A stretch of DNA of 63,566 nucleotides, the filler included, from an uncultured Myxococcia bacterium (lineage in GTDB: Bacteria > CAZTWC01): NCBI GenBank assembly GCA_964617105.1. It is 3 parts of 3 records of this genome, joined end to end, with 100 filler letters (N's around TTAATTAATTAA, not from the genome) between each part and the next. Parts side by side here need not be neighbours in the genome. Positions count along the whole stretch, not along the records: positions 13,138 to 43,539 come from CAZTWC010000010.1; 2 more parts are not named here. One strand, 5' to 3'. Numbering within the stretch: the stretch's first letter is position 1; every line of letters starts with the position of its first letter. A model generated the notes under the pieces. That model saw nothing but the letters and a program-made list of their open reading frames with translations. It was not told the DNA's origin and searched no databases. Position numbers and translations under genes: made by a program. Shown piece after piece: positions 1 to 63,566 of this stretch.

Positions 1-24
1 AACCTGCCAACATAACCTGAACCT

Positions 25-55
25 AAAAGGGCGGCCTGCTGGCCGCCCTTTTTTT
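25..55 (+). terminator. Rho-independent terminator of an upstream gene outside the window
   Basis: AAAAGGGCGGCC-TGCT-GGCCGCCC followed by a T run. Confidence 0.85.
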
Positions 56-74
56 GTACACCACACAACAAACT

Positions 75-101
75 GTAACACGAATCTCATATTGGTAACA
101 A
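75..101. promoter_or_regulatory. Candidate NikR-type operator
   Basis: GTAACAC-13 bp-GTAACAA (reverse complement TTGTTAC-13-GTGTTAC) resembles the 7-13-7 NikR sites I recall for Geobacter; just upstream of a -35 box and a Ni-transporter-like gene. Confidence 0.5.
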
Positions 102-107
102 AACTGA

Positions 108-136
108 TTGACAATTTTAGCCTAAATTATTAATAT
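108..136 (+). promoter_or_regulatory. sigma70-type promoter
   Basis: TTGACA (108-113), 17 bp, TAATAT (131-136). Confidence 0.65.
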
Positions 137-145
137 CCAGATAGA

Positions 146-178
146 GATAGCAGCAGGAAACCCTTTCCTGCTGCTATC
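146..178. other. Perfect 15-bp hairpin in the 5' leader
   Basis: GATAGCAGCAGGAAA-CCC-TTTCCTGCTGCTATC. Confidence 0.8.
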
Positions 179-202
179 CACTAAAATTACCTGGAGAAAA
201 GC

Positions 203-889
203 ATGCCCCACGATACTATTTTACTGATGATAACCGCAGCCTCATTGGGATTTTTCCATACCCTGTTGGGACCTGATCACTACCTGCCCTTTATCGCCAT
301 GGCCAAGGCCCGGAATTGGTCGGCTGTAAAAACAATTCTAATTACTGTTGTTTGTGGTTTTGGCCACATATTGAGTTCAGTGGTGCTGGGGATCATTGGG
401 ATTGGATTTGGCCTGCTGGTCAATAAACTGGAACTGTTTGAATCTTTTCGCGGTGATCTGGCTGCCTGGTTTTTGATCTCCTTTGGACTTATCTATTTTA
501 TTTGGGGAGCCAGAAAAGCCTTCAAGAGCCACGGCCATAGCCATAATCATTTTTTGGGCGCTCACCAATCAAAAACCGAAACCCTGGAAACAAGTGTTAA
601 AAAAGGTGATATAACTCCCTGGATATTGTTTACTATTTTTGTTTTAGGCCCCTGTGAGCCGCTGATTCCCATATTAATGTACCCTGCCGCCCAAAACAGT
701 ACATTTACCATTATTCTGGTGACCTTTATCTTTGGCGCTGTTACCATCCTCACCATGCTGGGATTGGTAATGACCTCCTATTTTGGGTTATCCTTTCTGT
801 CTTTAAAAAACACTGAACGCTATATCCATGCCATTGCCGGCGGAACTATCTGTCTTTGCGGCATGGCCATCCAATTCTTAGGACTGTAA
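203..889 (+). CDS. UreH/NiCoT-related (DsbD_2-like) nickel/cobalt transporter
   Basis: Multi-TM; HTLLGPDHYLPF motif, His-rich loop HGHSHNH, GPCEPLIP motif; GGAG RBS. Confidence 0.75.
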   Translation: MPHDTILLMITAASLGFFHTLLGPDHYLPFIAMAKARNWSAVKTILITVVCGFGHILSSVVLGIIGIGFGLLVNKLELFESFRGDLAAWFLISFGLIYFIWGARKAFKSHGHSHNHFLGAHQSKTETLETSVKKGDITPWILFTIFVLGPCEPLIPILMYPAAQNSTFTIILVTFIFGAVTILTMLGLVMTSYFGLSFLSLKNTERYIHAIAGGTICLCGMAIQFLGL

Positions 890-891
890 TG

Positions 892-1014
892 TAAAATTCG
901 GCTGCATCTCGACTAACTTCGTTGCCAGAGTCAAAATAGTCCTCGGCGTATTATATATACGCCTGCGGGTATTTTGACTCTGGCGCCTTGCTATCCGAGC
1001 GCATCCAAATTTTA
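892..1014. repeat. ~120-bp palindromic REP/MITE-like element between convergent genes
   Basis: Perfect 15-bp stem 924-938/970-984, inner stem 945-951/957-963, outer TAAAATT/AATTTTA; its start GGCTGCATCTCGACTA recurs at 1025-1040; related copy at 34417-34479. Confidence 0.8.
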
Positions 1015-1076
1015 TTGTTGCAATGGCTGCATCTCGACTAGCTGACGCCGAAGGTGATCAGAACCTGGTGTACCGC

Positions 1077-2417
1077 CTATACATTACCCTGGTCAATCAT
1101 GGCATTGGCCACCCGAATAAATCCGGCTATATTGGCGCCATTCACATAGTTTCCCGGAGAGCCATACTGAGCCGCTGCCTGAATACACATTTTATGAATT
1201 TTCTGCATCACCTGGTGCAGCCTTTCGTCCACCTGCTCTCTGCTCCAGGGGGTTTTACTGCTGTTTTGGATCATCTCCAGACCTGAGCAGGCCACTCCGC
1301 CAGCATTGGAGGCTTTGCCGGGCGCATACAGGGTCTTACTGTTCTGAAAAATCTCTACCCCTTTCAAAGAAACCGGCATATTGGCGCCTTCAGCCACACA
1401 GATGCACTTGTTCTCCACCAATTTCCTGGCATCATCCTCCTCTAATTCATTCTCACAGGCACAAGGCAAGGCGATGTGACAGGGCACTTCCCAAGGTCTT
1501 TTACCCGGAAAGTAGTCAACCTTGAACTTATCAGCATAATCCTTGACCATATCCCGGCCGCTAAGGCGCATGGACAGCATATAATCAATCTTTTCTCCCT
1601 TTAGTCCATCAGCATCGTAAATATAGCCGTCCGGTCCCGATAGAGTTACCACTTTTCCACCAAACTCGCTAACCTTGGTAACTGCCCCCCAGGCTACATT
1701 GCCAAAACCAGAAACACAGACTGTTTTGCCATCAAAAGTATCATCAATGGTTTTTAGCATCTCATTGGCAAAGTAGACCAGTCCAAAACCGGTGGCTTCG
1801 GGCCGAAGCAAAGAACCTCCCCAATCGAGTCCTTTACCGGTCAGCACCCCTTCAAAAGTATTTTTCAACCGTTTGTATTGGCCGAACAAAAAGCCGATTT
1901 CCCGGGCTCCAACCCCAATATCGCCAGCCGGAACATCGGTATTTTCCCCAATATACTTAAAAAGTCCGATCATAAAATTGTGACAAAAATTTTCTATTTC
2001 GGCTTCTGAACGCCCTCTGAAATTAAAATCGCTTCCCCCTTTTCCTCCTCCCAACAACAATCCGGTCAAAGCATTTTTAAAAGTCTGCTCAAAACCCAAA
2101 AATTTCAAAATACTCAAAGTCACTGAATCATGAAAACGCAACCCGCCTTTGTAGGGCCCCAAAGCACTGTTAAAGCCCACTCGATAGCCGGTGTTTACCT
2201 GAATATTGCCACTGTCGTCCCGCCAGGGCACCCGAAAAAGATAAACCCGCTCCGGCAGCACAATCCGCTCTAATATTTTAATGGACTTATACTCCAGATT
2301 CTGATCAAAAACCGGACTTAAAGAGGTCAGCACCTCCTCCACCGCCTGAACATACTCTTTTTCCCAGACAAATCTTTTTTTAATATCATCCAACACTTCA
2401 GCAACATAACTATTCAT
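1077..2417 (-). CDS. gdhA: NADP-specific glutamate dehydrogenase
   Basis: GPYKGGLRFH, GGGKGGSDF, DVPAGDIGVG, RPEATG motifs. Confidence 0.97.
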   Translation of the reverse strand: MNSYVAEVLDDIKKRFVWEKEYVQAVEEVLTSLSPVFDQNLEYKSIKILERIVLPERVYLFRVPWRDDSGNIQVNTGYRVGFNSALGPYKGGLRFHDSVTLSILKFLGFEQTFKNALTGLLLGGGKGGSDFNFRGRSEAEIENFCHNFMIGLFKYIGENTDVPAGDIGVGAREIGFLFGQYKRLKNTFEGVLTGKGLDWGGSLLRPEATGFGLVYFANEMLKTIDDTFDGKTVCVSGFGNVAWGAVTKVSEFGGKVVTLSGPDGYIYDADGLKGEKIDYMLSMRLSGRDMVKDYADKFKVDYFPGKRPWEVPCHIALPCACENELEEDDARKLVENKCICVAEGANMPVSLKGVEIFQNSKTLYAPGKASNAGGVACSGLEMIQNSSKTPWSREQVDERLHQVMQKIHKMCIQAAAQYGSPGNYVNGANIAGFIRVANAMIDQGNV

Positions 2418-2701
2418 AACTATTCACCTCTTAAAAAATATCTTTTATATTTAAAATCTGTGGCCAGAAACAATAATTAAGAGTAATCAGCATAAAGTAT
2501 ATCATCACTAAACCAGATGGCAATTTTTAATCATGTTCCCATCCGGGAATTCACTTCATCGCAAAAATTGGCTCAGACTCCTGCCAATAAAGAAGAAACT
2601 TAAGATAATTTATGGCACAGATCATTTTTTTGTTGGCAATTTGGAGCTGGTATGGTCTTATGTTGATGAGTTTTTGAGCAATATTTTTTGATTGCCATGG
2701 A

Positions 2702-2908
2702 ATGGGAGGCGTGTACAGAGGCGGAGTAATGACTAATTTGTGTTGTGAAACTACTGCTAGGGATGCTTTTGTAAGAGATTTTAGGGTATTTTTCCTGGCT
2801 GATGGCACTGCTGCCAGCAGTCAAGAGATGCATTTGGCATCTTTAATCAATTTGGAGTTTGGCTTTGCCCAGGTAAAGACCTGTAAGGAGATGGTGGAGG
2901 TCTTATAA
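2702..2908 (+). pseudogene. C-terminal fragment of an isochorismatase/cysteine hydrolase family gene
   Basis: GVMTNLCCETTARDAFVRDFRV..DGTA is the family C-terminal half; no N-terminal half upstream; stop overlaps the rsgA start (TAATG). Confidence 0.75.
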
Positions 2909-3984
2909 TGGAAATAATAACAAATTTAGAAGATCTCGGCTTCAGCGCCTGGCTTAAAGAGCAAATTAACAATTTGGATTCAAAGGATTTTAACATTGCC
3001 AGGGTTATCGCGGTTAATAAGGAGAACTTTACAATAAAAGATACCAATAATGAACTTGTCGCCAAAATAACAGGGAAATTAATGTTTGGCGCCAATTCCT
3101 CATTAGATTATCCTACTGTGGGCGATTGGGTCTATGCACAATATCTTAATGATGATTCTTATGCTATTATTCACCAAATTCTACCCAGAAAAACTTTTTT
3201 AACCAGGAAGACTGCTGGTAAAAAGATAGCGTTTCAATTATTAGCGGCCAATATAGACACTGCCTTTATTATGCAATCTATTGAAAATTTTAATTCGAAT
3301 CGCTTAGAACGTTATTTGGTAATGATAAATGAGAATAAGATACAACCTGTAGTATTATTGAGTAAAAGCGATTTAGTGTCTAATGAGGAATTAGAAGATA
3401 AAATATCTAAAATTCGTGCAGCATTTCCCAATATCCAAACTTTAACCTTTAGTAATATCAATGGATTTGGATTAAACAGAATACAAGAGTTGTTGCATCG
3501 GCGTAAAACCTATTGCCTGCTTGGATCTTCTGGGGTCGGCAAAACAACTCTGCTAAATACTCTTCATTACCAAAATTTATTTGAAACTCAGGAAGTTAGA
3601 GAAAAAGATGGTAAAGGAAGGCATACTACCACTCGTCGCCAGTTAAGCATGTTAAATAATGGTGCAATGATCATTGATACACCAGGTATGCGCGAACTAG
3701 GTGCAATTGGAGTAGAATCGGGAATAAAGTCAACCTTTGATGATATAAGCCATTTATCAACACTATGCCGTTTTAATAATTGTTCCCATGTTCAAGAAAA
3801 TGGATGTGCGATATTGGCGTCCTTAGAAAAGGGTGAAATCTCCCAAAAGCGTTACCAAAACTATCTAAAGATGAAAAGAGAGTCCATCTACAATGAGATG
3901 TCATATTATGAGAGGCGGGACAAAGATAGACGCTTTGGCAAATTTTGTAAGTCAGTTATGAAGCACAAGAAAATGAATAAATAA
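2908..3984 (+). CDS. rsgA: Ribosome small subunit-dependent GTPase A
   Basis: PTVGDWV, SKSDL, GSSGVGKTT, GRHTT, DTPG, CRFNNCSH..GC zinc motif. Confidence 0.93.
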   Translation: MEIITNLEDLGFSAWLKEQINNLDSKDFNIARVIAVNKENFTIKDTNNELVAKITGKLMFGANSSLDYPTVGDWVYAQYLNDDSYAIIHQILPRKTFLTRKTAGKKIAFQLLAANIDTAFIMQSIENFNSNRLERYLVMINENKIQPVVLLSKSDLVSNEELEDKISKIRAAFPNIQTLTFSNINGFGLNRIQELLHRRKTYCLLGSSGVGKTTLLNTLHYQNLFETQEVREKDGKGRHTTTRRQLSMLNNGAMIIDTPGMRELGAIGVESGIKSTFDDISHLSTLCRFNNCSHVQENGCAILASLEKGEISQKRYQNYLKMKRESIYNEMSYYERRDKDRRFGKFCKSVMKHKKMNK

Positions 3985-4006
3985 ATGAGCAATAAGTGAA
4001 GCCCTA

Positions 4007-4525
4007 TCAACTCTTTGAGGCACTTCCAGGACAAGCCTTCCTCATGGTACATTCAGCGCAACCTTTTTTCCGTATTGGAAAAGTGATAGCATTAAGTATA
4101 AAATAAGTGACTACCCCAATCCAAAATTCAATACCAAATTTTTCAACTATACCTATGATGATAGAAATAATTAAAATAACTATTGGCGGAATAATGTAAA
4201 AAAATGACAACATCATGCCAATTTTAGGATTGCCGCTATCGCGCTTGAACATCAGAGAACTGATCTTTCCCCATCCCAGATGGCACCATTTATCGTAGTA
4301 ATAACAGCCGGAGCAGTTATGCTTTTTCAACATTACCTGGATAACAATAACCAGTAATATCCAGATAATGGCCAAGACCGGCATTCCTGCAGGTTGCCAG
4401 AAATACCATAATAGGTATCCCGCTGATATCCAACTCCCGAAATGTAATAAGTTTTCAGAAATAATCCAAAGGAGAGGAAAGGTTTCTCGCCCTTTTGTTA
4501 TTTTATCTTTAAAGCAGTCATACAT
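4007..4525 (-). CDS. Uncharacterised 4-TM membrane protein with two Cys clusters
   Basis: Hydrophobic segments; CSGCYYYDKWC and CAECTMRKACP. Confidence 0.75.
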   Translation of the reverse strand: MYDCFKDKITKGRETFPLLWIISENLLHFGSWISAGYLLWYFWQPAGMPVLAIIWILLVIVIQVMLKKHNCSGCYYYDKWCHLGWGKISSLMFKRDSGNPKIGMMLSFFYIIPPIVILIISIIIGIVEKFGIEFWIGVVTYFILNAITFPIRKKGCAECTMRKACPGSASKS

Positions 4526-5008
4526 GTTGATTTTTCCTTTTTCAGGGAAACGGGATAAGCACCGTTAATTATCATCATAAGTTTTGAAGCTGTTCATTTT
4601 AAAACTCTTTATAAATTCTGGCTAAAGGATGTCCAGGTGCCTGGATATCAAGGTTCAAATAATAACCCTAAGGCGTTTGATAAACTTCATAACCAGCCTT
4701 TTTTAGTCGCTCTCTAGCCTGGCATAATAAATTAAAGGGGTTTCTTTGGGTGCTTTTTCAAATCCTACCTCTTTTTCGAAAATAGACAAGCGGCAATCTC
4801 CATCACCTTGATTTATTGCTATTTATGCCTGCCCCAGGGCACCCGGGTTGACCTCCAGGTTGAAATTAGGCACAAGTCGAAATCCTCATATTGAGCAGGA
4901 TTCTTGAATATTTCTGGCAAGCATGCTAATATTTGCCAATATATCGGTTGTAATATCATTCTAAATTGCCCGCATTTTATAAACCAAATAAGGCGTTTTT
5001 CTTATACC

Positions 5009-5836
5009 ATGGATATTGAATCTGCCCAAAATGTCATGCGCCAGGCAATTTTATCCGCCGGCCAACTATTGATGGACTACTTTGTCCGTCCTTTGAAAGT
5101 TGATATCAAAAACAATAACCAGATAGACCTGGTTACCGAAGCAGACAAAAAGGCGGAAAAAGTTATTATCACCTCTATCCAGAAACAATTCCCAGATCAT
5201 TCCATCCTGTCGGAAGAGGATGGCAGTAAAAACAACTCCTCTCCCTATTGCTGGATAATCGACCCTTTAGATGGCACAGTCAACTTTACCCATTCCCTGC
5301 CTATATTCACTATCTCCATAGCATTACATAAAGATAACCAACCCATTATGGGGATGATCTATGATCCCAGCCGCCAGGAACTATTTGAGGCGATTAAAGG
5401 AAATGGAGCCAAACTCAACCACAACCCCATAAAAGTCAGTAATGCCCAGACCATAGGGAAAAGTCTGCTATGCACCGGTTTTCCCTATGATAGGCGGCAA
5501 AATCCGGATAATAACCACGATCTGTTTGTCCACTTTAATATGTTGTCCAGAGGGGTTCGCAGGTTGGGAAGCGCAGCTTTGGATCTCTGCTACGTAGCCT
5601 GCGGCCGCTGGGACGGCTTTTGGGAAAAACGGTTGAAAATATGGGATTTAGCTGCTGGATCTCTAATTGTAGAAGAGGCGGGCGGCAAAGTCACCGATTT
5701 AAATGGAGATAACCTTTATATACAAAGCGGCGACATATTGGCCGCCAACCCGATAATGCACCAACAAATGCTGGTGGAAATTCATCCGAATAACCAGTCA
5801 GAAACAAAAACCAATTATCTTTCTGGAGATCACTAA
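5009..5836 (+). CDS. suhB: Inositol monophosphatase family protein
   Basis: DLVTEAD, SEE, WIIDPLDGTVNF, GSAALD, WDLAAG; ATG 5009 preferred over TTG 4904. Confidence 0.92.
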   Translation: MDIESAQNVMRQAILSAGQLLMDYFVRPLKVDIKNNNQIDLVTEADKKAEKVIITSIQKQFPDHSILSEEDGSKNNSSPYCWIIDPLDGTVNFTHSLPIFTISIALHKDNQPIMGMIYDPSRQELFEAIKGNGAKLNHNPIKVSNAQTIGKSLLCTGFPYDRRQNPDNNHDLFVHFNMLSRGVRRLGSAALDLCYVACGRWDGFWEKRLKIWDLAAGSLIVEEAGGKVTDLNGDNLYIQSGDILAANPIMHQQMLVEIHPNNQSETKTNYLSGDH

Positions 5837-5839
5837 AAA

Positions 5840-6748
5840 ATGAACAATAACAATGAGGAGTTAGTGGCGGTTATTGCCACTAAGGTCAAAGAGAAACTTC
5901 AACAACGGGGATATGCCGAAGAGCAGGGAACACCTTCCAATTGCGACCTGTGTATTACCGATTCGCCGGATAATTGTGCTGGCTGCGGCCACTGTGTGGT
6001 ATTAAAGCCGGAAGCAATAAAAAATATTATTGACCACGGGGCTGACCGAATCGGCTCCAAGCCGGGAAAAGCCGGCCAGGTTAATAACCAAGTGGCGGCT
6101 CTTATCGACCATACCCTGTTAAAACCGGAGGCTACCCGCGAGCAGTTGAAAACACTGTGTGACGAGGCCAAAAAATACGGATTTGCCACCGTATGTGTAA
6201 ATGCGGTCAATATCCGTTATGCCGCTGCTCAGTTAGAGGGGAGCCGGGTTAAACCCATCGCCGTAGTTGGTTTCCCTTTGGGCGCCACCACTCCCCAAAC
6301 CAAGGCTTTTGAAACCAAAGACGCCATTAGAAACGGCGCTCGGGAGATAGATATGGTTATCAATATCGGCGCCCTTAAATCCCGGGATTATCGCTGTGTG
6401 CTGGAGGATATCCAGGCGATAGTTCGGGCAGCGGGCCGTATACCGGTCAAAGTGATCATCGAAGCCGCCTCCCTTAACGATGAAGAGAAAGTTATCGCCT
6501 GTACTCTGTCAAAAATCGCTGGCGCCGCTTTTGTTAAAACCTCCACCGGCTTTGGTAAAGGAGGAGCTACCGTAAAAGATATTACTCTGATGAGAGCAGT
6601 GGTGGGTAAAGAGATGGGAGTCAAAGCCTCTGGAGGCATCCACTCTGCCCAGGATGCCAAAGATATGATGGCGGCTGGCGCCAACCGGATTGGCGCTAGT
6701 GCTTCGGTGGCTATTGTTACTGGAGGTAAAGGATCTGGAAAATATTAA
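5840..6748 (+). CDS. deoC: Deoxyribose-phosphate aldolase with ~85-aa N-terminal helix and Cys-rich extension
   Basis: [43 protein letters not shown]. Confidence 0.95.
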
Positions 6749-6774
6749 TCTTTTCTTCTTAAAAGGAAAAAACC

Positions 6775-9045
6775 ATGGCCGAAAAACAATTTCTGCAAAC
6801 CACCTGCGATAAATTACAGCAGGAGTTTATTGATCGTAAAACCCTTCTCTCTTTTGACGATTACCTGGGTTTGGTAGAAAAAGAACCACAACGCTATATT
6901 CGCAACTCAGCCCAATATATAAAAGAGATGTTGGAGTATTTTGGCCGCCATCCCCAAAAGGAAAAGGGGAAGGGGAAGGGGAAGGGGAAGAAAAAAGTAA
7001 TGACCAACCGTGGATTCAAACTCTTTGACCTACCCTTTGACCAGGGGGTAAACCGAGTGATAGGGCTGGAAATGGTACAACATACACTGTATCGTTACCT
7101 TTGTAACTTTGTTCAGCAGGGCAAAGTAGATAAATTACTTTTACTACACGGTCCCAACGGCTCGGCTAAGACCTCGGTGGTAAATTGCCTCTCCAGGGGT
7201 TTAGAAGAGTATTCCACCAATGATGAAGGGATTATTTACTCTTTCAACTGGATTTTTCCTAAGGAAAAATTAGTAAAAGGAAACATTGGTTTTCAGGATA
7301 AAGATGGTGAACAATCCACTTCCCAGATTAAAAGTAAAAGTTATGCCTATTTGGATGTGGACAGTGTGGATGCCAAACTATTTTGCGATCTCAAAGATCA
7401 CCCTCTTTTCCTGCTTTCTCAGGAGTTGCGGGCCAAACTGTTTAAACAATGGAAAGATCAAAATATTCTGCCTAAATCTTATGTTATTAGTGATTACCTG
7501 CTAAAAGGTGATTTGTGCCCAAAATGCAAGATGATATTTGAGGCCCTGTTTAACGCCTACCGGGGTGATTTTTCCAAACTCTTACAGCATATTCAGGTGG
7601 AAAGATTCTATTTTTCCCGTAAATACCGGCAAGGTCTCGTATCTATAGATCCCCAAATGAGTGTTGACGCCAATAGCAGACAAATAACCCAGGATGCCAG
7701 TACAAGCGCCCTGCCCCCTTCACTGAAAAGCCTTAACCTGTTCGAATTCAGCGGCGCCCTGGTGAATTCCAACCGGGGCATGTTGGAATACAACGACATG
7801 CTAAAGCGCCCCATCGAGTCCTTCAAATACCTGCTACCTACCTGCGAAAACAATCAGGTATCTTTACCCAATGCCCTGTTGAGGCTGGATGGCCTGTTTA
7901 TCGGCACCTCTAACGACACCCATTTTGACGCTTTCAAGGAGTACCCAGATTTCAATTCCTTTAAAGCCAGAATTGAACTTATCAAGGTTCCCTATATTTT
8001 ACGTTACTCTCAGGAAAAAATGATTTATGATGAGATAATCAAACAAAGCGGTTTAACCAAGCATATTGCTCCTCACGTCACTACCATAACCTCTATGTGG
8101 GCGGTTTTGAGCCGGCTTATTAAGCCCGATCCCAACAATTTCCCTAAGCAGATCCGAGAAATAATCGAAAAACTCTCGCCAGTTGAAAAAATGAAACTAT
8201 ATGATCATGGGGAATTACCACTGAAATTATCTTCAAATGAATTAAAGGAGTTAAAAAAATGTTTGGGTCGAATCTTTAAAGAAAACGCCCGCGGTCCCTT
8301 TTATGAGGGTCGGTTTGGTGCCTCGGTTAGAGAGTTGCGCATGGTTCTTCTCAATGCGGCTCAAAACCCCCGCTTTAAGTGTTTTAACCCCCAGGCAGTT
8401 TTTGGAGAACTGAGCCGCCTGGCAGAACAAAAAGATGTCTATCCCTTTTTGAACCGAAAAGCAGAAGGGGAATATTATGACAACTCAATCTATATTAAAA
8501 TGATCATACACGAATATCTGGAAATGGTGGACAACGAGGTGTCCGACTCTATGGGGCTGGCCGATGAGAGCAGTTACAAAGAGTTGTTTGAACGCTACGT
8601 GTTCCATGTCCGCCACTGGATTAAAAAGGAAAAATATGAAGATGAAGTGAGCGGCCAACTCCGGGATCCAGATAAACAATTTATGCAGCACATGGAAAAT
8701 ATCATTGTGGAGGGAAAAGAGGACTATGCCGATTTCCGCCGTTCGCTGATCACCAAAATTGGCGCTTTCAGGCTTGAACATCCTGAAGGTGACTTAGAAT
8801 ATAAAACTATTTTCCCCAACTATCTCAACAGTTTAAAGGAAGATTTTTTCAAAGATAGACGGGAAGTAATCAACAGCAACAAAGAACACTTTATCAGGTA
8901 TATGTCTGATGAAAAGAGAGAATTGGATGACAAGGATTTAAAAATGGTGGAAAAAATGTTGAGCACCATGAAAAATCAGTACAACTACTGTGAGCACTGT
9001 GCCCGGGATGCGATTATCTTCTTGCTGAAAAACCGGTATAACTAA
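6775..9045 (+). CDS. prkA: PrkA/YeaG-family AAA+ serine protein kinase
   Basis: LLLHGPNGSAKT Walker A, SNRGMLEY.DMLKRP, GRFGASVRE, C-terminal YNYCEHCA. Confidence 0.85.
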   Translation: MAEKQFLQTTCDKLQQEFIDRKTLLSFDDYLGLVEKEPQRYIRNSAQYIKEMLEYFGRHPQKEKGKGKGKGKKKVMTNRGFKLFDLPFDQGVNRVIGLEMVQHTLYRYLCNFVQQGKVDKLLLLHGPNGSAKTSVVNCLSRGLEEYSTNDEGIIYSFNWIFPKEKLVKGNIGFQDKDGEQSTSQIKSKSYAYLDVDSVDAKLFCDLKDHPLFLLSQELRAKLFKQWKDQNILPKSYVISDYLLKGDLCPKCKMIFEALFNAYRGDFSKLLQHIQVERFYFSRKYRQGLVSIDPQMSVDANSRQITQDASTSALPPSLKSLNLFEFSGALVNSNRGMLEYNDMLKRPIESFKYLLPTCENNQVSLPNALLRLDGLFIGTSNDTHFDAFKEYPDFNSFKARIELIKVPYILRYSQEKMIYDEIIKQSGLTKHIAPHVTTITSMWAVLSRLIKPDPNNFPKQIREIIEKLSPVEKMKLYDHGELPLKLSSNELKELKKCLGRIFKENARGPFYEGRFGASVRELRMVLLNAAQNPRFKCFNPQAVFGELSRLAEQKDVYPFLNRKAEGEYYDNSIYIKMIIHEYLEMVDNEVSDSMGLADESSYKELFERYVFHVRHWIKKEKYEDEVSGQLRDPDKQFMQHMENIIVEGKEDYADFRRSLITKIGAFRLEHPEGDLEYKTIFPNYLNSLKEDFFKDRREVINSNKEHFIRYMSDEKRELDDKDLKMVEKMLSTMKNQYNYCEHCARDAIIFLLKNRYN
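6964..6987 (+). repeat. (AAGGGG)4 in-frame microsatellite encoding KGKGKGKG
   Basis: Four exact tandem hexamers inside prkA. Confidence 0.9.
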
Positions 9046-9067
9046 TAAAATAATCAGAGTTATTTTT

Positions 9068-9247
9068 TTACCCCAGTAACTTGCCGCCAATGGCCCAATC
9101 TTCCCGCGGGACCTCTTCTATAACAATATAAGTATACTGAGCAGGCTTACCAGTGACCTCGGTAATCACCTGGGTCACTTTTTCTGCCAAAGCCTCTTTT
9201 TGCTTTTTGTCCACTTCACCGGCCAGTTTAATATTAACAAATGGCAT
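9068..9247 (-). CDS. 4-oxalocrotonate tautomerase family protein (59 aa, not in the ORF track)
   Basis: Manual translation MPFVNIKLAGEVDKKQKEALAEKVTQVITEVTGKPAQYTYIVIEEVPREDWAIGGKLLG; catalytic Pro1; AGGAGAGGA RBS. Confidence 0.92.
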   Translation of the reverse strand: MPFVNIKLAGEVDKKQKEALAEKVTQVITEVTGKPAQYTYIVIEEVPREDWAIGGKLLG

Positions 9248-9287
9248 ATTCTTGTCCTCTCCTACGAATATCCGAGAATCCGGATTC

Positions 9288-9917
9288 TCATTTAGCTTTG
9301 GCTAACTCTATCTTCTTCAGAGCCGCTAAAATAAAACCCAATCCCAAAAAGGCACCAGGAGGAAGTATCATTACTATAATCGGAGCAAAACCTGCTCCTT
9401 TTAAAAGATCAAACTGGACAATGGTTTCTCCCAATTGAAACAGAGTGAGGGTACCACTGCCCAAAATTTCCCGCACTGCCGCCAACATAAACAAAGCAAG
9501 GGTAAAACCTATACCCATGGCAACGCCGTCTACTATTGAGATCAACAGGCTATTTTTACTGGCAAAGGCTTCGGCCCGTCCCAAAATAATGCAGTTCACC
9601 ACTATCAATGGTATAAACAGTCCCAGGGCAGCGTGCAAATCTGGTAAAAAAGCGGCTAACACCAGGTCGGTGATAGTCACGAAGGTGGCAATAATCACGA
9701 TAAAGCAGGGAATCCTCACCTTGGGAGGAATAAAATTTCTAATCAAAGAGATAACAATATTGGAACATATAAGCACAAAGGAGGCCGCCACTCCCATGCC
9801 CAACCCGTTGTATGCGCTGGTGGTCACTGCCAACAGGGGACACATCCCCAGCATCATCATGAACACCGGATTTTCAGTCCAAACTCCCTTGACTATAACC
9901 TCTGAATATTTACTCAT
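9288..9917 (-). CDS. rnfE: Rnf complex subunit E
   Basis: ENPVF..LGMCPLLAVT, FIPLIVVNCIILGRAEAFA, LPPGAF. Confidence 0.95.
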   Translation of the reverse strand: MSKYSEVIVKGVWTENPVFMMMLGMCPLLAVTTSAYNGLGMGVAASFVLICSNIVISLIRNFIPPKVRIPCFIVIIATFVTITDLVLAAFLPDLHAALGLFIPLIVVNCIILGRAEAFASKNSLLISIVDGVAMGIGFTLALFMLAAVREILGSGTLTLFQLGETIVQFDLLKGAGFAPIIVMILPPGAFLGLGFILAALKKIELAKAK

Positions 9918-9932
9918 GGCTGGTTTAACTCC

Positions 9933-10541
9933 TTATTTCAATTGTCCAATGATCTCTGACTTGTGCTCCTTAAAAAAAGCCAACCCCTCGCCCATGGCTT
10001 TAAGCAAGGCTCTGGGAGTAATGGTGGCGCCGGTTATCTGGTCAAATTTCCCCCCATCCTTTTTTACCTTCCAGACAGTATTTTCCAGAGTCAAACCCTT
10101 TTGGGGCGAAAACTGCTCCAAAAACTCCTTCTCTCCCATGCGGGCGCCCAATCCGGGAGTCTCCTTATGCTCCATCACTTTTAGACCGTATATTTTACCC
10201 TGGTCCGGTTCCAGTCCAATAATAAACCTGATCAAACCGCTGTAACCCTCCCTGGTATCCCACTGAAAAGCCACGCCATTGATCTTTCCGCCCTTTTTAC
10301 CCAGATAGAAATCGGTAAAAAGATCCCGCCCTTTTTTGTCCTGACCGATTTTGAGGGCAACTTTCTCTGCACCCGGATTATTATCAAATAAGGGCAGCAC
10401 TTTTTTTAGGGCTCTCTTTAGCGCCAACTCTTTCTGCTTTTTTATTGGTCCCTCGGTCTTGGCATTGACAAAGGCCAAAAGACCGCTGGTGGCCATACAG
10501 ATTATCACCAGCACAAGCGTCATTTTAACTATATTCATCAT
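9933..10541 (-). CDS. rnfG: Rnf complex subunit G
   Basis: N-terminal TM, GYSG, HKETPGLG, ITGAT FMN site. Confidence 0.95.
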   Translation of the reverse strand: MMNIVKMTLVLVIICMATSGLLAFVNAKTEGPIKKQKELALKRALKKVLPLFDNNPGAEKVALKIGQDKKGRDLFTDFYLGKKGGKINGVAFQWDTREGYSGLIRFIIGLEPDQGKIYGLKVMEHKETPGLGARMGEKEFLEQFSPQKGLTLENTVWKVKKDGGKFDQITGATITPRALLKAMGEGLAFFKEHKSEIIGQLK

Positions 10542-10593
10542 GGAAACTTCTCCCTAAAAAAACCAAAATGGGCCCGCAATTATAATGCCGGGT

Positions 10594-11670
10594 TCATGTT
10601 AGCCTTTTAAATCCAAAAATCCTGGGCCGGGTATAGTTGTCAATAATAGGGGTGGCGGAGTTCATTAGTAAAATAGCAAAAGAAACTCCCTCGGGGTAAC
10701 CACCAAACATCCTGATTACTATGGTTATCAAACCGCAACCCACCCCAAAAATTATCTTTCCCAAAGGGTATATGGGAGTGGTCACATAATCGGTGGCCAT
10801 GAAAAAAGCACCAATAATAGCACCGCCAGTTATTAGGTGAAAAATCGGACCAGCATACTTATCTGGGTCCACCTGCTGAAAAATCAGCGCCATTATAGCC
10901 ATAGTGGCTAAAAATGAAATTGGAATGTGCCAAGTAATGATCCCCCGGAAAATTAAAAACAGTCCACCCAGCAATAAAAACAGGGCCGATATTTCTCCCA
11001 GGCTACCGCTCTCTTTAAAACCGGTAAAAAAATCGAGTAAATTCAAATTGGCAACCGCCTTGGCGCCCTTCTCTTTTAAAATCCCCAAAGGGCTGGCAGA
11101 GGTAATAACATCTACCTGATTAGGGCTAATCTCGGTCTTGGCATCCACCATCTTGCCGTCTATCGTATTAATAACCGCGCTCTGCTCTAAAAAACGTCCC
11201 TGGGCAGTCTTTATCTCTTGATAATCCATGGGCACCGCCCACATAGTCATCTGCACCGGAAAGGCGATTAGCAGGAAAACTCTGGCCACCAAAGCCGGAT
11301 TATACAGATTGTAGCCCAGCCCTCCAAAGACCTGCTTGGCAATAAATACAGCAATAAAGGAACCTGCCAGGCATAGCCACCAGGGAGAAGATGGGGGCAT
11401 ATTCAAGGCTAGCAACAATCCAGTCAGGGCGGCGGAACCATCTTTTACGGTTATAGGTTTTTTCATCAGTTTCTGAATCAACACCTCAAAACCTACTGCC
11501 GCCAGGGTGGTCAACAAAATAACCTTCACCGCCATGAAGCCAAAAGCCCAAACCCCTACCAGGGTTGCCGGCACCAGGGCGAAGAAAACGGTCCACATTA
11601 TTTTCTCAACACTGTTGCCGCTATGCACATGGGGAGAAGATGTTAGAATTAATTTTTCCGCTTTTTCCAT
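10594..11670 (-). CDS. rnfD: Rnf complex subunit D
   Basis: SSPH, KQVFGGLGYN, GAFFMATDYVT, GYPEG. Confidence 0.95.
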   Translation of the reverse strand: MEKAEKLILTSSPHVHSGNSVEKIMWTVFFALVPATLVGVWAFGFMAVKVILLTTLAAVGFEVLIQKLMKKPITVKDGSAALTGLLLALNMPPSSPWWLCLAGSFIAVFIAKQVFGGLGYNLYNPALVARVFLLIAFPVQMTMWAVPMDYQEIKTAQGRFLEQSAVINTIDGKMVDAKTEISPNQVDVITSASPLGILKEKGAKAVANLNLLDFFTGFKESGSLGEISALFLLLGGLFLIFRGIITWHIPISFLATMAIMALIFQQVDPDKYAGPIFHLITGGAIIGAFFMATDYVTTPIYPLGKIIFGVGCGLITIVIRMFGGYPEGVSFAILLMNSATPIIDNYTRPRIFGFKRLT

Positions 11671-11677
11671 GGTTGGC

Positions 11678-13000
11678 TCAACCCTCCTTTTTTCTGCTGG
11701 CCATTATCTCCCCCTTGGCCCGCTTGATAAAGTGAACCAGGGGTCGGTTTGAGGGGCATACAAAAGAGCAACTACCACACTCCATACAGTCCAGGGTATT
11801 AACTCTTTCACAATCTTCAAATCGGGACAGTTCGGCATAAATACCAATCTCATTGGGCACCAGCATCAATGGACAAGCCTGAACACACTGCCCGCACCTT
11901 ATACACTGGAGATATTCAAAAGAGCGGAGATCTACCTGGGCCTGCACCAGTATACCAGAGGTACCTTTGGTTATGGGCACCTGGTCATTCAACTGGGCCA
12001 TGCCCATCATGGGACCACCGGAGATGATTTTACCGGCGTCATCTTTCAGGCCGCCGCAAAAATCGATAGCTTCCTGAAAACTGGTGCCAATCCGCACTTT
12101 AAGGTTAGCCGGCCTGGATACTGCGCTGCCAGTCACTGTGGTAATCCGCTCAATCAATGGATAACCATGATATATAGCATCGTAAATAGCGGTGGTGGTG
12201 CCAACATTGTGCACCAGGGCACCCACATCCATGGGCAGTCCGCCAGAAGGCACCTGTCTATCTAAAAGAGCGTTTATAAGTTGCTTTTCAGCGCCCTGGG
12301 GATATTTTACCTGCAGTTCCGCCACCTGGATCTCTTTCTGGCCGGCGAGTTTCTCATTGAATAGAGAAATGGCATCGGGTTTGTTATTTTCAATGCCGAT
12401 ATAACCGCTTTTAACCCCCAAAATATACATTATTATTTTTAAACCTTGGATCACCTTATCCGGTTGTTCCAGCATCAGACGGTGATCGGCGGTCAGGAAA
12501 GGCTCACACTCCGCCCCGTTTATAATAACTGTATCAATGGCTTTTTCCTTGGGAGGACTCAATTTGACATGAGTGGGAAAAGTGGCTCCCCCCATACCCA
12601 CCACTCCGGCAGCACTGATCATATCCACCAGTTTATTGATATCTTGAGAAAATGGGTCATCTATCCCCTTGATAGATTCATCCCATTCATCCTCTCCATC
12701 CACTTCGATAATAACCGCTGGTAAACTCTTTCCCAATGGGTGCGGGTGGTTGACCACGTCCTTCACTTTGCCAGAGGTGGGTGCGTGCACCGGAGAGCTG
12801 ACAAAAGCCTGAACCTCCCCTATTTTTTGTCCCTTTTTGACCTCTTCTTTTTTCTTAACCAGCGCCTGACTGGGAACACCTATATGCTGAGACAGGGGGA
12901 TAGCATAGGTTTTTCCCAGGGGCATCTCCTCTATGGCAGCCCCTTCGGTCCATTGCTTATTTTCGGGCGGATGAACTCCGTGCTTGAAAGTAAAACTCAC
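11678..13000 (-). CDS. rnfC: Rnf complex subunit C
   Basis: GMGGATFPTHVK, NGAECEP, two CxxCxxCxxxCP motifs; GTG start. Confidence 0.95.
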   Translation of the reverse strand: MSFTFKHGVHPPENKQWTEGAAIEEMPLGKTYAIPLSQHIGVPSQALVKKKEEVKKGQKIGEVQAFVSSPVHAPTSGKVKDVVNHPHPLGKSLPAVIIEVDGEDEWDESIKGIDDPFSQDINKLVDMISAAGVVGMGGATFPTHVKLSPPKEKAIDTVIINGAECEPFLTADHRLMLEQPDKVIQGLKIIMYILGVKSGYIGIENNKPDAISLFNEKLAGQKEIQVAELQVKYPQGAEKQLINALLDRQVPSGGLPMDVGALVHNVGTTTAIYDAIYHGYPLIERITTVTGSAVSRPANLKVRIGTSFQEAIDFCGGLKDDAGKIISGGPMMGMAQLNDQVPITKGTSGILVQAQVDLRSFEYLQCIRCGQCVQACPLMLVPNEIGIYAELSRFEDCERVNTLDCMECGSCSFVCPSNRPLVHFIKRAKGEIMASRKKEG

Positions 13001-13037
13001 CTGGTTTCTCCTTTATCCTTTATCTTTCGGTGGTCTA

Positions 13038-13137
13038 NNNNNNNNNNNNNNNNNNNNNNNNNNNNNNNNNNNNNNNNNNNNTTAATTAATTAANNNNNNN
13101 NNNNNNNNNNNNNNNNNNNNNNNNNNNNNNNNNNNNN
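13038..13137. other. Artificial contig linker
   Basis: N run + TTAATTAATTAA (stops in all six frames) + N run. Confidence 0.97.
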
Positions 13138-14690
13138 GAGATTCCCTCTTTGGTGCTGCCATACTGAAAACGGTCCATCTCTTTTCCTTCAGCATTATAG
13201 AGGGAGACAACCTCACGGTAGTTGTTCAGGCTCAGGGAGCCGGAGGAGGAACTAATGGCATTTTCAAGGGATTTATTGGTATCATAGGTTCCAAAAATCA
13301 CTACCGCCTCACCGGGATTCAGCAGTAAATTGGAGAAGATGTGCCGGGAATCGTTTCTAGCATCGCCGATTTTCCAGCCGCTGATATCCACTAGCACTTC
13401 GGAGATGTTGACCAACTCCACATATTCATTCAAGCGTTCATCTCCTACTGGATTGGACATAATCTCGTTCATCACCACTATGCCGGGGCGATCTTTACAG
13501 GGTTCCGGGGCAGGACCAGCATATTTACTGTGGGGGTTGGCAACTTTAAAAATTTTACAAAACTCCTGTTTATAAAGGGTAATCAGCGAAGGCTGGCGCA
13601 GAAAAATGAAATTTTCGTCATTGTACCTGGTGGCTGATTTGGACCAGTTGTAACTGCCGGTTACAACCCCGCCGTTTTTACTTACCGGGTCGATGATCAT
13701 CACTTTATGGTGCAGTTTACCACCCGCAAATCCTCTTATGTTTTCATTGCCGTCAATATAAATTGGTAATCCAGCCTTGGCCAGGTGGTCATCAGCCGAG
13801 TAGCGGCTGCGAGCCTGGGATTTGTCAAAAATTCCTACTACTTTTACTCCTCGATGGTGGGCGTTGAGAAGGGCTTCTCGTAAATCTTTGTGTGTGAAGG
13901 AAAAGACCATAAAGTAGATTTCATTTTTAGCATTGTTAACTTTTTGAACGATGCTGTTGAGGGCCCCGTCCTTGGGGGAGAAATGGATCTCCACTTCGCT
14001 ATTGTCAAAGGTTACCGATTGAACCGGAGTTACATCCACTTTTTTGCGGCCAAATCTCTTTTTGGAATACATCTCGTCAAACTCTAAGGCAAAGATATTG
14101 GCTATCTCTGGCGAGTCTATCAGAATGGCATTGTTGTTGTTCATCATAATACCGTTGTTGGTAATATTGGTAGAACCGGTCCACAAGTAGCGTAGGTCAA
14201 CTACCACAAACTTGTTGTGCATAATCCGATCGCGGGGACGGCGCATACTGATCTTGATACCCGCCTTGATTAGCTCTTCATACCCCAGGTCGTGAATCTC
14301 GTCACCATCACCCACCATTTTTACCGTCACTCCCCGGTTGAGCGCTCCTAACATGGCATCGATCACTATTTGCCGGTTAAACTCGTATAAACAGGCCAGA
14401 ATTTCATCTTCTGCACTGTTAATCAGGTTAACCAGAGCATCGTCCAACTCTGGATCAACTCCTTCCCCTTTTTTAGTACCTGGATCAGTAAAATAGATCT
14501 CCAGGTGAGGCAACTGTCCGCTGGTTACCGCCTGCTGGGATTGAGCATCTCCAGCAGCGCTGAATTGGGCTGAAACATCTTTCCCATCACTTTTCCCCTT
14601 TTGACAACCAGAAAGGGCTGCCAAAAGTAAGGAGATTAGAAACAGGGCAAAATAGAACTTTACTTGGGGGCTAATTTTTTTTCTATTCAT
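13138..14690 (-). CDS. Lipoprotein with two PLD/Nuc-like HKD domains and a lamin-tail domain (likely secreted nuclease or phospholipase), 3' truncated at contig end
   Basis: Lipobox LSGC; HNKFVVVD..GSTN and HHKVMIID..GSYN; LTD motif VMNEIMSNP..EYVELVN..DISGW. Confidence 0.85.
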
Positions 14691-17600
14691 CGTAATATTC
14701 TCATCACAAAAGAGTTACTGGTTAAGTTATCACCTCTAACACTAACTGCCAGGTAAAACAGCCCTTCACCACCTTCTGGCACAGTATATTCCAGATTTTC
14801 CGGATCAGCTGCTCCTCCCAGATCTACACATTTAATTGGAATAGCAGTCTTGGTGCAGGCGGGCAACAGAGAAAGAGCCACATCTTCAGTATCAAAAGCC
14901 ACTACCGCCCCCAGCCACTCTTTCTCTTTCAGGTAAATGGGGATGATAAAATCGGGGCCATTCCAGTTTTCCTGGGAGCAGGATGAATCTACCAGGTCAT
15001 GGTCATTAAACGCGGCCACTGAACCAAAATAGAGGCCATCTTCGATAGGACCCATTATGCCAATTTGTTCACACGAATCCAGGGGAGTGATGTTGCCAGC
15101 AACCTCAAAAGCATTGGCAGCCACCACTTTTTCACTACCCTGATTAACTGCTACCGGGCGTTTTCCCATGGGCGCAGCGGTCTCAACACTAAGCAAAAGA
15201 GATACCTGGTTGCTGTTTTCCAGGCTGTATTCTACGTTGTTAACCGTAATTCCCATGCCAAAATCAAAAGAGGCGCTTCCTGGAGTAAAATTCCATTCAT
15301 GGTTGGTTAAGGTAACAGTGCCAGATCCTCCTTGTACCAGATAGTCAGGCTCTATGGTTATGGGGCTTAAGGGCCTGATTTGCACAAAGGCGGACACGGT
15401 ATCGGAAAATTTATCATCCAGAGCCAAAACTCCCAGATAAAAGGTGCCTCCTTTGACCGATTCATTGTAGATACTCTCTTTGCCGCCAAAAAGACTGTCA
15501 TTCGAACAGGTTATCTCATTTTGGCCACACTCCTGGTGCAGGGTAAGGGTCAGATCATAATTTAAAGGTGATACTTCAACAAACAGTGATGAGTTGGCCG
15601 GCACATCTACCCGGAAAAAGCGGGCGCTGGTTACCTCCTCTTCAGACAGGCAGTTGGAGGATATTTGCCTGATAACATTGTCGGGGGTTACAGCCCCTTG
15701 ATAACAGCCTGCAATCAGGGCTTCTGACATGGTGGCTTTTTCGCAACTTGGTTGGCCTTGAAAATTATTATTCAGGTAAAAACCATCTTTTACCGTGTAT
15801 TTTATAGAGCCGTCATTAATAATAATATCCCGATAGCAGGTTTTGGCTTCGGGAGCGATATTCAGATACGCTCGGTATTCCTTGCCGGTTTCCGACTCTT
15901 TTACCAGTTTTTCCACTGTAACTCCCGGTCCCATATCTACCTGTAGATTGTCACCATCAAAAGATTGGTGAGGGTTTAACAACTGGATGGTCATAATAGA
16001 GTCGGTTTTGCCCTTCTCTGGTTCAATGGCCACCTCCCGGGCCCGGATAAAATTAAGCCAGTTTATATTTTCGGCCCTAAACAGGATTTGTCCCTCTTTG
16101 ACCGGCATTATCTGTTCACTCATTCTGGATATAGCCACCCAGACACTGCGGCTGCCCAGATTGTCCAGGTCAGAGTCGGCAATGGTGTATTGACCAGAGT
16201 CTGGTATTCTTTCAGCATAGCCAAAATTATCGCCGAATACGGTTATCAGCATACTGGTTTCAATTCCCTTTGACTGTGGTGAAGAAGGCCTCCAGTGTAA
16301 GGTGATATCATCATCAACAGTTTTTACCTGCACCGCCTCCTGGTTAATTTCAAGGATTTTTAAAGGCTCAGGAATATAAACCGGATAGAGCACTGCATTG
16401 GCTATATCAGGACCTCCTTCAATGGTTACTTTCTGCCAACCGCTGGGGATCACGTCCTGAATGGTACGTTGCTCATCCGTAGATTCATAATAGGTGATCC
16501 CTTTGCTTACCTGGTAATCTTCCACTAAAGAGGCGGTAAGGAAATTACCCAGGCTGATGTTGTTGCCAGCGTTTAAAAACTGATTTCCAGCTGGATCCCA
16601 GGGAAAAGCTTTCATGTCGATATTTATCTTTTCACCCATGGCGGGTAATTGCCAACTTCCGTAGGTATTAAAGGTTTGAATTCCCTGGTAGGGGAGGTAG
16701 GCCACTGGATCTATAATCCCGCTGCTGGCCGCCTCCTGGGAGAACAGAGCGTGCAAAAAATATTCTTTGTCGTTATTTACTTCAGTATCAAAGTGAACAT
16801 AACGGATCATGCCCAGTAGTTTGGCTGAATCTTTCACATCAAAGGGGTTGCTGTTTATATCCGGCAAATTTTCTGCCAAGCCTGCAAGTGTGTATCCAAC
16901 TCCCGGTTGATCAATCTTAAGATCGGTAAAAGACGCCACTCCTTGCCTGGAAATAGTTTTTAGCGTTCCAGAGAGGGCGCCGCCAGAAGGGTTGTGATTG
17001 ATTTTAATCTCCACTTCAGCAGAGGTTTCCCGGTTGATGTTTCCATAATCGTCCTCCAGGGTTATCTCCACATAGGGGATTAACCGGGCGCCTGGTATAG
17101 CGCTGGCCGGTTGGGTCCTGAAGTTGAGTTTAGTCGCCGCCTCCGGTTTGATGGAGAAAGTGCTGCTGCTCAGGGGAGGCAAATTGCCCCATTCGGCTTG
17201 AATTTGATAGTTTTTACCCGCCTTATGGAGATTCAAGTCATTAAAGGTGGCCAGGCCGTTTTGCACGGTTGCCTCTATCTGTCCATTGACCTGGGCGTGA
17301 CCATCAGTGGTGACCTGATTGATCTTTACCTTATCGGCAGTTGGGACCAGAGCACGGTTGCCAAAACTGTCAAATAGGGCTATTTCCACTGGGGCGGGGA
17401 ATATTTGGCCGGCTATCGAATCTTGCGGTTGGGTCTTAAATTCCAGTTTTTTAGGTTGAGCCGGTTTAATCTCAAATGGCTGGCTCTCTCCTGGAGTCAG
17501 GGTTGATGCAGATGCCAGCAGAGTATAATTTCCGCTTTTTTTCAATATCAAATTACTAAAAGTCGCCACCCCCTGAAGGGTTTTCTTAGTTAATTCTCCA

Positions 17601-19762
17601 TCCAGGGTTACCCCCTCTTGCCCGTTTTTAATGGCCAGAGTTATGTCGATGAGATCAGAGGGCACCAGGTTGCCAAAAGCATCCTGGATACTAATTTCAA
17701 TGGTTGGAGCGATATTAACACCGGCTTCGGTTGCCATAGGTTGGCTCTCAAAAACCAGTTTGGCAGCCGGGGCTGGAGTGATAGTTATGGGCTGGCTTTT
17801 TATGGTGGCTAAATTCAGCGTCTGGGCAGTAAATTGATAATTACCGCTTTTATTAAGTTTCAGATTGCTAAAAACCGCTATGCCATTTTGGGCTGCAACC
17901 TCTATGTCACCGCTTAGCCCCGCTTCCTGAACATCTTTATCCAGAACTAAAGAGACCTTTTGGTTGGCGGTTGAGACCAGGTTGTCAAATTGGTCGTGCA
18001 GCAAAATTTCTATGGGAGGATTTAATGTTTGCCCGGCCTCCACTTTTACCGGCTGGCTGGAAAAAACCAGTTTGGAAACCGCAGCCGGAGTGATATTAAA
18101 GGTGTTGCTGAAAGCACTGTCAATTCCCTGGCAAGTGGCTTTGAGCAGATAGTCTTTTCCTGCAGTAAAAAAGGTCAGTTCAGCAAAGGTTACTTTTCCC
18201 TGCTTTGAAACTGCCGGAAACTGGCCATCTATTTTAACCTGGCTGAAACCAGATCCCATACTTAGGTTCACCAGGTTTGCTCCGGTTTCATTCATATTGC
18301 CAAACTGGTCTTGTATGGCCAGGGTCACTGGGGTTTTGATTTTTTCTCCAGCCATGGTGCTGGCGGGTTGATCAATAAACACCAGTTTTTTCGCTGCCGC
18401 TGCCTTGATATTGAATTCTGTACTATCAGCAGTGGTCAATTTGGTTGACTTGGCCTGTAAAATATATTTCCCTTTGAAAGAAATAACCAGGTCGGAAAAG
18501 GATGCCACCCCTTTTTGGCTTTTTACTTTAATAGCGCCCTGCAAAGCTGTGCCTGCCGCCGCTTTGGCCAGGTTTAGAGTTATTTCATGGTCGGTTTGGC
18601 TAACCAGGTTTTTAAATTTGTCCATCACCCCCACTTTAATAATGGGCGATATCTTGGTGCCAGCTATAGCGTTTTGGGGCTGTTCAATAAATTTCAACCC
18701 CATTGCTTTGGCCGGCAAAATTGCAAATGGCTGGCTGATAGCAGTGACAATATCGGGCGACGAGGCTATCAATTTGAATTCCTGGCCGGCTGTTTCCATG
18801 ACCAAATCTGTAAAAGTCGCCACCCCTTTTTTACTAGAAGACTTTAGAGTGCCCTTTAGTTTTGTGCCGGGAGGTGCGGTAGAGGTGGATAGAGAAAGAG
18901 TTATATCTATGGATTCATCAATAATTAAATTTCCAAACCGGTCTGTAACATTCACCTGCAAGGCGGGATTTATTTGCTCACCAGCTATGGTATTATCAGC
19001 CGGTTCTACTTTAAACTGCAGTTTTGCCGCCACTGGTTCCATAATTTTAAAAGTTTCACTGGAAATTTCAGGCAAACTATCGGTTTTAGCGGCAAAGGTA
19101 TAGGAGCCTAATTGTTCAATTACCAGGTCGGAAAAAACGGCAATACCCTCTGCTACTTTTATTGATGAAGTGCCGATTATTTTTCCCTTAGACATGGTTA
19201 TTTTAATAGATTTATCAGCACTTTTAACCAGGTTTTTAAAAGCGTCCACTACCGCCACCTGAACCGCCGGGGTAATGGGCGCTCCTGGAACCGTATCGCT
19301 GGGCTGTACCATAAAGGCCAGTGATGCGGCAGGTCCAGGTATAAACTGCACCGTCTTTTCAGCCTCCAGAACCACCTGGTCCTGGCCGGGGTTGATAATG
19401 GCCTTCACATTTAAGGCCCCACTTTTTTGGCAAACAATAGTTGCCTTTACCACGCCCTCTTGGCCGGTTAAAGCCACTTCCGGGTCTATTTTAACCGGCA
19501 TTTCGGTTTCAGAAACAGAGATTTGGACAATTTGTCCTGCCAAAGGCTGGCCGTCATTATCTTTTACCGTGACCTGCACCGTGACCTGGTCTTCACCATT
19601 GGCCACCAGACCCGCGGTCTTGTCCAGGGAGATACTGGAGCTCTCTGAGTCTACATTCACTACCTCTGTTTTGGGGGGAGTGTCCCCTGATGAGCAGGCC
19701 ATGATGAATCCCATTAGGAACAGTGAAAAAATTAAACTGATGCTGATTGTGGTTGTTCTCAT
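14687..19762 (-). CDS. Giant surface lipoprotein: Big_1-like domain, 8 Ig-like repeats, Cys-containing C-terminal modules
   Basis: Lipobox IMAC; invasin-like ANGEDQVTVQVTVKD; eight ~105-aa units starting xLxFxx(Q/E)P..(A/P)G; ATGA overlap with the PLD gene. Confidence 0.8.
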   Translation of the reverse strand: MRTTTISISLIFSLFLMGFIMACSSGDTPPKTEVVNVDSESSSISLDKTAGLVANGEDQVTVQVTVKDNDGQPLAGQIVQISVSETEMPVKIDPEVALTGQEGVVKATIVCQKSGALNVKAIINPGQDQVVLEAEKTVQFIPGPAASLAFMVQPSDTVPGAPITPAVQVAVVDAFKNLVKSADKSIKITMSKGKIIGTSSIKVAEGIAVFSDLVIEQLGSYTFAAKTDSLPEISSETFKIMEPVAAKLQFKVEPADNTIAGEQINPALQVNVTDRFGNLIIDESIDITLSLSTSTAPPGTKLKGTLKSSSKKGVATFTDLVMETAGQEFKLIASSPDIVTAISQPFAILPAKAMGLKFIEQPQNAIAGTKISPIIKVGVMDKFKNLVSQTDHEITLNLAKAAAGTALQGAIKVKSQKGVASFSDLVISFKGKYILQAKSTKLTTADSTEFNIKAAAAKKLVFIDQPASTMAGEKIKTPVTLAIQDQFGNMNETGANLVNLSMGSGFSQVKIDGQFPAVSKQGKVTFAELTFFTAGKDYLLKATCQGIDSAFSNTFNITPAAVSKLVFSSQPVKVEAGQTLNPPIEILLHDQFDNLVSTANQKVSLVLDKDVQEAGLSGDIEVAAQNGIAVFSNLKLNKSGNYQFTAQTLNLATIKSQPITITPAPAAKLVFESQPMATEAGVNIAPTIEISIQDAFGNLVPSDLIDITLAIKNGQEGVTLDGELTKKTLQGVATFSNLILKKSGNYTLLASASTLTPGESQPFEIKPAQPKKLEFKTQPQDSIAGQIFPAPVEIALFDSFGNRALVPTADKVKINQVTTDGHAQVNGQIEATVQNGLATFNDLNLHKAGKNYQIQAEWGNLPPLSSSTFSIKPEAATKLNFRTQPASAIPGARLIPYVEITLEDDYGNINRETSAEVEIKINHNPSGGALSGTLKTISRQGVASFTDLKIDQPGVGYTLAGLAENLPDINSNPFDVKDSAKLLGMIRYVHFDTEVNNDKEYFLHALFSQEAASSGIIDPVAYLPYQGIQTFNTYGSWQLPAMGEKINIDMKAFPWDPAGNQFLNAGNNISLGNFLTASLVEDYQVSKGITYYESTDEQRTIQDVIPSGWQKVTIEGGPDIANAVLYPVYIPEPLKILEINQEAVQVKTVDDDITLHWRPSSPQSKGIETSMLITVFGDNFGYAERIPDSGQYTIADSDLDNLGSRSVWVAISRMSEQIMPVKEGQILFRAENINWLNFIRAREVAIEPEKGKTDSIMTIQLLNPHQSFDGDNLQVDMGPGVTVEKLVKESETGKEYRAYLNIAPEAKTCYRDIIINDGSIKYTVKDGFYLNNNFQGQPSCEKATMSEALIAGCYQGAVTPDNVIRQISSNCLSEEEVTSARFFRVDVPANSSLFVEVSPLNYDLTLTLHQECGQNEITCSNDSLFGGKESIYNESVKGGTFYLGVLALDDKFSDTVSAFVQIRPLSPITIEPDYLVQGGSGTVTLTNHEWNFTPGSASFDFGMGITVNNVEYSLENSNQVSLLLSVETAAPMGKRPVAVNQGSEKVVAANAFEVAGNITPLDSCEQIGIMGPIEDGLYFGSVAAFNDHDLVDSSCSQENWNGPDFIIPIYLKEKEWLGAVVAFDTEDVALSLLPACTKTAIPIKCVDLGGAADPENLEYTVPEGGEGLFYLAVSVRGDNLTSNSFVMRILR

Positions 19763-19998
19763 CTTGAAGTCCTTATCTTAATATTTAAGCGCTTCCGATT
19801 GATATGCCATGGAAGGTAAATCAACGCGAGCCGAAGACCAGGAGCCCGCCTAAGTTAATTTCCAAACAGACACTAATTAGTCACTTTATAACATTTTTTG
19901 GGATATATTCCATTAATAAATACAAACCAAAGTCATAGGATCACCCATCTACCTTCCACCCTGATTTTAGGCATTAAAAAATATCTATAAATAATTTT

Positions 19999-20027
19999 TT
20001 GACACCTATCCTACAGTGTAGTATAAA
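19999..20027 (+). promoter_or_regulatory. sigma70-type promoter with a palindrome in the spacer
   Basis: TTGACA-17 bp-TATAAA; CTACAGTGTAG at 20011-20021. Confidence 0.6.
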
Positions 20028-20082
20028 TGGATACATAAACACACACCGAACTACACGGTATTACATTGATAGGGAGGAAGAG

Positions 20083-20268
20083 ATGTCGACAGACAAACGG
20101 AAACAGAGTCTTTATTTTCCAGTGGATATGCTCAAAGAGATCCAAATCGAAGCAACCAGGCTGGATCGATCTCTTTCCTGGATAGTCCAGCAGGGCTGGA
20201 AAATCGCCCGGGATAGGATTAAAGAGTATCCTTCGGTGAATGAGTCCGAGCCTTCATCTAAAGGATGA
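20083..20268 (+). CDS. TIGR04563 (MXAN_4361/4362)-family small protein, ribbon-helix-helix-like
   Basis: DKRKQSLYFP..ML.EI..EA.RLDRSLSWIVQ..WKIAR; GGGAGG RBS. Confidence 0.85.
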   Translation: MSTDKRKQSLYFPVDMLKEIQIEATRLDRSLSWIVQQGWKIARDRIKEYPSVNESEPSSKG

Positions 20269-20342
20269 TAACCATGAACTGGGGAGTGTTGATTAAAAAC
20301 GTTGATAATTGTTTTCTTTATTATTTATACTGGAGGTTTGCC

Positions 20343-20636
20343 ATGATCGGAAAAATGATAGAAAAGATACCACATTTTATAGTAGCAGTTGCTATTCTTT
20401 GTTCACTCAGTTTTCTCTCCGCCGCAGTTAATGCCGCAGAAATTCCTGCTGATAGTCTGGAGAGAGAGTGCCTTTATCAGGTAGAAAAAGAGGTTAAGTT
20501 CTCCTCGGCAGGAGCAAAGGAGGAGATAACTCAGGCAGAAGAGCAAAAGATGATGGCAATTGCCCTGGTTGATCCCCAGTGGGAGTTTGAGAGTTTGATT
20601 TTAACTCTGCTAAGCCTGGAAGATTACCAGTTTTAG
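20343..20636 (+). CDS. Small hypothetical secreted protein
   Basis: GGAGG RBS before ATG 20343; signal-peptide-like segment ending AVNA. Confidence 0.55.
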   Translation: MIGKMIEKIPHFIVAVAILCSLSFLSAAVNAAEIPADSLERECLYQVEKEVKFSSAGAKEEITQAEEQKMMAIALVDPQWEFESLILTLLSLEDYQF

Positions 20637-20674
20637 TTAGTTACCGTCCGAGAATTCAATTTGGGAGTTATTGA

Positions 20675-21307
20675 ATGGGCGAAATAGTCAAAGAAAAAAT
20701 CGAACAGTATTTAGCCGGTATTTGCCAAAGCCGGGATAAGCGGTTGCTGGAGATGGAGGAGATTGCTGATAAGAGCAAGTTTCCTATCATTGGACCAGAG
20801 GTTGGAAGGTTACTCTATATTTTGGCTAAGGCATTAAAGGCCAGGCGAGTGCTGGAGTTGGGTTCAGGATACGGGTACTCGGCCTATTGGTTTGCCCTGG
20901 CTTTACCTCAGGATGGAGTGGTGCATTGTACCGATGTATCTGGAGATAACAAAATTAAAGCCCTTTCATTGTTCGAGTTGAGCGGAATGGGGGACAAAAT
21001 AAAATTCCATCTGGTCAATGCCCTCGATTTTTTGGATACTGTTAACGGGCCTTTTGATATAATTTTTAATGATGTTGACAAGGAATATTATCCACAGGTT
21101 ATAGACAAAATTTATCCTCTCCTCAAGCATAATGGCTTGTTCATAACCGACAATACTCTCTGGCACGGCAAAGTGGCCCAAAAAACTGGCCATGATGAAG
21201 CCACCAGGGCGGTGATTCAATTCAATCAGCAGTTAAGTGAAGATGAACGCTTCGACACTGTTGTGGTTCCTATTCGGGACGGTCTAAGTATCTGTCTGAA
21301 GAAATAA
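20675..21307 (+). CDS. SAM-dependent O-methyltransferase (Methyltransf_3-like)
   Basis: VLELGSGYGYS, FDIIFNDVDK, DNTLWHG, PIRDGL. Confidence 0.9.
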   Translation: MGEIVKEKIEQYLAGICQSRDKRLLEMEEIADKSKFPIIGPEVGRLLYILAKALKARRVLELGSGYGYSAYWFALALPQDGVVHCTDVSGDNKIKALSLFELSGMGDKIKFHLVNALDFLDTVNGPFDIIFNDVDKEYYPQVIDKIYPLLKHNGLFITDNTLWHGKVAQKTGHDEATRAVIQFNQQLSEDERFDTVVVPIRDGLSICLKK

Positions 21308-21314
21308 CTTATAA

Positions 21315-22754
21315 CTAAAATTTTACCGTCATTCCTAATCCCACTTCGTACAGGGGAGGTACAATGGTTAATCCCTGGGTAACTAGTTGGTTGGGCGGGA
21401 TGGTTATGCCGTAGCGGAGTTCTCCGCCTGGGCGGCCAAAGTAATAGTTGAGATAGGCGGTCAGTTGCAGGTGGGTGAGCAGTTTTACCCGGTAGTCGAA
21501 TCGGGTCATATAACTGCTGTCACTTAAGTTGCCCAATCCACTGAGGATAAAGGTGGTATCATCCCAGCGTCCCGGCGCCATTAGCAGAAAGTAGATCCCC
21601 GCGTATTCTCTGCCAATATGGAGAGGGGTGAGAACCCCCTGCAGAAAAAGATAGGGGTAGAGTTGATATTGGCTATATCCGGCCTGGTTGAAAAAATATT
21701 CCAGTCCTACAATCAGGCTGTCTTCATCGCCAAAGGGAATGCTGGCTTCCACCCCGGCCAGTATTTGTCCAATCCACTCCTGGTCCCGGTGATATTTTTC
21801 AGGGAAAATCCCCTGGAAGGGATCGTATTGGCCCCGAAAAAAGGTTTTGGTTTCATTGTGGGTCAAAGAGCCTTCAAAACGAAAATCAAACCAATGGAGG
21901 CCAAAAGAGAGATCTGAGCCTATTTTGAAAGGTTGATTTTTTCGAGTCGCCATTGACAGGGCCCATTCCATCTGTCCTAACAGCATCTCCATCCGCAAGG
22001 CGCCGCCCATTTTCTCTGGAGTGTCGGAACCATCCAATAGCAAAATAGCGTAAAAATTCCAACCCAACGTTTCCAGGGGAAGGTGCAGTTTGACCATATC
22101 AACACCCAGCCGCTGGTCGAAGAAGGCCAGGGGGTCCCGGCGCTGAGAGTTGACAAAGTCGGAGGGGTTCCAAAAATATCCGGTACCCCATTTTAGCGGT
22201 TGGCGGCCCAGAGTTATAAACAGGGTGCGGGCCAGGTCTAATTTTAGCCAAATCTGGTCCAGCGTCACTTTTATTTCCTGGGCTGGTAGCCCCACTTTGG
22301 GTTGGCTATCCTCTTTCTCTTTACCGCGGGCAGTATAGTCATACATTAGTCTGGCGCTGATAAAAACGCGCAGGCGAGGATTAGGACGGCCGTCCACATA
22401 CAGATCCAGCAGGTTGGGGCTTTTAAAGGTATGTTTCAGGGGGTCTCCCTTTTCGCGGATATCATAAACCCATTGCAAATAGAGGCGGGCACCCAAATCA
22501 AGAGTGTTTTCCGCTTGTTGCAACTGGTTGTCGATAAAACCGGAGTCAACTTTGGCAAAGGGATCGTCATCCGGTAAAAAATCGGCATTTTCCGGCTGGG
22601 CAGCGGTGTTGTCATCTTGTCCGCTGCCAAACATCTCCTCTTCCCGGGCATCGTCTTGATTTTTTTGCTGCGGTTGTTGCTGCCCGGAACTGGGTATAAC
22701 CATGGAGATGAGCAATAGGCTGGTCAGAATTACCGTTATGATTGTTTTAGTCAT
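21315..22754 (-). CDS. Putative outer-membrane beta-barrel protein of the ABC/LolA-like cluster
   Basis: Signal peptide, GRQPLKWGTGYFWNPSD motif, C-terminal Phe. Confidence 0.7.
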   Translation of the reverse strand: MTKTIITVILTSLLLISMVIPSSGQQQPQQKNQDDAREEEMFGSGQDDNTAAQPENADFLPDDDPFAKVDSGFIDNQLQQAENTLDLGARLYLQWVYDIREKGDPLKHTFKSPNLLDLYVDGRPNPRLRVFISARLMYDYTARGKEKEDSQPKVGLPAQEIKVTLDQIWLKLDLARTLFITLGRQPLKWGTGYFWNPSDFVNSQRRDPLAFFDQRLGVDMVKLHLPLETLGWNFYAILLLDGSDTPEKMGGALRMEMLLGQMEWALSMATRKNQPFKIGSDLSFGLHWFDFRFEGSLTHNETKTFFRGQYDPFQGIFPEKYHRDQEWIGQILAGVEASIPFGDEDSLIVGLEYFFNQAGYSQYQLYPYLFLQGVLTPLHIGREYAGIYFLLMAPGRWDDTTFILSGLGNLSDSSYMTRFDYRVKLLTHLQLTAYLNYYFGRPGGELRYGITIPPNQLVTQGLTIVPPLYEVGLGMTVKF

Positions 22755-22789
22755 CTATCCTAGCTCCCTTCCCAGGATCAGTTTTTTGT

Positions 22790-23617
22790 TCATCTGCTTT
22801 TACTCTCCAACCAGGCCTTGGTGAATATATTGGCCTTTAAAGGCTTGAGATCCACCTGGCGGAAAACTAAAAGAGTGCGTTTATCCTTTTCAATTTCATC
22901 ATAAATGCGGATTTCCCGGGGAAAATAGATATAATCTTCTTTGCTCTGGCTGAAAAGTTTTTTCCATCCCGGGTAGTACACGGTTCTCATAAGCCGTCCG
23001 GAAAGGGCTTTTTCCTGCACTTTCAGGGGGTTACCAGTTTTACTGTCGATCCACATTTCCACCAGAGGGTAGGCCACATCAGTTCCTTTTTTAGCAGTTA
23101 ATTTCAAATGGTGCACAGCATATTTGCCCAATTTTTCAGCAGCATGATATTTGGCAATATACTCCTCTGCTAATCGTGATTCATCAAAATCTTTACGTCT
23201 GGAACCAGTCCCTCCAATCCGTTCCCGCTCGGTTCTCCGTTCCCATTTGCCCACAGTGGGGTCGTACATAAACAGATTTTTGTTGATACGGAGATAACCT
23301 TTTCCGGCCTCTGATTTTGGCTTTAAAAACAGGATCATCAATTTGTCGTCTTGATCCCGGCGATAAATAACCATTTGATAGACCAGGTCGCTTTTATCCT
23401 TATCTTTTTGCATCATAAAAATAAGCGCCTTGTAATCACCAGAATTTTTCATCCGCTGGTCTATTTTCTGGAGCAGTGTAAGGGCCAGTTTATCTTTGTC
23501 ACTACTATTTTTATCCCCGGTTTTTGCCTCCGCCAGATTAGTTGCCACCATTAGCACCAACAGTATTAGATGAAATGAAAGCAAAGTAGATATTAAGATA
23601 TTTTTAACTCTGATCAT
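22790..23617 (-). CDS. Outer-membrane lipoprotein-sorting (LolA-like) protein
   Basis: Signal peptide; ILFLKPKSEAGKGYLR, IFTKAWLESKSR; GAGG RBS before ATG 23617. Confidence 0.8.
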   Translation of the reverse strand: MIRVKNILISTLLSFHLILLVLMVATNLAEAKTGDKNSSDKDKLALTLLQKIDQRMKNSGDYKALIFMMQKDKDKSDLVYQMVIYRRDQDDKLMILFLKPKSEAGKGYLRINKNLFMYDPTVGKWERRTERERIGGTGSRRKDFDESRLAEEYIAKYHAAEKLGKYAVHHLKLTAKKGTDVAYPLVEMWIDSKTGNPLKVQEKALSGRLMRTVYYPGWKKLFSQSKEDYIYFPREIRIYDEIEKDKRTLLVFRQVDLKPLKANIFTKAWLESKSR

Positions 23618-23690
23618 GGAAAATTCCTCGTAATCGTACAACGTCAACCAGGCATTAAATTTCCGGTTGACCTCAGGGCTCCCTTAGTTC

Positions 23691-25017
23691 TCAATCAACG
23701 TGTTGAATAGCCTTGACCGGCTGCATGCTGGCAGCCTTGAAGGCTGGCCATAGAGAGGCCAGTGATGAGAGAAAAGTGAAAGATAAAATAGCGGTCAGCA
23801 GGTGAAGAGGTTTGACCGACAGGTTTATTTTATCACTCCGCATTGGAGGGGACATTAATTGCAGCAGCATCTATGATAAAGGCCAAGGTTGCCCCCAAAA
23901 TACTGCCTACCGTAGTCGCCATAAGTCCCAGCAGGGCAGCTTCCAGCACAAAGAGGAGCAAAACATTGAATTTTGACATGCCGATAGCCCTGATGGTGCC
24001 AATTTCATTAGTCCGGTCCCGAACTGAGATCCAGATGGTGTTCATAATGCCGATACAGATTATGGCGGCTAAAATTAGCAGCAGAAAATAGGAGATAGCA
24101 TCAAAAGCGGTTAGAATCCATTTTAAAAAGGAGACTTCATCGCTCCACAGGGTCAAGTCCAATTTGATCCCAATCCAATCTTGTCCCTGGACATCTTCGA
24201 ATTTCATAAAAAAAGGCTTGGGATCGTAATCCATCAGGTCAAATCCTTTTTCAACCAGGGTTTTTTGCAGATCTCCCATAACCTGTCCCAACTGGTTAAT
24301 ATCTTTTAAATAGATCATGACCGCACCAGAGGTTTTTTCATCCATGTCATAGAGTTTGTAAAGACTTTTTTTATGAATAAAAAGGCTCCAATTACTGCTG
24401 AAGCCAAAATCTTTGGCCACTGCAGCCACAGTTAGTTGGGTGGCATTAACTCGGCCGCCTGGCAATTCCACGGTAACGGTGAGCAGATCGCCAACCCCAA
24501 CTCCCAGTCTTTTGGCTTGGGCGACGAAAAGAAGAGCATGGCCAGGTTTTTGCAAATCTTCTATCCGTCCATACATAGATTGGGAACCACCTTCCTTATA
24601 CTCGTATTCTGGCGCTGGTTTTATCACCTGCAGAAAGTTCTTTTCTTCTTGCAGGTCAATACCGTACAGGGCCACCTGGAAAGAGGAGGTTTCACTAACT
24701 ACTTTGCCCCAACCTCGAACCCGGTCCACCACATAGTCAAGCCCTTTTACCGTATCCTTTACCAGGTTTTTGATCTTCTCTTTGTCGGTGATCATGGGAT
24801 ATGCATCTGCGGGTTTGGCTTTGAGGAAACCGGCGATATTGATATGACCCGACATAATAGTAGTGGCATTTTTCATCATGGTTTCGGTAAGACCCTGAGA
24901 GAAGGCGAGCAGGATCACCAGCAACATGGTAACTAGCGACAGAGCGCCGGCTAGCAGTAATGTCCGCCGTTTGGCTTGCACCAGGTTTCTAAAGGCGATA
25001 ACCAGCAGTATTTTCAT
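23691..25017 (-). pseudogene. FtsX/MacB-type ABC permease, frameshifted near the 3' end
   Basis: Main frame stops at VPSNAE* (23833); the last TM and tail SDKINLSV...LWPAFKAASMQPVKAIQH continue in another frame to 23691. Confidence 0.75.
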
Positions 25018-25036
25018 CTTATCTTCACTCCTTGCC

Positions 25037-27154
25037 TTACTCTTTGCGCTCAAGCGCGTTAGCTGGTTGGATTTTGGCCGCCAGGTAGGCTGGATAGAGG
25101 GTTGAAACAACGCTGACCAGGGAGATCGTTACAATACCAAGAACAATATGTCGGATCTCCGCGGTAGGGTAAAGCCGGGGACCAGAAAACAGAAAAACCA
25201 GCACGTTGTGAACCGCCGGCAATCCGATTTGCTCCAAATAAAAGATCAGCAGCCACCCCAGCAGGGCTCCTATGCCACCGGCCAATAGACCCAAAAAGAT
25301 AGTTTCCAGCAAAAACAGCAGCAACACAAAACGGGCCTGGGCACCAATGGCCCGCATAGTGCCAATCTCAGTGACTCTCTCCATGGTGGCCATAATCATG
25401 GAGTTGTTGATAATAACCAAAGCCACCAGGAAGATAATGAAAATGGTAGTATAGAGTACTATCCGCACAACGGTAATAAACTGTCCAACAATGCCAGAGG
25501 CCTTTCTCCAGTCGATTACCTGGATACCCAATTGTTTTTTTCTATTTATCCGGTTGATCTCTTCCATGGTTTCAGCCAGGCGGTTTGGATCTTTTAGGAT
25601 AATAGCAGCGTTGAGAAACATCCCCTGTTCCACCTCTTCCTGAGAATAGGTAATCTCTTCAATTGGCTGGCCAGAAGCAGTATTTTTTGAGAGGTCGGGA
25701 AAATCAACAAATTCATCGAATTCAATGCTGTCAGTGGCAGAGATCAGGCTTTCTTCCTGTCCATCCTGTCCAAACAAGGAATCTTCTGCATTTTCCCGGT
25801 TGATATCCTTTACTCCCACCTCCAGGCGGATCGATTCCAGTTCCTGCAAATCTTCTTTACTCATTTTTCCGAACAGTTCCCGGAAAGTTACCAGGTCGGT
25901 AAGGTTAAAAGCGCCGGCTAAATCTGACTTCTCTATCCCCTTAAAACTGAAAGTACCATACACTTTTACGTTAGCCGCTTTGATATAACCGCTTTTCGTG
26001 TAAGTCCGCAAGGTGATGGTGTCACCCACGTTAAAGAAATATAGTTTGATTTTGGGTGCTATTACTTTATAAAAAAAGTGGTAACGATCTTTAATGGTAT
26101 GATCATCCACCAATAAAAATTTTTCGATTAATTGGTTGAGGCTAAGGTCTTTATTTTTTAAAAATTCCTGCAATTCTTTTTTTATCAAGTCAGCATCATC
26201 AGGACTTATTTGAAAGGATATTTTTTTGTAGAGTTTGGCATTTCGTTTTATTTTGGCCTGCAAAATTGGATCTTTGGATATTTTTTTTCCATTTTTTGTC
26301 ACAGCATTAAAGAGTTTATCTAATTCCCGGGCCACTTTGTTTTTTATCCACTTGTCCAGAAAGCCCTGGTTAAATAGAAGACCTTTTTTGCCTTTGGGCA
26401 CCATCTGACCACGTTTAATATAAAAACGGTCGAATTTTTCTTTGAACAGGTGAAGATCAGTGCCTAAAAAGCGCATATAATAGACATTGCCTTCGTAGAG
26501 AAGAGGGGCTACTTCACTTTCTAAAAATTGGAGCGCCATCTCTTGAGAGTTTTTGGATTCCTGGAACTGCTGCCAAAAATCGGGGAGGATTATTTTCTCT
26601 ATTTTGGCCAGATTTTTGGATATTTTTTTTTTGTTCCGGGAAATTTTGGCTAAAAACCGGTATTCCTCTTTCATTTGATTACCGATCTGGAGGATTTTTT
26701 CCTTTTCGGTTGAGGGTATGGTACCTTTCTCCTTTAAACTCTGTCGTAGATTGTCAATGGCCAGGTCCAGGTCGTTGCCAGTGGTGAGCATGGACAGTTG
26801 GATGCCCATGGGAACAATTGATTCAATGTTATCCAGGGTATATAGAGCCTGTTTTATTTTATGAAAATTGGGCAGGGATCCATAATCGTCAGAAGCCATA
26901 AAACCGCTGCCAAAAATAGCCAGTTCATCTTTAGCCTGGCTGGAGTATATCTGCAGATGGCCGGTAACGCTGGAAGTAAGACTCCTGGTCATTGATGTTT
27001 CTATGCTGTCTAAAAGAGAGGAACCTACCACGATTAAAAAGGTACCAAACAATATAATGGAGCCGATGATCATGCTCTTTATTCGCTGGGAGAACATATT
27101 ACGCAGCGCGATCAATAAGGCAACTTTAATGGTAGAAAAAAACATAGATTTCAC
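25037..27154 (-). CDS. FtsX/MacB-type ABC permease with large periplasmic domain
   Basis: IALRNM, ERVTEIGTMRAIG, YPAYLAAKIQP. Confidence 0.88.
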   Translation of the reverse strand: MKSMFFSTIKVALLIALRNMFSQRIKSMIIGSIILFGTFLIVVGSSLLDSIETSMTRSLTSSVTGHLQIYSSQAKDELAIFGSGFMASDDYGSLPNFHKIKQALYTLDNIESIVPMGIQLSMLTTGNDLDLAIDNLRQSLKEKGTIPSTEKEKILQIGNQMKEEYRFLAKISRNKKKISKNLAKIEKIILPDFWQQFQESKNSQEMALQFLESEVAPLLYEGNVYYMRFLGTDLHLFKEKFDRFYIKRGQMVPKGKKGLLFNQGFLDKWIKNKVARELDKLFNAVTKNGKKISKDPILQAKIKRNAKLYKKISFQISPDDADLIKKELQEFLKNKDLSLNQLIEKFLLVDDHTIKDRYHFFYKVIAPKIKLYFFNVGDTITLRTYTKSGYIKAANVKVYGTFSFKGIEKSDLAGAFNLTDLVTFRELFGKMSKEDLQELESIRLEVGVKDINRENAEDSLFGQDGQEESLISATDSIEFDEFVDFPDLSKNTASGQPIEEITYSQEEVEQGMFLNAAIILKDPNRLAETMEEINRINRKKQLGIQVIDWRKASGIVGQFITVVRIVLYTTIFIIFLVALVIINNSMIMATMERVTEIGTMRAIGAQARFVLLLFLLETIFLGLLAGGIGALLGWLLIFYLEQIGLPAVHNVLVFLFSGPRLYPTAEIRHIVLGIVTISLVSVVSTLYPAYLAAKIQPANALERKE

Positions 27155-27840
27155 CCAGCATCGATTTCAGTGATTTTGCCGTCCAAAAGTTTAATGATCC
27201 GGTTAGCGTGCTCCATCACCTTGGTGTCATGGGTGGAGAAGATAAAGGTGGTTTTGCTTTCAAGGTTGATCTTTTTCATCAGTTCAATAATGTTCAAACC
27301 GGTGGCTGAGTCCAGGTTGGCAGTTGGTTCATCGGCCAAAACTATATTTGGGGTACCTACCAGGGCTCTGGCAATGGCAACCCTTTGCCGTTGTCCACCG
27401 GAAAGTTCATTGGGTCTTTGATATGTTTGATCCTGCAGCCCCACTTTTTCCACCATGTCCAGCACCATCCGTCTCCGCTCCTCTTTGCTGTAACTCCCTT
27501 GCAGTAAAAGGGGAAATTCTACATTTTGATAGAGGTTTAAAACCGGGATCAGATTGAAATTTTGAAATATAAAGCCCAGTTTGTGGAGCCGCAATTCGGT
27601 AAGAGCCCGGTCGCTCAACTCCTGGGTGGACTGGTTATCGATCAGCACCTCTCCATGGGAGGGTTTGTCCATACAGCCTATTAGGTTCAACAGGGTGGTT
27701 TTGCCACTACCCGAAGGTCCCATAATAACTGTAAATTCACCCTCCATGATCTCCATGCTGATCTCTTTTAAAGCGTTAACCGTTAACTTACCCAAAGGGT
27801 AGTCTTTGGAAACCTTGGATAAACTGACTATTGCCGTCAT
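27151..27840 (-). CDS. LolD/MacB-like ABC transporter ATP-binding protein
   Basis: GPSGSGKTT, LSGGQRQRVAIARAL, DEPTANLD; start MTAIV. Confidence 0.93.
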   Translation of the reverse strand: MTAIVSLSKVSKDYPLGKLTVNALKEISMEIMEGEFTVIMGPSGSGKTTLLNLIGCMDKPSHGEVLIDNQSTQELSDRALTELRLHKLGFIFQNFNLIPVLNLYQNVEFPLLLQGSYSKEERRRMVLDMVEKVGLQDQTYQRPNELSGGQRQRVAIARALVGTPNIVLADEPTANLDSATGLNIIELMKKINLESKTTFIFSTHDTKVMEHANRIIKLLDGKITEIDAG

Positions 27841-28055
27841 TTGGTTATTTCCTTTGGGCTCACGCAAAGTTATTTTTAAATGAGCCGTAGTTTTGAGCTT
27901 GACCATTAATATATGCTCATGTTTATATATTACTCTTGTTTTTTGTCAACATAAGATGCTTTTGATAACCATAACTCTTGGTTGGTAAGCATTGTTAATT
28001 ACTATACATTCTGCGAATATTAAGTGCAGAAAATAAATTTTGGGAGGTATAATAC

Positions 28056-29459
28056 ATGTCTCTAACTTCGATCCTGGTAATAGCAGGTGCCATAACGGTT
28101 TTTTTGGCTTTTATTTTACTTCTAATGGCAAAGTTTTACTGCAAAGTAGGACCCAACCAGGTATTGGTTATATCCGGAGGTCGCAAGAGGACAGTGGAAG
28201 ATGTTGATGGCCGGGTTAAGAAAGTTGGGTACCGGCTTCATTTGGGAGGTGGTACTTTTCTTCTTCCTTTTATAGAAAAGGCTGACACACTTCCCTTAGA
28301 TGTGGTGGATTTGCCGGTCAAAACTCCAGAGGTACTTACCAGCGAAGGGGTTCCTATCATGGTAGATGCTACTGCCCAAGTTAAAGTAAAAAGCGATGAT
28401 CAATCTATACGCAAGGCAGCGGAACAATTTTTGGCCTGTGGGATAGAGGGGATCCGCAAGGTGGCTGGTAATGTGATTGAAGGGCAGGTGCGCTCTCTGA
28501 TTGGAACCAAAAGGGCAGTTGAAATTTTTCGGGGTAGACGGGAGTTTGGCGAGGACCTGGAAAAATTGGCGCAAAAAGATTTTGACAAGATGGGATTGGA
28601 ACTTATCTCCTTTGCTCTGAAAGATATTTCTGACAACCAGGGGTATTTGGAATCCATGGGTAAACCAGAAATTGCCGCGGTCAAAAGAGATGCAACGGTG
28701 GCCCAGGCTGAAGCAGAAAAAGATGCTTTGATAAAATCGGCTGAAGCCAAAAAATTAGGTGATATTGCCAAACTGAAGGCCGAGGCGGAGATCGCCAAAA
28801 TCGCCTGGGAAAACGATGCCAAAAAATCTATGTCTCAGATGGAAGTTCACAAAGTAAAGGCCAAGGCAGATCTCTCCTACGATCTGGAGCGTTATAAGGT
28901 CTCCCAAGAGGTGAAACGAGAGGAATATAACGTCAAGCGGATAGAGAAGGAGGAGGCCATCAAGGTGGAGGAGCAGGAGGTACTGCGTAAGGAGAAAGAA
29001 TTGGAGGCTACGGTGGTAAAACCGGCGCAGGCCAGGAAACTGCAGGAACAGGCTGAGGCTGATGCCCAATATTACCGGATGGGTGCGGAGTCAAGAAGCC
29101 GGGCAACGGCTATTAAGGCGGAGGGGGAGGCCAATGCCGACAAGACTCGCCTGCAAGGAGAGGCAGAAGCGGAAGCTATGCATAAAAAAGCCCAGGCCTG
29201 GAGCAATTACAATCAAGCCGCCATTTATCAAATGGTAATGGATGTTTTGCCAGAGTTGGCCAAATCGGTATCAGAACCCTTGTCAAAGGTTGATAAAATA
29301 GTGGTTTTCGGTGGTCAAAACGGAGACTTAGGAACCTCAAAAGTAACCAGAGAGGTTTCTAATATTCTCACTCAATTGCCCGACTTGGTGGAGGCTATGA
29401 CCGGCGTTGATATCAAAAAGATTTTACAGGATAAACTACAGCAAACTGAAGAGGAATAG
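28056..29459 (+). CDS. Flotillin (SPFH + coiled-coil) protein
   Basis: N-terminal TM, SPFH domain, AEA-rich repeats, EPLSKVDKI, LTQLP..VEAMTGVD. Confidence 0.92.
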   Translation: MSLTSILVIAGAITVFLAFILLLMAKFYCKVGPNQVLVISGGRKRTVEDVDGRVKKVGYRLHLGGGTFLLPFIEKADTLPLDVVDLPVKTPEVLTSEGVPIMVDATAQVKVKSDDQSIRKAAEQFLACGIEGIRKVAGNVIEGQVRSLIGTKRAVEIFRGRREFGEDLEKLAQKDFDKMGLELISFALKDISDNQGYLESMGKPEIAAVKRDATVAQAEAEKDALIKSAEAKKLGDIAKLKAEAEIAKIAWENDAKKSMSQMEVHKVKAKADLSYDLERYKVSQEVKREEYNVKRIEKEEAIKVEEQEVLRKEKELEATVVKPAQARKLQEQAEADAQYYRMGAESRSRATAIKAEGEANADKTRLQGEAEAEAMHKKAQAWSNYNQAAIYQMVMDVLPELAKSVSEPLSKVDKIVVFGGQNGDLGTSKVTREVSNILTQLPDLVEAMTGVDIKKILQDKLQQTEEE

Positions 29460-29461
29460 AG

Positions 29462-31813
29462 ATGTCTTTAGCGGAAAGAGCTAGAAGGATCGACCCTTCC
29501 GTCACTTTGAAAATCTCGGCCAGGGCCAGCGCCATGAAAAGGGAAGGGAAAGATATCATCGACCTTAGTGTGGGTGAACCAGATTTCGCTACTCCTGAAA
29601 ATATCAAAGAAGCCGGTAAAATGGCCATAGACACTAATTTTACCAAATACACTCCCTCCAGCGGTATCTTGGAGTTAAAAGAGGCAATTGTGGAAAAATT
29701 CAGGCTGGACCACCAGGTGAGGTATAGCCCCTCGCAAATATTGGTGTCAGCCGGAGCCAAGATGTGTCTTTACACTCTCTGTCAGGCTTTGTTGGATGAG
29801 GGTGACGAGGTGATAATCCCGTCTCCTTATTGGGTTTCCTATCCTGAAATGACTAAAATGGCCGGAGCCGAACCGGTTTATGTGCAGACCGAAGAAGAGA
29901 ATAATTTTTTGCTCACTCCCACCCAATTTAAGGACCATGTTTCTACTAATACCAAGGCTATTTTCTTAAATAACCCAGTAAATCCTACTGGCGCCGGTTA
30001 TTCCCGGCACCAGTTGATGGAAATAGCGGAAGTGGCTCTTCAAGAGGATATTTATGTTATTGCCGATGAAATATACGAGAAACTGATCTATGATGATTTC
30101 TCTTTTTGTTGTTTTGCCAGCCTGGGAGATGATGTAAAGGCAAAAACCATTGTTATCAACGGAGTGTCCAAAGCCTATTCTATGACCGGATGGAGGATAG
30201 GATACGCGGCCGGCCCGGAAGAGATAATCAGTGCCATGAGCAAGATCCAGTCTCACAGCACCTCTAACCCCTGTTCCATTGCTCAGAAAGCCAGCGTGGA
30301 AGCGATTTTGGGGCCCCAGGGAAAGATTTCCCAGATGAGGGCGGAATTTCAAAAAAGGCGCAACTATTTAATTCAAAAACTGGGTTCAATTCCCCATGTT
30401 TCCTGCTCTGAACCCCAGGGTGCCTTTTACCTGTTTCCCAATTTGTCGCATTACTATAACAAAGTTTATAAGGGCAGAGAGATAAGAAATTCTCATGGAC
30501 TGGCTTTCTACCTGTTAAACCAGGCTCAAGTAGCCATAGTTCCAGGCGCGGCTTTTGGAGATGATCGCTATATTCGCATCTCCTATGCAACTTCTATGGA
30601 CCTTTTAGAAAAAGCCATGGAGCGGATTTGCGGTGCTTTGCAGTTATTAAAGACCCCGTCTAAAGTAAAGAAGATGACTCTGGCCAATACCAATACCAGA
30701 TCGCAACAGCAGGTTTCCCTTGAGGAGATTTCCCAGGAGATGCGCAATGCTTTGGTGGCTGAGGCTGAGGCCCACCTCCATTTTCATAATTATTACGAGT
30801 GGAACGCCAATATCAGCGGCGTGGTAGTGCAACTACGAACTAATATTGCCCACCTCTACAATTTTTGGCAGGAAAATTGGTATCCTGCCCAGTTGGAAAC
30901 AGACCTGGAGCCTCATGCTATTGTTTACGCAGTGGGATCTGTAACCGGACGACAGGGACACGCTTTTTACAATTCAGATACCAAAACCGCGGTGCTATTT
31001 AACCAGGATTTTTACCAGCAATTGCGCTCTATAGCGTTAGGAGTGGTGGCAGATGTGGTGGAGCAATTGTTTGGAGTGCACCTGGTAAGAGGGATGGGAT
31101 TGGAAATTAACGGCCGGGGAGTTTTATTGCTTGCGCCTGGGGGCACGGGTAAATTCCGGCTGCTGTTCGACTTACTGAAGTGTTCAGATAAGGGGCGTCT
31201 TCTTTCGTTGGATGCTCTGTTTGTCAGGTATAACCGAAATCAGGTTTGGGCTGAAAACGGGGAGAGAAAACTCTATTTACCCACCAGATCAGTGGAGTCT
31301 TATGAAAAATTTGCTCCTCTTTTTGACCGGGGTAAAACTGAAAATGTGGTCAGCCTTTTAAGTGAATGCACAGATTTGGAATGTAAGCAGAAAGATATCT
31401 GTCGCCTGGATCGCGGCTCACCTTATTGCTTCAAGGCATCTAAGAGTTCTTATGCTCTTTTAGACCCCTATTGGCTGGGCGGAACCGAAAAGTATTGCAA
31501 AAGGAGTCCAATAGATACGGTTCTGCTGCTAAAGCGGGATCAGACCTCTCCTCCATTGGTTCCATGCCGGGAGGATGACGCTGTGCATATATTGGAATCT
31601 GGGGGAAACTCTGGTTTGCCAATAGGGTATGGCCAGGAATCGGAAACAGGCAGCGGACAGTTTTTTAACCCCCATTTGCTGGTTAAATCGTCCCGGCGGC
31701 TGGAATGGCAGAAACAGGCTTTTATCCAACTTTTCCAAGGCACCAAATGTTATCAGGTTAATACCGGTGCTTCCAGGGAACAATTACTGGAGCGGTTAAA
31801 AGAGATCTTGTGA
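29462..31813 (+). CDS. Aspartate aminotransferase (class I) fused to a C-terminal PEPCK/HPrK-fold P-loop domain
   Basis: aa 1-~395: GEPDF, DEIY, SKAYSMTGWRIG, RISYA; aa ~400-783: APGGTGK, ENV, FNPHLL, VNTG collinear with PEPCK motifs. Confidence 0.85.
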   Translation: MSLAERARRIDPSVTLKISARASAMKREGKDIIDLSVGEPDFATPENIKEAGKMAIDTNFTKYTPSSGILELKEAIVEKFRLDHQVRYSPSQILVSAGAKMCLYTLCQALLDEGDEVIIPSPYWVSYPEMTKMAGAEPVYVQTEEENNFLLTPTQFKDHVSTNTKAIFLNNPVNPTGAGYSRHQLMEIAEVALQEDIYVIADEIYEKLIYDDFSFCCFASLGDDVKAKTIVINGVSKAYSMTGWRIGYAAGPEEIISAMSKIQSHSTSNPCSIAQKASVEAILGPQGKISQMRAEFQKRRNYLIQKLGSIPHVSCSEPQGAFYLFPNLSHYYNKVYKGREIRNSHGLAFYLLNQAQVAIVPGAAFGDDRYIRISYATSMDLLEKAMERICGALQLLKTPSKVKKMTLANTNTRSQQQVSLEEISQEMRNALVAEAEAHLHFHNYYEWNANISGVVVQLRTNIAHLYNFWQENWYPAQLETDLEPHAIVYAVGSVTGRQGHAFYNSDTKTAVLFNQDFYQQLRSIALGVVADVVEQLFGVHLVRGMGLEINGRGVLLLAPGGTGKFRLLFDLLKCSDKGRLLSLDALFVRYNRNQVWAENGERKLYLPTRSVESYEKFAPLFDRGKTENVVSLLSECTDLECKQKDICRLDRGSPYCFKASKSSYALLDPYWLGGTEKYCKRSPIDTVLLLKRDQTSPPLVPCREDDAVHILESGGNSGLPIGYGQESETGSGQFFNPHLLVKSSRRLEWQKQAFIQLFQGTKCYQVNTGASREQLLERLKEIL

Positions 31814-31873
31814 CCGCGCGGTTGAAGTTTCAATCTTAATATATATATTAATGTAATAGGTAGGTCGAAAACC

Positions 31874-33709
31874 ATGTATGATCAAAACGCGTATGACCGA
31901 TTTGCCAGGGAACTGAAGCATTTGATCAAAGGACCAAACATCAAACCGGTCAGCCTTAAATGGCTAAAAAAACAGGCAGGGATTACGGCCACCAAAACTA
32001 AAAATGGCAGTTGGGGATGGCGTTCTGCGGTTTCCAGTCGTATTGGCCCCAAGACTGTTTATTTGGGCGAAGAGCAGGTCAGGCTGCCGAAACCTTCCGA
32101 ACTACATAAAGATATTATCAGCAAAGCCCCCCAGCAATTGGAAAAAGTAATCCATTTACTAAGGACCTTACCTTTTTATTTGATCAGAAGGCGGATGGGC
32201 GAAAATGATATTTTTAACCCTTTTTGTAATCTGTTGGTCAGCGCAGCCTGCCTGAAAAATTACCGGCTAGGCTATATGTGGTCCAATACGGTTTTTAAAC
32301 CAGATAAGAGGCCTGGTCCAGAATTTTTTATGGTCCATATTCCCGAGGAGCACCAACTACGCCAGCAGGTGCTGGCTATGCCCCAGCACAATATCAACAT
32401 TGCCATGGGTTCCGATTACATGGGGGAGGATAAAAAGGGCTTTTTGCGCCAGGCCATGTGGCGGGCCGACCAAATGGGCATGGTAGGACTCCATGCCGGC
32501 ACCAAGATAGTTATGGCCAGAGATATTAAAACTGGCCAGATCAAAAAGTATGGGGTATTTCTATTTGGACTGAGTGCAACCGGAAAATCAACCTGGTCAT
32601 GCCACCAACTGGGTTTAAACTGGGACGATGGTGAACGTACCGAGGTGATACAGGATGACATCGTCTTTTTAAGAAAAGATGGCTCCGCCCTGGGCAGTGA
32701 AAACGGTTTTTTTGTTAAAACCGATGTGCACCAAGATCAGCAAGAGGCTATGTATTATGCCCTTAGTCATAAAACAGCCCTGTTAGAGAATGTTATGATA
32801 AATGCTAAGGGCGAGGTGGATTTTCTCGACGAAAGCCTTTGCGGCAATGGTCGCTCGGTGATCAGACGAAAAGAGTTAAAAATTAAACGAAATAATCGTT
32901 TAATGCCTATCTATAGTTCCAGCATTAATTTGCCGCCTTTAGAGGAGTTGGATGGATTGGTATTTGCCTTTATCACCAGGCGTAATACCATCATGTCCTT
33001 TGCTCAGGAGTTGAATCCACAGCAGGCGGTGTTGGCCTATTTATGGGGGGAATCTTCCCATAGTTATGCTTCCAATCCTGCCAAGGCTGGAGAATCTGTG
33101 CGCACGGTGGGCACAGATCCTTTTATAGTCGGTTCCAGGGCTGTCAAGGTAAATCGGTTTTACGACATCATTATGGATCTATATGAGCGTTTTCCCGACA
33201 AAGTCAAGTTCATGCAATACAACACCGGCGGTATTGGCGAGATTATCAATATTTTTCAGGATGGAGAAAAGAGAGTAAAGAAGTTGGTCAGAAAAGTGGA
33301 GAGAGTGCCCCTTAGTTTGATGTCCGCCATTCAGAGGGGTGATTTGCGGGGAACCAATACCTATACCAGGGGGATGCTTGGCACCAGGGATATTGTCCAG
33401 TGTGAAGGGAAAAGTATGAGCGAATATTCTTCCCAAAACTACTATAGCCAGGAACAGATAGACCAGTATATTGTAGATTTGGTGGAAGGGCGTCGAAAAT
33501 ATACTCAGGAGATCGCTTCTGAGGGTTTGCGGCAGGAGGTAATTCAGGCAGCAGAGAAATCTTTTGTCATTTCCGATAAAGTTTCTAAGGGCATATTGAC
33601 TTCAAAAGCCAGCCAGGATGAACCAGAACCTGAACAACATAAACCGGTACCAGGCCGGTTAAGCAGCATTGCCAGGCCCAAAAGGGGCTCTGGTTGGCGT
33701 TATGGGTGA
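31874..33709 (+). CDS. pckA: Phosphoenolpyruvate carboxykinase (ATP), divergent type
   Basis: YMGEDKKG, LHAG, GLSATGKST, QDD, GSENGFFVKT, LENV, NGR, GTDPF, NTG. Confidence 0.8.
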   Translation: MYDQNAYDRFARELKHLIKGPNIKPVSLKWLKKQAGITATKTKNGSWGWRSAVSSRIGPKTVYLGEEQVRLPKPSELHKDIISKAPQQLEKVIHLLRTLPFYLIRRRMGENDIFNPFCNLLVSAACLKNYRLGYMWSNTVFKPDKRPGPEFFMVHIPEEHQLRQQVLAMPQHNINIAMGSDYMGEDKKGFLRQAMWRADQMGMVGLHAGTKIVMARDIKTGQIKKYGVFLFGLSATGKSTWSCHQLGLNWDDGERTEVIQDDIVFLRKDGSALGSENGFFVKTDVHQDQQEAMYYALSHKTALLENVMINAKGEVDFLDESLCGNGRSVIRRKELKIKRNNRLMPIYSSSINLPPLEELDGLVFAFITRRNTIMSFAQELNPQQAVLAYLWGESSHSYASNPAKAGESVRTVGTDPFIVGSRAVKVNRFYDIIMDLYERFPDKVKFMQYNTGGIGEIINIFQDGEKRVKKLVRKVERVPLSLMSAIQRGDLRGTNTYTRGMLGTRDIVQCEGKSMSEYSSQNYYSQEQIDQYIVDLVEGRRKYTQEIASEGLRQEVIQAAEKSFVISDKVSKGILTSKASQDEPEPEQHKPVPGRLSSIARPKRGSGWRYG

Positions 33710-33769
33710 TTAGTTGCCCGGAGGGGCTCTAGTTGGCAATTTTATAGGATTTATTTATAGGATTATCTA

Positions 33770-34414
33770 ATGGAAATAATTTTTAGATCGATAAAAAGCC
33801 TGGAAAATCAAATAGATAGTTTTCTGGATGCAGTCAGTGAGGGTGCCCTGATCTTTGAAGAGGGGATAAAAAAGTATGTGGAAGAGGATTGGAAAACCTT
33901 TGAAGAAATTATTGCGGCTATAAATATTCTGGAGAATCGAGCCGATGATATGCGCCGTATTGTGGAGGGGGAGTTATACAGCCACACTTTGATCCCGGAA
34001 TCGCGCGGTGATGTTCTTGGTTTGCTTGAAACCATGGACAATGTTATTGATACGTCCAAAAAGACTCTCTCTACCTTTAATATCGAGCATCCTGAAATTC
34101 CAATCGAACTACGCAAAGATTTTATTGACCTGGCCAGTAAGTCCACCATGGCCACCCAGGAGTTGGTTATGGCGGCTCGCGCATTTTTCAAGGATGTGGC
34201 CGCGATTAAAAATTATTTGCACAAGGTGATTTTTTACGAAAAGGAGGCAGATAGGGTAGAGGAGAAATTAAATACTGAAATTTTTTCCTCAGATCTTGAC
34301 CTGGCCCAAAAAATGCACCTCCGCTATTTTACCTTCCTAATAGCCAGAGTATCTGATCAGGCCGAAGGTGTTGCTGATCGCCTAAGGATATACGCCATAA
34401 AACGCTCCGTATAA
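33770..34414 (+). CDS. DUF47/PhoU-like phosphate transport regulator
   Basis: ENRADD, EKEAD, SDQAE..AD helical motifs; upstream of a PiT gene. Confidence 0.9.
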   Translation: MEIIFRSIKSLENQIDSFLDAVSEGALIFEEGIKKYVEEDWKTFEEIIAAINILENRADDMRRIVEGELYSHTLIPESRGDVLGLLETMDNVIDTSKKTLSTFNIEHPEIPIELRKDFIDLASKSTMATQELVMAARAFFKDVAAIKNYLHKVIFYEKEADRVEEKLNTEIFSSDLDLAQKMHLRYFTFLIARVSDQAEGVADRLRIYAIKRSV

Positions 34415-34416
34415 CC

Positions 34417-34479
34417 TTAAGAATGTGGATGCATCTCGGCTAACGGCGCCTTGTTATCCGAGCGCCTCCACATTCTTAA
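34417..34479. repeat. Internally deleted copy of the 892-1014 palindromic element
   Basis: TTAAGAATGTGGA...TCCACATTCTTAA outer stem enclosing GCATCTCGGCTAAC joined to GGCGCCTTGTTATCCGAGCGC. Confidence 0.8.
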
Positions 34480-34639
34480 CTTATTCGATGCTTTCCGCTT
34501 AACTGCCGCCGTAGGTGATCCCTTTTGGATGTTGCCGTCCGCGCCAAAGAACTCAGTGTTATCAATAACATATACAAGACATGCGAAGTTAAATATTGGT
34601 GATTTTTTAGCCTGCTATTGCTTTGGGAATTCATATTAG

Positions 34640-34790
34640 CGGCCCCGACTATTCAGCGATTGAACAAAGCGGAAAGAAAAACATTCCAATTATTCACTCG
34701 CTGAACAATCCAGGAGATGCCCAGAGCCAAACATTCAATCGCTGAATAGTCGGGGCCGGGGTCAGCGCAAAGAAGAGTTCAACGACTGAA
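34640..34790. repeat. Phased TTCA-N5-TGAA palindrome array with a perfect 25-bp inverted repeat
   Basis: Units start at 34652, 34693, 34734, 34778; 34640-34664 is the exact reverse complement of 34734-34758. Confidence 0.85.
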
Positions 34791-34925
34791 TAGTCGCCAC
34801 GGGCGGCCCCGTTGCTGCGTCATAATTTTGTCGCTGTTTTAAATGCTCGGTAAAATAATTTTATTTACTTTTTTTATGTGTTATGCTTTGCTGAGATTAA
34901 CGGTTTAATATCAGGAGGTTATCTT

Positions 34926-36404
34926 TTGCTAACAATATTATTTTTATCCAGTGGATTATTTTTAGGGTGGTCCCTGGGTGCCAATGACGCTGCCAATATA
35001 TTTGGAACAGCGGTAGGAACCCGGATGATTAAATTCAGGACCGCTGCTATACTGTGTTCTATTTTTGTTATAATAGGGGCTGTAATAGGAGGGGAGGGTG
35101 CTTCACATACTCTGGGCAAACTTGGCTCGATTAATGCCATGGCGGGTTCATTTATGGTGGCTTTTTCCGCTGCTTTCACAATATTTTGGATGACCAGATT
35201 AAAACTTCCGGTTTCTACTTCACAAGCCATTGTGGGCGCCATAATAGGCTGGAATTTTTTTTCCGGTAATCTTACCGACACCAGGTCTTTGGCCAAAATT
35301 GTTCTCACCTGGTTCTTGTGTCCCTTTTTAGCCGCTATTTTTGCAGTGCTTCTCTATTGGATGGCAAAAACTTATTTGTCCAAGATTAAACTTCACCTAT
35401 TGCGCCTTGATTGGTATACCCGAATAATGCTTTGTCTGGTCGGCATTTTCGGCGCCTATAGCCTGGGGGCCAACAATATTGCCAATGTTATGGGTGTGTT
35501 TATACACTCCACCCCCTTTGCTGACCTGCAAATATGGTCTCTATCACTTAGCAAAGCCCAGCAACTGTTTTTTCTCGGCAGTATAGCCATTGCAGTTGGG
35601 GTTTTTACCTATTCCTACCGCGTAATGACCACGGTAGGAAACGAAATATTTAAGTTATCTCCCATAACCGCCCTGGTAGTGGTACTATCCGAAGCACTGG
35701 TATTGTTTATCTTTGCGTCCGAGGGGTTGGAGCATTGGCTGGTGTCTAACCATCTTCCTGCTTTACCCCTGGTCCCAGTTTCCAGTTCCCAGGCTGTAAT
35801 TGGCGCAGTAGTGGGCATTGCGCTTATCAAGGGCGGCAGTGGATTTAAATACCGGTTATTGGGAGAGATTGGCGCTGGCTGGGTTGCAACCCCGGTGGTA
35901 GCGGGAATAATGGCTTTTTTTTCTCTTTTTTTTCTGCAAAATGTTTTTCACCAGCAGGTTTACAAACCGGTCCAATATCAACTCTCACCTCCAGTTTTAA
36001 AAAAATTGCATCAGCAGGGAATATACACCGGAAAAATGCCCTTTTTGCAGGAGAAAAAGTTTAACAAAGCCACCGACCTTTATCACCAACTGCTTAAGAA
36101 TCATCTATGCAGCAAGGAGGAGGCGCTGGAGGTGGTTAAGTTTTCCAAAATCGAATCAATTTCGGTTGATACCTCGCGGTTGCAGAAAAATAACATTGAG
36201 TTTTTGAGCAAAGAGCAATTAAAGGCGGTAATCAGTTTGGCGGGAAAGTCCTTTTATCACCGGTGGCAGTTTCATGCTGCTTTGGTGAAAATTACTCCGG
36301 AATGGAATCTAAAAGAGGAAAATATTTTAAATAAGCGTTACAATCGTGAGATAAAAGGGAAACTAAACTATCTTAATCGTCTGTTGTCGGTTCAAGCGCG
36401 TTGA
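34926..36404 (+). CDS. PiT-family inorganic phosphate transporter with C-terminal soluble extension
   Basis: GANDAAN, PVSTSQAIVG, GANNIAN, PVSSSQAVIG; AGGAGG RBS before TTG 34926. Confidence 0.92.
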   Translation: MLTILFLSSGLFLGWSLGANDAANIFGTAVGTRMIKFRTAAILCSIFVIIGAVIGGEGASHTLGKLGSINAMAGSFMVAFSAAFTIFWMTRLKLPVSTSQAIVGAIIGWNFFSGNLTDTRSLAKIVLTWFLCPFLAAIFAVLLYWMAKTYLSKIKLHLLRLDWYTRIMLCLVGIFGAYSLGANNIANVMGVFIHSTPFADLQIWSLSLSKAQQLFFLGSIAIAVGVFTYSYRVMTTVGNEIFKLSPITALVVVLSEALVLFIFASEGLEHWLVSNHLPALPLVPVSSSQAVIGAVVGIALIKGGSGFKYRLLGEIGAGWVATPVVAGIMAFFSLFFLQNVFHQQVYKPVQYQLSPPVLKKLHQQGIYTGKMPFLQEKKFNKATDLYHQLLKNHLCSKEEALEVVKFSKIESISVDTSRLQKNNIEFLSKEQLKAVISLAGKSFYHRWQFHAALVKITPEWNLKEENILNKRYNREIKGKLNYLNRLLSVQAR

Positions 36405-36440
36405 TAAAGGCCCATCTGCTGCTAGTCCTTATAAAATCAA

Positions 36441-37817
36441 TCAGGGCACTTTTCCCTGAATTCTCAGGGTACCAAAATCGCCACCATCATCACCATCACC
36501 ACCGGCCATAATAATGGCAGTAGTAGCGGCTCCTCCGACCACAGCCGCACCAATAGTCCACACCCACCATTTTTTATACCAGGGCTTTTCTGGGAGTCTC
36601 TCCAGTTTGATATCCACCAGGTTGGTATAAGGCGATATTACCACAAAGGGCATCTCAAACTCTCGGAACCCATTGGCTACCACTCGAATATTGTGGCGTC
36701 CCTCCAGGAGGTTATCGATAGTCTCCTGATAGGTTTTTAGGTAATTTCCATCTAAATAGATCCTGGCTTTGGCTGGAGTTACCCGTAGTTTGATTTGACC
36801 ATGTTCTTTTTCTTTGGGCATATTTTCTTTTTCCATCAAGTAGCGGGCCAGGAACTTGACATATAATTTGAGATTAAAGAGATTGCCGGGCCAAAATTGG
36901 TGTAATCTCTTTTCCACGGAAAGTCCGGCAGTAACGTTTATCAGTTGGATATTTATTTCAAACCCATGCAGTTTGTGGTTGACGGTAAAAATTACCATGT
37001 AATCTATTTCCACCGATCTGGCCAGGTTTACCAGGCAGGAATCGTCCTTGCATCCCCTCATCAATTCCTCACCCGTATTTTCCAGACGCTTGTAAAGATC
37101 TTCCACTCCAATAACCCAATATTTACGATTAGCACCAATCTCCTCTTTGATGGAGAGCCCCAACTCTTTTTCTATTTTTTTATCCAGAGTGGAGCACTTA
37201 AAGGGCGCCACTACCACCGAGGAGGCTGATAAGTTGTCACTAACATTTTTGTTTTCAGCCGGGATTCCCAGGATATCGGGAAAGAAAAGTTTTCCCACCA
37301 TCAGGTTGATCGCCATACTGATCTCCTCCAGCCCACCTACCACTTTGCGGCTTATTTTTCTTTTGATATCGGGTTGACTTAAATTGATAACCATCAGATG
37401 GATTATGTAAGTCTTTTCACTTTTTTCCAACATTTTGTCAGTTTTATCATCAGGAGATTCTACCATCAGATTGATAAGCCGGTTTACTTGCAGTTTTTCA
37501 CCAATCGCCTTGAAACAATCAATTTTTGGGCCGCAGTTCTGAGCAGTGGCGATTTCAGACTTACTGACCAGAGACAGTATATCCAGATCGGTTATAAGTT
37601 CGAATAGTTGAAGTTTATCCACTTCGCTGATCAAAAAAGTGTTGATTGTAAAAGCCAACTCTTTTCCAAGGTTGTAACCAGCCACTGGCAAAACAGCGAC
37701 TTTTTCTTTAGTCTGGGCCATTGCCAGCCTGGTTGACCAGGTCAGGCAGAGCAATATTATCAGGGTCAATAACAGGGTTGAGCAAATATAGGTGTGAATT
37801 TTTTTTCCCATAATCAT
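36441..37817 (-). CDS. Secreted PEGA-domain protein with tandem N-terminal domains and C-terminal membrane anchor
   Basis: Signal peptide; PEGA-like VTPAKARIYLDG..GRHNIRVVANG; PWYKKWWVW followed by TM. Confidence 0.75.
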   Translation of the reverse strand: MIMGKKIHTYICSTLLLTLIILLCLTWSTRLAMAQTKEKVAVLPVAGYNLGKELAFTINTFLISEVDKLQLFELITDLDILSLVSKSEIATAQNCGPKIDCFKAIGEKLQVNRLINLMVESPDDKTDKMLEKSEKTYIIHLMVINLSQPDIKRKISRKVVGGLEEISMAINLMVGKLFFPDILGIPAENKNVSDNLSASSVVVAPFKCSTLDKKIEKELGLSIKEEIGANRKYWVIGVEDLYKRLENTGEELMRGCKDDSCLVNLARSVEIDYMVIFTVNHKLHGFEINIQLINVTAGLSVEKRLHQFWPGNLFNLKLYVKFLARYLMEKENMPKEKEHGQIKLRVTPAKARIYLDGNYLKTYQETIDNLLEGRHNIRVVANGFREFEMPFVVISPYTNLVDIKLERLPEKPWYKKWWVWTIGAAVVGGAATTAIIMAGGDGDDGGDFGTLRIQGKVP

Positions 37818-38224
37818 CCTCTGGGTAAAATTAGATCAGGATAGTATTTGAAAATTTTTACCATAAACAACTGTTTATGTCAATTTCAGACAAATAAATC
37901 GAGAGCAAAGGGTGTGGGAAGAATAAGCGCCCAAAAAAAATATTTGGTCCGGAAATTGCAACATAATTTAGTTATAGAGCCTGGTTAAAGGCAAATTGGG
38001 TAATTTAGCCTTTGGTACTGGCCAATGGAACCTTTATGAGGAGCACCAATGATAGTAAATAGCAAATTGTTGACACCAGGGGGGAAAAAATTGTCAGGTA
38101 GGCATTTTTTTCCGGTTCAAACTGGAGAGAAGAACGGTGAAATGGTGTTAGAAATAGCATTTGCAACTTGTAACACACTGAAAAAACAGGACAAAAATAG
38201 TGACAGCGATATTGTTGGTGATTA

Positions 38225-38240
38225 TGGCACGCCGTTTGCA
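38225..38240 (+). promoter_or_regulatory. sigma54 (-24/-12) promoter of flagellin
   Basis: TGGCAC-GCCGT-TTGCA, exact consensus, 60 bp before the ATG. Confidence 0.85.
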
Positions 38241-38300
38241 TAATAATCTATTATTATAAAGAAGAAATTTATTTTGTTGATATTTTCTGGGAGGTAAAAA

Positions 38301-39143
38301 ATGGGTATTTCAATTCGCAGTAATGTTTCTTCATTGACTGCACAGAGAAATTTAAACCAGACCCAGAAAGAACTTTCGCAATCGTTACAACGGTTATCAT
38401 CTGGTTACCGGATCAACAAAGCCGGTGATGATGCTGCAGGCCTTGGTATTAGTGAAAATCTAAGAGCCCAGATAAAATGTATCAATCAGGCCCAGCGAAA
38501 TGCTAACGATGGTATCAGCTTGATCCAGACGGCAGAGGGTGCTCTCAACGAGATCAGTTCTATTATGATCCGGCTACGGGAACTTGCTATTCAGAGTGCT
38601 AATGACACCCTTATTACCAGAGACCGGAGTTTTTTGAACAGTGAATATGAAGCCTTAATGGAGGAGGTGAACCGCATAGCCAGTTCCACTGAGTTTAATG
38701 GTAAGTTTTTACTTAACGGCACTTTTTCTGCTTCAGCTATCGAGTTTCAGATTGGGCTGGAAGATAATACTAATGACCGAATATCACTCACCATTGCCAA
38801 CGTAGGCACAGGCAGTATAGGTGATTCCGGTGATGGAAACAGTCNNNNNNNNNNNNNNACTACCTCAAGAGGTTCTTTGGACATTATTGATAAAGCGATT
38901 TCCGATATATCATCTACCAGAGCCAAACTCGGTGCTATGCAGAACAGGCTAAACTCCACCATCGTCAACTTGGCCTCTTCATCGGAAAACTTAACTGCAG
39001 CCAATTCTCGAATCAGGGATGTAAATATAGCCAATGAAACGGCAAACTTAACGCGTAGTCAGATACTGATCCAAGCCGGTGTATCAGTTTTAGCCCAGGC
39101 CAATTCTTCGCCTCAGATTGCGCTCTCATTACTACAGGGATAA
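38301..39143 (+). CDS. fliC: Flagellin (short form; N gap at 38845-38858)
   Basis: LSSGYRINKAGDDAAGL, NANDGISLIQTAEGAL, SRIRD, LAQAN. Confidence 0.95.
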   Translation: MGISIRSNVSSLTAQRNLNQTQKELSQSLQRLSSGYRINKAGDDAAGLGISENLRAQIKCINQAQRNANDGISLIQTAEGALNEISSIMIRLRELAIQSANDTLITRDRSFLNSEYEALMEEVNRIASSTEFNGKFLLNGTFSASAIEFQIGLEDNTNDRISLTIANVGTGSIGDSGDGNSXXXXXTTSRGSLDIIDKAISDISSTRAKLGAMQNRLNSTIVNLASSSENLTAANSRIRDVNIANETANLTRSQILIQAGVSVLAQANSSPQIALSLLQG

Positions 39144-39221
39144 TTTGAGGGGCTCGGGTGCGCCGGGCCTTTATCCCGCTAATGAAGCGGAAGCGCCTCT
39201 GCATTCTTACTGTCTAATTAT

Positions 39222-40100
39222 CTAATTAGTTTGAATACAACCTTCTTCTCGTCCACAGATACCCCTCTGACTATTTTTCACAAAATGTTGCATTATTTCA
39301 ATTTCAAGACAGTCAAGATCCGGATTGTTAGAAACTATTTCACGGGCTTCTATGAGAGGTAGGTTAGAATAGAAGAAAGACCGATAGGCAATCTTTAGTT
39401 GTTTTATGGTGTTTTTAGAAAAGTGGTGTCGCATAAGACCGGTCATATTTATTCCGTAGAGCCGGGCCCGGTCTCCTCCAGCGGTGCAATAAGGTGGGAC
39501 GTCCTGTGATACCATGGCTGAGGCGGCGATAAAAGAGTAGGTGCCCAGGCGAACGTATTGGTGAATAGCGGTAAAACCGCTTAAATTAACATGGTCCTGC
39601 ACCTCTACGTGGCCTGCCAAAGTGGAGTGGTTGGCCATGATTATCTGGTTACCCAGACGGCAGTCATGACCAACATGGGTATTGGCCATCAGGTAATTGT
39701 TATCTCCCATAGATGTCCGTCCATCATCTGATTTGGCCCCCCGGTTGATGGTGCAAAATTCTCTGATAATATTACCGCTGCCGATATGCAGGAAAGTATC
39801 GCGGCCGGTAAAATTTTTATCCTGCGGGTCAGAACCGATTACTGCATAGGGAAAGATGTGGTTGTTGTTTTGTAAGATGGTATTTTTTTCAACTATGGCA
39901 TGATGTTCAATAATATTGCCGGGTCCAATGGTTACGTTTTCCCCCACAAAAGCATATGCCCCGATTTCAGCGGTGCGGTCTATTTGAGCACCAGGTGCAA
40001 TTTCAGCGGTATGGTGGATTCGGCCGTCAACGTTACCTTGAAGATTGACCGCTTCTGTGCTGGTGAAAGGTTGGTAAAATCTTTTAATTTTTCCGTCCAT
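39222..40100 (-). CDS. lpxA: UDP-N-acetylglucosamine acyltransferase
   Basis: Hexapeptide repeats, PQD, HVGHDC, LAGHV, IHQ; position after fabZ. Confidence 0.93.
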   Translation of the reverse strand: MDGKIKRFYQPFTSTEAVNLQGNVDGRIHHTAEIAPGAQIDRTAEIGAYAFVGENVTIGPGNIIEHHAIVEKNTILQNNNHIFPYAVIGSDPQDKNFTGRDTFLHIGSGNIIREFCTINRGAKSDDGRTSMGDNNYLMANTHVGHDCRLGNQIIMANHSTLAGHVEVQDHVNLSGFTAIHQYVRLGTYSFIAASAMVSQDVPPYCTAGGDRARLYGINMTGLMRHHFSKNTIKQLKIAYRSFFYSNLPLIEAREIVSNNPDLDCLEIEIMQHFVKNSQRGICGREEGCIQTN

Positions 40101-40104
40101 TGCT

Positions 40105-40557
40105 TTATAACTCCTGGTGTTTAGGTAGCAAAACTGCTGAAAATTCAGCCTCAGCACAAGTGTTTTGGCTGTTTATAACCACGCATTTACCTTTTTGCTT
40201 CCAGATATTTCTTCGGTGCAACTGATTTACAACTTCTATGTTCAACACATCCCCGGGATATACCGGAGAGATAAATTTGGCATTTTGAATAGAAGTAATA
40301 TACAGGCATTTTGTCTTAAGATCAAATTTATTACTTTCATAAGCCAAAATAGCTCCTGATTGGGCCATGGCCTCAACTAACAAGATTCCAGGCATTACCG
40401 GCAGGTCGGGAAAGTGCCCTTGGAAATGGGGTTCATTAATGGAAACGCATTTTTGGGTCTTGATAGATTCTCCCTGAACAATCTCCAAAACTTTATCAAC
40501 CATTAAAAAAGGGTAACGATGGGGCAGAGCGTCCAATATTTTCAGGAAATTTTTCAT
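40105..40557 (-). CDS. fabZ: 3-hydroxyacyl-ACP dehydratase
   Basis: LPHRYPFLMVD, FQGHFP..PVMPG..EAMAQ. Confidence 0.96.
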   Translation of the reverse strand: MKNFLKILDALPHRYPFLMVDKVLEIVQGESIKTQKCVSINEPHFQGHFPDLPVMPGILLVEAMAQSGAILAYESNKFDLKTKCLYITSIQNAKFISPVYPGDVLNIEVVNQLHRRNIWKQKGKCVVINSQNTCAEAEFSAVLLPKHQEL

Positions 40558-41705
40558 TATAATAAATTTTGTCCAGGCTCTTGGTCCTGAGTTTTTTGGC
40601 CATTTAAGTCATCTATTTTTTGTTCCAACTTCTTTACTCGGGCAGACAGTTTATCTATTTGGTTTAATTGGGCTTTTTGTCTAATCCATCGGGAATGAGG
40701 AATCGCTGGAAAGCCTGCATAAACCTCTTTCCCGGCCAGATTTCTGGTTACACCCGCCCGGCCAGCCAGAGTAGATTGTGAGCCGATCTCAAGGTGGTCT
40801 GCAATCCCAGCCTGCCCACCGATTATAGTGCCTGGTCCAATGGTGACACTGCCAGCCATGCCTGATTGGGCAGCAATAGCACAATTATTACCAATAGAAA
40901 CGTTGTGACCCACCTGGATCAGATTATCCAACTTGCAGCCGTTGTCTATGAAGGTGGTGCTGTAAGTGGCCCGGTCAATTGCACAATTAGCACCTATTTC
41001 CACTTCGCTACCAATGGTGACTCTGCCAATTTGCGGTATTTTATCAAAAACATTGCCGGTTTGGTGGAAGCCAAACCCCTGGCTGCCAATAATCGTTCCC
41101 GCATTTATATACACCTTGTCCCCCAATCGGCAATCATCCAATACCACCACCTGGGGTTGCAGTATACACTTTCTTCCCAATATGACATCCGGGCCAAGAT
41201 AGCATGAGGGAAACAGCACCGAACCGTCACCAATAGTGGCTCTGGCACCAATATACACATGCGCCATTACCACCACTTTATCTCCTATTTGAGCACTCTC
41301 TTCAATCACAGCACTGGGATGGATTGATTGCTCAGAAGGGTAGATTAGGGGATGGAGATAGCAGGCAATGGTCGCCATTGCCTGACCTGGGTCATCAACC
41401 AACAGGAAAGTTTTTTCCTTTAAAGGATCAGGCAAAGAAAGGAAAAGAGATTCTGAAGTTATTATTACTCCAGCCTCTGTGTAGTTCAGAGCGGGCAAGT
41501 AGTTTTTATGGTTAAAAAGGGCTATTTGCTCTCCCTGGGCATCCTCCAGACTTTTACAGCTGCTGATCTCTTTGTTTTGATGACCGGTAATATTGCCCTC
41601 TATCAGTTGGGCTAATATCTCCAGGGGCACAGGCGGATCAGTGTAGCGGCGGCGCAAGCCCGGAGTATCTTCCGGCTGTATAGAGGGACTATCTTTTCTT
41701 CCCAC
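40557..41705 (-). CDS. lpxD: UDP-3-O-acylglucosamine N-acyltransferase (start uncertain)
   Basis: GSQGFGF, KIPQIG, IDRAT, KLDNLIQVGHN. Confidence 0.93.
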   Translation of the reverse strand: MGRKDSPSIQPEDTPGLRRRYTDPPVPLEILAQLIEGNITGHQNKEISSCKSLEDAQGEQIALFNHKNYLPALNYTEAGVIITSESLFLSLPDPLKEKTFLLVDDPGQAMATIACYLHPLIYPSEQSIHPSAVIEESAQIGDKVVVMAHVYIGARATIGDGSVLFPSCYLGPDVILGRKCILQPQVVVLDDCRLGDKVYINAGTIIGSQGFGFHQTGNVFDKIPQIGRVTIGSEVEIGANCAIDRATYSTTFIDNGCKLDNLIQVGHNVSIGNNCAIAAQSGMAGSVTIGPGTIIGGQAGIADHLEIGSQSTLAGRAGVTRNLAGKEVYAGFPAIPHSRWIRQKAQLNQIDKLSARVKKLEQKIDDLNGQKTQDQEPGQNLL

Positions 41706-42255
41706 CCTTAACCTTGCGTTTTTTCCCTTTTTGGGTTTTAGGAGGATACTTTTCATTATATTCTCTTATCACCTGGTTGGTTAAATCGAAATGACCAGGG
41801 GCATATAAAACACTCTCTTTTATTAACAGCAGGGAATATTTTCCTTTTTGACCGATTTTATGCAGGAGTAGTTGCATTTTTCTCAATATCCCTTGCAAAG
41901 CCATTGACTGTCGTCTGTCCAAATCTTTCTGCAGAGTCATGCCAAGGGTTTGCCATTCTTTGAGTTTTTTTAGCAATTCCCGCTCTTTATCTTTTTTGTT
42001 GGCCTCAGTCATCATCAGGCTCTGTTTGTCCAACTCTTGTTTCATTTTTTCCAATTCTTTCCGTTTTATGTCCAGTTGGCCCTGTTTTCTTTGAAACTCG
42101 GTTTTCAGGTCCGTGAGTATTTTTTTTCCTTCATTGGTTTCTCTCACTGCCCTTTGCAGGTCGACATAACCGATCTTTATTTTGCCGGCCCAGGCAGGAA
42201 CACTTAATAAACAAATTAAACAAATGGCAAATAAGGGTTTGATAATTTTAAACAT
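41689..42255 (-). CDS. skp: OmpH/Skp periplasmic chaperone
   Basis: Signal peptide, KIGYVD, coiled coil, DLTNQVI; between bamA and lpxD. Confidence 0.9.
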   Translation of the reverse strand: MFKIIKPLFAICLICLLSVPAWAGKIKIGYVDLQRAVRETNEGKKILTDLKTEFQRKQGQLDIKRKELEKMKQELDKQSLMMTEANKKDKERELLKKLKEWQTLGMTLQKDLDRRQSMALQGILRKMQLLLHKIGQKGKYSLLLIKESVLYAPGHFDLTNQVIREYNEKYPPKTQKGKKRKVKGGKKR

Positions 42256-42348
42256 ATTTACTCCTCTATTACTCTAAGTGCCTATAAGAAAATTAACTTC
42301 ATCAAATTAAAAACCAGCAACTGCCTCACGTTAGTCGCTGATTTTAGG

Positions 42349-43539
42349 TTAAAAGGAATTACCAATAGTAAATTCAAATAACATATTTTGGTCACTGGGA
42401 CGTGGTGTCAAAGGTATACCCCATTCAAACCGCAATGGACCAATGGGAGAAAACCAGCGGAATCCAAAACCTGCGCTAAGAAAAAGTCCCAAAGGCAATT
42501 CCTGGTGTGGATCCCAGTTAAAGTCTTGCCGTAGGTGAGCAGGTAATGTCTTTTCACCTAAATAAAATAGGTTTTCATCTTCGTCATACACATTGCCGGC
42601 ATCAAAAAATAAAACTCCCCGGATTCCTACTTTTTCAAAAATGGGAAATTCAATTTCAAAGTTGAAGATTAACTCCTTGTTCCCCCCCTTTTTAAAAGGT
42701 GAAATTCTGGAATAGACATCATAGCCGTTATTTGGTGATGGCATGGTGGGACTGATAGAGCGGAGATAATAACCACGTAAGTTAGTAGTCAACCCAATAC
42801 CACCTGCAACAAAACGTTCAAAAATCGGAATTCCCAAGTTATCATCACTAAATATATAGCCAAACTGAGAATTTACTTTAAAGACAAATTTCCACACCAG
42901 GGGAATATACCAGCGGCTAATACAGTTCATTCTGGTAAAAATATTTTCACTGCCTAATATGTTATCAGCCCATTCCATGGACAGGATATAATGATGACCA
43001 CGGGAGGGGAAAAGCCGGTTGTCCCTGGTGTCCCAGCTAAGACTGCCGGTTAAGGATGAAGTTTTGCCATCAGTAAAGAGATTTTTGATTCTTCGACCGG
43101 AGCGGCCATATTTACCAGTTTCCACAGATATCTCTTCGATGGTATAAGTCAGGTATATTCGCCAGTCATCCCAAAAAGGGTAGCCGAAACCAAAAGAGCC
43201 GCCCAGGCTATTACGCACGTAGTCTTCATAAACGTGCATAATATTAAAAAGATCCATGGTAAATGACCAATCGGTGTCAAGTAGGTATGGTTCAGTAAAG
43301 TGCAAATCGAAAAATTGGCGCAAGTTACTTATTTGAGCGGTCAAACTCAAGGTTTGCCCTCTGCCCAGCAAATTGTGCTGGGATATCTGCGCCTGTCCGA
43401 TGATATTTTCCACTGAACTGAAACCAAACCCGATCTGAAAGGCGCCGGTCGAGCGTTCTTTAACCTTGACCAGGGCTATAATTTTGTCTGGGGATGAACC
43501 TGGTTCAGTGATAATATCCACGCTTTCAAAAAAGCCCAA
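42349..43539 (-). CDS. bamA: Outer membrane protein assembly factor, 3' part (5' end lost at contig edge)
   Basis: VKERSTG, NLLGRGQ, LRGY, FFDAGN, WFSPIGPLRF. Confidence 0.93.
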   Translation of the reverse strand: MGFFESVDIITEPGSSPDKIIALVKVKERSTGAFQIGFGFSSVENIIGQAQISQHNLLGRGQTLSLTAQISNLRQFFDLHFTEPYLLDTDWSFTMDLFNIMHVYEDYVRNSLGGSFGFGYPFWDDWRIYLTYTIEEISVETGKYGRSGRRIKNLFTDGKTSSLTGSLSWDTRDNRLFPSRGHHYILSMEWADNILGSENIFTRMNCISRWYIPLVWKFVFKVNSQFGYIFSDDNLGIPIFERFVAGGIGLTTNLRGYYLRSISPTMPSPNNGYDVYSRISPFKKGGNKELIFNFEIEFPIFEKVGIRGVLFFDAGNVYDEDENLFYLGEKTLPAHLRQDFNWDPHQELPLGLFLSAGFGFRWFSPIGPLRFEWGIPLTPRPSDQNMLFEFTIGNSF

Positions 43540-43639
43540 NNNNNNNNNNNNNNNNNNNNNNNNNNNNNNNNNNNNNNNNNNNNTTAATTAATTAANNNNN
43601 NNNNNNNNNNNNNNNNNNNNNNNNNNNNNNNNNNNNNNN
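43540..43639. other. Artificial contig linker
   Basis: N run + TTAATTAATTAA + N run. Confidence 0.97.
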
Positions 43640-43743
43640 TAAGTTCAGATTTTGTCATCAATAATATCCTTGTAATATGGGCTCGCTCAAAAATAGAATA
43701 TGTTCTTAATATTTATAACTATTTTCTCTCTTTGTCAACAAGA

Positions 43744-44655
43744 TTATTCATAACCTAAAATTAGATTACCTTCAACTGCGCTCGCTTCTTGGAAAGGTTC
43801 GAATTGGACCAGGTTACGGCGGGCTTCCAACTGAAAGTCAAATTTACTGTCCAGCAGTAAGGCCAGTCTTTCTTTCCATTTGTTAACATCGTGATTGAAC
43901 CATTGACGTCTCTTCTCATCTTCCTGTTCTGTCCTGATACCGCCTGAAGGAGTCATAAAATGCCAGCCCACTGCTCCCAGGTGCAGAAACAATTTGTATC
44001 CCCGGCAATATAGTCTGAAAGTGGTATCGGTATCCTCTTTTTCTCCCAGGGGAGAGATATCAGTGGGAAATCCACCAGCATTAATTACTGCCTGGCGGCG
44101 GTAAAACCAGCAACTGTAAAGGCAAATCACCTCTTCTACCTTTGGTTCGCGGTGTAAAAAGCGCTGTTTAAGGGATTCAAATTTATTTTGTTTAGCCTGT
44201 TTCAGATCTTTTTCAGTCATATAGTATTTATCGGTCTGATTTTGGTTTGGAACAGGGTAAACGCCGCCGCAGGCCGCCGCTTGCTTGCTTTTGTCCTGCA
44301 TAACTCTGTATAATTTCTCGATATAATCATTTTCCAGCAGCACATCGTCATCCAGGCGCAAAATAAGATCATGGCGGGATGAGGTCATCAGTATGTTGTG
44401 GATAGATTGGAACCCGGTTTGAAAACCTCTGACTACATGCCAGCGATGTCCTTCCAGGTGGAGAAGGTTTAACATAACTTTAAAATTATAAAAATTGGTT
44501 AAGATATTTTCCGGGTCATTGTCATCCAAAATGGTTATATCCCAGTTTTGGATAGTCTGAGTTCGCAGTGATTGCAAGAGCAGCATAAGGTTGGGCAATC
44601 GTCCACGGGTGGGGACACAAATTTCAAATCTTTCCGCAGGGGATTGAGGGGGCAT
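43744..44655 (-). CDS. Glycosyltransferase family 2
   Basis: ICVPTRGR, ILDD, LRLDDDV, ED..T.FR, VGWH. Confidence 0.85.
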   Translation of the reverse strand: MPPQSPAERFEICVPTRGRLPNLMLLLQSLRTQTIQNWDITILDDNDPENILTNFYNFKVMLNLLHLEGHRWHVVRGFQTGFQSIHNILMTSSRHDLILRLDDDVLLENDYIEKLYRVMQDKSKQAAACGGVYPVPNQNQTDKYYMTEKDLKQAKQNKFESLKQRFLHREPKVEEVICLYSCWFYRRQAVINAGGFPTDISPLGEKEDTDTTFRLYCRGYKLFLHLGAVGWHFMTPSGGIRTEQEDEKRRQWFNHDVNKWKERLALLLDSKFDFQLEARRNLVQFEPFQEASAVEGNLILGYE

Positions 44656-44703
44656 GATTTTCTCCAGAAGATGGTCACCAGTTAGGGTGGAGTGGACGAG
44701 AGG

Positions 44704-46375
44704 TTAATTAATTGAATTGTCGTTTACTACCTTGATAATGTCTTTGACTTTTTTAGCCAAAGTCTGGTCCAAAGCCACCACCTGGTTGTTTTTATCCACT
44801 ATCAAATTAGTTAGATAACTTAGGTTTAGGTTTAATTTGGAAACATCGCCTATAGAGGAAAAAACTTCCCCCAAAATGGTCTTAATTTCGCTGCTGATAA
44901 AGTTTATTTTTTCGATATGAGCATTGGTCTGCTCGATAAACTTGGTTGAAAAAATGGAAAAATCGCCAATAGACTCGGTGATTTTAATTATATCATCACA
45001 GGAATCGATAATAGTTTGAGATGGGCCGATAATAGAGTTGGACAGATCTCTGATGCCATCTGCCATAGCAGAAAAGACCTTGCTCCGTTCCGAGATACTC
45101 CTGGATACCTGAGAGGCTTGAATGGAGGCGTTGAGCGAGATTAACTCTATATCTTCAGAAAACTGGACAATATGAGATATGGTTTTCCGGATAAACTCGA
45201 TAATCTCTTTTAAATTGGTCACCCGGCGCATAACCTCATCCACACTATGCCGCAATTCCGCTGTCCGGTGAAGATCGGAGATAAAGTGATTGAGTTTTTC
45301 TTCCACATGCATAAAGGGCAGATGGGCTTCTAAAAAAATCATCTTGGTGTTGTTGACAATGGTGGTCAACTTTTTCAGAATCGCTTCCAGATCACGATTT
45401 TTTTCCACCAGTTTGCCAATGGTTTTTGGTATTTCGGACACAGCGCTTTGCACTTCATCAGACTCTACAATATTACCTACCGGAGAGGTGTTTTGCTGGC
45501 CGGATCTATTAAAGGCGACAGTATAATCGAAACTTTTGTTGGTGAACAGCCGGCTGACCGTATCTATTACCACATGAATATTCTTAATCGATTCGTCAAT
45601 ATTAGTAACAATATTGGAGGATATCTGGTGTTGACTATCCACCGAGTTCATCACCTGCATCAACTCGTTGGAAACCGATTTTACTGAAGAGAAGATCTCT
45701 TCAAAATCTTTGCCGATCACAATGGCTTCATTGAGAACTCTCTGCATGTTGGAGCGGACATTTTCACTTAAGTGTAAAAGCAAGTTGGAACTGTTGATAA
45801 AGTTCATCAAATTTTCCTGAACTTCCCGTAACATAGCCTTGGATCGTTCGGTCAGTTCATTTACGTCATCGGCAATGGTATCGAAACCGCCTCTCAAAGA
45901 GAGGCGGGCGTTTTGGATTTTTAAGTTAGTTGACAGGTAAAAGGCTTGATAGTGGATGCGGTATAACTCTTCGGTAACCCTGATAACTTTGTTGGTGTAC
46001 TCAGTCAAGGTGTCAATATTTTTGAGCACNNNNNNNNNNGTTATCTAACTGTTGGACCGCTTCGCCAATTTCAAAAGAGCTCTTGAGGACAATATTGCTG
46101 ATGGCCTCAAAATGTTCCAGCAGAGCATTGATATTATTTTGAATGTGGGCCAGGCTGGTTTTAAATTCCCTGGTGGTGCGAAAAAAATCTTCTCCCAATT
46201 TGTATTGTTCGTTCAAGTAACTGGACATCTGGTAGGATATCTTGTTTAAGTATTCAAACTGAGTGAAAAAATGTCGTTGATAGTTCAAATTTTGTAGGTG
46301 ATTTTTCTGTACTACCATATTATTGTCCGTAGTCTCCGTTGCCCGAACAGATATCCGGGGTATAATTCCCGGCAT
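44704..46375 (-). CDS. Soluble coiled-coil protein with two degenerate MCP signalling hairpins (probably one gene split by the N gap at 46030-46039)
   Basis: LSTNLKIQNAR..GGFDTIADDVNELTERS and LISLNASIQAS..VFSAMADGIRDLS; no TM. Confidence 0.65.
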
Positions 46376-46470
46376 TTTAATGCCGAGTTGAATATCTACT
46401 AATAAATAAGAGAGTTTATCTTAATCGAGTAAAAACTACAAGATAAAATATTTATACTGTTTTCACGTTT

Positions 46471-49400
46471 TCAGATGCCGGTGTTGCCATGTTTTGAAGA
46501 TATAGGAACAAATAGTCGTAAAGGCTCTCCATTGGCCAGGAAGAAGCAGTGGATAAATGGATTATTTTGATTTTCCAGGTCATCTTTTAGTAGGTCACTT
46601 TTTAATGGCAGACCGCTTTTATAATCCAGTCGGACCTTTCGAAGGGAGGTTGGGCGAAGGATTTTCACCCTGGTTTCCTGCTGATATTCCAAATCATAAG
46701 GGTCCAGGTGCAAGGCATAATCAGGTATTTTAAGCAGGTGACGGACGGTCCTGGACCATACATCCAGCCCACCGCCGGCTCCGCCAATCCTAAGGTTTTT
46801 ACTTTGCATGGGACTATTATCATCATACCCCACGTAACTTACTATGGTATAGCCATGTTCAACCCGGGGTCTACCCACCTCATTAGAATGAACTGCAAAA
46901 TGGGGTAAAAGTCCGGCATAGGTGGAATTAGTATAATTGTTGGCCGTGCCGGTCTTCCCTAAACTAGGTATTTTCAAATTTAAATTCACCAGATCATCGA
47001 AATTTTGGGAATCGGTTGGGTTCACTTCCCTAAGTATCATCTCTCGTTCCAGTCGTTTTCCGGTGCCCCATCGAGTGACCTGGAGCAGCATTTCCCGAAT
47101 TTGAGCCACTATTTTACTGTCCAACAACCGTTTTTTAATCACCTGGTCTTCATAGAGAATATGACCATCTTGGTGGCTGATCTTTTTAATCAACATGGGA
47201 GAGAAATTATTTTTAGACCGAAAGGTATAGCCGGTCAGCATTGTTTGATAGGCCTGGGCCAATTCGGTGATGGAAATGGCGTTAGAGCCCAGCGGAAAAG
47301 AGAGCACCAGTTCTAGGGGACTGCTGATACCAAGTGTCTGGCATAATTTCTGTAGATAGCGTAATCCTACCGTAACCTTGAAATCGCGCACCAGGCTCAA
47401 TATCTCCAGGGAATATTTGTCTTTATCTTTCAATTGCTGCCAGCGTTTCTCAACTCGCCGCTCTATCTCTTCCAGGGTGAAAAGTCTGATCCCCTGGACC
47501 TTTATCTCTCTATCAGTTTCAGGCGCCTCTAGTTTTGAGTTACTCTCTTTTTCGCCATAGGCCAGCTCCATCTCCTGCGCTTTTTTTAATAGGGAGAGAA
47601 AATTATCTTCCAGCACCAGCATCTGTTTCTTTAGCCGGCCTCTTTTTGTTTTGTCCATTTGGACTTGATAAAGATAGCCAAAGGGCAAAAATTTTAATCT
47701 CTCACTCTCTTCTTCCTGCCCTTCAAACTTTAAATCTACCAGTATCTCCTCTTTTACCTTTTGGTAAATACCCTCTTTAATGGCGCCGTCGAAAGGAATT
47801 ATTCCCAGTTTATCCCGGATTCGCTTCATGTATTGCTGTCGAATTTCTCCACTCTTTCCCTTTAGTTCATCTCTGGGCAGCATATTCATCTCTGCCGCCA
47901 GTTGTTTAAACTGAATAGGATTAAGTCGGTCGGTAAGATGGTAAAGCAGATAGACCGAGGCTAAATTCTCACTTTTTATAGCCGTCCAGGCCATGGAAAC
48001 CCTGGAACTGAGTGGCTTATGATCCGGGGAGGGGAAATAAAAATTGTTCTGATACAAAAAAGCCTGCGGTTTATTGTTGAGAATATCCAGGGGTGACCAC
48101 TGCAATTGTAAGGCTGCCAAGAAGAGAAGGGGTTTAAAGGTGGAACCGGGCTGTCTTTTGGCCATTATGGCGCGATTGTAATTTTCGTTGTTGTAACCTC
48201 CGATAATGCTAAAGAATTCACCTTCCCGTAATACAACCAGTCCTCCCTGCAAGCCTGGTGGAGAATGGAGATTAAAACGGACAGTTTTTCCATCTGAAGA
48301 AACTTTACGCATCATTACAGTTAAGAGATTGCCAGGATTTAACTGTTTAAATAATCGTTTTACCGCTTTAGGATGCCCGGGAGGATAGATTAATCCTTTA
48401 TAATGGGTATAGGCTGCGGCAAACTCGGCCAATCCCGGCTGGTCGACAATTTTCTTTCTCCCATCGGGACTGTTCAATTCCAGTTGCAAAAAGGGCTTTC
48501 TTTTTTGGACCCACCCTTTTTTTAGCAAGCGCCCAAGATAAATATTGCCAGGGGAAAAAGAATCATAATGGGGTAAAGATTTATTGGATTTAAGAAGTTT
48601 GGGAGATTTGTAACCCTTCAACTTCAAGTCCAGCAAATTGAGTGATTCTCGAATGCCCATCATCCCCGCGGATTGGGTTTTCTGGTCAAGAGCCAGGGTA
48701 ATTTGCAAGCCGGCATTAGGAATTTTGCTCAGGGTTATGCCCCGGGACTGTAAACTCTTAGTAATTGGCCCGCTTTGCAACTGATTTTCCACCATATCCA
48801 TTATCACTGAGCGGTTGTATCTGAATTTGCCTTTAGAAAAGTCAGGCAGTTTATTCCGATTTTGAAGGTACTGTTTACGACTGATATGCCCGTCTTCCAA
48901 CATTCGTCGTAAAACATAGGCTAACCTTTTGCCGATGCGTTGAATGATTTCATCTCGCTCCTTTTTATTTCTGGCCCGAAAGGGATTGTAATAGGAAGGT
49001 TTATTAACAATGGCCGAGGCGATAAATGCACACTCCAACAGGTCTAAATTCTCAACTCTCTTATTAAAGAAATAGCGGGCTGCCACTCCAATCCCCCGGC
49101 CGTTGCCGCTGGCAAAAAATTGGTTGAGGTAAAATTCGATAATCTTCTCTTTGGGATAGTGTGCTTCCAGCCGGAAAGCATTGAGCAGTTCCTTGAATTT
49201 ATCGGTTATCTTTCGCTGATGTTTATAGAGGTTCTCGGCAGTTTGCATGGTGATAGTGCTGCCGCCCTGGACAATTCGTCTGGCTTTCAGATTGGCAATT
49301 ACCGCTCGGGTAATGGACCTCAAGTTTATTCCCGGGTGGCTGAAAAAAAGCCGGTCTTCAGAGGAAACGGTGGCCTTGATACAATAGGCGGGTATCCGTT

Positions 49401-49620
49401 GGTAATCCACGTAATGACGGTGTTCTCCCTGAAAAAAAGAGCCTATTTTAGTTTTGCCGTCCCGGAAAAAAACCGGACTCTCCCGAGATAAAACTGAGCG
49501 GATGTAACTCTCTTTTAAATGTTCACCAGGAGCATAAATCACTAAGTAATAAAAACCGCCTATACTTGCTGGTAAGAGTAAGATCAAGAACAGCAGGAAC
49601 CAGAGAAAAATTTTAGCCAT
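46471..49620 (-). CDS. Class A penicillin-binding protein (PBP1A-like) with large insertions
   Basis: TM; SEDRLFFSHPG, QGGSTITMQ; RQPGSTFKP, SEN, KTGT. Confidence 0.9.
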   Translation of the reverse strand: MAKIFLWFLLFLILLLPASIGGFYYLVIYAPGEHLKESYIRSVLSRESPVFFRDGKTKIGSFFQGEHRHYVDYQRIPAYCIKATVSSEDRLFFSHPGINLRSITRAVIANLKARRIVQGGSTITMQTAENLYKHQRKITDKFKELLNAFRLEAHYPKEKIIEFYLNQFFASGNGRGIGVAARYFFNKRVENLDLLECAFIASAIVNKPSYYNPFRARNKKERDEIIQRIGKRLAYVLRRMLEDGHISRKQYLQNRNKLPDFSKGKFRYNRSVIMDMVENQLQSGPITKSLQSRGITLSKIPNAGLQITLALDQKTQSAGMMGIRESLNLLDLKLKGYKSPKLLKSNKSLPHYDSFSPGNIYLGRLLKKGWVQKRKPFLQLELNSPDGRKKIVDQPGLAEFAAAYTHYKGLIYPPGHPKAVKRLFKQLNPGNLLTVMMRKVSSDGKTVRFNLHSPPGLQGGLVVLREGEFFSIIGGYNNENYNRAIMAKRQPGSTFKPLLFLAALQLQWSPLDILNNKPQAFLYQNNFYFPSPDHKPLSSRVSMAWTAIKSENLASVYLLYHLTDRLNPIQFKQLAAEMNMLPRDELKGKSGEIRQQYMKRIRDKLGIIPFDGAIKEGIYQKVKEEILVDLKFEGQEEESERLKFLPFGYLYQVQMDKTKRGRLKKQMLVLEDNFLSLLKKAQEMELAYGEKESNSKLEAPETDREIKVQGIRLFTLEEIERRVEKRWQQLKDKDKYSLEILSLVRDFKVTVGLRYLQKLCQTLGISSPLELVLSFPLGSNAISITELAQAYQTMLTGYTFRSKNNFSPMLIKKISHQDGHILYEDQVIKKRLLDSKIVAQIREMLLQVTRWGTGKRLEREMILREVNPTDSQNFDDLVNLNLKIPSLGKTGTANNYTNSTYAGLLPHFAVHSNEVGRPRVEHGYTIVSYVGYDDNSPMQSKNLRIGGAGGGLDVWSRTVRHLLKIPDYALHLDPYDLEYQQETRVKILRPTSLRKVRLDYKSGLPLKSDLLKDDLENQNNPFIHCFFLANGEPLRLFVPISSKHGNTGI

Positions 49621-51328
49621 TGTTTGTATAAGCGCGACACAGGGAACCGGTGGTCAGCAAATATTCGAAATCATCCTGCTGTAAAGCCTTGCTGCAAAGA
49701 AAGCCCTGGAACAGGTCACACTTGCGGGAGTGGAGAAACATTAACTGCTCATCTGTTTCCACCCCTTCGGCCACTACTTTCAGGTCCAGGCTGTGTCCTA
49801 TGGTGATTACCGCTTCGACTATGGCGCATGCCCGTTTATCGGTCGGGATATTTTTGATAAAGGAACGGTCGATTTTCAACTTGTCCAGAGGCAAATGAGT
49901 AAGGTATTGGAGAGATGAGTATCCGGTGCCAAAGTCATCAATGGCTAAATGGATTCCTCTACCCCTGAACATATTTAAAGTTGCCAGGGCATTTTTATCT
50001 TGCATTAAAACATCTTCCGTGAGTTCAAACTCCAATAAATTCACGGGAATATTCCTGGCCTCAATAATATTAATCATAGTGGCTACCATCTCTTTTTGCT
50101 GGAACTGCTTGCTGGAGAGATTGATGCTGATCCTGACCGGAGATATTCCATCCGTAATCCAGTGCTTGATTTGGGTACAGACTTTTGTTAATGACCAGGT
50201 GCCGATATCTAGAATTAGCCCGGTTTCTTCGGCCACCGGCAAAAAACTGCCCGGAAAGAGAAGCCCCTTTTCCGGGTGCTGCCAGCGTATCAGGGCTTCT
50301 GCTTCCATTATCTCACCTGTGTTTATATCTATCTGGGGTTGGTAGCAGAGGATGAATTCATCGTTTTCCAGAGCCTGCTTCAATTCGGTTTCGATTTTTA
50401 GGTGCTCCAGAGCATCAGCATTCATCTCTGGAGAGTAGAACTGAAAATTATTGCGGCCCTTTTCTTTGGCGTGATACATAGCCACATCTGCATTAGCCAG
50501 TACCGATTTGGTGTCACTGGCATCGTTTGGGTAGATACAGATACCGATACTGGCTCCGATGCCACAGGTACTTCCACTAATATGAAATGGCGTAGACATA
50601 GATTCAATGATCCTGCGAGCGATGTATACCACATCGTTTTCATCGGAAACCCGGCTGAGGATAACGGTAAATTCGTCTCCTCCCAGGCGGGCGGCTGTAT
50701 CAGTTTTGCGAATACACAGCAGAATCCTTTCCGCCACTTCTTTAAGAAGCAAATCGCCGACTTCGTGGCCTAGAGTATCGTTTACTTGTTTGAAGCGATC
50801 CAGGTCGATAAAGAGTAAGGCCATTACATATTTGTGCCGCCGGGCCAATCCAATGTCGTGACTGAGACGGTACAAAAACATCCTGCGGTTGGCTATGCCG
50901 GTCAGAGTGTCAAAATGGGCTAAATGCTCCAATTTTTGTACGTACTCTTCCAATTTACGGCTGGTTCCCAACTTTTCCAGAGCCCGTTTAATGGTAATAT
51001 CCAACGCTTTGGTATTAATCGGTTTGGTCAGATAGTCAAAGGCGCCATGGCGCATAGCCTTGATGGCAGTATCGATATCTTCATTGGCAGTGATGATGAT
51101 CACCTCCGCCTCTTTAGAATGCTCTTTTATCTTGGATAACACCTGAATGCCGTCCATGTCGGGCATTTTGAGATCAACCAGGGTAACATCAGGCATAATA
51201 TCCTTAAACCGGTCAACTCCTTCCGAACCGTTGGCCGCTTCATTTACCTTGTAGCCTTTTTTTTTCAGTTTTAGCTTTAAAAGGCTACGAATATCGGAAT
51301 CATCATCAATGATTAAAATCAAATTCAT
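49613..51328 (-). CDS. Response regulator with GGDEF and EAL domains
   Basis: REC (DD, DLKMP, KP), GGDEF, EALIRW, DDFGTGYSS. Confidence 0.95.
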   Translation of the reverse strand: MNLILIIDDDSDIRSLLKLKLKKKGYKVNEAANGSEGVDRFKDIMPDVTLVDLKMPDMDGIQVLSKIKEHSKEAEVIIITANEDIDTAIKAMRHGAFDYLTKPINTKALDITIKRALEKLGTSRKLEEYVQKLEHLAHFDTLTGIANRRMFLYRLSHDIGLARRHKYVMALLFIDLDRFKQVNDTLGHEVGDLLLKEVAERILLCIRKTDTAARLGGDEFTVILSRVSDENDVVYIARRIIESMSTPFHISGSTCGIGASIGICIYPNDASDTKSVLANADVAMYHAKEKGRNNFQFYSPEMNADALEHLKIETELKQALENDEFILCYQPQIDINTGEIMEAEALIRWQHPEKGLLFPGSFLPVAEETGLILDIGTWSLTKVCTQIKHWITDGISPVRISINLSSKQFQQKEMVATMINIIEARNIPVNLLEFELTEDVLMQDKNALATLNMFRGRGIHLAIDDFGTGYSSLQYLTHLPLDKLKIDRSFIKNIPTDKRACAIVEAVITIGHSLDLKVVAEGVETDEQLMFLHSRKCDLFQGFLCSKALQQDDFEYLLTTGSLCRAYTNNG

Positions 51329-51507
51329 TCTTAGTCTCTATTATCATATTAATAATAAGCATCTATTTTGACACTATTTGCTCAAACCCGCAAGGAAAAA
51401 TTGATTCTCCTGGTTAATGTCATTTTGGTAGATTCCTTTTTAATAGAAAAAATGGTAAAGTTGCGAGATAAATTTGGTGTTTCAAAATAGTTCCTGTTGG
51501 AGAAACT

Positions 51508-52554
51508 ATGAAAAGAAAAACATTGTTGCTAATATTGGTTTTTGCTGTCCCAGTTTTGTTGGTTATGGCTTTGGTGGTGGTACCGGTTTCCATAATTCGA
51601 ACTCCTCTGGGAACAATCGAGGCTGGAATCGATTTTTTAGTTGAAGATCAGTTGGAGTGGGGTGAGTTTGAAACTTTAACCTGTGAAGATGTGGAACTTA
51701 CCGAAGATTGCGATTTTGATTCCTCTCCCTTTGTTACTTCCATGGTAGTCTATTCAATTAAAGATATTATTCATCCGGCGGTTAAAACTATAACCGGCAA
51801 GGTGATAAAATTCTTCTTGAGCGAGCAGCAGCCCAATGGCGCCTGGAATGTCTATACCTCCAAAAGGGAGGGAGAGAAAGAGGAGGTTCCGCCGGATGAT
51901 GCTGACGACACGGCTTGCGTATCTGCTTTTTTGGCCATGAAAAAGATAGATTTTCGTGATAATATGGCCCTGTTCAACCAATTCAGAAGCGAGCGGGGAG
52001 CAGTAAACCTCTGGTTTCATCAACGCTTTGCATTTTTAAAGGATTATGATTGTGAAGTGAACGCCAATGTTTTGTTTTACTTTGCGGTAAAAGGGATAAA
52101 AGATCAGCGGGTCTGTGATTTTGTCAATGACCAGATTAGGAATAAAAACTACCGTTGCTGCCACTATTGTGTTGAAGATGAAGAAGATGAACGGCAGAAA
52201 AATGTGGCCTTTTTGTTCTATATGATATCCAGAGCCTATAGACACGGAGCTCTTTGTTTGGAAAAGGTAAAAAAACAGATTATCTATCATAGCCTGTCCA
52301 GGCAGCAGCCGGATGGATCCTTTGGCAATGAACTGGATACCGCCTTTTATATAAACACTTTGCTCAACTACGGTTATCGGGGAGTTGCCTTGAAAAAGGG
52401 GGTTGAAAATCTTCTGGATAACCAGCGATGGGATGGCTCCTGGCCCGGTTACGGTTTTTATATCGATTTTACCCCCTACTATTTAGGTTGTGACTCGGGT
52501 ACTACCGCTATAGCCCTGGAGGCCATTGATCGGTATTTAAAATTAGCCAAATAA
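51508..52554 (+). CDS. Prenyltransferase/squalene-cyclase-repeat protein (single alpha-barrel) with N-terminal anchor
   Basis: QW motifs QQPNGAW, QQPDGSF, QRWDGSW; DADDTA motif. Confidence 0.75.
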   Translation: MKRKTLLLILVFAVPVLLVMALVVVPVSIIRTPLGTIEAGIDFLVEDQLEWGEFETLTCEDVELTEDCDFDSSPFVTSMVVYSIKDIIHPAVKTITGKVIKFFLSEQQPNGAWNVYTSKREGEKEEVPPDDADDTACVSAFLAMKKIDFRDNMALFNQFRSERGAVNLWFHQRFAFLKDYDCEVNANVLFYFAVKGIKDQRVCDFVNDQIRNKNYRCCHYCVEDEEDERQKNVAFLFYMISRAYRHGALCLEKVKKQIIYHSLSRQQPDGSFGNELDTAFYINTLLNYGYRGVALKKGVENLLDNQRWDGSWPGYGFYIDFTPYYLGCDSGTTAIALEAIDRYLKLAK

Positions 52555-53238
52555 TTTTTCTTTTGCCCAATTTCCCCTTTTGGTTTCATAGGAAATAGCC
52601 TGGTTCAATAGGTTCAGGAATTGGGGGCGGGGGATCATAACTGCCCCAAAATTAGCCAAATGTTGAGTTTGTAATTGACAGTCGATAAAGAGGAATTCCC
52701 ACTGGTTCAGTTGAACCACCAGGGCGTCCAGAGCCACTTTGGAGGCATTGTTAACCGCCGAGAACATCGATTCACCGAAAAAGCCCCGACCCAGGGAGAT
52801 CCCATACAGGCCCCCCACCAAATTATTATCTTGCCAGACCTCTACTGAATGGGCAAACCCCTGTTGGTGTAAATTGCAGTATGCGTCTTGCATGCTTTGG
52901 GTAATCCAGGTTCCCGCCTCTTTTTTCCGTTTGATTTGGCTGCATTCTGCAATCACCTGGCTAAATGCCTGATCAAAGGTGGTGTAAAATCTATTTTGAC
53001 GCAGCAGTTTTTTCATACTCCTGGAGAGGTGAAACTGTTTTGGGAAGAGGAGCAGGCGAGGATCAGGCGACCACCAGAGAAAGGGGTCTCCTTCGGAAAA
53101 CCAGGGAAAAATGCCCATGCGATAGGCCTCTAGCAGCCTTTCCGAAGATAGGTCACCACCTACTGCCAAAAGTCCGTCCTGGCGTGCCAAAAGAGGCGAA
53201 GGAAACATTATATTATGATTGAGCATAAATACGGGCAT
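52543..53238 (-). CDS. aat: Leucyl/phenylalanyl-tRNA-protein transferase
   Basis: GLLAVGGDL, GIFPWF, WWSPDPR, FFGESMFS. Confidence 0.96.
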   Translation of the reverse strand: MPVFMLNHNIMFPSPLLARQDGLLAVGGDLSSERLLEAYRMGIFPWFSEGDPFLWWSPDPRLLLFPKQFHLSRSMKKLLRQNRFYTTFDQAFSQVIAECSQIKRKKEAGTWITQSMQDAYCNLHQQGFAHSVEVWQDNNLVGGLYGISLGRGFFGESMFSAVNNASKVALDALVVQLNQWEFLFIDCQLQTQHLANFGAVMIPRPQFLNLLNQAISYETKRGNWAKEKLFG

Positions 53239-53255
53239 GGCAATGGTATGATGGT

Positions 53256-55553
53256 CTAAGGCTTCAATGGTGTGACCTTGATGAAGATTTGGTCATCTTT
53301 CAGGGTGACAAAGGCCTTGCCGCCGTTTTTCAAACGGTTGAACAGAATCTCATCAACAAACCAGTTTTTAATTTTATCTTGCACCAGCCGTGATATTTCC
53401 CGGGCGCCGAATATGGGGGAATAGCCTTTTTGGGCTATCCAGAGGCTGGCTGCCTTTGAAATCGAAATAGTTACCTTCTTTTCTTTTAACTGGAGGGCGA
53501 ATTCAGCGATAAATTTTTTTACAATTTTTAGAACCACCAGTTGATCCAAGTTGTTAAATTCGATAACCTTATCCAGCCGGTTCCGGAATTCCGGTGAGAA
53601 AAATTTCTCTACGGCATCTTTTAGCACCTCCTGATTTTGGCTGGTATCGCCAAAGCCCACCCGCTGCGAGCCTAAATCCCGGGCGCCGGCATTGGAAGTC
53701 ATAATCAAAATTACATTTCTAAAATCCGCTTTTTTGCCGTTGTTGTCGGTCAAAGTAGCATAGTCCATTATCTGCAGGAGCACATTAAAAATATCGGGAT
53801 GGGCTTTCTCGATCTCATCCAGCAGTAAAACAGAATAGGGTTTTTTGCGGATGACCTCGGTAAGCAGACCTCCCTGGTCGAATCCCACATACCCCGGCGG
53901 AGCTCCGATTAAGCGGGCCACCGTATGTTTTTCCCGGTATTCGCTCATGTCGAAGCGGTGCAGGGCAACTCCCATCAGCAAAGCCAGTTGCCTGGCCAGT
54001 TCTGTCTTGCCTACACCGGTGGGTCCTACAAACAAAAAGGAGGCCACCGGTTTTTCACTATCGCTCAGGCCGGCCCGGCACCTCTTGATGGAGTTGGTTA
54101 AATGGTCTATGGCCTGGTTTTGGCCGAAAATCACTTTTTTCAAGCCCGATTCCAAGCGCTTCAACTGGCCGATTTCCGATTTGGAAACCGTTTTTTTCGG
54201 AATTTTGGCAATACTGGCCACCACTTTTTCGATATTTTGGCTTTTGATGACGGTTTTTCGTTTTTTCCCCTGGATTTGGTTTATTTTGGTAAAAGAGCCG
54301 GCCTCATCGATAACATCAATGGCTTTGTCGGGCAAAAAACGGTCATTTATATACTTAGCGGAAAGTTCTGCCGCCGATTTGAGGGCTCCATCGGTATACC
54401 GCACTTGATGATAGTCCTGGTACCGGTCCTTCAATCCATTTAATATTTCGCAGGTTTCCTGAATGGTGGGCTCTAATATCTCTATTTTCTGGAATCGCCG
54501 AGACAGGGCCCGATCCCGGTCAAAATATTTTTTATAATCTTCGTAAGTGGTAGAGCCAATACACTTCATTTTGCCCGATACCAGGGCAGATTTGAGGATA
54601 TTGGAGGCATCCATAGAACCGCCGGAAACTGCGCCGGCACCCACGATGGTGTGGATTTCATCGATAAACAGGATAGAGCCCTTTATCAGCAGCAACGCAT
54701 TGAGCACCTTTTTCATCCGCCCCTCAAAATCACCCCGGAACTTGGTGCCTGCCAGAACTGCTCCCATATCCAGAGCATAGATACTAGCGTCCTTGAGCGG
54801 TAAGGGTACTTCATTGGCAGCGATCATTTGGGCCAAACCTTCGGTAATAGCGGTTTTACCCACCCCCGGTTCTCCAACATGCACGGGATTGTTCTTAAGC
54901 CGGCGGCAGAGCACCTGGATGGTTCGCTGCAAGATCTCTTCCCGGCCGATTAGCGGGTCCATCTCTCCTTTAGCCGCCCGCTGGACCAATTCGGTGGTGA
55001 AACACTGCAGCACTTTCTCTGCTTTCTGGAGTTTTTCATCCTCAGTTTCTTCATAAGATTCCTGATTTTCTGTCAGGTTCTCTCCCTCTTCATCTGCGTC
55101 CGTATCCGAACCCACTTCCTGAGGTATTGCCGAGATTCCGTGGGAGATATAGTTGAGCACATCTACTTTGCTGATACCCTCTTTCAGCAAGATGTAGGCG
55201 GCAAAAGACTCTTTTTCATAAAAGATAGCCACAAAGATATCCTCTAACTCAACCATATCTTTTTGGGAATTCTGGGTATGCAGTATAGCCCGCTGGATAA
55301 TGTTTTTAAAAGCTATTGATTCACTGGGGTTAATATCGCCGGGCAAAGATTCCATCCTGGTTTTAAAATGGTGTTCAATCTCCTTTTTTAACTTCTTCAG
55401 ATTTCCACCGCAGTTGATAATTATTTCATTGCCTCGCTTGGTAAACAGGGAGGCATAGAGAATATGTTCGGGGGTGATAAATTCGTGACCCATGGATTTG
55501 GCTTCGTTATAGGCCGCGGTGATCACAATGTTGACTTCCGGGTTTACTTGCAT
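53256..55553 (-). CDS. clpA: ATP-dependent Clp protease ATP-binding subunit
   Basis: GEPGVGKT and GPTGVGKT, no M-domain, clpS-clpA-aat order. Confidence 0.95.
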   Translation of the reverse strand: MQVNPEVNIVITAAYNEAKSMGHEFITPEHILYASLFTKRGNEIIINCGGNLKKLKKEIEHHFKTRMESLPGDINPSESIAFKNIIQRAILHTQNSQKDMVELEDIFVAIFYEKESFAAYILLKEGISKVDVLNYISHGISAIPQEVGSDTDADEEGENLTENQESYEETEDEKLQKAEKVLQCFTTELVQRAAKGEMDPLIGREEILQRTIQVLCRRLKNNPVHVGEPGVGKTAITEGLAQMIAANEVPLPLKDASIYALDMGAVLAGTKFRGDFEGRMKKVLNALLLIKGSILFIDEIHTIVGAGAVSGGSMDASNILKSALVSGKMKCIGSTTYEDYKKYFDRDRALSRRFQKIEILEPTIQETCEILNGLKDRYQDYHQVRYTDGALKSAAELSAKYINDRFLPDKAIDVIDEAGSFTKINQIQGKKRKTVIKSQNIEKVVASIAKIPKKTVSKSEIGQLKRLESGLKKVIFGQNQAIDHLTNSIKRCRAGLSDSEKPVASFLFVGPTGVGKTELARQLALLMGVALHRFDMSEYREKHTVARLIGAPPGYVGFDQGGLLTEVIRKKPYSVLLLDEIEKAHPDIFNVLLQIMDYATLTDNNGKKADFRNVILIMTSNAGARDLGSQRVGFGDTSQNQEVLKDAVEKFFSPEFRNRLDKVIEFNNLDQLVVLKIVKKFIAEFALQLKEKKVTISISKAASLWIAQKGYSPIFGAREISRLVQDKIKNWFVDEILFNRLKNGGKAFVTLKDDQIFIKVTPLKP

Positions 55554-55571
55554 CTCTAAAAACCTCTGGGA

Positions 55572-55898
55572 TTATGCTTCCTCGTAACTACATTTTAAGG
55601 GATATTCATTCTGTTTGGCCAATTGGTGAACCTGCTCAATTTTGGTCAGGGCTATATCATAGGTATAAACCCCCACTGCCGCCGCTCCCTCTTCGTGAAC
55701 CTGCAGCATCAGAACAGTGGCTTCTGCCATAGATTTATGGAAAATACTGATTAATACCTGAATCACAAAATCCATGGTTGTATAGTGATCGTTGTGCATG
55801 ATCACTCGGTACATTGTGGGCTTTTTTAGTTGTGCCTCAGACTCTATATCCAGGCCAGTATCAAAGCCGGTTTGATTGTTTTGATCATCCTGGGCCAT
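55572..55898 (-). CDS. clpS: Clp adaptor protein
   Basis: PTMYRVIMHNDHYTTMDFV, YPLKC. Confidence 0.96.
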   Translation of the reverse strand: MAQDDQNNQTGFDTGLDIESEAQLKKPTMYRVIMHNDHYTTMDFVIQVLISIFHKSMAEATVLMLQVHEEGAAAVGVYTYDIALTKIEQVHQLAKQNEYPLKCSYEEA

Positions 55899-55917
55899 AG
55901 CAAGAAGGGTTCTAAAC

Positions 55918-55959
55918 AGTGTATATCTGAAAGTACTGTAAGAGTTTCAGATATACACT
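55918..55959. other. Perfect 15-bp inverted repeat upstream of clpS
   Basis: AGTGTATATCTGAAA-12 nt-TTTCAGATATACACT. Confidence 0.75.
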
Positions 55960-55976
55960 TGAAAGTATGATGGTCA

Positions 55977-56615
55977 CTAATGCTGCTCAGAACAGTTGAG
56001 AGTCGAGTCGATAGTTTTTAGCAAAGCCTTGATGCTGAAAGGTTTTTGGACCACATGTTCCACCCCCAGGCTTTTTACCTCCTGAACTGATTCTTCCCAG
56101 TCGTTCAAAGCAGTTACAATAATTACCCGAGTGGATTTATAACGTTCGTTTTCTTTCATATGGCGAACCACTGAAACTCCGTTTACATCCGGCATCATCA
56201 AGTCAGTTAGTACCAGGTCAGGGACAAAACCGCCCAGGGTAGTACAGGCATCCACTCCATTTTCTGCTATTTTGATATCAGCATCAGGATACTGGCGGCA
56301 CAAAGACCGATAGAGCAGTTCTAAAATATGGACATCATCTTCCACCAGCAATATTTTAAGGACATTTCTAGCCGGAATCACTTCTGCAGCTTGTTCATAA
56401 AGCGGTAGCGCCAGAGTGCTTTCATCGACGCCGCCCATACGTAAGATCTCTCCTGTCTTTTCCCATATTTGGGTCGAGTTTTCTTTTATCTTTTCAATTG
56501 ACTGCCGCCCCTCCTGGTCAATCTCTTTGGGTATCAAAAGGATAATTTCAGAGGCCATCTTCTTGAGGCGTGTTCTGATTTCAGAGGCCATTGTTGCTAG
56601 AAGTTTTTCGTCCAT
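55977..56615 (-). CDS. Response regulator: degenerate HisKA-like helical hairpin + REC
   Basis: ILLVEDD, DLVLTDLMMP, VTA, KPF; N-terminal LATMASEIRTRL. Confidence 0.8.
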   Translation of the reverse strand: MDEKLLATMASEIRTRLKKMASEIILLIPKEIDQEGRQSIEKIKENSTQIWEKTGEILRMGGVDESTLALPLYEQAAEVIPARNVLKILLVEDDVHILELLYRSLCRQYPDADIKIAENGVDACTTLGGFVPDLVLTDLMMPDVNGVSVVRHMKENERYKSTRVIIVTALNDWEESVQEVKSLGVEHVVQKPFSIKALLKTIDSTLNCSEQH

Positions 56616-56804
56616 GGTTAATCCTTAGTATCCATTCGGAAGTTAAACCCCCTCTGATCGAGGCTGGTCGGTAGATCATATTATTACCATAATATGGTGG
56701 GCAGGAAAAAGTCAATAGAAAAGGCTACGCCTATCAATATGAATCCCGGAGTTATAACAAATATTAGGAGTGGAGGATGGGTGGAGACATTTGGGGAATA
56801 ATAA

Positions 56805-56891
56805 TGGTGCGGGAGAGGGGACTTGAACCCCTACAGGCCTAAGCCCACAGGAACCTGAATCCTGCGCGTCTACCAATTCCGCCACTCCCGC
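56805..56891 (-). tRNA. tRNA-Leu(CAG)
   Basis: GCGGGAGTGGCGGAATTGGTAGACGC; anticodon arm CAGGA-TTCAGGT-TCCTG; long variable arm; GGTTCAAGTCC; encoded CCA. Confidence 0.96.
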
Positions 56892-56900
56892 CCGTCACTT

Positions 56901-56928
56901 AATATACCGATTTTTTGCCCTTTGTCAA
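56901..56928 (-). promoter_or_regulatory. sigma70 promoter of tRNA-Leu
   Basis: TTGACA-16 bp-TATATT ending 9 nt before the tRNA. Confidence 0.6.
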
Positions 56929-58190
56929 GAACCATTCTCCTTATCCAATTGGAGTGCATACTGGTGAAGAAATTTAAAAATAGTAAGCACGATAGATGCT
57001 GCCGGTACGGCAAAAAGAGCCCCGATTATGCCGTAATAGTGTTTTCCTGCCAATAGCGCCATAATAACCACCACCGGATGTATTTTAGCGGCATTTCCCA
57101 TTATTTTGGGGTTGAAAAAATTGGCTTCTATGAGGTGGATGCCGATGATCCAGACCAGGATAAAAATTCCCTTAATGAAACTATCGGTAACCGCAATCAA
57201 TACAATGGGGATGGAACTTAAAATACTGCCGAAAATTGGCACCAGGCTAAAGGTGGCGGCTATGATTGCCATGATAAAAGCAAATTTGATGTCGAACAGC
57301 AACAGGCCAATCAGGGTTAAAAAACCGTTTAACAGGCAAATTATTACCTGGCCTCGGACAACGCCAGCCAGCCCAAGGTCGAACCCCTGGACAAATTTTT
57401 CAAATTGTTCCCGTTTTAAAAAGGGGAAAAGGGAATAAAAAAAGTTTTTAATATAACTCACATCCACTGATAAGAAAGCGGTAAGCATCAGGATTAAAAA
57501 GAATTTAAAAATAAAACCAGCCACAGAAAAGATTATGGTGCGGCTAAGTTGAATAAAATCAAAAAAATTGGCCTTCAGGCTATCGGTAATGCTTAGGAAC
57601 GATTTTTTTAATGCCTGGTTGAAATCCAGTTTTAATGAGGGCTGAATTTGTTTTCCTTCATCATAAGTTTCAGGCAGAATTAAAAATTCTTCTCCTGGGT
57701 CTATCATCTCCTGCTCTATTTCCTGCTCTATTTCCTGCTCTATTTTTATTGGCGGTTGATTGTCCACCTGTAAATCAATGGGTATTTTGTAATCCTTTAG
57801 GAGTTGTTGAGCCCGGCGGCTGTAATTGTTTACCGATTTGGTGGTTAATTGATTAAAAAACTGCCGTCCTTCTTCTCCCAGCCGGCTAATTTCACCGTAT
57901 ATTCTGGGGATAGCAGAAATACTGAATAGGTAAATCAGCAGAAAAAACCAAATATAGATAAAGATGACTCCCAGCCAGCGGGGAATGTGGAGTCCCTTGA
58001 TTTTCCGGGAAGAGATCCAATCTATCAGCGGATCTATCAGGTAGGCGATAAACATGGCCCCAATAAAGGGGAGTAAAATATGCCGGAACAGGTACAGGAC
58101 TATTACTATAAAAACCCACAGGGAGAGAAGGATGGCTAGTTTAGTGTATTTATTGTGCGGTTTTTGGGAAAAATTATTGAGTTCCACCAT
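56925..58190 (-). CDS. AI-2E (PerM) family transporter
   Basis: ILLPFI..IAYLIDP, VRGQ, IP.FG-like motif, IHPVVVI, G.LFAVP. Confidence 0.9.
   Translation of the reverse strand: MVELNNFSQKPHNKYTKLAILLSLWVFIVIVLYLFRHILLPFIGAMFIAYLIDPLIDWISSRKIKGLHIPRWLGVIFIYIWFFLLIYLFSISAIPRIYGEISRLGEEGRQFFNQLTTKSVNNYSRRAQQLLKDYKIPIDLQVDNQPPIKIEQEIEQEIEQEMIDPGEEFLILPETYDEGKQIQPSLKLDFNQALKKSFLSITDSLKANFFDFIQLSRTIIFSVAGFIFKFFLILMLTAFLSVDVSYIKNFFYSLFPFLKREQFEKFVQGFDLGLAGVVRGQVIICLLNGFLTLIGLLLFDIKFAFIMAIIAATFSLVPIFGSILSSIPIVLIAVTDSFIKGIFILVWIIGIHLIEANFFNPKIMGNAAKIHPVVVIMALLAGKHYYGIIGALFAVPAASIVLTIFKFLHQYALQLDKENGS
57709..57744. repeat. 12-nt tandem repeat x3 (IEQE units)
   Basis: TCCTGCTCTATT repeated three times, in frame. 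Confidence 0.85.
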
Positions 58191-58192
58191 GT

Positions 58193-59737
58193 TTACTCCC
58201 ATTCTATGGTGCTGGGCGGTTTGGAGGAAATATCGTAAACCACCCGGTTTACTCCCTTGACCTCGTTGATAATCCGGCTGGATATTGAGCGCAAAACCGG
58301 GTATGGTATTTCCACCCATTGGGCGGTCATGCCGTCAACACTGTGTACTGCCCTCAGCGCAATGGCATAATCGTAGGTGCGGTCATCCCCCATCACCCCT
58401 ACACTTTTAATGGCGGGCAACACTGCAAAAGCCTGCCATATCTGCGAATAGAGGCCCGCATTTTGGATCTCCTGAATAAATATTGTATCTGCCCGGCGCA
58501 ATATTTGTAGTCGCTGCTCAGTAATGGTGCCGATAATTCTTACCGCCAGTCCCGGCCCGGGAAAGGGGTGCCGGCCAATCAATTCTTCCGGCAAATCCAT
58601 CTCCCGGCCTAAAATTCTCACCTCATCTTTGAACAGTTCCCGCAAGGGTTCTACTAGTTTGAGTTTCATTTTTTTCGGCAAGCCTCCCACATTGTGGTGG
58701 CTCTTAATGGTGGCAGACGGCCCTTTTACAATGGATGATTCAATTACATCTGGATACAGGGTGCCCTGGGCCAGATATTTTACTCCCGATATCTCTTTTG
58801 CCTTATGTTCAAAAATTTTGATGAATTCCTGCCCGATAATTTTTCGTTTCTTTTCCGGATCTAAAACTCCCTCCAGTTTGGATAAGAACTGTTGAGAGGC
58901 ATCCACGAAAATAAAGTTGGGCAGTTTCATCTTATCTGTATAAATATTTTTTACCCAAAGGGCTTCATCTTCTCGTAAAAGGCCGTTGTCAATAAAAACA
59001 CAGTGCAGAGCCGGCCCTATGGCGCGGCTTAAGATAGCGGCGGTCACCGTAGAATCTACGCCTCCGGAAAGAGCGCAGACCACCTGGTCTGAACCTATTT
59101 TCTCCCGGCAGGCTATGATGGTTTTTTCCAAAAAAGAGTGCATGGTCCAGTCCGCCTGGCATTGGCATGAAGAAAATAGAAAATTGCCGATAAGCTCTGC
59201 GCCCTTTTCGGTGTGGGTAACTTCTGGATGAAACTGAACCCCGAAAATTTGGCGTTTAAAATCGGCAATGGCGCAACTGGGGGAATTTTTAGATGAGCCT
59301 ATAGGGACAAATCCTTCCGGCAGCCGGTTTACCATATCGCCGTGGCTCATCCAGACCACGGTCTGCTGTCCGGTTTCAAAGGAGTCAAAAATAGCCCGGT
59401 TCTGTTCAATTTTTATCTGGGTGTGACCATATTCCCGCTTAGATGCCTGGGCAATTTCTCCTCCAAAGTGCCGGGCGATTACTTGTAGCCCGTAACATAT
59501 ACCTAAAATAGGAATTCCCAGAGAAAATATGGCTGTATCGGGAAGGGGGGCCTGCGGAGCCAGAACCGAAGCGGGACCGCCGGAGAGGATTATACCACTA
59601 AATTTGCCTCTAATATCTGCGGCTTTGGTATTGTAGGGGTGAATTTCACAGTATACTCCGGCTTCACGCACTCGGCGGGCGATCAGTTGGCTTACCTGGG
59701 AACCAAAGTCCAATACTAATATTTTGTTGTTATCCAT
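58193..59737 (-). CDS. guaA: GMP synthase (glutamine-hydrolysing)
   Basis: LDFGSQ, GICYG, QFHPEV, SGGVDS, KPPSTIEWE. Confidence 0.97.
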   Translation of the reverse strand: MDNNKILVLDFGSQVSQLIARRVREAGVYCEIHPYNTKAADIRGKFSGIILSGGPASVLAPQAPLPDTAIFSLGIPILGICYGLQVIARHFGGEIAQASKREYGHTQIKIEQNRAIFDSFETGQQTVVWMSHGDMVNRLPEGFVPIGSSKNSPSCAIADFKRQIFGVQFHPEVTHTEKGAELIGNFLFSSCQCQADWTMHSFLEKTIIACREKIGSDQVVCALSGGVDSTVTAAILSRAIGPALHCVFIDNGLLREDEALWVKNIYTDKMKLPNFIFVDASQQFLSKLEGVLDPEKKRKIIGQEFIKIFEHKAKEISGVKYLAQGTLYPDVIESSIVKGPSATIKSHHNVGGLPKKMKLKLVEPLRELFKDEVRILGREMDLPEELIGRHPFPGPGLAVRIIGTITEQRLQILRRADTIFIQEIQNAGLYSQIWQAFAVLPAIKSVGVMGDDRTYDYAIALRAVHSVDGMTAQWVEIPYPVLRSISSRIINEVKGVNRVVYDISSKPPSTIEWE

Positions 59738-59922
59738 AGGTGAGTTAGATCCTGTCCGAGAATTCACTTCTGTTGCGAAGTGGGAGATAGGTAAATAAAG
59801 AGGCTATTTTTACATTATGTATCCTCTTTCGCAAGCAAAAATTTACCGGTATGATATCGAACATTTTTCTGTTATACCTAAAATCAGCAACTGGCTCACG
59901 GACAGAGGTAAAGGAACAACAA

Positions 59923-60708
59923 ATGGAAAAAAAAAATAGGCAAGAAAAAGCAAAACTATTTCTGGAAGCGGTAGAGATTATGGCTCGGTTGCGAGAACCG
60001 GGAGGGTGTCCCTGGGACCGAGAACAAAATTTACAATCCCTCAAGATTTACCTTATAGAGGAGTGCTATGAGGTTTTGGACGCCATGGAACGCGGAACTC
60101 CCCAGGAGCACTCCGAAGAATTGGGTGATTTGCTGCTGCAGGTGCTGTTTCAGGCCAGGATAAGGGAGGAGGAGAAAGTTTTCGATATTTGGGATGTAAT
60201 AGAAACATTAAACCAAAAATTGGTGGGGCGGCATCCCCATGTTTTTGGTGACATGAAGGTTAAGGACAGCAAAGAGGTGCTGAAAAACTGGAGTGATATA
60301 AAACTGAAAAAGGAAAAAAAATCTTCAGTTTTATCTGGTATTCCCCAACAATTGCCGGCTATGATAAAAGCTTTCCGGGTGCAGCAAAAGGTTTCCGGCG
60401 TGGGTTTTGACTGGCAGGAGATCAAGGGAGTTGTGGAAAAAATAGACGAGGAGTTGGGAGAGTTGAAAGAGGCTATGGACGGAGCCAACCGGGAAAATAT
60501 TATGGATGAACTTGGTGACCTCCTCTTTTCTGTAATTAACCTGGCTCGTTTCATAGACATGGATCCAGAGTCAGCGTTATTGAATACCTGCCAAAAATTT
60601 ATCAATCGTTTTCAGAAGTTGGAAGATAAAGTCCGGGTAAATGGCTGGGAATTGACCGATATGTCTTTGGAAAAAATGGATGAGATATGGGAAGAGATAA
60701 AAGGTTGA
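59923..60708 (+). CDS. mazG: Nucleoside triphosphate pyrophosphohydrolase
   Basis: GCPWDREQ, EELGDLL, RHPHVF, second DELGDLLF. Confidence 0.95.
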   Translation: MEKKNRQEKAKLFLEAVEIMARLREPGGCPWDREQNLQSLKIYLIEECYEVLDAMERGTPQEHSEELGDLLLQVLFQARIREEEKVFDIWDVIETLNQKLVGRHPHVFGDMKVKDSKEVLKNWSDIKLKKEKKSSVLSGIPQQLPAMIKAFRVQQKVSGVGFDWQEIKGVVEKIDEELGELKEAMDGANRENIMDELGDLLFSVINLARFIDMDPESALLNTCQKFINRFQKLEDKVRVNGWELTDMSLEKMDEIWEEIKG

Positions 60709-60712
60709 TCCG

Positions 60713-60756
60713 TTATCCACTTTTTATGTGGAAAACCTGTTAACAACTGTTGAAAA
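60713..60756. promoter_or_regulatory. Cluster of DnaA-box-like 9-mers
   Basis: TTATCCACT, TGTGGAAAA, TGTTAACAA, TGTTGAAAA closely spaced. Confidence 0.55.
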
Positions 60757-61095
60757 AAAGAATTTTTGATAACAATTTTATCTAGTTAATTGGGTTGCCT
60801 AATTTTTCGGACAACGCAAAAATATCAATGATATCAACAAGATGCCCCCAACTTGCTGAAATTTAACGCTGAAACAAACAAGGTGCATCCTGAAAAGGAA
60901 TATCTTTCTATTAGTTGACTTTTTTCTTTTAATAATCTAAAATTTTTTTACTCTGGTATTCAACAGCCGGAAATAGTACCTGAAAGTTTAGTAATTGGCT
61001 TGAGGTAGTAACCTAAGGGCTCGCTCAGAATGCGAAGTACCCAGTGTGGTATGAAGTTATTTTTGTAAGCGCCCTAAATTTGCGAGGAGTTGCGA

Positions 61096-62775
61096 ATGGT
61101 AAGCAGCAATAAATTGAGTCAGACGATATGGACAGTGTTAAGCCAGGTGATAGTAGTTACCCTGGCCTGTATATTATTAGTTGATCATATCGATTTTAAT
61201 ACTTCCTTCGAAAAGGTGGTTATAGCCATCTTGCTCTTCATTTTTATCCCCCCAATAATACTCTATGTGTCCAGGAAAAATTTTACCAGACGTTTATCCC
61301 GCCTGAGTAATAATATTGAACAACTATCCAACCTGGACCTGTTGGGAAGAATAGAGATAGAAGGTGACGATGAGATTGGCAGCATGGCCGATAATTTGAA
61401 TTTACTGACCTCTAAATATGCCAAGACTATAAAAAGGTGTAACCAACTTTCCTCTACAATCGGTGATTATTTTAATAAATTTTCTGATGGAGTGGAAACC
61501 GTGGGGAATCAAGTCAGTCAGCAAAGTACCGTTCAAGAGGAGGCAATTAAGGAATTGCAAGAAGTGGTTCAGCAGTTAAGAGCCGGTTTTGAAAAAATGG
61601 ATCAACTTTCCCGGAATACCGGAGAGAGTTCCTCCACCATATTGAGTATTGCTACCGCCAATGAAGAAGTAACCGATAACCTGGCCAATCTGGCTACTTC
61701 GGTGGAGCAGACGGTAACTTCTATTGAAGAGATGAACTATTCCACCAAAGAGATATCCCGCAATATTGATGATTTGGCTTCAGTGGCTGAGGAAACTTCT
61801 TCTTCCATGTACCAAATGGATATCTCCATCAACCAGGTGGAAACCAATGCCCTGGAAACCTCCCGGCTTTCGGAGCAGGTTTCCAAGGATGCAGAGAAGG
61901 GTGTGGATTCTATCACCAAAACTATCCAGGGAATTGAGAAAATAAAAGATTCCACCAGATTTGTTTACGAAGTGATTGAAAATCTGAGTAAAAAGATATT
62001 GGCCATTGGCAATATACTCAACGTAATTGATGATGTTACCGAGCAGACCAACCTGTTGGCATTAAATGCCTCCATCATTGCCGCCCAGGCTGGAGAGCAT
62101 GGTAAGGGTTTTGCCGTGGTGGCAGACGAAATCAAAGAGTTGGCCGAGAGAACTGGCGCTTCCACCAAGGAGATATCAGACCTTATCAAAAGTGTGCAGG
62201 AACAATCACAAAATGCTATGCGGGCAGTGGAGATGGGCTCACAGAATGTGGAGGATGGAGTTGCCCTGAGTTATGAAGCGGAAAGTGCTCTTAAGAAAAT
62301 ATTAAGTTCTGCCCAGAAGTCCACTGATATGATCCAGACCATAGCCCGTTCCACAGAGGAGCAGTCTTTGGGGAGCAAGCAGGTTACCAATGCCATCAGC
62401 CGTATAGCCACCACTGCCCAGCAGGTGGCCCTCTCCTCCAGCGAACAGGCCAGAGGCACGGAGTTGATGATGAAATCCGCTGGACAGATGCAATTGATTA
62501 CTCAGCAGGTGAAGCGATCCACCCAGGATCAGACCCAGAGTTCTTCTACAATGTCCAAGGCGCTGGGCAACATTACCGATATGACTCAGGACCTTAACAG
62601 CAACCAAAAAGAACAAAACCGCAAGGCTGAACGGGTATTGTTGACCATGGAAAACTTTAAAAGCCAGGTAGACCAGCAGACCCATACTATCCGCAATCTC
62701 ACTCCGGTAATAGTAGAATTAAAGGGCCAAATTGAAGACTTTAATCGGGAAATAAGCCAACTAGGCAATGTTTAA
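61096..62775 (+). CDS. Methyl-accepting chemotaxis protein (2 close TMs, HAMP, long signalling domain)
   Basis: [42 protein letters not shown]. Confidence 0.93.
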
Positions 62776-63112
62776 CTTTGGAATTACAGAAATTATCTTG
62801 ATCTTGGGCCTGGCTCTGGTAATTATTGGTCCCAAAAAACTGCCGGGTTTGGCTAGAACTATTGGCAAAGGGCTGAGGGAGTTTAAAAAGGCCTCCAACG
62901 AATTCCAGGACGCCATAGACATAGACCCCAACTACCTGGATGTTCATGAAGATGCTTATCACCATGAGAAAGAGAGACAAAAAGATCTGGAAGATCGAGA
63001 AAAGCAGGAAGATGAAAACCAGGCCGATAAAACCGGCGTAGAAGAACCAAAGCACCAGGAGGCTCAGGAGGCCCATTCAGAGAAAATTCATGAATCAGAG
63101 GAAGGTGGTTAA
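62768..63112 (+). CDS. tatB: Twin-arginine translocase TatA/B-family subunit, probably TatB
   Basis: [20 protein letters not shown]; directly precedes tatC. Confidence 0.8.
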
Positions 63113-63566
63113 TAATAGCGAGGTCAAAACCCAGTCCCTTATCGAACATCTGGAAGACTTGCGTAGATGCCTGCTAGTAAGCATTGTTGCTTTTTTTATC
63201 TGCACTATTATCTCCTACATTTTTAGTAAATATCTGTTTAGAGCATTAATGCTGCCTCTTTTGGAGGCTTTGCCGAACGGTAAGGAGTCCCTTCATTTCA
63301 CCGGGCTGGTGGAGCCATTTTTTGTTTACCTTAAAACTGCTGCCATTGCCGGATTGCTATTGTCCTGTCCGGTTATCCTGCATCAGTTGTGGAGTTTTAT
63401 CGCTCCGGGACTCTACGCCAACGAAAAAAAGATAGCCATACCTTTTGTGCTATTCGGCACCTTGTTTTTTCTGGGCGGCGCCCTGTTTGGTTATTTTGTG
63501 GTTTTTCCCACCGCCTTTAAGTTTTTACTCAGTTTTATAGAAACCGATATCCAGCCGATACTGACC
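63105..63566 (+). CDS. tatC: Twin-arginine translocase subunit TatC, partial (runs off window)
   Basis: Manual translation from GTG 63105: LIEHLEDLRRCL, EPFFVYLK, QLWSFIAPGLY..EK. Confidence 0.93.
   Translation, partial: MVNNSEVKTQSLIEHLEDLRRCLLVSIVAFFICTIISYIFSKYLFRALMLPLLEALPNGKESLHFTGLVEPFFVYLKTAAIAGLLLSCPVILHQLWSFIAPGLYANEKKIAIPFVLFGTLFFLGGALFGYFVVFPTAFKFLLSFIETDIQPILT

Follow-up and report, generated by a model that had tools for sequence, protein, structure and literature searches.

The window (the whole stretch of DNA that was analyzed, 63,566 nucleotides with filler, from an uncultured Myxococcia bacterium) contains three consecutive genes on the plus strand. The first encodes a flotillin-type SPFH protein of 467 aa with a membrane segment at its N terminus (28056..29459; Pfam Band_7, E 1.8e-27; Flot, E 4.1e-9), and its stop codon lies 2 nt ahead of the ATG of a 783-aa ORF (29462..31813) that fuses an aspartate aminotransferase (AspAT) to a domain designated here mini-PEPCK. 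The third gene, 60 nt downstream of the fusion, encodes a divergent ATP-type phosphoenolpyruvate carboxykinase (PEPCK) of 611 aa (31874..33709; PF01293). The preliminary description of this DNA had named a stop near position 30650 as grounds for discarding the fusion. Neither a stop nor a frameshift was found at that junction, and a fusion ORF is present in 78 of 80 related loci, with a median length of 783 aa. In metagenome runs X1 and X2, contigs also span the junction with 0 differences; since the source sample itself may have yielded these runs, they do not count as independent support. The AspAT–mini-PEPCK protein is real, widespread in bacteria, and so far undescribed; no description of such a fusion was found in the literature, in agreement with the preliminary description, which knew of no characterized system like it. 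The flotillin gene had gone unmentioned there, and is a tighter partner of the fusion than the PEPCK gene is.

By its sequence, the N-terminal part of the fusion (aa 1-398; 29462..30655) is an intact AspAT, as first proposed, and belongs to class Ib. Residues 30 to 389 match Pfam PF00155 (E 9e-78), and the best NCBIfam match is NF004769, aspartate transaminase, at 418.7 bits, under its cut-off of 617. The PLP-lysine motif GVSKAYSMTGWR is found at aa 234-245, together with the AspAT motifs NNPVNPTG (aa 170-177), ADEIY (aa 201-205), SK(237)AYSMTGWR, and YIRISYA (aa 370-376). The nearest solved structures are the class-Ib AspATs of Arabidopsis (AspAT/prephenate aminotransferase; 5wmh, E 2.4e-105) and Thermus (1bkg, E 2.7e-91), which match the N-terminal 398 residues over their full length. 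The solved class-Ib AspATs listed have 382 to 475 residues, and their alignments run end to end along the AspAT part and no further.

The C-terminal 383 residues (fusion aa 401-783, domain numbering 1-383; 30662..31810) match no Pfam or NCBIfam model, and the same was observed for 39 of the 40 domains in alignment A2 (the window's domain, itself without a match, and 39 relatives). An AF2 model of aa 401-783 (pLDDT 84.4, pTM 0.84) predicts the fold of ATP-PEPCK, bearing out an earlier proposal: the best 50 Foldseek matches listed are all PEPCKs (ATP type, E ~1e-14), and VIA-align placed 333 residues on an ATP-PEPCK with an rmsd of 2.9 A (Z 27.2). Model residues 4-383 correspond to residues 51-463 of E. 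coli PckA, and the domain lacks approximately the first 50 and the last 75 residues of that enzyme. Direct sequence comparison of the domain with the neighboring PEPCK was not significant (BLASTP E 0.53; hhalign probability 11.7%, E 0.0025). That the likeness goes beyond chance is established instead by the fold matches of the model and by a profile built from 17 stand-alone relatives, which matches the family of the neighboring PEPCK at 97% probability (E 8.6e-11, 356 columns). All of the motif pairs previously quoted for the two proteins are present and collinear.

Compared with ATP-PEPCKs (PckA, PF01293; PDB 1j3b, 1aq2, and 1ii2), the mini-PEPCK domain shares the two-lobed fold (Z 24-27, ~335 residues aligned) and the order of the motifs (P-loop, Asp, E..T, ENV, and NTG). 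It differs in being ~160 residues shorter and under every Pfam and NCBIfam threshold, in having replaced the Lys pair, the His, the first Asp, the substrate Arg, and the Tyr, in its Cys-rich insertion, and in its position behind an aminotransferase. HPr kinase/phosphorylase (PF07475; 1knx), which we take to form one P-loop superfamily with PEPCK, has a weak P-loop likeness to the domain (E 0.31 with the single sequence, 0.049 with the profile), and subthreshold PF07475 matches occur in stand-alone mini-PEPCK relatives. In contrast to what this enzyme would suggest, the alignment of the model extends over both lobes of PEPCK, beyond the HPrK-like C-lobe, and no HPr kinase/phosphorylase is among the 50 VIA matches listed. 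No HPr-related gene context of the fusion was seen.

Homologues of the domain number 786 at E<=1e-3, and its relatives are encoded in 346 species genomes. On sequence grounds, the domain belongs to an unnamed family, the mini-PEPCKs, whose stand-alone members keep canonical kinase motifs (YYGQCKS, IHG, GTGKST, HSDD, and NSR). The most conserved block of the window's domain, EWNAN..QLRTN..H..FW.ENWYPAQ (domain residues 46-77; 30797..30892), has invariant columns in alignments A1 and A2, and its core, WNAN..QLRTN..FW.ENW, is a hallmark of the bacterial-fused, archaeal-fused, and stand-alone clades.

The preliminary description had listed the Lys pair, the His, the Walker A Ser/Thr, one Asp, and the Arg as lost from the domain. 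The losses of Lys, His, Asp, and Arg extend through the whole AspAT-fused clade, whereas that of the Walker A residue is peculiar to the window. Residue equivalences here derive from profile alignments at ~15% identity rather than from superposed coordinates. In the former Lys-pair and His region (DFYQQLRS and VHLVRGM; 31007..31096), hhalign via the stand-alone relatives and a three-way alignment place R122 and S123 at K187 and K188 of PEPCK and R143 at H207; R122 and R143 are invariant. The degenerate P-loop APGGTGKF (residues 158-165; 31133..31156; family consensus GP.GTKKT) retains the invariant K164. Residue 165 is Phe in the window but Thr in 39/39 relatives of A2, residue 158 is Ala rather than the consensus Gly, and the Gly preceding the P-loop Lys is itself Lys in most relatives. 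One relative carries an intein within its P-loop, and inteins typically sit at sites of functional importance. In LSLDALFVR (31202..31228), the DD pair of PEPCK is reduced to its second Asp, D184, and in KSSYALLDPYW (31442..31474), Y264 occupies the position of the Arg in the NSR of stand-alone relatives and in the NGR of PEPCK.

The AspAT-fused clade and its archaeal sister clade have a set of replacements in common (Arg122 in place of the first Lys and Ser123 in place of the second, Arg143 in place of the His, His or Tyr264 in place of the Arg, and xD in place of DD, the first Asp becoming Asn or Leu). Judged by E. coli PEPCK, the residues lost presumably include two of the three Mn ligands, the substrate Arg, and the Tyr. 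The alignments show that in both clades the putative metal- and substrate-binding set was swapped for other, equally conserved residues. Lys164, Asp184, Glu201, Glu227, and Asn228 are still conserved, as is Thr165 in all relatives. The Cys-rich insertion, C236-x4-C241-x5-C247-x8-C256 (31364..31429), is modeled less confidently (pLDDT 61-76). Its C236 and C247 are invariant, and in Bacteroidota-type sequences C241 is replaced by His and C256 is shifted to position 259; the insertion is a probable structural metal (Zn) site.

A mini-PEPCK followed by a PEPCK in a single chain of ~890 aa was found in 88 protein clusters (annotated simply as PEPCK; e.g., P0138 and P0271-P0357) from Asgard archaea, Bathyarchaeia, Altiarchaeota, and a few bacteria. 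Identity to the adjacent pieces in the window is 28% (E 2e-45) for the mini-PEPCK half and 40% (E 9e-123) for the PEPCK half, and the order is the same, which favors physical association of the two. In the tree of the domain, the AspAT-fused and archaeal-fused clades are each monophyletic (100/100) and nested among stand-alone forms; their sister relationship received 86/85, which is not strong support. The archaeal N-terminal domain shares with the window's the Lys-to-Arg, His-to-Arg, and Arg-to-His changes and the hallmark block. In contrast to the window's domain, it has PEPCK, not AspAT, as its fusion partner, and the P-loop Lys, the ENV motif, and the Cys insertion are absent from it. Neither flotillin nor AspAT was found near the archaeal fusions (0/80 loci).

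The neighboring PEPCK scores 85.7 bits with PF01293 (cut-off, 26.5) and 278 bits with NF006821, under the cut-off of 369 for that model. It is 53 to 69% identical to its counterparts beside fusions in other phyla, and R56, Y182, K187, K188, H207, K238, S239, D261, D262, and R327 are invariant. As had been claimed, this is apparently an intact, divergent ATP-type PEPCK, keeping every catalytic motif checked. Its expected linkage to the fusion held as adjacency, with an ATP-PEPCK gene directly downstream in 62 of the 75 loci with downstream sequence, and did not hold as general co-occurrence. In a class sample of 151 genomes (62 with the fusion and 89 without), of unreported completeness and without phylogenetic independence of the counts, only 19 of the 62 fusion genomes have ATP-PEPCK; among the remaining 43, a GTP-PEPCK is present in 40, hundreds of kilobases away or on another contig. 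Any PEPCK is present in 59/62 fusion genomes versus 15/89 genomes without the fusion, and all 19 close ATP-PEPCK genes of the sample adjoin a fusion. ATP-PEPCK is thus a common but dispensable neighbor. The hallmark residues of the C-terminal domain are all kept in genomes with and without ATP-PEPCK, and 94 of its 383 sites are >=94% identical in both groups, with 16 sites conserved only with ATP-PEPCK and 3 only without. Together with 63 invariant columns across the 40 sequences from several phyla, these shared sites indicate strong constraint and no decaying remnant. Measured against the AspAT part of its own chain, the domain has diverged faster in genomes without ATP-PEPCK (ratio, 1.44 to 1.79) than in those with it (1.26 to 1.35), which speaks for a link to PEPCK.

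Flotillin is the constant partner of the fusion, and its linkage is tighter than that of PEPCK. It is encoded directly upstream in 73 of the 74 loci with upstream sequence, across phyla; in the remaining locus the distance is 1136 nt. Its orthologue occurs in 63 of the 151 class genomes, namely, all 62 fusion genomes and G069, in which a contig end cuts the fusion just past the AspAT part.

We consider it, on balance, probable that the C-terminal domain is a PEPCK-derived pseudoenzyme, a noncatalytic binding or assembly module that ties AspAT to the oxaloacetate (OAA)-PEP node. Pseudoenzyme domains paired with active paralogues are a general class, in which a remodeled copy is kept under selection beside, or fused to, its active relative, as here. 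Unlike such pairs in general, the copy described here is joined to another enzyme of its pathway and persists where a GTP-type PEPCK has replaced the paralogue. The earlier proposal that the domain docks AspAT on PEPCK drew support from the gene neighborhood and the archaeal fusion, though not as a sole or essential role. Docking is plausible, but it cannot be the only role of a core that is kept in 43/62 fusion genomes without ATP-PEPCK. A strict form of it, in which a pseudodimer with the neighboring PEPCK would pass labile oxaloacetate on directly, would account for the 62/75 adjacent loci, the exclusive association of close ATP-PEPCK genes with fusions, the like-ordered archaeal chains, and the excess of sites conserved only with ATP-PEPCK. 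We regard it as unlikely, given the constraint on the domain where this PEPCK is missing, the tighter linkage of flotillin, and 32 archaeal-type loci in which this PEPCK clade has no mini-domain in the locus (>=1.1 kb of upstream sequence). A role of the domain as an adaptor that brings AspAT and, through it, PEPCK to a membrane flotillin scaffold is about as improbable: the adjacency across phyla, the perfect co-occurrence, and the 2-nt gap speak for it, but no flotillin lies near the fusions of the archaeal sister clade, and gene adjacency by itself is weak evidence for binding and does not single out the contacting domain. No single partner explains both clades.

Two further readings place a function in the former active site. 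Its conserved basic residues, the persistence of the domain without ATP-PEPCK, and a fusion partner that always handles OAA (AspAT in bacteria, PEPCK in archaea) would fit an allosteric sensor that tunes AspAT upon binding of a nucleotide, or of a phosphorylated or dicarboxylic metabolite, in its Arg-rich pocket. This is a rather unlikely but serious candidate, which leaves the fixed flotillin partner unexplained; moreover, no residue is conserved past G369 in the tail expected, from the presumed position of the adenine pocket in E. coli PEPCK, to form that pocket, which argues against base-specific nucleotide binding. Least probable is a phosphotransferase, either metal-independent or differently liganded, whose target would be a substrate or product of AspAT or another small molecule. 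R122, R143, K164, R189, E201, R202, K203, T208, E227, N228, D268, and R281 are invariant, the P-loop Lys-Thr is found in 39/39 relatives, the stand-alone forms look catalytically complete, and there is the P-loop intein. On the other side are the loss of the presumed equivalents of two of the three Mn ligands, the substrate Arg, and the Tyr of E. coli PEPCK, the Lys in place of Gly before the P-loop Lys, the additional loss of Thr165 and Gly158 in the window, and an archaeal sister clade without P-loop Lys and ENV motif. Some phosphate or nucleotide chemistry may persist, given the six conserved residues from Lys164 to Asn228 named above.

Under the preferred pseudoenzyme reading, the mini-PEPCK most likely no longer interconverts OAA and PEP and is probably a module for binding or assembly on a working, presumably dimeric, AspAT. 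The fusion and the membrane flotillin form a fixed two-gene unit, next to which a working ATP-PEPCK is encoded in the window and in many relatives. The domain would tie an OAA-making or OAA-using enzyme to the OAA-PEP node, contacting PEPCK where the ATP type is present and possibly also the flotillin scaffold or a small anionic ligand. The cluster of fusion, flotillin, and PEPCK points to an unstudied organization of the aspartate-oxaloacetate-PEP steps.

Three co-directional ORFs make up the locus: a flotillin-type SPFH protein of 467 aa (positions 28056 to 29459, + strand), a 783-aa fusion of an aspartate aminotransferase (AspAT) and a mini-PEPCK domain (29462 to 31813, +), and an ATP-type PEPCK of 611 aa (31874 to 33709, +), with gaps of 2 nt (flotillin/fusion) and 60 nt (fusion/PEPCK). 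The upstream ORF carries both a Band 7 domain (Band_7, PF01145; E, 1.8e-27; 96.9 bits against a cut-off of 23.6) and the flotillin C-terminal region (Flot, PF15975; E, 4.1e-9; 37 bits against a cut-off of 27). The N-terminal part of the fusion matches PF00155 at residues 30 to 389 (E, 9e-78), covering profile positions 1 to 361 of 361, and retains K237, N174-P-T-G, D202/Y205, and R372; by its full-length match, PLP lysine, and cofactor motifs it is a class I/II aminotransferase of class Ib. Its nearest solved relatives are the class Ib AspATs 5wmh (E, 2.4e-105) and 1bkg (E, 2.7e-91). The top NCBIfam matches are aspartate transaminases, and because every one of them falls under its equivalog cut-off, we infer the exact substrate range. 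The neighbouring PEPCK passes the family threshold of PF01293 (85.7 bits; threshold, 26.5), scores 278 bits with NF006821, under the cut-off of 369, and shares R56, Y182, K187, K188, H207, GLSATGKST, D261, D262, and R327 invariantly with its orthologues (n = 28). With these catalytic residues in place, it is a predicted enzyme.

The preliminary description had read the fusion as one continuous frame, and contigs from two marine/seawater metagenome runs (X1 and X2) span the junction without differences. Marine and seawater metagenome contigs, those of X1 and X2 among them, cover the stretch without differences, but they may represent the source sample and are therefore not independent support. 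A scan of positions 27700 to 36600 for promoters and terminators returned sites no more numerous than in shuffled sequence. Downstream of the PEPCK gene lie a DUF47/PhoU_div protein (33770 to 34414, +; E, 4.2e-26) and a PHO4/PiT phosphate transporter (34878 to 36404, +; E, 2.5e-58); neither gene turned up in any of 80 related loci (tblastn, 1e-8), which makes this neighbourhood a feature of the window alone. An ABC ATPase and an FtsX-type permease (705 aa) at 25037 to 27906 (−) are divergent from the flotillin operon, and a 458-aa protein at 36441 to 37817 (−) combines a C-terminal membrane segment with a weakly matching PEGA domain (E, 5e-4).

That the C-terminal domain of the fusion (the C-domain; residues 401 to 783, here numbered 1 to 383) is PEPCK-like had been proposed from collinear motifs, and structure comparison bears this out. 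An AF2 model built from 42 sequences (pLDDT, 84.4; pTM, 0.84) returned only PEPCKs among the best 50 Foldseek matches listed (E for ATP-type entries, about 1e-14; TMq, 0.63 to 0.68). In VIA-align the model superimposed on PEPCK with a Z score of 27.2 and an rmsd of 2.9 Å over 333 aligned residues, and its residues 4 to 383 correspond to residues 51 to 463 of Escherichia coli PckA. Both lobes of the PEPCK fold are present in the model, and about the first 50 and the last 75 residues of PckA are absent. Direct comparison of the C-domain with the neighbouring PEPCK was not significant by BLASTP (E, 0.53); hhalign gave a probability of 11.7% and an E value of 0.0025, yet the alignment is collinear across 162 columns. 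BLASTP and profile searches of the PDB with the C-domain found nothing significant. An exhaustive profile search recovered 259 cluster representatives at E ≤ 1e-3, including stand-alone proteins of 355 to 415 aa, and a profile of 17 stand-alone relatives matched the family of the neighbouring PEPCK with a probability of 97% (E, 8.6e-11; 356 columns). The structure match and these sequence intermediates together identify the C-domain as a shortened ("mini") PEPCK homologue.

Curated family thresholds are not reached by the domain: residues 401 to 783 have no PF01293 or NCBIfam PEPCK match at E ≤ 1, and none of the 40 members of an alignment of the window's C-domain with 39 relatives matches PF01293 at E ≤ 0.01. 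A likeness to HPr kinase/phosphorylase is weak, with E values of 0.31 and 0.049 against PDB entry 1knx and a single PF07475 match among the 40 aligned domains (E, 4.5e-4, under threshold). Neither Pfam nor NCBIfam holds a model for the mini-PEPCK domain, and its closest ESM Atlas clusters are nameless or annotated as aminotransferase fragments. Chain E2 of PDB entry 8iuf, which we take to belong to the respiratory supercomplex of Euglena, aligned with the model in VIA-align (Z, 20.8; 279 residues) and may be another PEPCK-fold protein with a structural role.

Residue equivalences were derived from an hhalign-type profile alignment via the stand-alone relatives and from a three-way alignment. 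We take K213 (the second Lys), H232, and D269 (the second Asp) to be the Mn ligands of E. coli PEPCK, R333, Y207, and R65 to be its substrate-binding residues, and K212 and D268/D269 to be the first Lys and the Asp pair. The first Lys is Lys in the stand-alone proteins and an invariant Arg122 in the fused clade, the window included (R122); the second is Ser throughout (Ser123 in the fused clade and the window). The His (IHG in the stand-alone proteins) is an invariant Arg143 in the fused clade (R143 in the window), and the Asp pair goes from DD to N-D in the fused clade and L183-D184 in the window. The Mn-ligand positions of the C-domain are thus occupied by S123, R143, and D184, with Asp alone retained. 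The substrate Arg (R333; NSR in the stand-alone proteins) is mostly His in the fused clade and Y264 in the window, and the Tyr (Y207), kept in the stand-alone proteins, is mostly Asn in the fused clade and F117 in the window. No conserved Arg was found in the C-domain at the N-terminal position of R65. The P-loop reads GTGKST in the stand-alone proteins, GP.GTKKT in the fused clade, and APGGTGKF in the window; measured against G....GK[ST], the window's version is without the first Gly and the Ser/Thr, and that of its relatives retains Lys-Thr and replaces Gly with Lys. The E..T and ENV motifs are kept in all three. The profile and three-way alignments agree for the clade with the list of lost residues drawn up beforehand, except that the Walker A Thr is lost in the window only, being Thr in 39 of the 39 aligned relatives. 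His140 was considered as the counterpart of the catalytic His and ruled out, since the three-way alignment puts Arg143 there.

At 31 positions where the other family members show at least 90% conservation, the window's C-domain has a different residue; G158A, H181L, C226T, and H278Y are examples. A Cys-rich insertion (C236, C241, C247, and C256) has one Cys replaced by His in Bacteroidota-type members, an exchange pattern that suggests a structural metal site.

The domain is widespread, with 786 homologues at E ≤ 1e-3; among the 120 listed, nearly all are fusions of about 780 aa. A relative is encoded in 346 species genomes, including those of Aminicenantes, Ignavibacteria, Bacteroidota, KSB1, Calditrichaceae, Fischerbacteria, and Desulfaltia. 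A second kind of fusion is represented by the 899-aa archaeal protein P0138, in which a mini-domain (residues 12 to 325) precedes a full PF01293 domain (residues 371 to 850). Half by half, P0138 shares 28% identity with the window's C-domain (E, 2e-45) and 40% with the window's PEPCK (E, 9e-123), and the two halves follow the order seen in the window. Querying with the N-terminal part of P0138 retrieved 104 proteins, 16 of them AspAT fusions and 88 PEPCK bearing; the latter, nearly all of about 880 to 940 aa, come from Hod-, Hel-, Loki-, and Freyarchaeota, Bathyarchaeia, Altiarchaeota, Hydrothermarchaeales, and a few bacteria. Mini-domain and PEPCK share a single reading frame in 41 of 80 archaeal-type metagenome loci; the other 39 have the PEPCK clade with the mini-domain missing from the locus, and in 32 of these the upstream sequence extends for 1.1 kb or more. 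AspAT and flotillin are absent from the surroundings of all 80 loci, and neighbourhood clustering found no conserved neighbour gene in the archaeal loci. The AF2 model of P0138 (pLDDT, 79.9; pTM, 0.64; without a PAE map) does not decide whether its halves pack.

In a maximum likelihood tree of 49 domains, rooted by midpoint only, the bacterial-fused and archaeal-fused clades are each monophyletic (100/100 for both); they are sisters at 86/85, a support that is not strong, and both are nested among the stand-alone forms. The window's C-domain is the first branch in the bacterial clade (94/88). The K-to-R, H-to-R, and R-to-H changes common to both fused clades are consistent with the remodelled domain having arisen once. 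The archaeal-fused version additionally has no P-loop Lys, ENV motif, or Cys insertion, and an enzymatic role for it is difficult to envisage. The stand-alone mini-PEPCKs P0128, P0131, P0134, P0137, P0141, and P0154 (355 to 415 aa) retain YYGQCKS, IHG, GTGKST, HSDD, and NSR, and because of these canonical motifs they look like active enzymes. Those with a name derive from MAGs of Dehalococcoidia and Omnitrophota, and the ESM Atlas has similar clusters in Nitrososphaerota and Bathyarchaeota. A long-form clade (P0179, P0182, P0215, P0233, and P0239; 530 to 570 aa; 100/100) combines canonical motifs with a large insertion or extension. The 754-aa long-form relative P0216 contains an intein (PF14890; E, 1.5e-16; residues 216 to 393) inside its P-loop, between GTGKS and the next Thr, a position that hints that the P-loop site matters in this branch.

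The adjacency of fusion and PEPCK, first noted in the window, recurs among the 80 bacterial loci closest to the query: PEPCK lies directly downstream in 62, lies elsewhere in the locus in 1, is missing in 12 that have downstream sequence, and is undeterminable in 5. Flotillin is directly upstream of the fusion in 73 of the 80 and 1136 nt away in 1, with upstream sequence lacking in 6. Beyond these two, clustering of the bacterial neighbourhoods found no gene conserved across phyla. Because the 80 loci are the most query-like, we drew a further sample of 151 genomes from the class around genome G007. The fusion is present in 62 of them, and the flotillin orthologue in 63, namely, those 62 and G069, whose contig stops after the AspAT part. 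Flotillin and the fusion form a fixed unit. A close ATP-PEPCK occurs in 19 genomes, all with the fusion and always adjacent to it; 40 of the remaining 43 fusion genomes have a nonadjacent GTP-type PEPCK (PF00821). The 89 genomes without the fusion have GTP-PEPCK in 9 and a distant ATP-PEPCK in 6. Any PEPCK is found in 59 of 62 genomes with the fusion versus 15 of 89 without. None of the counts from this class sample is phylogenetically independent, and they come without genome completeness; smaller checks of individual genomes agree with them. The fusion thus goes together with possession of some PEPCK, and its ATP-PEPCK neighbour is replaceable.

Among the fusion-bearing genomes of the set G001 to G155, ATP- and GTP-PEPCK are nearly complementary, both occurring in only 4, where at least 2 of the 4 GTP matches are fragments. 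The complementarity looks like non-orthologous PEPCK replacement inside one class. In four genomes of 1.9 to 2.0 Mb without the fusion (G016, G022, G028, and G033), the distant ATP-PEPCK match has one in-frame TGA each, which may be mere read-through beyond the true stop at the match end.

The constraint on the C-domain was compared between fusion genes with and without ATP-PEPCK. Of 60 genes from the class sample, that of G115 was left out by the length cut-off (longest frame, 559 aa) and 8 were removed because the longest ORF chosen by the script was unrelated (13 to 16% identity), leaving 17 with ATP-PEPCK and 34 without. At matched AspAT divergence, the C-domain/AspAT divergence ratio was 1.26 to 1.35 with ATP-PEPCK versus 1.44 to 1.79 without; the sequence pairs are not independent, and the comparison therefore carries no P value. 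Sixteen C-domain sites are conserved only with ATP-PEPCK and 3 only without, and 94 of 383 have at least 94% identity in both groups, including R122, R143, the P-loop, R189, R202, K203, T208, E227, N228, and the Cys residues. From the ratio, the group-specific sites, and the common sites together, part of the constraint on the C-domain may be tied to ATP-PEPCK, but the core constraint is not.

Beside its established fold, homology, residue-replacement pattern, conservation, two kinds of fusion, and gene linkage, we place the reading that the C-domain has presumably given up PEPCK chemistry and become a module for binding or assembly. Its partner could be PEPCK, as the archaeal fusion proteins and the gene adjacency point to, or flotillin, from adjacency and co-occurrence; the Arg-rich former active site could likewise hold a small anionic ligand. 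A complex prediction for PEPCK residues 1 to 575 with C-domain residues 15 to 383 (alignment inputs) gave ipSAE values of 0.00 and 0.00, was run without controls, and counts neither way. A wider proposal, which we consider rather unlikely in its entirety and put forward tentatively, is that a PEPCK-derived pseudoenzyme has become a dedicated adaptor of the oxaloacetate (OAA) node. Such an adaptor would gather AspAT and, where the ATP type is present, PEPCK on a membrane flotillin scaffold in several bacterial phyla, amounting to an Asp-OAA-PEP metabolon organised by flotillin. Asgard archaea and Bathyarchaeia would have it built into PEPCK, and the adaptor would have arisen from a novel enzyme family, that of the stand-alone mini-PEPCKs whose kinase motifs are intact.

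The PEPCK superfamily, pseudoenzyme domains, and pathway fusions are all known kinds, and the fusion is not a categorically new system; our full-text literature search found, among its listings and abstract openings, no paper on the AspAT-mini-PEPCK fusion. Hundreds of mini-PEPCK-bearing proteins are called just "aminotransferase," "PEPCK," or "hypothetical," and the annotation gap extends to the stand-alone, active-looking forms, likewise without a Pfam or NCBIfam model. OAA is unstable and lies at a major metabolic branch point, and to our knowledge its hand-over between enzymes is poorly understood. In the fusion, an OAA-making or OAA-using enzyme permanently carries a remodelled version of the enzyme that comes next, which offers a natural handle on this hand-over. 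The AspAT-mini-PEPCK arrangement is conserved across hundreds of uncultured species, and in archaea the mini-PEPCK domain is fused to PEPCK itself. The fixed pairing of the flotillin and fusion genes provides a rare, genetically defined candidate client of bacterial flotillin.
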